Shown: one piece after another, positions 1 through 28,907 of the stretch
Layout of the letters: each line of letters starts with the position of its first letter
How positions within the stretch are numbered: position 1 is the stretch's first letter
IMG/VR virus record: IMGVR_UViG_3300037524_000601
Location: 1 to 28,907 of that record
Origin: a virus
Lineage: Duplodnaviria > Caudoviricetes
Strand: one strand, 5' to 3'
Length of the DNA: 28,907 bases
The notes under the pieces: model-generated
What the model was told of the DNA's origin: nothing
Database searches by the model: none
Seen by the model: the letters and a program-made list of their open reading frames with translations, nothing else
Position numbers and translations under genes: made by a program

Positions 1-72
1 CATCCCGTACAGATGGTGGGGATAGAGTCGGTCTGTCTCGCGGGCGCGTGAAAATAAATCAGTAGACACCCC

Positions 73-101
73 TTGACATCCGTAGCGGTATGCCATAGAT
101 T
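73..101 (+). promoter_or_regulatory. Sigma70-type early promoter
   Basis: TTGACA (73-78), 17-nt spacer, TAGATT (96-101), upstream of the first gene of a long coupled operon. Direct repeat ATCCGTAGC at 78-86 and 102-110. Confidence 0.75.
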
Positions 102-113
102 ATCCGTAGCCAT

Positions 114-254
114 ATGGACACCAAAGACGCCGGGAAGCTCGGAGGTCAAGCGCGGGCGCGCAATCTGACGCCAGCGCAACGCCGCGAGGCCGCCCGCCGC
201 GCCTCCATTATTCGCTGGGCGCGGGTGCCGAAGCGGAAGCGGAAGGCCGCATGA
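114..254 (+). CDS. Small basic protein, KGG-like motif (46 aa), possible DNA-binding regulator
   Basis: Read manually (below the ORF-track cutoff): MDTKDAGKLGGQARARNLTPAQRREAARRASIIRWARVPKRKRKAA. G-x-x-GG-x-ARA-x-x-LTP...RW pattern; ATGA overlap with the next gene. Confidence 0.75.
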   Translation: MDTKDAGKLGGQARARNLTPAQRREAARRASIIRWARVPKRKRKAA

Positions 255-457
255 CCCCCGACCTGGCCTCGCAGCTTATCGCGGACTGCCGCGCGCTCAT
301 CGCCACCATGTATCCGGTCATCGACGCGCTCGCCATCGAACTCGCGGGCGGAGGCGGACATCAGGCACTCAACGCAAGGCTTCGCTCTGGACCTCTGGAG
401 GAAGCTGGGAATGAAGACCGAGGTGTTCTCGGCCGTCCGTCTTCGCCCGCGTTATAG
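251..457 (+). CDS. Hypothetical protein (68 aa)
   Basis: ATGA-coupled to the upstream gene; no recognisable motif. Confidence 0.5.
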   Translation: MTPDLASQLIADCRALIATMYPVIDALAIELAGGGGHQALNARLRSGPLEEAGNEDRGVLGRPSSPAL

Positions 458-460
458 ACG

Positions 461-485
461 AAAACGGCCCGGCGGCAACCGGGCC
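461..485 (-). terminator. Hairpin, possible minus-strand intrinsic terminator
   Basis: GGCCCGG-cggcaa-CCGGGCC (466-485) preceded by AAAA (461-464), giving a short U-tract on the minus strand. Confidence 0.4.
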
Positions 486-511
486 AGTCAGGCACAGGAA
501 AGGAACCCGAT

Positions 512-1267
512 ATGCCCGACGCCGTGATTATCGCACACAGCGACCAGCTCGACCAACTCGGCACCGCGCTCGCCAAGGCGCAGGCCGAGATCGTCGGCGC
601 CAAGAAGGACAGCGCCAACCCGTTCTTCAAGTCCGACTACGCCGACTTGGCGTCCGTCTGGACGGCGTGCCGCAAGCCGCTGACGGCCAATGGGCTGTCG
701 GTGGTGCAGATGCCGATCATGGAGGCGGGGGCGGTGGCGGTGGCCACGCTGCTCCTACACGCCAGCGGCCAGTGGGTGCGCTCGACGCTCCATGCCAACC
801 CGAAGGATTTGGGGCCCCAGGCCGTGGGCAGCGTCATCACCTACCTTCGACGCTACGCGCTCGCGGCGATGGCTGGCGTGCCGCAGATTGACGACGACGG
901 CAACGCGGGCGAGGGCCGGAACGGGGCGCACACGGCCACGCGCCCGACCACGCCTGCCCACCAGCCACCGTCCCGCGAAGCCGGCGACGAACCCGACGAC
1001 CCCTTCGGCAACCTGGACGACGAGGACCGGCAGGCGACGGCGCTGGCCGACCGGCAGGCGAAGCCGGCGGCGCCCGCGTCCTGGCCGCGCATCAGCGAGC
1101 CGCAGCAGAAGCGGCTGTTCGCCCTGTCGATGAAGGCGGGCTGGACCAAGGACAGCCTGCGCGAGTTCCTCGCCTCGCGGGGCTACGAGCACAGCAAGGA
1201 CATCGCCCGCGCCCACTACGACGACCTCTGCACCGCGCTCGAAGCGGGGCCACAGGGGGCCGTATGA
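512..1267 (+). CDS. erf: ERF-family single-strand annealing protein (phage recombinase)
   Basis: ALAKAQ...K..NPFFKSDYADL, LLLHASGQW, GSVITYLRRYALAAMAGV..DDDGN are ERF hallmarks; extra C-terminal helical domain; SD AGGA upstream. Confidence 0.95.
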   Translation: MPDAVIIAHSDQLDQLGTALAKAQAEIVGAKKDSANPFFKSDYADLASVWTACRKPLTANGLSVVQMPIMEAGAVAVATLLLHASGQWVRSTLHANPKDLGPQAVGSVITYLRRYALAAMAGVPQIDDDGNAGEGRNGAHTATRPTTPAHQPPSREAGDEPDDPFGNLDDEDRQATALADRQAKPAAPASWPRISEPQQKRLFALSMKAGWTKDSLREFLASRGYEHSKDIARAHYDDLCTALEAGPQGAV

Positions 1268-1491
1268 CGCGCCACGACGCCTACCGCATGATGCAGACGA
1301 TCAACCGGCAGGATTTCGAGATGGGCTGGACGGATCGCGGCACCTACCAGCGCACCGAGCTCGCGCTCGCCGTGGATTGGGACGGCGAGGCCGAGCGGCG
1401 ACTGGCCCAGGCTAAGGCGATCCGCGCGGAACGCCTCGCGGCCAAGCGGGAGGATCAGGACCAGCTCATGGACGCGGAGGTGTGGGCATGA
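1264..1491 (+). CDS. Hypothetical protein (75 aa)
   Basis: ATGA coupling at both ends; GC3-rich codons. Confidence 0.7.
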   Translation: MTRHDAYRMMQTINRQDFEMGWTDRGTYQRTELALAVDWDGEAERRLAQAKAIRAERLAAKREDQDQLMDAEVWA

Positions 1492-1718
1492 GCCTCCTGA
1501 GCCGCCTGCTCGCCTGGCTGGTCCCCGACCCGATCGCGGTGCGCGAGCCGCGGCGCCGCCTGCGCGCCACCTGTGAATACTGCGGCAAGGAGATCGCCGT
1601 CGTCGCCTCGACCGGCCACCTCTGGAAGCACACCTGCGTGACCCCCGACTACGGCCCCGCCCCAGGGCCGATGGACCCGCACGACCGGATCGACGAACTG
1701 GAGCGAACCGATGACTGA
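1488..1718 (+). CDS. Small putative zinc-binding protein
   Basis: ATG at 1488 overlapping the previous stop, SD GGAGG; CEYC...HLWKHTC. Confidence 0.65.
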   Translation: MSLLSRLLAWLVPDPIAVREPRRRLRATCEYCGKEIAVVASTGHLWKHTCVTPDYGPAPGPMDPHDRIDELERTDD

Positions 1719-1965
1719 CCCGCTGCGCGGCGTGGCCGACGCGACGATCGTGTGGGCGGGCGTCTGGTGCCTCATCGGCTGGTGCGCGGGGCTCGCTCTC
1801 GGCCTCTCGTTGCGGTGGCGGGACGGCAGCCGGGCCGAGATCCGCCGGCTGCGGATGGCGCTGGAGGACAGCGACCGGCAACTGACGCAGCAGTTCGCCA
1901 CGGCCGACCGCATGGCGACGATGCTGGCCGAGCAGGCGGGACGGCCCGGAGGGAGGGCGGCGTGA
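1711..1965 (+). CDS. Small membrane protein with coiled-coil tail
   Basis: Hydrophobic segment IVWAGVWCLIGWCAGLALGLSL followed by a helical C-terminus; SD GGAG. Confidence 0.65.
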   Translation: MTDPLRGVADATIVWAGVWCLIGWCAGLALGLSLRWRDGSRAEIRRLRMALEDSDRQLTQQFATADRMATMLAEQAGRPGGRAA

Positions 1966-2258
1966 ATCAGGCGACGCTCTTCGATCGGGTGAACCCGGAG
2001 CCGTGCCGCGAGCCCGGCACGCCCTACGCCGCGCACCAGGCCGAGCTCGCCTCGGAAGCGCAGCGGCTCGAGAGCGCGAAGGCGCGCATCCTCGCGCGGC
2101 TCCAAGCGGGCCCGGCGACGAATCACGAACTCAACGGCATCGCCTTTCGCTACGGCGCGCGCCTACTGGAACTGCGCCGGGAGGGCCACGCCATCACCAG
2201 CGAGCAGGTCGGCGGCGGCGTCTGGGTCTACGCGCTGGCCGCAAAGGAGACGCGATGA
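1962..2258 (+). CDS. Winged helix-turn-helix protein
   Basis: GTG start coupled to the previous stop; RILARL..GPATNHEL....RYGARLLELRREGHAI...VWVY fits small phage wHTH proteins. Confidence 0.75.
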   Translation: MNQATLFDRVNPEPCREPGTPYAAHQAELASEAQRLESAKARILARLQAGPATNHELNGIAFRYGARLLELRREGHAITSEQVGGGVWVYALAAKETR

Positions 2259-2362
2259 CCTTCCTTTTCGGATTCCTCGTGGGCCTCGTGGTCGGCGTGC
2301 CGGCGGGCCTCTGGGCGATGGCGATGGCGATGATGGCGCGCAGAAGCGAGGCGGGCGTATGA
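2255..2362 (+). CDS. Tiny membrane protein (35 aa)
   Basis: MTFLFGFLVGLVVGVPAGLWAMAMAMMARRSEAGV; SD AAGGAG; ATGA coupling. Confidence 0.65.
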   Translation: MTFLFGFLVGLVVGVPAGLWAMAMAMMARRSEAGV

Positions 2363-3102
2363 CCCATTGGTCTGACGCGCTAGTGCGGCTGGGGGCGTGC
2401 GGGGACGCGGTGGCGTGGGCGCGGACGCAGCCGGACTTAGCGACGGCGTGGGCGGCGTGCGAGCGCGGCGAATGGCTGCTGTGGCTGGTGGGGAGCAAGC
2501 CTGGGCCTACCGGCGGGGATCTGCATCGGCGGTTGGTGCTGGTGGCGTGCGGGTGTGCGCGGTTGGCGCTCCCGGCGTGGCAAGCGCGGTATCCCGATGA
2601 CGGCAGGCCCGAGGCGGCGATCCTCGCGGCGGAGGCGTGGGCGCTTGATCCGACCGAGGCGGCCAATCGAGCCGCCTGCGCCGCGAGTGACGCCGCGTGG
2701 GCCGCGAGTGACGCCGCGTGGGCCGCGTGGGCCGCCGCGAGTGACGCCGCGTGGGCCGCCGCGAGGTACGCCGCGAGGGACGCGAGTTACGCCGCGAGTT
2801 ACGCCGCGAGGGCCGCCGCGAGGGCCGCCGCGTGGGCCGCGAGTGACGCCGCGAGGGCCGCCGCGAGGGCCGCCGCGAGGGCCGCCGCGAGGGCCGCCGC
2901 GAGGGCCGCGAGTGACGCCGCGTGGGCCGCGTGGGACGCCGCGTGGGCCGCGAGTGCCGCCGCGAGTGACGCCGCGTGGGCCGCGAGTGCCGCCGCGCGT
3001 GCCGCGAGGGACGCGAGTTACGCCGCGAGTGACGTGACGCGCCGCCAGTGCGCGGACATCGTGCGGTCCATCATTGACTGTCCGAGTCTGGAGGGCGTAT
3101 GA
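2359..3102 (+). CDS. Ala-rich repeat protein with Imm5-like helical N-terminal part
   Basis: LGAC..AV.W...WLLWL and ACGCARLALPAW..YPDDGRPEAAI.AA, then a long AAW/AAR/ASDA repeat tract and a Q.ADIVR end, a layout common in phage accessory proteins. Confidence 0.75.
   Translation: MTHWSDALVRLGACGDAVAWARTQPDLATAWAACERGEWLLWLVGSKPGPTGGDLHRRLVLVACGCARLALPAWQARYPDDGRPEAAILAAEAWALDPTEAANRAACAASDAAWAASDAAWAAWAAASDAAWAAARYAARDASYAASYAARAAARAAAWAASDAARAAARAAARAAARAAARAASDAAWAAWDAAWAASAAASDAAWAASAAARAARDASYAASDVTRRQCADIVRSIIDCPSLEGV
2680..3033 (+). repeat. Coding tandem repeat of 9/12/21-nt units
   Basis: Units such as GCCGCGAGTGACGCCGCGTGG and GCCGCGAGGGCC; general form GCCGCG-WGK-KMC. Confidence 0.95.
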
Positions 3103-3839
3103 GCCAGACTGCGTCGGTTTGCCCGCACTGTGGGTTGGTCGGGGCGCACCTGCTGTCCTGCGAGTATGCGCGGCGCGTGACGCCGCCCGACGCCCCTGAC
3201 GCGCTGCGCCGAGCGGTGAATGCGTGCTGCACCTGTGGGGGCATGGGGCCGGATGATCCCGGCGTGTGTCCCGCGTGCCGGGTGTGGCATCTGCTCGCTC
3301 AGGGACGCGAGGCGTCTGCGCCGGACGAACTATTCGGAGTTTCCGAACAGTTGGCGGCGGCGCTGGCGTGGGCCGACGGAGTGTCTGATGGCGTGACTGA
3401 CGTGCGGGAGAACCCTTGCGGGGCCAGCGATACCATCGTCACCCTCGCGGCTGCGGTGCGCGAATTACAGTCCAAGGTCAAGTATTTGGACTATCACCAG
3501 CGGTTGTCGCTAGAAAACTCGCTGGAACAGGAAGACCGAGCGGCCAAGGCCGAGGCCGCGCTCGCGGAGGCGAACTCCGACTGCTCTAGGTTCTGCGGAG
3601 ACAACGAGCGGTTGTTGAAGGCGCTGAACGCCGAAACCGTAGAGGGCGCCCTACACCATATTGCCGCGCTTCAGCAAACGCTGAAGGCGCGTGAGGCCGC
3701 GCTCGCGGAGCTGCGGGGGCATAACCTCGCGCTGCGTCTCGCCATCGTCACCGCGCTCGACAGCCCCGCGATGATGGGATCAGAGGACATCGACGTTCTC
3801 ACGGCGGCACTAGAGGCCGCGAAGGAGCCTACGCTATGA
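3099..3839 (+). CDS. Modular Cys-rich / coiled-coil accessory protein (Ead/Ea22-like architecture)
   Basis: CPHC..H..C and CCTC..CPAC motifs followed by coiled coil; shares nucleotide blocks with 4241-4588. Confidence 0.7.
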   Translation: MSQTASVCPHCGLVGAHLLSCEYARRVTPPDAPDALRRAVNACCTCGGMGPDDPGVCPACRVWHLLAQGREASAPDELFGVSEQLAAALAWADGVSDGVTDVRENPCGASDTIVTLAAAVRELQSKVKYLDYHQRLSLENSLEQEDRAAKAEAALAEANSDCSRFCGDNERLLKALNAETVEGALHHIAALQQTLKAREAALAELRGHNLALRLAIVTALDSPAMMGSEDIDVLTAALEAAKEPTL

Positions 3840-4012
3840 GCCTGCAGAGCCAGATGGAACGCGAAGAAGACGACATCGACCGGCGCGAAGCCGAAGGCGT
3901 GATCACGCGAAAGCAAGCCGACCAAGAGCGTCGGGAACTTCACCGCGACTATCGCGGAGCCGCCGAAGAAGCAGCCGAGCAAGCCTACCACGATGAACTG
4001 GAGCGTTGGTGA
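3836..4012 (+). CDS. Small acidic hypothetical protein (58 aa)
   Basis: Read manually: MSLQSQMEREEDDIDRREAEGVITRKQADQERRELHRDYRGAAEEAAEQAYHDELERW; SD AAGGAG; coupled on both sides. Confidence 0.7.
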   Translation: MSLQSQMEREEDDIDRREAEGVITRKQADQERRELHRDYRGAAEEAAEQAYHDELERW

Positions 4013-4248
4013 TGACCGACACCCCTTCCCTCCCCGCGCTGCGCGTGTCGGTGGACACTTCGTACACCGACGATCCGATCTGCCCTTACTGTGGCAAGGC
4101 CCAACGCGATGCGTGGGAGATCGATCTTGGACCCGGTTATGAGGGCGACGGCGAGATGGCGTGCGGATGGTGCGAGCGCGAGTTCTATATCTCTCGGCAC
4201 GTCGCCATCAGTTACACCACGAAGCCGAAGGAGCAACCCAATGGCTGA
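4012..4248 (+). CDS. Zinc-ribbon protein
   Basis: ATG at 4012 (TGATG overlap); CPYCG...CGWCEREF. Confidence 0.75.
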   Translation: MTDTPSLPALRVSVDTSYTDDPICPYCGKAQRDAWEIDLGPGYEGDGEMACGWCEREFYISRHVAISYTTKPKEQPNG

Positions 4249-4588
4249 CATTTCCCTCCCCGCGCTGGCGGCGGCGCTGGCGTGGGTAGACCACTACACC
4301 GGGCAGAGAGATCCCCGCTACTTCCATATCTGCACCCTCGCCGCTGCGGTGCGGGAATTGCGCGGAGAGAACCTGCGGTTGACACACGAATCGAACGGCC
4401 GACAGTTCCGGCTGCAACAGGCCGAGGCCGCGCTCGCGGAGGTGCGGGGGCGGGTGTGCCGACGCTGTGACAAGTGGGACGAGTGCGGTGACGGCGACGG
4501 GCAGGGCTACTGCGCCTATTTTGGCGCCCACGTGCGCGAGGACTTCGCTTGCGCGGCGTGGTCGCATACGGAGGGGCAACATGACTGA
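4241..4588 (+). CDS. Modular coiled-coil / Cys-rich accessory protein
   Basis: ATG at 4241 with SD AAGGAG; C-terminal CRRC...C...FAC..W. Confidence 0.7.
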   Translation: MADISLPALAAALAWVDHYTGQRDPRYFHICTLAAAVRELRGENLRLTHESNGRQFRLQQAEAALAEVRGRVCRRCDKWDECGDGDGQGYCAYFGAHVREDFACAAWSHTEGQHD

Positions 4589-4859
4589 CAACCTCCCCGT
4601 GCTGCGCGAGGCGCTTCCCTATGTGGGCTTCTCGAAGCTGCGCCCTGGCCGCATCCATATCTACTGCCCCGGCTGCGGGCGCAAGGCGTCGAACGGGTAT
4701 CGTGACGACGGAGACGAGTTCCGGCCAGCCGACCCGCCCAATGCCGTGCTTGCTCACATCTACTGCGAGCGGTGTAGCTCGGGCTGCAAGGACGCCCCGG
4801 TGACGTTCTGGGATGCGTTCGGCAAGCGGATACACGAAGCATGGGAGGACGGCCAATGA
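4581..4859 (+). CDS. Putative zinc-binding protein
   Basis: ATG at 4581 with SD GGAGG; CPGCG...CERC. Confidence 0.7.
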   Translation: MTDNLPVLREALPYVGFSKLRPGRIHIYCPGCGRKASNGYRDDGDEFRPADPPNAVLAHIYCERCSSGCKDAPVTFWDAFGKRIHEAWEDGQ

Positions 4860-4906
4860 CCGATACCCCTTCCCTCCCCTTGTTGCGCGAGGCGGTGAAG
4901 CTATGA
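4856..4906 (+). CDS. 16-aa minigene consisting only of the shared N-terminal leader
   Basis: MTDTPSLPLLREAVKL*; SD GGAGG; ATGA-coupled at both ends; 30/34 nt identical to the start of the 4012 gene. Confidence 0.5.
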   Translation: MTDTPSLPLLREAVKL

Positions 4907-5217
4907 GCAACGAAACACAGCGTGAGATGACCCTGCGAGAGTGGGTTGATCGTCTCGGGCCACAGCATTTTGCACATCGAGAATACACCGCCCTGCTGGA
5001 CGAGGTGGAGTCCGAGCGCATCGAGAACGCCCATCTGCGGGAGGCGTTCGTCACGATGGAGAAGGCGTACAACCTGGCCGCGCTGGACCTCGCCGCTGCC
5101 CGTGCGGTGCTGGACGGGGCGGAAGATGTGCAAGGCATGATCGGAATGCCTGGGCGTGTGGTCGTTGACTTAGACCGCGCCGCCTTGGAGGCGTGGCAAG
5201 AGAGGGAGAGGCGATGA
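4903..5217 (+). CDS. Hypothetical coiled-coil protein
   Basis: ATG at 4903; ALLDEVESERIENAHLRE coiled-coil motif. Confidence 0.65.
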   Translation: MSNETQREMTLREWVDRLGPQHFAHREYTALLDEVESERIENAHLREAFVTMEKAYNLAALDLAAARAVLDGAEDVQGMIGMPGRVVVDLDRAALEAWQERERR

Positions 5218-5399
5218 TCAGGACGATCTACGCCGGCCGCGAGAAGCTCGTCGTCCCGGACGGGTGGACGTTCTTCGTCTGGCACCATCGCCGGTATCGC
5301 GTCGTGGGGCCGACCGTGGAGTACTGGTCGTCCGCGCGCGTGGCCTGGGTGCCGTCCCTCCTGCTCACGGTCAGCGCCCCGCGCGGGAGGATGGCATGA
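5214..5399 (+). CDS. Hypothetical protein (61 aa)
   Basis: ATGA coupling at both ends; purine-rich SD. Confidence 0.6.
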   Translation: MIRTIYAGREKLVVPDGWTFFVWHHRRYRVVGPTVEYWSSARVAWVPSLLLTVSAPRGRMA

Positions 5400-5605
5400 G
5401 CCTTCGCTGCTGGCTGTTCGAGCACGACTTCATCCGGCAGTACGAACCGGGACGCCTGGCGCTGCGCTGCCAGGTCTGTGGCTACGTCTCACCGGGCCTA
5501 CGCGGGCCGATCGCGCCGGCCGTCGAGCCAGTGGTCAAGGCGCGGAAGCTGCGCCCGAAGACGCCCCCAGCGCTCAAGGTGGTCAGGACACGGAGGACGG
5601 CGTAA
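5396..5605 (+). CDS. Small putative zinc-binding protein
   Basis: MSLRCWLFEHDF...LRCQVCG..SPG (C-x4-H...C-x2-C); TAATG overlap with the replication gene. Confidence 0.7.
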   Translation: MSLRCWLFEHDFIRQYEPGRLALRCQVCGYVSPGLRGPIAPAVEPVVKARKLRPKTPPALKVVRTRRTA

Positions 5606-6456
5606 TGGCGCGCATTCGGACCATCAAGCCCGAGATGTTCGACGACCCTGATCTGGGCGCCCTATCGCCACTGGCGCGCTGGCTGTTCGTTGGCCTACTC
5701 ACCCAAGCCGACAAGCGTGGGCGGCTGGCTGATGAACCGGAACGCCTGAAGCTACGGCTGCTCGGCTTCGATCGGAAGGCGGATGTCGTCGCGATCCTGA
5801 CGGAGCTGCACCACGCGAATCTCGTCATCCGCTACCGAGTAGAAGGAAAAGCGTATCTCTGGGTGCGCACTTTTGAGAAACACCAGCACAGCCACCCCAA
5901 AGAACCAGAATCGAAGATTCCGGCCTATTTTGACAGTACCCAGAAAAAACACGGCGAGCCGGAAATTGCCGGTACGTGCCGGGTGGACTCTGGAGTACTT
6001 GACTCTGGAGTACTGGACTCTGGAGAGGGGGAAGGGGCGCATGACGCCGCGCCCCTGGCACCTGCGGTGCCGGCCCCACGGCCTGGACAATTACAGGGTC
6101 TCTGGAACACCGGCACGACGCCTCCGATCCCACGCTGCCTCGACATGAGCGATTCGCGCTTGGCGAAAAGCCGATTGCGCTTACGCGAACATCCCTTCGA
6201 TTGGTGGCGAGACGTCATCGCCCGCATCGAATCGTCGGCGTTCTGCCGCGGACAGAACGACCGCGGATGGGTGGCGACGTTCGACTGGCTGATTGCGAAC
6301 GACGCCAATGCGCTGAAAGTGGCGGAGGGCAAGTACGACGATCGGCGGCCCCGCGCGGTCACGGCCGAACCCGCCTCCACATTCACCGTCGAGGAAGGCT
6401 GGGCGGCCGTGGAACGCCAGCGCGCCGAACGCGCCGCGGTGCGGGGGCGACGATGA
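5605..6456 (+). CDS. Phage replication initiator (replisome organiser-like)
   Basis: MARIRTIKPEMFDD..L..LS..ARWLF.GL...AD..GR N-terminus; C-terminal FCRGQNDRGWVATFDWLI....KV.EGKY; repeats in the interdomain linker. Confidence 0.85.
   Translation: MARIRTIKPEMFDDPDLGALSPLARWLFVGLLTQADKRGRLADEPERLKLRLLGFDRKADVVAILTELHHANLVIRYRVEGKAYLWVRTFEKHQHSHPKEPESKIPAYFDSTQKKHGEPEIAGTCRVDSGVLDSGVLDSGEGEGAHDAAPLAPAVPAPRPGQLQGLWNTGTTPPIPRCLDMSDSRLAKSRLRLREHPFDWWRDVIARIESSAFCRGQNDRGWVATFDWLIANDANALKVAEGKYDDRRPRAVTAEPASTFTVEEGWAAVERQRAERAAVRGRR
5986..6025 (+). repeat. 15-bp tandem repeats inside the initiator gene; candidate iterons/origin
   Basis: GACTCTGGAGTACTT / GACTCTGGAGTACTG / GACTCTGGAG, next to an A-rich stretch at about 5840-5965. 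Confidence 0.7.
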
Positions 6457-6935
6457 CGCAGGCGGACTTCGCCACGTTCAAGACGGCGCTCGATCGCACG
6501 GCGATGGCCTACAGCAAGGCGCTGCCGACCGACCTGGCGGCGACCTACTTCGGCGACCTGGACACCTACCCGCTCCAGGCCGTCCTCGCGGCCATCGAGA
6601 AGGCGCGGCGCGAGGGGAAGTTCTTCCCGCGCGTGGCGACGTTGCGCGAACTCTGCGCCACCCACAGCCAGGTGCTCGTCACGACCGACGTGCCAGCGTT
6701 CGTGAACCACGACCAGGGCGTCTACTTCTGCCAGGACTGCGCGGATACCGGCTTTGTGCGCGGCCTGCTCTGTGACGGCGACGGCCGCTGCCACATCGGC
6801 GGCTGTGGAAAGGCTGGGCACACGGTCTACGCGCACGTGTTCACGCGCTTCTGCTCCTGCCGAGGCACGAACCCCGTGCTGCTCCGGCAGAGTGAACTGA
6901 TCGCGCAACGCACCGCGAAGGTGGACGCCTCATGA
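6453..6935 (+). CDS. Putative helicase loader/inhibitor (G39P-like N-terminus) with C-terminal zinc finger
   Basis: ATG at 6453 coupled to the initiator; L.TYP...V.AA......KFFP...LRE, then CQDCADTG...CSC. Confidence 0.6.
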   Translation: MTQADFATFKTALDRTAMAYSKALPTDLAATYFGDLDTYPLQAVLAAIEKARREGKFFPRVATLRELCATHSQVLVTTDVPAFVNHDQGVYFCQDCADTGFVRGLLCDGDGRCHIGGCGKAGHTVYAHVFTRFCSCRGTNPVLLRQSELIAQRTAKVDAS

Positions 6936-7318
6936 GGCGCCAGCCCGAGCGCGCCATCCAGGCCCATGTCGTCAGGCTGCTGCGCCACGTCGGAGCCGAC
7001 GTCTACGTGCTCGGCACCACGCGCCGCCGCGGCGACTATCACGGCACGATGCAGACGCCTGGCCTGCCCGACCTCATCGCCTTCCTGCCGCGCGCCCTGG
7101 GCGTCCTGTTCGTCGAGGTGAAGGCCCCCGGCGGCACGCTGCGTCCCGAGCAGGCGGCGTTCCGCGCGTCCTGCATGGCCCTGGTGTCGTCCCAGGTCTA
7201 CCACGTCACCGGCGGCCTCGATGCCGTGATGCTGCGGCTCATGCAGCTCGGGCTGCTCAAGGCCGACCAGGTGGCGCACTACCACACGACGCTCGCGGGC
7301 GTTCAGGTGCGCACATGA
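6932..7318 (+). CDS. VRR-NUC / PD-(D/E)xK nuclease (Holliday junction resolvase-like)
   Basis: E..IQ..V, PGLPDL, FVEVKAPGGTLRPEQ..F. Confidence 0.9.
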   Translation: MRRQPERAIQAHVVRLLRHVGADVYVLGTTRRRGDYHGTMQTPGLPDLIAFLPRALGVLFVEVKAPGGTLRPEQAAFRASCMALVSSQVYHVTGGLDAVMLRLMQLGLLKADQVAHYHTTLAGVQVRT

Positions 7319-7596
7319 CGGGCCTCGTCAACTCCATCATTCACGCGGCGGTGCTGACGCCCGCAGGCCCCGTCGTGCAGACCTCGCTGTTCCCTGACGA
7401 TCCCCAGCGTCAGATCGCTGACTTGGAGGCGCGGCTGCGTGAGAGCGAGGCGGCCTACGACAAGGCGTGCGACGTGATTGACGCGCTCGAAGCGGCGCAC
7501 CGGAAACTGTTGCACGAAAACCGCACCCTACAGGTTGGACTGGAGGCCGCCCGCCGGGTGAGCGCCTACTGCGCGTGCGGCATCGTGCGGAGGTAG
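7315..7596 (+). CDS. Hypothetical coiled-coil protein
   Basis: ATGA coupling; heptad pattern IADLEARLRESE. Confidence 0.65.
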   Translation: MTGLVNSIIHAAVLTPAGPVVQTSLFPDDPQRQIADLEARLRESEAAYDKACDVIDALEAAHRKLLHENRTLQVGLEAARRVSAYCACGIVRR

Positions 7597-7599
7597 GCG

Positions 7600-7821
7600 A
7601 TGACGTGGGTGTGGCTCGCCCTGCTCGTTGTGACGAACCTGTGCTGGCTCCTGCTGCTGGCCGGCTGCGGGCACCGCTTGCGGGAGACGGCGCAACAGCA
7701 CCAGGCGCTCCAGCAGCAACTCGCGGATCTGCGGAGCCAATTGGCGATCGCAGGGCAGTCGGTCCACGCGCTCTACATCGCGCTCGCGTGCAGCGTGGGG
7801 CAGCGCGGAGAGGGGCACTAG
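7600..7821 (+). CDS. Small membrane protein with coiled coil
   Basis: N-terminal hydrophobic helix then Gln-rich heptads; SD GGAGG. Confidence 0.65.
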   Translation: MTWVWLALLVVTNLCWLLLLAGCGHRLRETAQQHQALQQQLADLRSQLAIAGQSVHALYIALACSVGQRGEGH

Positions 7822-7822
7822 C

Positions 7823-8047
7823 ATGGGCGTCCTGAAGTACGACGTGCAGATGTCTGAGCGCGTCCTGTTCCGCGTGACCTCCGCCCAGGCCAACAGCCTC
7901 AAGGCTGAAGCCGACATGACCAGCCTCAGCGTCTGCGATGTCGTCCGCGCCGCCGTGGATGGCTACTTCGAAGACCTCGACGGCCTCCGCATCTTCACCC
8001 GCCAGTTGCCCTACATCGTCGTGTCCAGTCCAGCCCGACGCCGCTAA
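7823..8047 (+). CDS. Ribbon-helix-helix-like DNA-binding protein
   Basis: ERVLFRVT (strand), AQANSLKAEA (helix), SLSVCDVVRAAVDGY (helix): CopG/Arc-type pattern. Confidence 0.65.
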   Translation: MGVLKYDVQMSERVLFRVTSAQANSLKAEADMTSLSVCDVVRAAVDGYFEDLDGLRIFTRQLPYIVVSSPARRR

Positions 8048-8060
8048 GTCCTTCCTTCCT

Positions 8061-8100
8061 GTGCGTGTGTACGACGCACGCCCCGCCCCGCCCCTACCCT
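8061..8100 (+). promoter_or_regulatory. Putative late promoter 1 (19-bp box plus -10)
   Basis: GTGCGTGTGTACGACGCAC (8061-8079), 15 nt, TACCCT (8095-8100). ATG at 8107 suggests a leaderless mRNA. Confidence 0.7.
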
Positions 8101-8106
8101 AGACGC

Positions 8107-8328
8107 ATGGCGCACCGTCGCCGGGCTGTCTCCAGTAGTCTGACCTTCGAGGCCGCGCTCGTCCCCGCCGGACGGAAGGCGCTCACCCTCGACGCGGACG
8201 GGGAAGCCACCCTCACGCTGGTGATTCCGGCGACGGACGCGCTTCTCGTCACCACGCGGTTCCTGGATCTCATGGACCGCAGTTTTGTAGTTTCAATTTC
8301 GTTAGAAAACGCCCATGGCACGCGGTGA
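8107..8328 (+). CDS. Hypothetical protein, first gene of the packaging operon
   Basis: ATG at 8107, just after the putative -10; overlaps the terS start. Confidence 0.65.
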   Translation: MAHRRRAVSSSLTFEAALVPAGRKALTLDADGEATLTLVIPATDALLVTTRFLDLMDRSFVVSISLENAHGTR

Positions 8329-8593
8329 CAACTTCAAGGGCAAGCCGGGACCAGGGCGTCCCAAGGGGCTGCCCAACAAGGCGACCCAGGATGCGCGGGA
8401 GTTCGCCCAGAAGTTCATCGATGACCAGGACTACCGCGAGAGCTTGCGCCGCCGCGTCATCAGCGGACGCGCGCCGCACATGGAACAACTCATCTGGACC
8501 TACCGCTACGGCAAGCCGCGCGAGACGCTCGACGTGAATCTCGCCGAACTGGCGCCGCTCCGCATCGTCATCGAGGACGCCTCGGGTGACTGA
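8315..8593 (+). CDS. terS: Terminase small subunit (putative)
   Basis: GKPGPGRPKGLPNK motif, YGKP near the C-terminus, immediately upstream of terL. Confidence 0.75.
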   Translation: MARGDNFKGKPGPGRPKGLPNKATQDAREFAQKFIDDQDYRESLRRRVISGRAPHMEQLIWTYRYGKPRETLDVNLAELAPLRIVIEDASGD

Positions 8594-9869
8594 CGCCACC
8601 CCCGCCCTGTCGCTCCACCCGCTGCAGGGCCTCATCTTCAAAGACCCGCACCGCTTCCGCGTGCTCGTCTCGGGCCGCCGCTTCGGCAAGACCCGCCTCG
8701 CCATCGCCGAGCTGCTCTCCCGCATCCCGACGCGCGGCCTACTCTGGTATGTCGCGCCCACCTGGGACGCCGCGCGTGACATCTGCTGGCGCGAGCTTAA
8801 GCGGTTCACCCCCGGCCAGTGGCTGACTAAGGTCAACGAAACCCGCCTCGAAATGGAGTTCCTGAACGGCTGCCGCATCCAGTTGAAGTCGGCCGAGAAC
8901 GCCGATGCGCTGCGCGGGCGCGGCATCACGCATGTGAACGTGGACGAGTATCAGGACATCGACGCGGGCGTGTGGACCGACGTGCTCGCGCCGTCCCTGC
9001 TCGACACGGGTGCGGGCGCCGGCACGGCCTGCTTCTTCGGCACCCCGAAGTCGTTCAATCAACTCTACGACCTGTATGCGCTGGGCCAGTCCGGGCATCC
9101 CGAGTGGAAGTCCTGGCAGTTCAAAAGCATGGACGCCATCGAGCCGCACGGGCACCTGAAGCTCGCCGACATCGAACTGTTTCGCTCACAGCTCGACGCG
9201 CGTTCGTTCCGGCAGGAGTTCGAGGCCAGTTTTGAAGCCCTGTCGGGCCGCGCCTACTACGCCTTTGCTCGGGCTGAGCATGTCCGCGACGTCGAACTGG
9301 AATCGGCCGTGCCGCTGTGCCTGTCGGTGGACTTCAACATCGACCCGAGCAGCGCCGTGATCTGGCAGCGTGTGGGCGAGGAGTGCCGCGTATGGCGCGA
9401 AGTCCAGACTAGGCATGCGGGCGGCGAGGCCACCCGGGCGACTGCTGAGCGGGCCCGCCAGTTGGTGAGTGACGCAGGCTGGCATGGGCCCCTGCGCCTC
9501 TACGGCGATGCGACAGGACGGGCAGGCAAGACCACGGGGCCCAGCGACCATGCCGTGCTGCGCGAAGTCTTCCCGGGCGCGTCGTGGTACATCGGCGCCA
9601 ACAATCCGCATGTGCGCGATCGCGTGGCCGCCGTCAACGGCCGCTGCAAGAGCATGACGGGCCAGGTGCGGTTCCGCGTGGACCCGGCGTGCGTGAAGCT
9701 CATCGCGGACCTCGAGCAAGTCGTGTTCGCCGAGAATGGCGAGCTGGACAAGAAATCGAATCCCGCGCTCTCGCATTTGTCAGATGCATTAGGGTACGGC
9801 GTGGCGCGTGAATGGCCGCCTTCAAAGCGCCTCGTGGATGGCCGGATGTTTGCCGGCGTGGATGTGTAG
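8586..9869 (+). CDS. terL: Terminase large subunit
   Basis: Walker A GRRFGKT, YVAPT, LRG, Walker B VNVDEY, GTP coupling motif, nuclease SVDFNIDP and HLSDALGY. Confidence 0.97.
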   Translation: MTDATPALSLHPLQGLIFKDPHRFRVLVSGRRFGKTRLAIAELLSRIPTRGLLWYVAPTWDAARDICWRELKRFTPGQWLTKVNETRLEMEFLNGCRIQLKSAENADALRGRGITHVNVDEYQDIDAGVWTDVLAPSLLDTGAGAGTACFFGTPKSFNQLYDLYALGQSGHPEWKSWQFKSMDAIEPHGHLKLADIELFRSQLDARSFRQEFEASFEALSGRAYYAFARAEHVRDVELESAVPLCLSVDFNIDPSSAVIWQRVGEECRVWREVQTRHAGGEATRATAERARQLVSDAGWHGPLRLYGDATGRAGKTTGPSDHAVLREVFPGASWYIGANNPHVRDRVAAVNGRCKSMTGQVRFRVDPACVKLIADLEQVVFAENGELDKKSNPALSHLSDALGYGVAREWPPSKRLVDGRMFAGVDV

Positions 9870-9878
9870 GAGACGATC

Positions 9879-11483
9879 ATGGCCAGCGACACGACGGCGA
9901 CCCTGACCCACCCGATCTACGCCACGCTGCAGCCCACCTGGGAGCTGCTCCAGGCCGCATACCGGGGCGATGGGGGGTTCCTCGATGGGAGCGCCCTGGT
10001 CGCCCACCCCCGCGAGATTATCTACAAGCGGGACGTCAACGGCGTGGTGACGACGGAGGTGCAGGCCTACAAGGACAAGTACCGCCGTAGGCAGTCGCTC
10101 GCGCGCTACGAGAACTTCGCGCGCACGATCGTCGATACGTTCATCGCGCATCTGTTCGCCAAGTCGATCACACGCAACACCGAAAACGTGCCCGGCCTGG
10201 AGGACTGGTGGGAGGACGTGGACGGGGCCGACTCGAACATCGCGGACCACATGCAGCAGCAGCAGGCGCTGGCGATGGTGTATGGCCATGTCGTCGTGCT
10301 GATGGACCGCGAGACGACGGACGGGCCCGCCGTCACCCGCGCCCAGCAGGGCCAGCCGGTGCTGCGCGTCTACTCGCCGCTCGATGTGCTGGACTGGATC
10401 TGGGACCGCGGGCGCTACCGGGCGCTCAAGGTCGTGGAAGCGGTGCCGCGCGACGACCTGGCGGTGGCGGGGGCGAGCGCGGACGCCGACCTGCGCGGCG
10501 GGGGCGATGGCGCGCCGAAGGAACTGACCTACGTGGTCTGGACCGAGACGGACTGGACGCGCTACGACGGCAAGGGGAAGGCGATCGACTCTGGCGCGCA
10601 TGGGTTCGGGCGCGTGCCGGCGGTCATCCACCGCGCCCGGCCGGTGCCCGGGATGCCCTCGATTGGCGCGTCGACGCTGGGTGACCCGAAACTGCACCGG
10701 GACCATTACAACCTCGTGAGCGAACTGCGCGAACTCCTGCGCAGCCAGACCTTCTCGATGCTGAATATCCAACTGGGCCAGGACGAGGCGGTCGAGGAAG
10801 CGCGGGGCCGGCTGGGGGATGCGGCCAGCGTCGAGACGGTGCTCTGGAGCAAGGGCTCAGCCGGGTTCATTGCCCCGCCCGAGGGCCCCGCCGCCGTCTA
10901 TCAGCAGGAGATTGAGGCGCTCGAACGCAAGCTCTACCGCATGGCGGGGCTGCCCTGGGAAGGCGATAGCGCCGCGGCCGAGAGCGCGGACAGCCGCCGG
11001 CTCAAGGCGATGGACCTGAACCGCCTACTGGCCATGTACGCGGACGAGGCCGAGCGCGTGGAGTATCAGATCGCCGCGTTGTGGCACACGGCCACCACGG
11101 GCGAGACGGACCCCGCGCGCGTGGCGCAGGCGCTCGATCAGGTCGTGATCCACTACCCGGATGAGTTTGCCACGATTGATACGGCGCAGGCGGCGGCGGA
11201 TGTGCGGGATGTGGTGACGATGCAGTTGGGCCCCACGGCGACCGCCGAAGCCCGCAAGAGGGCCGTGCCGATTGTGCTGCCCGATCTGGACCAGGCGACA
11301 ACGGACACGGTGGCGTCGGAAATCGACCAGGCGACGGTGGAGTCCGACAAGCTCAACCAGCAGACCAAGCAGGCCGAGTTCCGGGCGCTGGTAAGCGCCG
11401 CCTCACCCGTGAAGCCCGGTCAGCAGATGGCCGATGGCGAGAAGGACGGCGGGCAGATACAGGACGCGGGGGCGAGGGCGTAG
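9879..11483 (+). CDS. Portal protein
   Basis: Follows terL; 534 aa; HP.Y...W....AY.G, Y..R...A.YEN, DVDG, HGFGRVP, AESA motifs of SPP1/DUF4055-type portals. Confidence 0.9.
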   Translation: MASDTTATLTHPIYATLQPTWELLQAAYRGDGGFLDGSALVAHPREIIYKRDVNGVVTTEVQAYKDKYRRRQSLARYENFARTIVDTFIAHLFAKSITRNTENVPGLEDWWEDVDGADSNIADHMQQQQALAMVYGHVVVLMDRETTDGPAVTRAQQGQPVLRVYSPLDVLDWIWDRGRYRALKVVEAVPRDDLAVAGASADADLRGGGDGAPKELTYVVWTETDWTRYDGKGKAIDSGAHGFGRVPAVIHRARPVPGMPSIGASTLGDPKLHRDHYNLVSELRELLRSQTFSMLNIQLGQDEAVEEARGRLGDAASVETVLWSKGSAGFIAPPEGPAAVYQQEIEALERKLYRMAGLPWEGDSAAAESADSRRLKAMDLNRLLAMYADEAERVEYQIAALWHTATTGETDPARVAQALDQVVIHYPDEFATIDTAQAAADVRDVVTMQLGPTATAEARKRAVPIVLPDLDQATTDTVASEIDQATVESDKLNQQTKQAEFRALVSAASPVKPGQQMADGEKDGGQIQDAGARA

Positions 11484-11486
11484 CGG

Positions 11487-12389
11487 ATGCCCATCGACCC
11501 CCGGAAGGCTCGGGCGCAGGGCGCGCAACTGGATGCCGCCATCACCAGCCAGGTGGCGGCGTTCGAGGCTGACCTGTACGACGTGTGGCGCCTGCTGCGC
11601 GAGCGCATCGTGCGGCTCACGAACGAGTTGCTCTCCGAGGGTGGGCGGGTCATCAGCACGCGCGTCAACCTGGGCATCGCCCGTGCCGCGGCGGGGCAGC
11701 TTGAGGCGGTCCTCGCCGAGTCCGGGTATGCCGGGCTGGTCGAGGAGGCGCTGACCGTGATGGGGACGCTCGGCAAGTATCAAGGGCTGGGCCAGACGAC
11801 CGTGGCGCGGGTGGAGCGGGCGGCGGCCTGGTCGGTGGAGAGCCTGGACGCCTTCCGCGAGATGAAGCTCGCCGCGCTGCTGGATGTGCCCGCCGCGGTC
11901 ATCCGGCAGGTCGAGCAGACGCTCCTGCGCGGCGTGGTGGGGGCGCAGAGCCGGGCGGAACTGCTCAACGAACTGCTGAGCCAGTTGGACGTGTCGCTGC
12001 CGCAGGCGCGCACCATCTACGACACGGCGCTCGGCGAGTTCAGCCGGATTGCGGTGACCAGCACCAGCACGGGCGAGGCCACTGAGGCGTTCCTGTACAG
12101 CGGGCCGATCGACGGTCTGACGCGGCCCTTCTGCCTGGAGCGGGTGGGCAAGGTCTATGTCCGCGCCGACATCGAGCAGATGGACAATGGGCAACTCGAC
12201 AACACCCTAATCACGGGCGGGGGCTACAACTGCCGGCACACCTGGCTCCCGGTGCCGCCGGATGACCCGCTGGAGGCCCTCGCGGGCACGGGCCGGTATG
12301 CCGACGAGGCCTATGCGCAGGACGTGCAGGAGGCCGAGGCCGCACGGGCGCGCGTCAAGGCGGCGAAGCGCAAGGCGCGGGGGAACTAG
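11487..12389 (+). CDS. Minor head protein, MuF / SPP1 gp7-like
   Basis: YSGPIDGLTRPFC...GK...GGYNCRHTW; located after the portal. Confidence 0.85.
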   Translation: MPIDPRKARAQGAQLDAAITSQVAAFEADLYDVWRLLRERIVRLTNELLSEGGRVISTRVNLGIARAAAGQLEAVLAESGYAGLVEEALTVMGTLGKYQGLGQTTVARVERAAAWSVESLDAFREMKLAALLDVPAAVIRQVEQTLLRGVVGAQSRAELLNELLSQLDVSLPQARTIYDTALGEFSRIAVTSTSTGEATEAFLYSGPIDGLTRPFCLERVGKVYVRADIEQMDNGQLDNTLITGGGYNCRHTWLPVPPDDPLEALAGTGRYADEAYAQDVQEAEAARARVKAAKRKARGN

Positions 12390-12391
12390 CC

Positions 12392-12847
12392 ATGCACATG
12401 CGGGCGACGATCACCGGGAAGTCGTTGGCGTCGCACCTGGTGGTGCCTGAGCAGGAGTGGCGCAACCTGGGCAACGCCTTGCGCCTCCGCATCATTCAGC
12501 GGACGCGGATGCGCGGCGAGGATGCCGATGGTGCGACGTTCCAGCCCTACAGCGCGGGCTATGCAAAAGCCAAGGGTAAGCGCGGCGGCCTGATAGGCGG
12601 GGGCCGGGTGAACCTGACGGGGGTCTCCGCTGGGGTGAAGATGCTCGACGCCATCACGGTCCTGTCGGCCAGCGCCGTCACGAACCCGCGCGTCGTGGTG
12701 GGGTTCGCCCTCACGGACAAGGACCAGATTGCGCAGTATCACATGGGCGAAGGCCGGGTGGACCGGAAGTTCTTCGCCCTGAGCGATGACGATCTCGACT
12801 TCGGGGTGGCCTACATCCGCAAACGGGTGCAAGCGTCCACGCCGTAA
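12392..12847 (+). CDS. Phage virion morphogenesis (tail completion / Mu gpG-like) protein
   Basis: I..RT..G.DADG..F.PYS..YAK.K...VNLTG...ML...A.YH...R.FFALS. Confidence 0.75.
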   Translation: MHMRATITGKSLASHLVVPEQEWRNLGNALRLRIIQRTRMRGEDADGATFQPYSAGYAKAKGKRGGLIGGGRVNLTGVSAGVKMLDAITVLSASAVTNPRVVVGFALTDKDQIAQYHMGEGRVDRKFFALSDDDLDFGVAYIRKRVQASTP

Positions 12848-12870
12848 CCGGGCACAGGAGGCCCACACCG

Positions 12871-13605
12871 ATGGCAGACAAAACCGAGGAATCGGGCGCG
12901 ACCGGAGCGTCATCCGGGGGGACGGCCACGCCGTTCCGCATCTTCAACACCGAAGACGAGTTCAACGCCCATGCGGCCAAGATCCGGCACGAAGCCGAGC
13001 GCAAGGCCCGCGGGGTCACCTCAGACGAACGGGCCAAGCTCGAAGCGATTGAGGCTGAGTTGGAGTCGCGCAAAGTGGCCGACCTCGAGCGGGAACGGAA
13101 CTACACCGAGGCCATGACCCTGCGCGAGAAGCAGGCGAGCGAGAAGGTCAGCAAGGCGGAAGCCTCGGCCCAGAAGGCCCGGGCCGCCATGCAGGCGCAC
13201 ATCGTGGACAAGGAGCTGCGCGCCCTGGCGCTGGCGCACGGCGCCTACGATCCGGAGGACATCATCGCCCGCCTGGCCCCGCGCGTGGCCCTCGATGATG
13301 ACTACCAGGTGCGTGTGTACGACGCACCCGGAGGCGTGGTGCAAACTGACACCAGCATGGAGCAGGCCGTGATTGAACTGCTGAAGTCGAAACCGCATCT
13401 GGCCAAGGCGGCCGGGAGCGGCACGTCGGCCGGGGCGCGCGGGGGCGCGTCCCTCGGCAGCTCGTTCAGCGGCACGCCCAGCCAGCGCGAGGCGCAGGCG
13501 CGGGTGGAGGCGGCCAAGGCCAAAGTGCAGCAGAACCCGAACGATCACACGGCTGTGGCCGAGTTCATTCGGGCGCAGCAGAGCTTGAAAGCACTGGCGA
13601 CCTAG
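12871..13605 (+). CDS. Capsid scaffolding protein
   Basis: Charged coiled coil, LLKSKPHLAK followed by a Gly-rich GAGARGG-like tract; directly upstream of the capsid gene. Confidence 0.85.
   Translation: MADKTEESGATGASSGGTATPFRIFNTEDEFNAHAAKIRHEAERKARGVTSDERAKLEAIEAELESRKVADLERERNYTEAMTLREKQASEKVSKAEASAQKARAAMQAHIVDKELRALALAHGAYDPEDIIARLAPRVALDDDYQVRVYDAPGGVVQTDTSMEQAVIELLKSKPHLAKAAGSGTSAGARGGASLGSSFSGTPSQREAQARVEAAKAKVQQNPNDHTAVAEFIRAQQSLKALAT
13309..13347 (+). promoter_or_regulatory. Putative late promoter 2, embedded in the scaffold CDS upstream of the capsid gene
   Basis: Exact copy of GTGCGTGTGTACGACGCAC (13309-13327), 14 nt, CAAACT (13342-13347). Confidence 0.6.
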
Positions 13606-13610
13606 CCAGG

Positions 13611-13673
13611 CGCGCACCCGGGCGCGGTATCCCGGTGGTCGGCTAACACTCACGGGCCGATTCAAAACGTGGG
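13611..13673 (+). promoter_or_regulatory. Structured leader of the capsid gene (two candidate H-type pseudoknots)
   Basis: GGTCGGCT/GGCCGATT crossed with CTCACG/CGTGGG; weaker upstream CGCG/CGCG crossed with CCGGG/CCCGG. Confidence 0.45.
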
Positions 13674-13692
13674 CACAGACTGAGAGGCCACT

Positions 13693-14826
13693 ATGGCATT
13701 TACCGGCAAGGCGACCTACGACAACTTCGCCCTCGTGGGCGAGGATGTCAGCGACCTGGTTGTGCTGCTCGGCCCCACAGAGACGCCCTTCCTGAGTGTC
13801 CTGTCGGCCGGCGGACCTGCGACCAGCACCTACCACCAGTGGACCGAGGAACTGCTCGGCCCTGACACCCTGATCGCCTCGACGGCGGTCAACTCGGCGA
13901 CGGCGGCGACGGGCGCGACGGTGAACGGGTTGGGCCATCTGGTCCAGGTCGGGATGCTGCTCAAGCTCGAATCCGGCACGCCGGGGGTGGGCGACGAAAT
14001 CGTGCAGATCACCAGCGTGGTCGGCGCGAACTCCATCCTGTTCGCCCGGAACAAGAACGGGGTCGTGTCCAGCCTGGCGGTCGGCGGCACGCTCAGCATC
14101 CTCGGCGCCGCGGCGCTCGAAGGCGAGGACGTGACGCAGGATGTCACCCGCAAGACGACCCGGGTGACCAACGTCACGCAAATCTTCAAGAAGGACATCA
14201 TCGTCAGCGGGTCGGACCTGTCGATGAGCTACGCGCCGAACCAGGGCGACCAGTACACCCACCAGTCCGGGATGCGGCTGCGGGAGTGTATGCGCGACCT
14301 GGAGAAGACGATCATCAAGGGTGCGGTGGTCAACTCCATCGCCTCCGCGACGGTCACCCGCACGATGGCCGGGCTCGAATCCCGCCTGACGGCGATCAAC
14401 TCGACCATCGTCACGGCCAGCTTCTCGGCCAACCCGGTCCTGTATGTCAACGATCTGTGGCAGCAGGCCTGGAACGCGGGCGCGCGCGACATCGACCTGA
14501 TCCTCGTCGGGGCGACCTGGAAGCGGGCCATCAGCGGCACGAACGCCAGCGTCCTGTCGGTCGATCAGTCGGACGCGAGCGTGAAGCGGTTGGTCGAGAA
14601 CTTCCAGGGCGACTTCGGGCAGGCGCGCGTGATCCTGTCGCCGTGGATGACGGCCTCGGGCGTAATGCTGCTCTCGACCTCGCGCGTCGTGCCGGTCCCG
14701 CTCCAGGGCCGTTCGTTCCAGACCGTTCGCACGGGCCTGACGGGCGACTCGCAGAAGGGCTTCGTCGTGGGCGAGTACACGGTGGAGATCCGGCAGCCGA
14801 GCGCGATGGCCTACGGCCACGTCTAG
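13693..14826 (+). CDS. Major capsid protein, DUF5309/SU10-like HK97 fold, with an insertion domain
   Basis: PTETPF, W.E.LL, NVTQIFKK.I.VSG, RDLE..II.G, RTMAG, GDFG, TGDSQK.FV.GEYTVE. Confidence 0.92.
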   Translation: MAFTGKATYDNFALVGEDVSDLVVLLGPTETPFLSVLSAGGPATSTYHQWTEELLGPDTLIASTAVNSATAATGATVNGLGHLVQVGMLLKLESGTPGVGDEIVQITSVVGANSILFARNKNGVVSSLAVGGTLSILGAAALEGEDVTQDVTRKTTRVTNVTQIFKKDIIVSGSDLSMSYAPNQGDQYTHQSGMRLRECMRDLEKTIIKGAVVNSIASATVTRTMAGLESRLTAINSTIVTASFSANPVLYVNDLWQQAWNAGARDIDLILVGATWKRAISGTNASVLSVDQSDASVKRLVENFQGDFGQARVILSPWMTASGVMLLSTSRVVPVPLQGRSFQTVRTGLTGDSQKGFVVGEYTVEIRQPSAMAYGHV

Positions 14827-14838
14827 TCTGACGGCGGT

Positions 14839-14876
14839 GGGCGGGGCGGGCCTCGGGTTCGCCTCGCCCGCCCTTT
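14839..14876 (+). terminator. GC-rich hairpin after the capsid gene, probable leaky terminator
   Basis: GGGCGGGGCGGGCC-tcg-GGTTCGCCTCGCCC (with G:U pairs), followed by only TTT. Confidence 0.55.
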
Positions 14877-14896
14877 GCTGCTGACGGGGGTCGTCT

Positions 14897-15466
14897 ATGC
14901 CTGACAAGATTCGTACCTTTAAATCGTCCTGGGACGATGCGCTCGGCCCGGCGTTTGCGTTGGGGCAGGGCGCGGCGGCCCCCACCGTGGATACGTTCAT
15001 GGCGCCCACGCGCCTCTGGGGCTTCGCGGAGGGCACCGAGGATAACGTCGATTTCACGTTGCAGTTCCCGCACGACATGGAACTGGACGTCGCCACGATC
15101 ACGCTACATCCGCATGTGCATTGGACAGCCGTGAGCAGCCCGGCGGCGAATGCCCTGCTCTACTGGCAGCTGTGCTACACCCTCGCCAAGCCGTCCCTGA
15201 CCCTGGCGGGCGCCACGACGTTTCCCGCCGTGACCACCCTCACCTCGACGGTGAGCACGCTGACTGGCGGGGAGTATCGCAAGCACCTGATTATCGAACT
15301 GCCGGACATCAATCTGGCGGCGGCCTCCTGTGCGCCGTCGATGGTCATGGTCGGCAACCTGCGGATCGGCGGCGATTCGACGGTTGGCGCCAACGTGCCG
15401 TGCCTTCTGTCGTTCGATGTGCATTACTGGAAGGGTCCAGTCGGCACGGATACGGAATTCGTCTGA
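14897..15466 (+). CDS. Putative virion structural / capsid decoration protein (beta-rich)
   Basis: Follows the capsid gene; F...Q.PHD...PHVHW...FDVHY beta-sandwich pattern. Confidence 0.55.
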   Translation: MPDKIRTFKSSWDDALGPAFALGQGAAAPTVDTFMAPTRLWGFAEGTEDNVDFTLQFPHDMELDVATITLHPHVHWTAVSSPAANALLYWQLCYTLAKPSLTLAGATTFPAVTTLTSTVSTLTGGEYRKHLIIELPDINLAAASCAPSMVMVGNLRIGGDSTVGANVPCLLSFDVHYWKGPVGTDTEFV

Positions 15467-15504
15467 TGCGGCCTACGCGCCGCTGAATCTGGAGTCAACG
15501 GAAC

Positions 15505-15909
15505 ATGGCCAACGCCCTTTATCCGACCTTCAAGGAGGCGCTGCTCAACAAGGAGCACGACCTCAACACCGACGTGATCATGGCCACGCTCATCGATGGC
15601 GCGGACGAGAGTTACGCGGCCACCGACAACACGTACGTGGCCGGCACGAACGGCATCGCCGACGCGGCCAAGGTGGCCGTCACCTCGCTGACCTCGCCGA
15701 CCATCGCGCTCGGCGTGTTTGACACGGCGAACTTCACCTGGACCGCGGTGACCGGCGACGTGTCGGAAGCGATCCTGCTGTGGAACAACACCCACACCAG
15801 CGATGCGGTCATCGCCTGGTACGACACGGGCGTGACCGGCCTGCCCGTGACGCCCAATGGGGGCGACATCAATGTCACCGTGAATGGGTCGGGGTGGTTT
15901 TCACTCTGA
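15505..15909 (+). CDS. Conserved small virion structural protein (fibre/filament subunit-like)
   Basis: MANALYPTFKEALL...DL..D.I...L...FD....W....G...LPVTPNGGDI.V...G.F.L, a pattern I recognise from phage structural clusters. Confidence 0.7.
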   Translation: MANALYPTFKEALLNKEHDLNTDVIMATLIDGADESYAATDNTYVAGTNGIADAAKVAVTSLTSPTIALGVFDTANFTWTAVTGDVSEAILLWNNTHTSDAVIAWYDTGVTGLPVTPNGGDINVTVNGSGWFSL

Positions 15910-15931
15910 AGTCGTTGATAATAAACGACTT
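15909..15931. repeat. AT-rich 23-bp near-perfect palindrome
   Basis: AAGTCGTTGAT-A-ATAAACGACTT: 11-bp arms with one mismatch, intergenic. Confidence 0.85.
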
Positions 15932-15948
15932 ATCCAAATAGTGTAGAC

Positions 15949-16419
15949 ATGAACCCGAACAGCGCGCACCAGCAGTGGTCGGAATGGGTGTTCACGGTGG
16001 AAACGGTCACGTCTGCGGCGGTGACGCTGGCGGACGTGACCGTGCCGCTCGGCCGGTTCTTCACGGCGCTGTTTGGCTCGGCCGGGCGGATGAAGATTGA
16101 CGAGGCGGTGAACGCGGCCCGGCGCCGGACGCTCTGGACCGTCACGGCTCAGGTCGAAGGCGAGTCGGTGTTCGCCCCCGGCTGGCGGGCGCATGTGCTG
16201 CAGGCGTTCACGCTCGCTGCGCAGCGGCGGTTCGGGGACGCGGTGCGGGTGACGATGGATGTGCGGTTGCTGGCCGGGCAGACCGCCGACGCGCGGCCCG
16301 ACACGCAGTGGCTGATCCTGCCCACGATCGAGGATACGTCCGTCGCGTCGTGGCGTGGTCCGGTGCCGACGCAGGCGCTCGGGCTGCCCACCGTGCCGGC
16401 GGCAACGCGAATGTGGTAG
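15949..16419 (+). CDS. Hypothetical protein with C-terminal stalk-like repeats
   Basis: GC3-rich ORF; C-terminal LILPTI and QALGLPTV resemble QALSPPTI and DLSLPTI in 21057-23723. Confidence 0.65.
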   Translation: MNPNSAHQQWSEWVFTVETVTSAAVTLADVTVPLGRFFTALFGSAGRMKIDEAVNAARRRTLWTVTAQVEGESVFAPGWRAHVLQAFTLAAQRRFGDAVRVTMDVRLLAGQTADARPDTQWLILPTIEDTSVASWRGPVPTQALGLPTVPAATRMW

Positions 16420-16425
16420 CTCCTT

Positions 16426-17040
16426 ATGGCGCAACTGGCCGTGCCGAACTCGATCGTGAGCGCGACCTGGGTCGGCACGGTGGCCGGGCTCACGGACGCC
16501 AGCGATAGTACCTACCTTGAATCCCCGGCTGACCCCACGGCGGCCAGCACGTTCCTCTGCTCCCTGAGTTCGATCGCGGACCCCCTCATCCATACCGCCC
16601 ACCAGCTGCGCGTGCGAACGGCGCTGTACCCGAGCACGGGCGCGGCGCTCAGCCTGGCGCTGTCGCTGGAGAACGCGGACGATAGCAGTGTCGTGGCGAG
16701 CTGGACGGTCGTGGCACCCGTGGCGGTGGCCGAGTCGGTGCTAAGCATCTCCGAGGCGCAAGCGGCGCTGATTCATAGTTACAGCGGCCTGCGCGTGCGC
16801 GGGTATGCCGAGGCGGCATCGTACACCTACTTCGTCTGGTCAGCGGTGGGCGGCGCGACGAGCTACGTGCTGCAGATACGCCCGTCCACCTCGGCCACTT
16901 ACGACACGTACAACGCCGATGTGGGCAACGTCCTCACGTATGGCGTGGCGCTCGCGTCGGCGACGTACTACAGTCGCGTGGTGCCGTATGTAGGTGGAAC
17001 GGCGCTCACGCCCACGGCGGAACAGGCGGTGACGGTATGA
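16426..17040 (+). CDS. Two-domain adaptor-like protein: beta-sandwich lacking its last strand plus FN3-like domain lacking its first strand
   Basis: Residues 1-130 align with pieces of 18812, 19702 and 21057; residues 131-204 read YFVWSAVGGATSYVLQ...TYYSRVVPY (FN3 W / Y / YY-x-RV pattern). Confidence 0.65.
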   Translation: MAQLAVPNSIVSATWVGTVAGLTDASDSTYLESPADPTAASTFLCSLSSIADPLIHTAHQLRVRTALYPSTGAALSLALSLENADDSSVVASWTVVAPVAVAESVLSISEAQAALIHSYSGLRVRGYAEAASYTYFVWSAVGGATSYVLQIRPSTSATYDTYNADVGNVLTYGVALASATYYSRVVPYVGGTALTPTAEQAVTV

Positions 17041-18500
17041 GGCGATGGCTGATGGCGGCGGCGCTGGTCGTGCTGGTGCCGGTCGAGGTGTGGGCGGCGT
17101 GTACAGGCGCGAGTCCGCGATGGGCGAGTAGCGCCGACTACACATCCCTGTGTGGATGCATCAAGGGAGCCACGGCGGGCGACACGATTACCGTCACCGG
17201 GGACGCGACGTGGACGACGTACTGTGAGTTCACGCGAGGCGTGAATCTAGTTGGAGTAGGCAATCCGACGATCACGGGCAAGACGCTCATGCTGTGGTGG
17301 CACTATAACGCGGCGGCGCAAACCGCGCACGATACGCTCACGATTAAGGGGTTTACGTTTGACGCCGACGAAGCCTCGCAGACGCAATTATCCGACGTGG
17401 GCATTATTACGCTCGGGTATACGACTGGTGGCAACTACGTATCGGTCGTGATCGTTGGCAATATCTTCAAGAACACGGAGGGACGCGGGATCTACAACTG
17501 GGGCCGCACGCATGGCGTCATTTCGCAGAACACGTTTGACCGGGTGCGTGTCCCGTTTGGACTCTATGGAGGCAACCACGATCAGTGGCTCGTAGACACA
17601 CAAGCCTTTGGTGGCGATCAGCAAGTCTATTTCGAGGGCAACCTGATTCAGTACTCGTCGGCTTTTCCCTACTCGCCGCGTGCTGTCTCTGGGGGAAACG
17701 GGGGGCAGGGTGTCATCCGGTACAACGATTGGAATATGCACAAGGAGTCGGGGACCGGGGATGACCTGTGGGAACTGCACGGCCTACAGCCCATGTTTAA
17801 GTCTGATGGCGTCACGTATTGTGGAACGGCGGTCGATTGCGACTTGTCCGTCAAGAAGGCAGATTCATACTCGAACATGAACAGCGAGTGGTATGGGAAC
17901 AACATCTATGGCGTGAATACAGGCCAGTGGATGATGGAATTACGCGGGGGGTGGGCGCTCCTGCACCACAACGCGTACGCGGCAACCTCTGGCAGCGGCT
18001 ACGGCATCACCTACAAAGAGTACTCCTGCGACATTACCCAGCGGTATTACGCCACGCATGGTTCATTCGTCATGCACATTGCGAATACCTACGTCTGGAA
18101 CAACTTTGACAAGGGGACTCGTTTCGGGCCGATCAACAAGAACTTCGATCTCTGCGCCGACAACGTGACGCCGACCAACGACCCGAACAAGTACACCATC
18201 ACCGAGAACGTCGATTACTGGAACGACAAGTACGCCACCTTTGATGGCACCTCCGGGGTGGGCTGTGGCACGATCGCGGCGCGTCCAGCCACTTGCACCA
18301 CGGGCGTCGGGTACTGGGTCACGGATCAGTCCTGCACGAGCCTGACGGGGATGATCGGGCGCTCACCCACCACGCCCATCAGCGGCGCCCTGTACAAATG
18401 CACGGCCACGAATACGTGGACGAGTTACTACACCCCCTACACCTACCCGCATCCGCTGGTGACGACGCTGCCCGCACCCGCCGCCGTGAGGGTCAAATGA
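17037..18500 (+). CDS. Secreted right-handed beta-helix (pectin-lyase-like) protein, Cys-rich
   Basis: Sec-type signal MRRWLMAAALVVLVPVEVWA; A.AGDTI.V..G; I.GFTFD; repeated x-I-x-x-N-x-F coils; 12 Cys; ends YTPYTYPHPL...PAPAAVRVK; lower GC by eye. Confidence 0.75.
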   Translation: MRRWLMAAALVVLVPVEVWAACTGASPRWASSADYTSLCGCIKGATAGDTITVTGDATWTTYCEFTRGVNLVGVGNPTITGKTLMLWWHYNAAAQTAHDTLTIKGFTFDADEASQTQLSDVGIITLGYTTGGNYVSVVIVGNIFKNTEGRGIYNWGRTHGVISQNTFDRVRVPFGLYGGNHDQWLVDTQAFGGDQQVYFEGNLIQYSSAFPYSPRAVSGGNGGQGVIRYNDWNMHKESGTGDDLWELHGLQPMFKSDGVTYCGTAVDCDLSVKKADSYSNMNSEWYGNNIYGVNTGQWMMELRGGWALLHHNAYAATSGSGYGITYKEYSCDITQRYYATHGSFVMHIANTYVWNNFDKGTRFGPINKNFDLCADNVTPTNDPNKYTITENVDYWNDKYATFDGTSGVGCGTIAARPATCTTGVGYWVTDQSCTSLTGMIGRSPTTPISGALYKCTATNTWTSYYTPYTYPHPLVTTLPAPAAVRVK

Positions 18501-18811
18501 GACGCTGGCTGATCGCGCTCGCCCTCGTCATCTTCGCGCTGCTCGTCGCGCTCGCGGTGTCGGCCAAACAGACGCCCGCGCAGATCGAGTGGACGCATTC
18601 CGGCGTTGGCGTCGTCAACTTTGAGTGCGTCATCGACGGTGTGGTGACCGGCAACCTGGGCCTGCCCACCCCGTCAGGCACAACCTATACGGCCAACCTC
18701 TCCCTGTGCGGGACGATTGCGGCGGGCCAGCATACGCTGGCGATTCAGGCGTGCAACGGGGCGGGATGCGTACCGTCAGCCTTGTTGACCCTTGTAAAAC
18801 TGGAGCCGTAG
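18497..18811 (+). CDS. Small secreted FN3/Ig-like protein
   Basis: ATG at 18497 (ATGA overlap); signal MRRWLIALALVIFALLVALAVSA; IEW...G.HTLAIQACN..GC..S; 4 Cys. Confidence 0.75.
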   Translation: MRRWLIALALVIFALLVALAVSAKQTPAQIEWTHSGVGVVNFECVIDGVVTGNLGLPTPSGTTYTANLSLCGTIAAGQHTLAIQACNGAGCVPSALLTLVKLEP

Positions 18812-19702
18812 ATGGCCGAGCAATGGTTCGGGAACACGACGGGCGACACTGATGCCGACATCTATTCCTACCCCGCGTGGAACAACGATGCGGTTGCCGC
18901 GTTTGTCTGTCCCGCTGATGGTGCGTTGACGGGTCTGCGGGCGAAAGTGCGCGTAGCGAGTGGGAGCCAGAGCATCCGCATCGCGCTGTATGCCGTGGCG
19001 GGGGATCGTGATTTCATCGCGCAAGGTAGCGCGGCCATCACCGTCTCGAACACGTCCTATGAGACGAAGACCCATACGGCCTTCGTGGATAGAACCGGGG
19101 CATCGGTAACGCCCAGCCTCACCAGTGGCACGCACTATATTGCGGTCATCGCTGGTCACAGTGGGACCGTTTATTGCGCCCGTAACACTACGTCAAGCGG
19201 TCTGCTCTACCGGCCCGGTGGATCATGGAACATCACCAACGCTGACGCATTCCCGGCGACACTCGAAGGCGGCACCGAATACGCGGGGCCAGTCTGCCTA
19301 GAGATCGGCGTGACGCCCGCCGCCACCGGCCAGGATCTGACCGGGGCCACGCTGGCCTCGGGCGCGTCCCTGCTCGCGGGCACGCTGGCCGTGGGCGCCG
19401 TCACGGTCACCGGCGCCACGCTCGCGGCGGGTTCGGCGCTGCTCGCTGCCACGCTGGCGCGGAACCAGATCGCGTTGCCGGTGCTGGACATCGCGGATGG
19501 CAACTGGATCTCGTACCCCTCCGGGATACCCGGCAACAACGTGGATATGTGGGCGGATCTGGACGAGACCGTGCCGAACGATACCAACGCGATTCGGAGC
19601 GGCGCGACCCCCTCGAATGACACCTACACCTGCGCGTTGTCGAGCCTGGCCACGCCCGGGGCTGGCGACGTGATTGTGCGCGTGCGCGCCCGGTACTGCT
19701 GA
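18812..19702 (+). CDS. Modular structural protein: beta-rich cargo domain, two stalk repeats, C-terminal half-domain
   Basis: IRIALY...LTSGTHYIAV jelly-roll-like N-part; LTGATLASGASLLAGTL-type repeat twice; C-terminal QIALP..D..GNW...LDE...VRVRA. Confidence 0.75.
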   Translation: MAEQWFGNTTGDTDADIYSYPAWNNDAVAAFVCPADGALTGLRAKVRVASGSQSIRIALYAVAGDRDFIAQGSAAITVSNTSYETKTHTAFVDRTGASVTPSLTSGTHYIAVIAGHSGTVYCARNTTSSGLLYRPGGSWNITNADAFPATLEGGTEYAGPVCLEIGVTPAATGQDLTGATLASGASLLAGTLAVGAVTVTGATLAAGSALLAATLARNQIALPVLDIADGNWISYPSGIPGNNVDMWADLDETVPNDTNAIRSGATPSNDTYTCALSSLATPGAGDVIVRVRARYC

Positions 19703-21057
19703 TGGCCTGGGCCGTCAATCGCCCTGCCGCCGGCACCGCGTATAGCCTGCCCACCCGTCTGTTCCCGGTCGATAACTGGTGGAACCTCAACGTCTCGGCC
19801 GCGCCGCTGGACGTGCGCTCGTCGGCTCTCATCGACTTCTGTGCGGGCGGGTCGCCCGATCTCGGCGGCAATCCGGCCCTCGACCTGGGGCTGGCGACTG
19901 ACTGGGGCAACAACTACGGGATGCCCTACTGCACGGTGAGTGGGGACCACCCGACCATCGTGTTTGCTTACGTCGGCTACAGCGGTGGGGCGAGCGGAGA
20001 CGATACTCGCGGGTTCCCCATTCCTGCCGCATCCATTACCGAAGCAGGTTGGACCGAGGATCTGGCCGGAACGATTGCGGCCCCCAAGTGGCTCGTTTCG
20101 ACAGGTAGTTACCGTGACCGCCACCTCCTCATCTTCGACGTCGATAACCAGTATCTCTACGAGATTTACCAGCCGTACTACAACGCGACGGCCAGCCCGC
20201 AGTCGGGCTTTATCGATCCAGACTACCCCGAGTACGGGACGATCTACCCATATGGCAACACGACCGTCATTCAACCCGGCACGTATGCCTGTCAGAGTTG
20301 TTCGTTCTGGGACGCCAAGACGAATGCCTACCGACCGCTGGGTGTGACGTCATCGGACGCGGCGGGACTCCAGGTGCTGCCGGGCCTCGTACAGTACGAC
20401 GAAATCATCAGCGGCCTACCGATCACGCACGCGCATCGGATGTGCCTGTATTCCAACTCCAGCGACGAGCCGAAGTACGTCTGGCCCGCCACGCATGAAG
20501 CGGGGTCATGGACGGCCAATCACCCGCCGCTCGGCACGCGGTTCCGGCTCAAGGCCTCCTACAACGCCACGGGCGAGTACGCGGTCTGCCAGACCTTCAT
20601 CCAGTCCCTGAAGGACTACGGCCTCATCTTTGTAGACCGTGGCGGGCATGGGCAGATCACCGGCACCAACGATACGCGGTGGGGCAGCAGCAGCGATTAC
20701 CCCCGGGTGCAGCTGGTGGACACCATCAGCCGGATCGACTTCGCCGATCTCGAAGTCGTCCAACTCGGCTGGACCCCCGCCACGACCACGAGTTACGTGC
20801 GCCTGTCGTGGCTGGGGCTGGACGTGCCGAGCCTGCCCTACCAATATGCGCGCCCCACCGCGGATCTCGACGCGGGCACCTGGGTGCCGTCGAGTGGCAG
20901 CACGCTGGCGCCGATGCTGGATGAGACGATCGCCGACGACGCGGACGACATCAGTTCGACGGGGAGTGGCGTCGAAACCGCCCTGCTGCGGCTGCGCGGG
21001 GCCAACCGGCCGATCGCGGGTCCGATCCGCTTGCGCGTCCGCGCCAAGAGGCACTGA
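19702..21057 (+). CDS. Modular protein: bacterial-type domain of unknown function, orphan strand, C-terminal half-domain
   Basis: FP.DNWWN..V..AP, YGMP, DRH, DAAGL.VLPGLV.YDE, YVWPA.H, PP.G.RFRLK, YG.I.VD.G; tail YVRLSWLGLDVP followed by QYARP..D..GTW...LDE...LRVRA. Confidence 0.8.
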   Translation: MAWAVNRPAAGTAYSLPTRLFPVDNWWNLNVSAAPLDVRSSALIDFCAGGSPDLGGNPALDLGLATDWGNNYGMPYCTVSGDHPTIVFAYVGYSGGASGDDTRGFPIPAASITEAGWTEDLAGTIAAPKWLVSTGSYRDRHLLIFDVDNQYLYEIYQPYYNATASPQSGFIDPDYPEYGTIYPYGNTTVIQPGTYACQSCSFWDAKTNAYRPLGVTSSDAAGLQVLPGLVQYDEIISGLPITHAHRMCLYSNSSDEPKYVWPATHEAGSWTANHPPLGTRFRLKASYNATGEYAVCQTFIQSLKDYGLIFVDRGGHGQITGTNDTRWGSSSDYPRVQLVDTISRIDFADLEVVQLGWTPATTTSYVRLSWLGLDVPSLPYQYARPTADLDAGTWVPSSGSTLAPMLDETIADDADDISSTGSGVETALLRLRGANRPIAGPIRLRVRAKRH

Positions 21058-23723
21058 TGGCCCTCACCCTCGACAAGTTCGCGTTCGGGCTGGATAGCGG
21101 CACCGAGTCCACGCACCCGTGGATTCCCGCCGGGACCAACGCGCACTATACCGGGGCCCCGCTCGATACGAACCTGCTGCTGCGCATCAACGTGCAGGAG
21201 TCGGACGTGACGGCCGTGGCGAATCTGGCCTGCACCTGGCAGTACAGCCGCAACGGGGGCGCGTGGACGAACATCACGACCACCTCAACTGTGGCGCGGG
21301 CGGTGCCCGTGGCCGTGTTTGCGAATGGCGCAAACTGCACCCAGCGGTTGGCCGGCACGGGCAGCTTTGAAACGAGCGGCGCGGGCTGTACCGAGGACGG
21401 CACGAGCGGCGGCAGCGCGAACGACCTGCTGCGCGCGGGCTGCACCGAACAAGAACTCGGCTTTCAGTTGCGATCCGCAGATCTGGTGGCCGGCGATTAC
21501 ATCGATTTCCGCGTGATCGGCTCCACCGCGATCACGGTGAATGCCGCCAACACGCCGCGCGCGTATATCGCCAAGGCCGTCGGGCTCATCAATATTGCCA
21601 CGGCCTCAGTCCTGCTGGCGTGCGCCGTCACGGTGGGCGCCGTCACCCTCGCGCCCCCCGCGCTGACGTCAACGGTCGATGTGCGGGACGCGCACGTGCT
21701 GACCGGCCCGGTGAACCAGGCGCTCAGTCTGGACACGATCCTAGGCGGCGCCAGCCTCACGGTCCCGACCGTCTCGCCCTCGCAGGCGCTCAGTCCGCCG
21801 ACCATCAGCGCCTGGTCGGCCCTGACCGCGCCGATCGTGCATCGGTTGGTGCTTGAGCTGTACGAAGGCACGACGCTCCGGGCCACGCGCGACTGGCCGC
21901 TCACCTCCACATTGACCACGCAGGCGTTCACGCTCACCACGGACGAGCGCACCGCCATCACCAACTGGGCCACGCTGCGCCTGTCGTGTGTCGCCGATGG
22001 GGTGCAGGTCGAGGTCAGCCAAGTCTACGTCGAGCTGCCGGAAGGGTTGGCGGCGGGCGGCCTGACGCAAGACGACACGATCAGCACCGGGGCGGTCCTC
22101 TCGGCGCCCGTGGTCGCGCCCGGCGCGGTGACCCTGCTCGCGCCCACGATCCCGACCGGCCTCACGCTGCTGGAGCCCCGCCTCGGGGGGATTCTCGACG
22201 GCGCCACGGTCGCCGCCGGGTCGGCCCTCTACGCGCCCACGGTGGCCGGGGCGGCCGTGACCCTCGTCCTGGGCGACACGATCGCGGCGGGCAGCACCGT
22301 GGCGGCGCCGACTCTGGAAGGCTGCACCGTCAGTCTGCTGCAAGGCAGCACCCTCATCGCCTCGACCGACCTGACACTGGGCGCCTCGCTCGCCACGTTC
22401 GCCTGGACGCTGACCACCGACCAGCGCAACGCCGTGACGGACTGGACCGCGCTGCGCGTGTCCGTTGTGGCCAGCGGGCGGCAGGTCGAAGTTAGCCAAC
22501 TCTACGCGGAACTCCCCGCATCGTCGGGCAACGACCTCTCTCTCCCCACGATCGGCAGCGGCCTGGTCCTGAACGAACCGGCCCTCGACGTGTTGGTGCT
22601 CGAACCGCCCACAATTGACAGCGGGAGCGTCGTCTACGAGCCGGCCCTCACCGTGCCGGTGATCCTCGCGCGGTTGTACGAGGGCACCACGCTGATCGTG
22701 CAGGTCGAGGTGCCGGTCCCGGACGTGTTCACGACGGCCGAGTTCCTGTTTGACGACAACGAATTGGCGGGGGTGAGCGACTGGTCGGACCTGCGACTGG
22801 AACTCGTCATCGAAGACGAGGTGGGGCGCGTTTCGTGGGCGGAACTCGAAACGCCCGCCGCCGATGCGGTGCAGCCGCCGACGATCGCGGCGGGCAGCGC
22901 GCTCACGGCGCCGGTCCTCACGCCCGCGGCGGCGACCCTCATCCTGCCGTTCCGCGCGAGCAGTGCGGCGCTGACGGCGCCTGCGCTCACGACCGGGGCG
23001 GTGCCCCTCTACCTGTCCACGATCGGCACGGGCGCCGCCCTGGCGGCCCCCAGTCTGGCAGTCGCCGGCGCGTCGCTGGACCTCACGGACACGATTGCGA
23101 CGGCGGCCACGCTGGCGGCGCCGACCGTGGCGTCTGGCGCGACCACGCTGACCGGCACGACGATCATCACGGGGATCGGGCTGGCCTACCCGCCCGCGCT
23201 CGATGTGGGCGCGGTGACGCTCGACGGGGCGACGCTGGACACGGGCGCGGCCCTCCTGGCGCCGGTGGTGACGGTGGCCAGTGCCAGCCTGGTGCTGACC
23301 GAGACGATGGCCAGCGGGGCCGCGCTCACCGCGCCGTCGATGGCCGCGCCGCTTGAGACGTTGCAGGCGCCGACCCTGGCCAGCACGGCCGCGCTCTCCG
23401 CGCCGACCCTGAACGTCTCGCCCGTGTTCCTCGTGGGCGCGTTCCTACCAGACGCCACGCAGGTCTCGGCGCCGTCGCTGACCCTGGCCTTGGTGAGGTT
23501 GACGGTCCCCGTCCTCGACGCCAGCCCCACGGTCTACGCGCCGGCGGTCATCGCCGGGCAACTGGTGGACGGCGCGCCCGCGCTCGCCGGCACGGTCCTG
23601 TACGCACCCGTCGTCAGCTTCATGTTTACCGGCGTGGTGTCCACCCGACGCACGTACACGCCGGACCCTGACGCGCGCACCTTTACGCCGGACCCCGAGG
23701 TCCGGGTCTGGATTGCCACATGA
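21057..23723 (+). CDS. Long fibre/stalk protein with about 21 repeats of about 22-24 aa and three inserted half-domains
   Basis: Repeat consensus roughly AVTL..PTI..G..L.AP.V; three related 66-aa inserts; C-terminal RTYTPDPDARTFTPDPEVR. Confidence 0.85.
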   Translation: MALTLDKFAFGLDSGTESTHPWIPAGTNAHYTGAPLDTNLLLRINVQESDVTAVANLACTWQYSRNGGAWTNITTTSTVARAVPVAVFANGANCTQRLAGTGSFETSGAGCTEDGTSGGSANDLLRAGCTEQELGFQLRSADLVAGDYIDFRVIGSTAITVNAANTPRAYIAKAVGLINIATASVLLACAVTVGAVTLAPPALTSTVDVRDAHVLTGPVNQALSLDTILGGASLTVPTVSPSQALSPPTISAWSALTAPIVHRLVLELYEGTTLRATRDWPLTSTLTTQAFTLTTDERTAITNWATLRLSCVADGVQVEVSQVYVELPEGLAAGGLTQDDTISTGAVLSAPVVAPGAVTLLAPTIPTGLTLLEPRLGGILDGATVAAGSALYAPTVAGAAVTLVLGDTIAAGSTVAAPTLEGCTVSLLQGSTLIASTDLTLGASLATFAWTLTTDQRNAVTDWTALRVSVVASGRQVEVSQLYAELPASSGNDLSLPTIGSGLVLNEPALDVLVLEPPTIDSGSVVYEPALTVPVILARLYEGTTLIVQVEVPVPDVFTTAEFLFDDNELAGVSDWSDLRLELVIEDEVGRVSWAELETPAADAVQPPTIAAGSALTAPVLTPAAATLILPFRASSAALTAPALTTGAVPLYLSTIGTGAALAAPSLAVAGASLDLTDTIATAATLAAPTVASGATTLTGTTIITGIGLAYPPALDVGAVTLDGATLDTGAALLAPVVTVASASLVLTETMASGAALTAPSMAAPLETLQAPTLASTAALSAPTLNVSPVFLVGAFLPDATQVSAPSLTLALVRLTVPVLDASPTVYAPAVIAGQLVDGAPALAGTVLYAPVVSFMFTGVVSTRRTYTPDPDARTFTPDPEVRVWIAT

Positions 23724-24010
23724 GCCAGAACACCCTCGACCCGCACGACCCGAGCGACGTGAAGGATTACGCCATCAACTGGGCCGCGCTGCTCATCGGG
23801 GATGGCGAGGCGGCGATCAGCAGTTCGACGTGGGGCGCGTCCGTTCCGACCGGCCTCACCATCAGTTCGACCACGGCCACCGCGACGCTGGCCGTCGTCT
23901 GGGTGACCGGCGGCGAGCCGGGCCGCACCTACGGGTTGACGAACAAGATCACCACGCCGCTGGGCCGCACGCACGAGCGCACGATTTTCGTGCCGTGTAA
24001 GCAGCTCTAG
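23720..24010 (+). CDS. Small fibre-adaptor/base-like virion protein
   Basis: HDPSDVKDYAINW...I.SSTW....GLT...VWVTGG..G..Y...N.ITT..GR..ER pattern, which I recognise from genes that follow fibre genes. Confidence 0.75.
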   Translation: MSQNTLDPHDPSDVKDYAINWAALLIGDGEAAISSSTWGASVPTGLTISSTTATATLAVVWVTGGEPGRTYGLTNKITTPLGRTHERTIFVPCKQL

Positions 24011-24057
24011 CCCTTGACCCTGCCGGAATCGGCCCGACACTCAGGGGCGAGGTGTGT

Positions 24058-24267
24058 ATGCAAACCCTGACGGACCCGATTCTGCACGACGTGGCGCGCA
24101 TCATTGAGCGCCACCCCGACCTGTCCCCGAGCTACAAGGCCCGGCTCCTGCAGGGGCTGGCTGCGATCGACGGGGAGGTGCGGTACTACGCGCGCAAGAC
24201 GAGCATCGTCCCACCGACAATTGACGCGTCGGTGCCTGACGCCCAGGCGCCGAAGGTGAAGCGATGA
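24058..24267 (+). CDS. Small helical hypothetical protein
   Basis: ATG at 24058 with SD GAGG; apparent paralog of the next gene. Confidence 0.65.
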   Translation: MQTLTDPILHDVARIIERHPDLSPSYKARLLQGLAAIDGEVRYYARKTSIVPPTIDASVPDAQAPKVKR

Positions 24268-24482
24268 CCGCGCGCAAGAAGGCGCTCCCGAAGCGCCAAA
24301 CAATTAGTGACCGAATTGGCGAAGATGTAAGGAGGGTGATCGCCACGCATCCAACACTGGAAGAGGACCAGCGCAAAACGCTGCTCAGAGACTTTCTGGC
24401 GCTAATGGAATCTCAACGTGCGCTACTGATGATTTGGAGTGGCATCAAGTACCATGTCCAGGCCACACGGAGGCTCAAGTGA
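24264..24482 (+). CDS. Small helical hypothetical protein (lower GC)
   Basis: Coupled on both sides; DVRRVIATHPTL versus DVARIIERHPDL in the previous gene. Confidence 0.65.
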   Translation: MTARKKALPKRQTISDRIGEDVRRVIATHPTLEEDQRKTLLRDFLALMESQRALLMIWSGIKYHVQATRRLK

Positions 24483-27427
24483 CCGCGCGCCAGTGGGTGT
24501 TCTACCTGGAGTCGGTCCCGTTCACCAAGGACGTGATCGAGGGGCGAGGCTCGCTCGGTGGCAGCGAGTCGGCCGCCATCGGCATGATGCAGGCGCTCGC
24601 CCGCCGCGGCCATGACGTCCAGTGCTTCGCCACGAAACTGGAGCAGCCCGGTGAGTATGCCGGGGTGACCTGGCATCGCGCCGAGTCGGACCTCGGGTCG
24701 GCGCTGTCGTTCCTGACGCCAGATTGCTTCGTGTCGCTGCGCATGGTGACGCCGTTCGTGCAGGCCCGCATCCCGGCGAGTTGGCACGTCCTCTGGTGCG
24801 AGGACTTACTGATCGATCTCAGCCTGACGGGCACGCTCTCGCAGGTCGATGAGCTCTGGTACGTGAGCGCGTATCACCGCCAGCAATGGGAGGGCCGCGA
24901 GAAGTTCCTGCAGCCGCTCGGGTGGGTGACGCAGAACGGGATCGACCCCGCCCACTATCCGACGCAGGTCTGGCCAAGTGGCGCGTCCTGGGACGATGGC
25001 GTGCGGGTTACGCGCGATCCGCACCGCTACATCTACATCAGCCGGCCCGAACGGGCGCTCAAACCGCTGCTCGAGATGTGGCCGGCGATCCGCGCCGCGG
25101 ACCCGATGGCGACCCTGGGCATCTGCCGGTACAAGTCCATGTACGACGGCGAGGGGTCGAACGTCCAGCAGATGGTGGACACGTTCGACCAGATGACCCA
25201 GATCGTCGCGGAGCAGACGGGCGGGATCGAGTATCTGGGCCAACTCGGCAAGCGACGGCTCGCCGAAGCCATCGCGCGCAGCCGGGCGATGCTCTACCCG
25301 GGCGTGGCGAGCTTCGCCGAGACGGGGTGCATCGCCGCCACCGAGGCGCAGATGTGCGGCACGCCCCTGCTGGCCTCCTGGCGGGGGGCTCTGCCCGAGA
25401 CGCTGCATCCCGACGCGGGCGTGCTGCTGGCCGGCGACAGCGAGACACCCACCTACCAGGCCGCCTTCGTGGAGGCCGTGGCGCGCCTCCAGGCGCTGCC
25501 CGATCCCGCCTATCAGGCGATGCAGGAGGCCGGACGGCACCACGCGCAGGGCTACAGTTTCGACCGGCTGGCCGAGCAGTGGGAGCAGCACCTGGAGGCC
25601 AAGTTCGCCGAACGGTACGCGGCGCACGGCCCGGCGATTCTCCGCACGCTGCTGCACTACGACCAGCATGTGATGGCGCGGGACGTGGCGGCCGAGCTTG
25701 GAGACGATGGGGCCCTCAAACTCTGCGAGACGGTCATCGCCGGGCAGCATCAGACCGCCGAGGACTACGCCGAACACGCCATCAGCGATCCGGTGGCCGA
25801 GTCCCAGACGAATGAGCGGTTCCGCGAGGTGGTGTCGCTGGTCCAGACGCAGGGGCGCACCCCCCGGACGATCCTGGACGTGGCGTGCGGGAATGGCGCC
25901 TTGGCCCTCGCGCTGGCGCAGGCCTTCCCCGAGGCGCAGGTGATCGGCGTGGACTACTCCCCTGGGGTGTTGGCGATCGCGCGGGCGGGCGCGGAGGCGG
26001 CCGGGGTGGCGAATCGGGTTACGTTCAGCCAGGTGGACGCCACCACGGGCGCCTACCCGGCGGGGCCGTTTGACGTGGTGACCTGCTGCGAGTTCATCGA
26101 GCACGTCGAACACCCGCACGCGCTGATCAACCGGCTGGAAGCCGTGACCGCGGCGGACGGCCTGTGCGTGCTCACCTGTCCGGCGGGGCCGTTCGCGGAA
26201 CTCATGGCCAACCCTGAGACGCGCAAGCGCGGGCACCTGCACACCTACACGCATCAGCAGTTGTCGCGGTTGTTCCTGGGCCGGTCCTGGCACCTGCGGC
26301 ACCTGGGGATTGGCGCCACGCAGCGCGGCACGCCCGTGGGGTACTGGATCGTGTCGTGGCAGCCGGCGCCGGCGCAGCCCGCGCAGCCCGTAGACTGGCG
26401 CGCGGATGTGGTCGCCACGCGCCCGTACCAGCACCTGACCGCCATCATGATCATGAAGGATGGCGAGGACTGGCTGCGGAAGTGTCTCAAGGGACTGGCG
26501 TGCGTGGATGACGTGCTGATCCATGACACCGGCTCGACGGACGAGTCGGTGGCGATCGCGGAGAAGTGGGGGGCGACCGTCGTTCGCACCGACTGGCCGG
26601 ATTCGTTCGCCGTGGCCCGCAATCGGGTGCTTGCGGATGCGGAGGCGCGCGGGGCGGATTGGGTGCTCTGGATCGACTGCGACGAACAACTGGAGCACGG
26701 CGAGCGGTTGCGGCGGTATACCACCGGGGCGGGGCCGTTCATGGGCTACGTGCTCCGGCAGCAGCATTTGATGCTCGATGCGGCCTCGTTCCACGACAAG
26801 CCTGTCCGGCTGTTCAGGACCGGGCGTGGCATCAGGTTCTATGGGGCCATCCACGAACAGCCGGAAACGGCGCCGGACGCCGGGATCTGGCCGTCGCTCG
26901 AACTGCCCGACCTGGACATCCTGCACCTCGGGTATCACCGGGACGGGATGCGGCGGCACAAACTGCTGACCCGGAACCTGCCGCTGCTGCAGAAGCAGTT
27001 GATGGCCCCGGACGGGGAGCGGCGCCGGCTCGATACGGTGCTGTTCATTCGGGACTGCGCCAACATCGCGCAGTTCGAGATCGAGACGCACCGGGGCCAG
27101 GTGAGCCCGAAGGCGGGGCGGCACGCGCAGGGTGGGGTGCTGGCCTACCGTAAACACTTCAGCGACCCCGGCGACAAGTACCATGCGCTGGCGCGGCCGT
27201 TCTACGAAACCTGCCTACGGATTGCCGGGCAGGGGCTGGAGATTGGCTGGGCGCTCGGCGCGGGCGTGCCGAAGCTGGCCAGCAAGCTGGCCCCGGAAAC
27301 GTTCCACGCCTTTGACGTGGACGAGGCGCGGGCCGAGATCCACGCGCGCACGAACAGCATCCTAGCGCAACTGGTGACGCCGAGCGTGGACACGGAGCCG
27401 GTGATGACGAGAAGGGGGCACGCATGA
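24479..27427 (+). CDS. GT4 glycosyltransferase / class I SAM methyltransferase / GT2 glycosyltransferase fusion (about 982 aa)
   Basis: GTG at 24479 with SD GGAGG. GT-B: LGGSE..L..RGH.V, NGID, ETGCIAATEAQMCGTP. MTase: ILDVACGNG, GVDYS, FDVV...EFIEHV. GT-A: DTGSTD, F..ARN, WIDCDE, F.G.IHE. Confidence 0.92.
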   Translation: MTARQWVFYLESVPFTKDVIEGRGSLGGSESAAIGMMQALARRGHDVQCFATKLEQPGEYAGVTWHRAESDLGSALSFLTPDCFVSLRMVTPFVQARIPASWHVLWCEDLLIDLSLTGTLSQVDELWYVSAYHRQQWEGREKFLQPLGWVTQNGIDPAHYPTQVWPSGASWDDGVRVTRDPHRYIYISRPERALKPLLEMWPAIRAADPMATLGICRYKSMYDGEGSNVQQMVDTFDQMTQIVAEQTGGIEYLGQLGKRRLAEAIARSRAMLYPGVASFAETGCIAATEAQMCGTPLLASWRGALPETLHPDAGVLLAGDSETPTYQAAFVEAVARLQALPDPAYQAMQEAGRHHAQGYSFDRLAEQWEQHLEAKFAERYAAHGPAILRTLLHYDQHVMARDVAAELGDDGALKLCETVIAGQHQTAEDYAEHAISDPVAESQTNERFREVVSLVQTQGRTPRTILDVACGNGALALALAQAFPEAQVIGVDYSPGVLAIARAGAEAAGVANRVTFSQVDATTGAYPAGPFDVVTCCEFIEHVEHPHALINRLEAVTAADGLCVLTCPAGPFAELMANPETRKRGHLHTYTHQQLSRLFLGRSWHLRHLGIGATQRGTPVGYWIVSWQPAPAQPAQPVDWRADVVATRPYQHLTAIMIMKDGEDWLRKCLKGLACVDDVLIHDTGSTDESVAIAEKWGATVVRTDWPDSFAVARNRVLADAEARGADWVLWIDCDEQLEHGERLRRYTTGAGPFMGYVLRQQHLMLDAASFHDKPVRLFRTGRGIRFYGAIHEQPETAPDAGIWPSLELPDLDILHLGYHRDGMRRHKLLTRNLPLLQKQLMAPDGERRRLDTVLFIRDCANIAQFEIETHRGQVSPKAGRHAQGGVLAYRKHFSDPGDKYHALARPFYETCLRIAGQGLEIGWALGAGVPKLASKLAPETFHAFDVDEARAEIHARTNSILAQLVTPSVDTEPVMTRRGHA

Positions 27428-27699
27428 TTCCGGTGCTCTTTCGGGCGTCTGTCCAAGACGTCCACCGACAGGAGTTAGGCAACGGCATCATCGACGCCGA
27501 GTTACGGGGCGGAAAGTTCTGGGCGGTCCATGCTGACAACCCGATTGTGGTGGACGCCGCTGGATACCCCTACTGCGTGGAATTGTATTGGATCGACGCC
27601 GGGATCACGATTGTCTGCGCGTTACCGCCCGGCGCCGTGGTGGAAGATGACGTGATGCACCTGGATTGGAAGCACGACCCGATGGCCACGGTGAGCTAG
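27424..27699 (+). CDS. Hypothetical protein (91 aa)
   Basis: ATGA-coupled to the glycosyltransferase gene. Confidence 0.6.
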   Translation: MIPVLFRASVQDVHRQELGNGIIDAELRGGKFWAVHADNPIVVDAAGYPYCVELYWIDAGITIVCALPPGAVVEDDVMHLDWKHDPMATVS

Positions 27700-27705
27700 G
27701 CGGGC

Positions 27706-27741
27706 CGTGTGTACGACGCACCGGACACGGGGTTCTAGACT
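27706..27741 (+). promoter_or_regulatory. Putative late promoter 3
   Basis: CGTGTGTACGACGCAC (27706-27721), 14 nt, TAGACT (27736-27741); intergenic, upstream of SD GAGG and ATG 27760. Confidence 0.7.
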
Positions 27742-27759
27742 GAGCCTGAGGCTGCCCGC

Positions 27760-28614
27760 ATGTGGACACCCGCTGATCTCCTGACCGACCTGGACCTGCT
27801 GGCGATTGACCGGCTGTGCCTGTCCGATTTCAACGTCACGAGCTTGGCCGACAAGCGGCGGGCGGCGATGGACTGGCTCGCCCCGCGCGTCGAGCAGGCC
27901 GGGTACAAGCTCTGGCAGCACGCCGTCCGCAAGGCGCCAGATGCCGTGTTCGGCTATACCGGGTATGCCTACACCGACTTCACCAGCGCGGCGCTCGACA
28001 CGACCGACGCGGATCTGGCCCTCTCGTCCGTGGTCCTGGCGCCCGCCACCGACGCCCTGTACGTGGGCAGCCGTGACCCCTTCAAGGGGCTCTACGTTGG
28101 CATTGCCGACCGGGTGAACACCAACAGCACCTTGCTCGATGTCTCGGTCTGGACGGGGAAGTGGACGACGGTGACCAGTCTCATTGATGGCACGCAGGCC
28201 ACCGCGCGCAAGTCGTGCTCCGGGGGCGGGATGGTGACCTGGCAGCCGCCCGATACCTGGACGAAGCGCAGCGTCAACAATTCGCTCCTCTACTGGGGCA
28301 AGGTCACGTTTTCCTCGAGCCTCTCGCCGGCCGCCGCCGCCGGGCAACTCACGCCCATCGCGGCCTCTCGCCTGACCTTCCCGGCGGCGCACTACGCCCT
28401 CGGGTTGCTCTACCAGGAAAGCTACGGCAGCCAGCGCGGGCAGTGGCTGGAAAAGGCCGACAAGATGTTCGCGGCAGCGGAAGGCGGCCTGGCCGTCGCC
28501 CTGCCGCTGATTGCGGACGAGTTCGACGTGACGGCGGATGGCGTCGTCTCGCGCGAGGAAGTCAGCAGCGTCACGCCGAACACGGCCTACCTCACGACCT
28601 GGGAGCGGGGCTGA
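27760..28614 (+). CDS. Putative head-tail adaptor with an inserted beta domain
   Basis: Helical N-part (TD.DL) and C-part (L...A.HYAL.L.Y...W..K....F...D.TADG.V...E) flank a beta-rich insert (D.LYVG...F.G). Call based on pattern and position. Confidence 0.55.
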   Translation: MWTPADLLTDLDLLAIDRLCLSDFNVTSLADKRRAAMDWLAPRVEQAGYKLWQHAVRKAPDAVFGYTGYAYTDFTSAALDTTDADLALSSVVLAPATDALYVGSRDPFKGLYVGIADRVNTNSTLLDVSVWTGKWTTVTSLIDGTQATARKSCSGGGMVTWQPPDTWTKRSVNNSLLYWGKVTFSSSLSPAAAAGQLTPIAASRLTFPAAHYALGLLYQESYGSQRGQWLEKADKMFAAAEGGLAVALPLIADEFDVTADGVVSREEVSSVTPNTAYLTTWERG

Positions 28615-28808
28615 TGATCCCGGTCTATGTGCTGATCGCCGTGCTGGTCAACCACGTGATTGGGGCTGCCGTTTGGGTATGGTGCGATGAGGAACTGCAC
28701 GGCCAGTTGCTGCGATGGATGCATGAGTGCCCATCACAGATTTTAAAGTTCGTGGCCATTTCGGCGTGGCCAGTGTTGCTGATTGTGCGCTACCGGGAGA
28801 AGTATTGA
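28614..28808 (+). CDS. Small membrane protein (64 aa, lower GC)
   Basis: ATG at 28614; TGATG overlaps at both ends; two hydrophobic segments. Confidence 0.65.
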   Translation: MIPVYVLIAVLVNHVIGAAVWVWCDEELHGQLLRWMHECPSQILKFVAISAWPVLLIVRYREKY

Positions 28809-28907
28809 TGGCCACGACCTGGCCGGTGATCTCCGCGCGCCTGACCAGCCTGACCGTCAGCCAGGGCTATGGGCTCGCGCGTGACCCGTTCTCGTTCGAG
28901 CTGCAAC
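28808..28907 (+). CDS. Start of a probable structural gene, truncated by the window edge
   Basis: TGATG coupling; MATTWPVISARLTSLTVSQGYGLARDPFSFELQ is open to the end. Confidence 0.55.
   Translation, partial: MATTWPVISARLTSLTVSQGYGLARDPFSFELQ

Follow-up and report, generated by a model that had tools for sequence, protein, structure and literature searches.

Matching halves of a jelly-roll domain on separate phage proteins suggest plug-and-socket docking of cargoes on a fibre

The stretch of viral DNA analyzed here (the window) comprises 28,907 nucleotides of the record IMGVR_UViG_3300037524_000601, which is 61% complete. It carries a run of genes in which pieces of one domain are distributed over several proteins. 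First halves (N-halves) end two cargo proteins, second halves (C-halves) occur three times in a rope-like protein, and a longer copy opens gp16426. The features of this module are as follows.

15505..15909, + strand: gp15505, likely bead subunit coating the rope repeats
16426..16815, + strand: gp16426 residues 1-130, CBM-like jelly roll without its last beta-strand, likely a socket for a lone strand
16819..17037, + strand: gp16426 residues 132-204, FN3-like part of 73 residues, strand A apparently absent (by eye)
17037..18500, + strand: gp17037, cargo with a signal-peptide-like start (by eye) and 12 Cys
18468-18497, + strand: C-terminal tail of gp17037, resembling an FN3 strand A in sequence
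18497..18811, + strand: gp18497, signal-peptide-like start (by eye) and small FN3-like domain, strand A apparently absent
18812..19702, + strand: gp18812, cargo domain, short rope-like repeats and a C-terminal N-half plug at 19466-19699
19702-21057, + strand: gp19702, cargo protein with a C-terminal N-half plug
20791..20829, + strand: gp19702 residues 364-376, candidate lone last strand, possible donor for gp16426
20842..21054, + strand: C-terminal N-half plug of gp19702, matched by both profiles and folded with C2
21057..23723, + strand: gp21057, rope or stalk with an N-terminal domain, short repeats and three C-half sockets
21843..22043, + strand: C-half socket 1 (C1), last strand included, matched by both profiles
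22320..22523, + strand: C-half socket 2 (C2), last strand included, matched by both profiles and present in the predicted complex
22659..22862, + strand: C-half socket 3, last strand included, recognized by the 8-sequence profile and pairwise likeness
23640-23720, + strand: C-terminal RTYTP-type repeats of gp21057
23720..24010, + strand: gp23720, GP4 gp77-type fibre-tail adaptor, likely rope anchor

The reading frames had been described as intact and coupled, and all are indeed open and abutting or overlapping, with gaps of +6, -4, -4, 0, -1, -1 and -4. The capsid gene precedes the genes for plugs and rope, which are flanked by a Bxb1 wing-arm homologue and a GP4 fibre adaptor. The former, gp15505 (134 aa), matches phrog_644 (E 5e-20) and, by profile, the Bxb1 tail wing arm gp31 (PDB 9d93, E 1.7e-13), and it has no sequence match to GP4 gp80 or any GP4 chain; its likely role as a rope bead is drawn by analogy from PMC13730344. 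The latter, gp23720, matches PF23148 (78.4 bits against a cut-off of 27) and PDB 8jou_D (E 0.021), so that the gp77-type adaptor of GP4/A1002 chain-like fibres is present. The rope gp21057 matches the minor tail protein family phrog_8501 (E 1e-11) and has at least 15 short hydrophobic repeats by regular-expression count, with no sequence match to a solved rope. Among the remaining proteins, gp17037 has no Pfam, PHROG or NCBIfam match, and gp18497 has a weak ChitinaseA_N match (E 0.015, below cut-off). The FN3-like part of gp16426 has Atlas structure matches at TM 0.73-0.88, several in clusters with FN3 members but all under the naming bar, and its FN3 feature score of 0.89 is a lead only.

The original prediction placed five domain pieces in the window, and its coordinates for all five held on checking. 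An 8-sequence profile of 142 positions, with gp16426 among its members, gives six matches in the window. It aligns gp16426 (16426-16815) to positions 1-141, the gp18812 plug (19463-19696) to positions 2-74 (E 3e-10), the gp19702 plug (20842-21045) to positions 3-74 (E 1e-7), and the three gp21057 stretches to positions 85/87-140/141 (E 9e-6, 1e-5 and 1e-3). An independent profile of 146 positions was built from 70 domains, none from the window. It matches gp16426 at positions 34-143 (E 3e-11), gp18812 at positions 2-75 (E 8e-10; the match ends two residues before the stop), gp19702 at positions 2-48 (E 7e-6) and two of the three C-halves at positions 96/85-144 (E 1e-3 and 5e-3); for the third C-half, no match to this profile is listed below E 1. 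Thus, the pattern predicted at the C-termini of gp18812 and gp19702 proves to be the first half of a domain, the pattern repeated three times in gp21057 its second half, and both profiles place them as consecutive parts of one domain.

Shuffling tests give the same grouping. N-halves resemble each other (z 9.9), as do C-halves (z 8.8-24), and no pairwise likeness was found between N-half and C-half (z -1.4 to 0.7). Compared directly, gp16426 resembles the halves to varying degrees (z -0.1 to 6.7), and its link to them therefore rests on the profile. Residues 1-130 of gp16426 had been taken for N-half plus C-half. They do belong to the same domain, but the domain is not complete, since the terminal V-S-x-x-x-x-E-x-P strand of the C-half pattern is absent and what remains is a domain minus its last strand. 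Being itself incomplete, gp16426 probably represents a second kind of socket rather than an unsplit reference.

The domain is modelled as a jelly-roll beta-sandwich for gp16426 (pLDDT 87, VIA Z 8.6) and for a whole-domain homologue (pLDDT 94, Z 11.5). The former aligns with the CBM32 structure 7d2a (rmsd 3.0, 109 aligned) and the latter with CBM4-2 4bj0 (rmsd 3.1, 124 aligned). On 4bj0, gp16426 covers residues 2-151, while the homologue, which has the strand, extends to 167. Foldseek matches the domain to CBM4/35 at E ~1e-4, and with gp16426 alone it returned nothing at E < 0.001. Galactose-binding-domain-like CBMs (CBM4, 32, 35 and kin) fold alike, and many family candidates are tied within ~2 Z units. 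The phage domain is only 7-16% identical to them and has no Pfam CBM match, and sugar binding is putative. Pfam gave nothing above cut-off among 26 domain members, and no PDB relative of the family was found by sequence.

The same cut recurs in other phage records, where both halves occur together, as expected if they belong to one device. The locus L098 (record 39% complete) carries one near-full domain, two N-halves and three C-halves in the order and number seen in the window, at 28-51% identity, with unmatched cargoes and a Ser-rich rope. Its gp16426 orthologue is 45% identical, the N-half of its ORF 7583 is 46% identical to that of gp18812, the N-terminus of one cargo is 39% identical to gp18497 (E 2e-16), and an otherwise unmatched cargo ends in a tail like that of gp17037. 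The plug to socket ratio is 2:3 in both full modules, window and L098. G001, a siphophage record 78% complete, lacks any whole copy and holds a single N-half and a single C-half, ~6 kb from each other. The interval contains tail tube and tape-measure-like genes, and the socket begins the gene after the tape-measure-like gene. Co-occurrence at the level of loci thus covers three records. C-terminal N-halves end 4-7 residues past the R-x-R strand position in all seven examined, one of which (P0006) is nearly identical to gp19702 there.

A C-half profile matched 2685 protein clusters (50% identity), and most of the top ones are unsplit. The C-half is present in 136 of the best 150 clusters, which hold 227 C-halves, 146 with a clear upstream N-half and 66 without one. 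At least two such orphan C-halves occur in 19 proteins of these best 150 clusters, gp21057 included; these are protein sequences without surrounding contigs, and fragments may account for some of the N-terminal orphans. Among the relatives, P0004 is 42% identical to gp21057 and has the same three sockets, and P0012 and P0058 carry sockets and a terminal plug on one protein. A W replaces the Y of whole domains in 35 of 49 internal orphans compared with 17 of 146 whole domains. Sequences and profiles together show the halves and the register between them, as well as their co-occurrence and the conservation of the cut.

Other searches were narrower in yield. Word-index protein searches, an insensitive method, returned two matches each, one being the window's own protein, and tblastn searches of 50,697 records of cultured phages with gp21057 and an unsplit homologue gave no match. 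Matches by fold in cultured phages are 320-377 aa long. A viral scan with a three-sequence C-half alignment confirmed 0 of 88 candidates. A looser viral pattern gave 16 matches, with L098 as the sole new split locus and L089 and L090 recovered again. An N-half pattern gave five matches (the G001 phage in three copies, a whole domain, and one match without the domain), and a metagenome scan gave two loci, both matching only the N-terminal domain of gp21057. None of 40 GTDB matches to a C-half DNA pattern contained the domain (best E 0.036, a fragment), and hence no host or prophage was found.

Structure prediction of an N-half together with a C-half was carried out for one of the six possible pairs, and this pair passes against its controls. 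The gp19702 N-half and the second C-half reach a complex score of 0.66, compared with 0.00 for the best of three controls; the mark for this score is one that 116 of 157 solved complexes attain, along with 2 of 215 mismatched pairs. Separate runs share at least 93% of contacts, and pLDDT is at least 75 in partnered halves and 37-56 when each half is given an unrelated partner. In the predicted complex, the halves interlock strand by strand through ~200 contacts, and the cut interleaves strands of both sheets. This score may arise because unsplit homologues dominate the alignments and the model rebuilds a fold familiar to it.

Docking by a reconstituted split domain, as originally proposed, is supported by the register, the co-occurrence and this one predicted complex. 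It appears quite probable that the N-half plugs ending gp18812 and gp19702 refold with the C-half sockets, present three times on the rope gp21057, into one CBM-like jelly roll and so hang two cargoes on a likely virion fibre. The rope would be of GP4 type, with gp15505 as its coat and gp23720 as its link to the particle, and different adhesion modules would likely be displayed on one branched fibre. The joint probably forms a single time, as the particle assembles, and would be near irreversible, so that variety would come from the exchange of genes among phages and perhaps also from two plugs having three sockets to share. The original prediction called the fibre reconfigurable. This applies to evolutionary cargo swapping, as gp19702 and P0006 share 233 of 357 cargo residues and 89 of 90 plug residues (362-451), whereas exchange on the particle found no support.

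Several other explanations must be weighed. Each half might act alone or with its own kind, for example with C-halves that pair within one rope or from rope to rope and an N-half that is a small module of its own. The excess of three C-halves over two N-halves and the standalone 71-aa C-half proteins P0052 and P0114 fit this view, but the interleaved sheets of the predicted complex, the low pLDDT of each half with unrelated partners, and the joint occurrence of both halves in each of the three records that show enough context (one of each in G001) make it unlikely. Complementation could also be real yet serve a phage-borne structure that is secreted or sits on the host surface, in keeping with the signal-peptide-like starts of gp17037 and gp18497, the resemblance of the FN3-like part of gp16426 to bacterial proteins in the Atlas, and the lack of a recognized tail tube or tape measure gene among 21 scanned proteins. 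This is very improbable given that the plugs and rope have no signal-peptide-like N-terminal stretch, that their genes follow the capsid gene and sit between a wing-arm homologue and a fibre adaptor, that the G001 socket opens the gene after a tape-measure-like gene, and that most Atlas clusters of the domain are viral.

Similarly, the one-base overlaps (TGATG) at gp18812/gp19702 and gp19702/gp21057 could permit frameshifting or re-initiation that joins the halves in one chain as a domain with a large insertion, and the loop at the cut does tolerate insertions in single chains (80 residues in P0017). Such a fusion has little to commend it and was rejected on cut spacing and gene order: the first C-half begins only after ~260 residues of gp21057, a fusion would serve no more than one half of each kind, and the G001 halves flank other genes. 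Phage fibre loci are mosaic, but functionless debris of recombination or misassembly is scarcely credible and largely refuted by independent records, given the same cut and order in the diverged L098, the open and coupled frames, the 19 clusters with repeated orphan sockets, and a plug retained while its cargo diverged.

Beyond the plug-and-socket joint, this domain family likely provides a second one, in which a lone last strand in gp19702 completes gp16426. This strand scores 11.8 bits by PSSM, compared with 10.0 and 11.2 for the in-place strands of C1 and C2, with a shuffle p of 0.035, and another site, at 341 in the cargo, ties with it; a 99-aa ORF of L098 likewise has the strand followed by an N-half. 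Relatives mostly lack only the last strand, and a neighbouring gene would supply that strand in repeats. Full-length domains end within 5 residues of the penultimate strand in 76 of 83 cases, and lone last strands occur in 58 of 68 strand-lacking loci with at least 3 kb downstream and in 0 of 3 loci having the strand in place only. The 80 loci considered are the top 80 among 193 that a single pattern scan gave, minus duplicates and plus two, and include near-identical contigs.

A more elaborate reading would make the whole a four-tier branched appendage built from three orthogonal fold-complementation joints: rope C-half with cargo N-half, the lone last strand of gp19702 with gp16426, and the strand-A-less FN3 of gp16426 with the C-terminal strand of gp17037. 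The last protein would be an exported, disulfide-rich adhesin that folds beyond the cytoplasm and clips onto the particle when the cell lyses, and two interchangeable cut points of one domain family would form a general docking grammar in uncultured phages. Taken jointly, these proposals are doubtful.

The attachment of multiple receptor-binding modules to one phage appendage is known from few structures. The present analysis suggests that uncultured phages with at least two gene layouts use a portable docking unit, in which a domain is halved or cut before its last strand and one rope bears many sockets. It offers a proposed function for a large unnamed domain family (the 2685 clusters), would account for swappable cargo genes with constant attachment, and might provide a natural 70+70-residue split tag.

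Known systems share parts of this design. In cohesin-dockerin scaffolds, repeated sockets display different cargoes through a terminal module, as proposed here. Cohesin and dockerin are unrelated, separately folded domains, whereas here both parts derive from a single domain and, by prediction, neither folds on its own; no cohesin or dockerin domain was matched in Pfam at E 0.1, and membership was rejected. Donor-strand complementation in chaperone-usher and type V pili lets one chain complete the unfinished beta-sandwich of another, and the last-strand form in relatives, and probably in gp16426, would work likewise. The phage domain differs in being a jelly roll rather than an Ig fold, in being cut near its middle or before its last strand, and in the predicted branching instead of a linear polymer. 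With no Ig fold and no chaperone or usher gene among the 21 window proteins scanned (record 61% complete), membership in such pili was also rejected.

Closer parallels come from phages. The podophages GP4, VP1 and A1002 have chain-like rope-and-bead fibres (PMC13730344; PDB 8JOU) that combine a repetitive rope, a gp80-like dimeric bead of ~140 aa and a gp77-type adaptor, joined by beta-strand addition. The module described here has such an adaptor next to a candidate rope and a small candidate bead, and its parts would join in a like manner. In those fibres the rope augments the sheet of folded dimers, and the available part of PMC13730344 describes no half-domain-docked cargo, whereas gp21057 adds three 70-residue half-domains. 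No account of this half-domain cut was found in the literature, although Bxb1/GP4 structure papers and supplements may describe related joints. The original prediction knew of no described phage example. For domain complementation in a phage tail, the split nozzle of A1002 (gp39 + gp42) is a published precedent (PMC13730344), but it is no example of a repeated, portable docking unit. According to that source, the nozzle spreads one ancestral fold over two genes and rebuilds it in the virion by strand complementation. It is a single core tail part, a beta-propeller with one fixed partner, whereas the module described here would use a jelly roll repeatedly, with several sockets and unrelated cargoes.

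The five half-domains of a CBM-like jelly-roll domain originally predicted in the window are all present in their predicted places. The two N-halves, or plugs, which end the cargo proteins gp18812 and gp19702 (genes are named by start coordinate), map to positions 2-74 of a 142-position profile that includes gp16426, and the three C-halves, or sockets, along the stalk protein gp21057 map to positions 85-141. A profile built from 70 domains, none from the window, recovers both N-halves (E 8e-10 for gp18812 and 7e-6 for gp19702) and two of the three C-halves (E 1e-3 and 5e-3); direct comparison links the third C-half to the other two (z 13.4 and 8.8). Residues 1-130 of gp16426, previously read as an N-half plus a C-half, are indeed a homologue of this domain, but an incomplete one that lacks the last strand. 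Their model (pLDDT 87) aligns to CBM4-2 only until residue 151. A homologue in locus L091 retains a V-x-W-x-E-x-E-x-P strand, placed at 137-146 in its model (pLDDT 94), and aligns to CBM4-2 as far as 167 (Z 11.5 versus 7.7 for gp16426). These models show a jelly roll of the galactose-binding-domain-like type. Family and structure comparisons yielded no fitting named CBM family, and the CBM-like label refers to fold only, with sugar binding putative.

As the original prediction would have it, both halves co-occur in other viral records, L098 and G001, cut at the same point as in the window. The gene order of L098 matches that of the window, beginning with a gp16426 orthologue (45%), followed by a cargo with a gp18497-like start, a cargo ending in an N-half, a 99-aa protein and the stalk. 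This stalk (L098:9119-11408), within which the record ends, keeps the N-terminal domain and the three C-halves, but its hydrophobic rope repeat is replaced by a serine-rich one, Ser-Glu-Ser-Arg. The tally of one near-full, two N-half and three C-half matches equals that of the window. G001, a record whose genes include tail tube and tape-measure-like ones, holds a single N-half within a 1164-aa frame and a single C-half opening a gene about 6 kb downstream; a profile search found no whole domain copy there. At the level of sequence comparison, the halves thus share a register and a conserved cut and co-occur in three records. The split domain is real and conserved, and probably functional; that the halves are decay products is very improbable.

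The C-half profile matched 2685 clusters, whose proteins were considered without genomic context. The best 150 include 136 proteins with C-halves, 227 in all: 146 with a clear N-half upstream, 66 without one (the N-terminal orphans possibly being fragments) and 15 unclassed. Nineteen of these proteins, including gp21057, carry at least two orphans. Other stalk proteins have two (L089) or three (P0004) C-halves, P0012 and P0058 combine sockets with a terminal plug, and P0052 and P0114 are standalone C-half proteins of 71 aa. Seven C-terminal N-halves stop 4-7 residues past the same strand position. Tryptophan replaces tyrosine at one site in 35/49 internal orphans versus 17/146 whole domains, which suggests a specialised lineage. 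Segments are inserted at or near the split loop in P0017, P0068 and P0119, a possible route toward domain fission.

Complex prediction covered one of the six N x C pairs, and this pair passed, as had been anticipated: the score for C-half 2 and the N-half of gp19702 was 0.66, versus 0.00 for the best of three controls. In a benchmark, 116 of 157 solved complexes scored at least this high, as did 2 of 215 mismatched pairs; these counts are only approximate here because custom alignments were used. Across about 200 contacts, runs agreed by at least 93%, with partner pLDDT at least 75; with unrelated partners the halves drop to 37-56. The pair is predicted to refold into one domain, in which the plug's terminal R-V-R strand pairs with the socket's last strand. 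Because split-gene halves tend to pass and the alignments are rich in unsplit homologues, the score shows structural compatibility, and binding is a prediction. We give little credence to halves that are each self-sufficient.

Besides the mid-domain split, this family uses a second cut, before the last strand, as observed by sequence in 80 viral loci (the best 80 of 193 from one scan, minus duplicates and one partial, plus two others, with several near-identical loci included). Of 83 full-length domains, 76 end within 5 residues of the penultimate strand and four have the last strand in place. Where a strandless domain is followed by 3 kb or more of sequence (68 loci), lone last strands, often in 16-residue tandem repeats, occur in 58; none of the three loci having in-place strands only contains one. 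Sixteen loci have the strandless domain in fused form, and 11 of them show one lone strand per domain. The motif matched 325 times, versus 0-1 times in each of five shuffles; there were no minus-strand matches in the same scan. Proteins in L008, L013, L019, L053 and others carry up to 15 copies at 16-residue spacing, like "beads on a string", near a gene for a 140-150-aa strandless domain; in two single chains (L079:9311-12031 and L083:8109-9956), more than 200 residues separate the domain from its last strand further downstream. The window's own candidate lone strand for gp16426 lies at residues 364-376 of gp19702 (p 0.035, with a second site tying) and is backed by the 99-aa L098 protein, which consists of a lone last strand and an N-half. 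An Atlas lead and a like tail in L098 hint faintly at a third joint, between the FN3-like part of gp16426 minus strand A and the gp17037 tail.

The window is an entire viral record of 61% estimated completeness. The half-domain module comes after genes for a terminase, a portal and an SU10-type capsid and before a glycosyltransferase-methyltransferase fusion; neither a tail tube nor a tape measure gene was recognised. Genes overlap or abut from 15949 to 24010, and a frameshift fusion joining the halves is highly unlikely.

Module genes with recognised relatives
gp15505: relative of gp31, the tail wing arm of Bxb1 (E 1.7e-13)
gp21057: match to a minor tail protein family, with at least 15 short repeats
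gp23720: GP4 gp77-type fibre-tail adaptor (PF23148, 78 bits versus a cut-off of 27)

A non-virion structure has a very low probability. We consider it likely, taking all steps together, that the module is a plug-and-socket assembly on a GP4-like rope. The gp23720 protein would anchor the rope and gp15505 would coat it, as in GP4; cargoes would plug into the sockets during assembly, and gp16426 would be carried by gp19702. Plugs and sockets are encoded in a 2:3 ratio. The fibre was also called reconfigurable. Given the interface size in the model, exchange after joining is unlikely, so this term is supported only on an evolutionary timescale and not for exchange on the particle: P0006 retains 89/90 identical plug residues relative to gp19702, whereas its cargo has diverged (233/357).

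The adjoining fusion (24434-27427) encodes 997 aa with GT4-like, methyltransferase and GT2 parts. Glycosyltransferase-like genes likewise adjoin fibre genes in L098 and L094, and thus the Ser/Thr-rich ropes might be glycosylated. Two structural-module genes (17037-18811) have similar signal-peptide-like starts (47% over 36 aa), and a single L098 gene combines a gp18497-like domain with a cargo bearing a like C-terminal tail. The capsid protein (13693-14826) exceeds the SU10 profile by about 80 residues, suggesting an inserted domain, and an ORF of 247 aa (2359-3102) has a long Ala-rich tract of AARAAA/ASDAAW repeats.

Cultured-phage proteins of 320-377 aa from Achromobacter AchV4, Roseovarius 217-1, Serratia JS26 and Vibrio VpV262 share the fold (TM 0.64-0.70, BFVD), making these phages possible laboratory models. 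PMC13730344 describes rope-and-dimer fibres held together by sheet augmentation, the GP4 arrangement among them, and a nozzle divided between two mutually complementing proteins. Half-domain docking in phages was not found in literature searches mostly limited to non-subscription papers. Pili and cohesin-dockerin systems offer comparisons. The half-domain joint would act like donor-strand complementation, yet it is not a member of the donor-strand families.

Follow-up and report, generated by a model that had tools for sequence, protein, structure and literature searches.

The window analysed here is the whole 28,907-nucleotide stretch of a Caudoviricetes virus record (IMGVR_UViG_3300037524_000601) and encodes a terminase, a portal, an SU10-type capsid protein and a Gp77-family fibre-tail adaptor, with gp15505, several cargo genes and the 888-residue stalk gp21057 lying between the capsid and adaptor genes (Table 1). 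gp15505 belongs to phrog_644 and weakly matches PDB 9D93 'tail wing arm, gp31' (E 7e-4); in a check for gp80-like fibre dimers it matched this protein and not GP4 gp80 by sequence. gp21057 has no PDB match, and its rope-like repeats and its neighbours suggest that it is a rope protein. Three C-terminal halves (C-halves) of a β-sandwich domain are present in the stalk, the first two 51% identical to each other, compared to two free N-terminal halves (N-halves) in the window. The strings quoted in the original prediction are all in place: the strand that ends each stalk C-half (VEVSQVYVELP, VEVSQLYAELP and GRVSWAELETP), the LRVRGYAEA stretch of gp16426, and the gp19702 peptide, an isolated last strand directly ahead of the N-half.

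Table 1. Features of the split β-sandwich system, by window position or, for the giant relatives, by protein identifier
Feature	Position	Strand	Basis or remark
gp16426 sandwich, N-half and C-part without last strand; putative acceptor	16426..16815	+	family profile, alignment
gp16426 FN3-like part, starting at strand B	16816..17037	+	strand A apparently absent, from alignment
gp17037 (beta-helix-like) C-terminal tail; candidate third-tier donor	18468..18497	+	presumed resemblance to FN3 strand A
gp18812 C-terminal free N-half, no loose strand ahead	19463..19699	+	best strand score -2.9
gp19702 exchangeable cargo domain	19702..20772	+	related to Acidobacteriota and other bacterial proteins; ends in FEVVxLGW-type motif
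Loose last strand, putative donor strand	20794..20829	+	gp19702 residues 365-376; YVRLSWLGLDVP
Free sandwich N-half, gp19702 C-terminus; putative binder of stalk C-half	20839..21054	+	module of strand plus N-half 88/88 identical in P0013
Stalk (rope-like) protein gp21057, short repeats, three C-halves	21057..23723	+	phrog_8501 minor tail protein; homologues P0016, P0018
Stalk C-half 1 with own last strand	21840..22043	+	strand 22008-22040
Stalk C-half 2 with own last strand	22317..22520	+	strand 22485-22517
Stalk C-half 3, divergent, net charge -12	22656..22859	+	strand 22824-22856
Fibre-tail adaptor, GP4 type	23720..24010	+	Pfam PF23148 Gp77, E 5.9e-22
Giant proteins, ~1,000 residues, three apparently nested sandwiches and two loose strands	P0022, P0027, P0030, P0035, P0043, P0065, P0134, P0145

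A further strand system, of FN3 type, is suggested in the same region. The C-terminal part of gp16426 and gp18497 (18497-18811) both look like FN3 domains without strand A, and a tail that we take to be strand-A-like ends the beta-helix-like gp17037 and begins the relative in L008 (L008 11975-12010). The cassette of gp16426, gp18497 and beta-helix recurs in G412, an otherwise unrelated podophage (L103 10276-10569). gp17037 (17037-17100) and gp18497 (18497-18570) have near-identical signal-peptide-like starts, odd for virion proteins, of which L008 has a broken remnant. A 982-residue fusion of two glycosyltransferase domains and a methyltransferase lies among the structural genes (24479-27427), and sugar-modifying genes adjoin the fibre cassette in L008 and L103 too.

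Profile comparison confirmed the gp19702 peptide as a detached homologue, by sequence, of the last strand of the phage β-sandwich domain. On a profile of the three window strands the peptide scored 14.9 bits and, of 5,327 windows taken from 19 proteins, resembled the last strand more than any other outside the stalk, with the next non-stalk window at 8.9 bits. A profile of four strands from two other phages gave 12.4 bits and placed the peptide second of 6,205 windows (next non-stalk 5.1), and the peptide reached 14.1 bits on a profile of nine non-window strands (next non-stalk 3.4) and 19.5 bits on a 29-strand profile. A six-frame scan ranked it fourth of 57,750, after the three stalk strands (13.6 vs 6.2), and its score was reached by 1-2 of 2,000 shuffles of gp19702. 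Two other origins of the peptide were considered and rejected: a remnant of FN3 strand B, given scores of -17.5 and -8.1 bits on two FN3 strand-B profiles compared to +14.1 on the last-strand profile, and a recent DNA duplication of a stalk strand, given only 11-21 identical bases of 33, the strand of C-half 3 being closest at 21/33. A scan with the loose-strand pattern (V, not L, before SW) returned five loci, all without a sandwich domain.

In sequence comparisons the loose strand travels with the N-half and not with the cargo. The gp19702 cargo, which has no Pfam or PHROG family, ends eight residues before the loose strand in a motif shared by 79 of 80 cargo relatives; none of these 79 has a last-strand-like sequence within 25 residues after the motif, and nine stop within eight residues of it. 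In P0013 the cargo has diverged from that of gp19702 (232/354 identical) and the module of strand plus N-half is identical at 88/88 positions, and in P0014 the same cargo (342/358) is joined directly to a gp16426-type module without the strand. Because the module stays constant under cargo change and the cargo occurs without the strand, we assign the strand to the N-half, and the reading that would have undone the original prediction, in which the peptide is an integral strand of the cargo, was discarded. Sequencing run X4, the only run not flagged as a potential source, contains the module with three differences, all at silent third codon positions, on a contig that starts at 20789 and continues through the stalk, and on another contig joins a P0013-like cargo end to the loose strand. 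gp16426 lies on a separate contig of the run at a depth similar to that of the module contig; 17146-19182 has almost no cover, so the run is uninformative on presence there. Atlas feature matches for the module are viral clusters of 87-96 residues at 0.77-0.79, under the bar. In seven of the 79 bacterial cargo relatives (L033, L034, L038, L039, L047, L054 and L078) the chain finishes with a single tail of 16-20 residues resembling FN3 strand A, which may be a donor-strand tag of bacterial origin borrowed by the phage system.

We next examined gp16426, whose C-part ends at LRVRGYAEA (16789-16815). The original claim that the domain stops here without its last strand is borne out by the family profile, whose alignment spans C-half positions 3-53 of 68 (probability 92, E 5e-7) and does not reach the strand. 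Every one of the 11 rows in the alignment, which represent 10 distinct proteins, lacks the strand, as does L103, and each runs straight from the C-part into the FN3-like part. The first FN3 strand, xFxW, follows the aromatic anchor by 19-23 residues in the gp16426 family, compared to exactly 19 for the last strand in 12/12 free C-halves, but on the last-strand profile it gives -1.6 to -17.7; it belongs to FN3, because it also follows a bare N-half in P0009, P0011, P0066 and P0135. An Atlas model folds gp16426 1-130 without the strand, like 146-residue viral proteins (TM 0.91, mean pLDDT 0.77), and the Atlas entries closest to this sandwich are viral, with lengths of 135-152 residues (TM 0.89-0.91; feature score 0.93-0.95). 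In an AF2 model built from just six sequences, a weak test, residues 1-57 fall under pLDDT 50, and Foldseek on the gp16426 model returned weak FN3-type matches only. The modelled fold suggests a jelly-roll-like architecture; a predicted likeness to CBM4/9-like jelly-rolls is one of fold (Atlas TM 0.65-0.68, under the family-naming bar), and the sandwich has no Pfam or PHROG match. In the tree, the N-halves of gp16426 type group in a clade (99/97) separate from the free ones. No loose strand shows at the four other loci that have a gp16426-type gene, but all of these loci end 0-2.7 kb downstream of the gene. The end of the gp16426 C-part (16789-16806) resembles free N-half ends and is a possible recombination point between gp16426-type and P0009/P0011-type proteins.

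To place both cuts in a wider family, we searched gp19702 358-451 against 1.84 billion representatives and analysed the best 150 of 303 matches, which, minus the query, gave 149 relatives with 167 N-halves in a list biased to N-halves; strands were called at 8 bits. Among these listed matches, 51 N-halves are free and C-terminal, 67 are followed by a C-part that ends the protein at the penultimate strand, 18 are internal and strand-less, 17 complete, 2 truncated and 12 other. The gp16426-type cut is therefore common, with 67 of the 167 listed N-halves in proteins that end at it. None of these 67 listed proteins carries a strand scoring at least 8 bits anywhere in its chain, so that they would need a strand from another chain, or none. 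Internal strand-less domains follow a different bookkeeping: in 11 of 12 clean cases among the matches listed, every such domain is matched by one loose strand elsewhere in its chain, at a distance of up to about 300 residues. In seven of the eight giant proteins in the list (911-1034 residues), two strand-less domains and a complete one are followed by two loose strands, the eighth having one loose strand above threshold, and P0079, P0106, P0110 and P0123 each combine a single strand-less domain with a single loose strand that lies about 235-255 residues further on. The giant-protein layout suggests, by sequence order, nested insertion in the loop before the last strand, with the strand returning from afar. 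Left out of the same-chain count were P0073 and P0128, which are not clean, and P0149 and P0167, which end at or near the cut; hits in P0016 at 918 and P0159 at 276 are probable false strands at this threshold.

A strand directly before the N-half, as in gp19702, occurs in 4 of 51 listed free N-halves compared to 0 of 103 other listed N-halves with upstream sequence (Fisher p 0.011, indicative since the sequences are related; 22 of 15,600 shuffles of the listed matches), with 4-9 residues between the loose strand and the RP motif of the N-half. Three of these four, P0047, P0089 and P0094, are proteins of 78-94 residues that consist of strand and N-half only, as does P0023 with a strand at 7.7-7.9 bits, and this layout is what would be expected of an adaptor. 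Among the matches listed, most free N-halves (47 of 51) and most small proteins made of an N-half alone (9 of 14) lack such a strand, and in this N-half-biased list donors number about 5 compared to 67 acceptors. Closest to the module among the listed matches is P0021, an 89-residue protein with 56% identity over the full length of the module, strand position included, where it scores -2.5. The longest contig is 9,406 for both P0021 and P0019, a three-C-half stalk, and 8,259 for both P0016, a cluster mate of P0019, and the gp16426 relative P0006; from these equal lengths, which are circumstantial, it is likely that a second phage has module, stalk and gp16426 type together. Free C-halves with their own strand occur in other stalks (P0016, P0018, L092 and L094). 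All 12 free C-halves examined have the last strand, five of them having been found by a pattern requiring it, and none of the stalks was seen to contain a free C-half that lacks it.

Further layouts appeared among the loci recovered. In G409 (L093), a phage with a tape-measure-like gene, a C-half with its own last strand begins a tail protein and the sole N-half lies in the preceding rope-like protein, before a beta-helix and without a loose strand ahead (286-3759 and 9875-11944); the presence of a tape-measure-like gene means that the half/half joint is not confined to podophages. In G412, a stand-alone ORF (L104 1417-1797) combines a twin-arginine-like signal with a complete C-half and its strand among small genes far from the structural cluster, possibly an exported decoy or a spare socket. 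Seven stand-alone N-halves of 84-97 residues (P0025, P0029, P0037, P0053, P0054, P0095 and P0147) have other short hydrophobic N-terminal peptides and are possibly adaptors for further joint types, or plugs, and P0080, in which a complete C-half lies close to the N-terminus and an N-half finishes the chain, is a possible chain extender. Among 50,697 GenBank phage records there was no match for gp16426, P0023 or P0055 and one chance-level match for the stalk; 401 genomes of the class of G004 and five cargo-bearing genomes gave no match, nor did scans of viral contigs for the module, for gp19702, for P0016 or for the aligned stalks. L003-L006, where the match is confined to the FN3 stretch (L003 being unrelated on inspection), and L091, a chance match, were set aside.

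These comparisons show a sandwich that is cut in two independent ways, in mid-domain between N-half and C-half and before the last strand. The strand plus N-half module has one plug of each kind and therefore would turn a stalk socket into a dock for second-cut proteins. In the mechanism we favor, the gp19702 N-half would complete a C-half of the stalk, which would keep its own strand, and the surplus gp19702 strand would insert into the open slot of the gp16426 sandwich, so that gp19702 would act as a cargo-bearing adaptor and give the tail fibre a further tier of exchangeable proteins that probably bind the host. The stalk partner of gp19702 may be the acidic third C-half, a guess from charge and strand likeness, and gp17037 may supply gp16426 with an FN3 strand A. 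On balance we consider it probable, with confidence somewhat above even, that the order runs from stalk to gp19702 to gp16426, because the strand is homologous to one that gp16426 lacks, loose strands are kept one per strand-less domain in relatives, and small adaptor-like proteins exist. A three-chain prediction of stalk C-half 3, gp19702 358-451 and gp16426 1-132 gave 0.89 in three runs and fell to 0.01 and 0.00 with gp16426 replaced; replacing gp19702 gave 0.73, under the required gap, and the prediction was given no weight for or against this order.

The original prediction that gp19702 donates its strand to gp16426 as a second tier is partly supported and stands as the best reading, the peptide being no cargo strand and relatives keeping a distant loose strand for each strand-less domain, with the identity of the donor contested by the stalk itself. 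With three C-halves and two free N-halves, one C-half may be spare and could serve gp16426 directly, leaving the gp19702 strand for another acceptor or none. The stalk strands score near or equal to the loose strand on the same profile, and G412 has a separate free C-half ORF with strand plus a gp16426 relative. However, C-halves 1 and 2 are similar enough that they may bind the same N-half, and the scheme leaves a conserved loose strand without a role, no other strand-less domain having been found in the window. The window may not be the whole phage, as a 36,352-base contig exists. We regard donation by the stalk as unlikely. We give still less weight to a strand-less sandwich that is stable alone or uses its own FN3 strand, with the gp19702 strand a relic of an ancestral domain junction. 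In its favor are the many listed proteins that end at the cut and the few listed donors, the xFxW spacing, which is near that of free C-halves, and the Atlas model, which does fold residues 1-130, yet the assignment of xFxW to FN3, the low-confidence AF2 start of gp16426 and the retention of the strand as the sole extra part of the 78-94-residue proteins all speak against it, and the one-to-one keeping of strands over long distances in relatives weakens the idea that gp16426 forms a complete sandwich by itself.

The original prediction had also offered a circular permutation, in which the strand packs against the N-half of its own chain and takes the place of the stalk strand. The short link to the RP motif would permit a hairpin, and every free C-half examined has a strand that could be competed away, but the listed proteins that end at the cut carry no strand at all, and an upstream strand is found in 0/67 of these and 0/16 of the other strand-less domains listed. 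No permuted complete domain was seen, and gp19702, which ends after its N-half, does not have the order last strand, N-half, C-part in one chain. AF2 predicts the strand and N-half alone as unstructured (pLDDT 40.5, a weak test), stalk C-halves without a strand were not found, and a displaced stalk strand would still be free for gp16426; we therefore consider permutation very improbable. The parts would add up equally well in a domain swap, with the gp19702 strand and N-half completing the gp16426 C-part and the freed gp16426 N-half binding the stalk (stalk, gp16426, gp19702), and the bare N-halves joined to the same FN3 part in P0009 and its three counterparts are in keeping with such an exchange. 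The separate clade of gp16426-type N-halves, their short loop to the C-part and the return of the strand alone in single chains make a swap similarly hard to credit.

Donation of the gp19702 strand to gp16426 would follow a familiar principle. In chaperone-usher pili an incomplete β-sandwich takes one missing strand from another polypeptide; these donor-strand pili are linear polymers of like subunits with an N-terminal donor and require a chaperone and an usher, and TasA fibres reportedly use donor-strand complementation between polypeptides as well. By sequence, gp16426 is without one conserved strand and the homologous strand is loose in gp19702, so that, as in pili and TasA, an incomplete β-sandwich would be given one strand by another chain. 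In contrast to those systems, the arrangement proposed here would form a virion side branch with an internal or N-terminal donor beside a half-domain, and no chaperone, usher or pilin Ig family is present among the 19 late-region proteins, whose neighbours are terminase, portal and capsid genes. In Lactococcus phage Tuc2009, a 25-residue β-hairpin of BppU completes the sheet of the BppA β-sandwich and hangs this accessory host-binding protein on the virion (PMC4742702), and the gp19702 arrangement would be analogous in that a short extension of one protein completes the β-sandwich of its partner. As described there, the Tuc2009 joint is a single fixed baseplate joint of titin-like fold with a two-strand hairpin (PMC4742702), whereas the system proposed here would use one strand, in a different domain family, with two independent cut sites and an adaptor that bears both plugs. 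In the accessible portion of the work on podophages GP4 and A1002, a rope protein binds fibre dimers by β-sheet augmentation, and the A1002 nozzle is split into two proteins that fill each other's missing strands (PMC13730344). The window has a Gp77-family adaptor (PF23148) and a rope-like gene; the GP4 and A1002 account, in that portion, mentions no half-domains within the rope and no domain-completion side proteins (PMC13730344).

Donor-strand complementation is known as a mechanism, and the gp19702 case would work alike; what is new is that the domain has a second cut site, that single chains give evidence of nesting and that a proposed adaptor links both joint types, and the main texts of the open-access literature yielded no paper on this split β-sandwich family. 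As a broader and more speculative picture, to which we give rather less than an even chance, a widespread family of uncultured phages may possess a connector kit in which half/half joints on the rope, last-strand joints in a second layer, adaptors that convert one into the other and FN3 strand-A joints in a third layer capture bacterial surface domains by a short tag and build a branching receptor-binding tree whose parts can be exchanged. Phage receptor-binding proteins are mostly anchored through dedicated folded domains. If the proposed mechanism is true, a 12-residue strand and a 70-residue half-domain would suffice to add and layer cargoes, and in natural recombinants the cargo boundary falls exactly at these strand and half-domain tags. 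It would further account for the dozens of hypothetical proteins that are one strand short, supply two compact peptide-protein connectors derived from a single scaffold, and account for the shuffling of several host-binding proteins per fibre in these phages.
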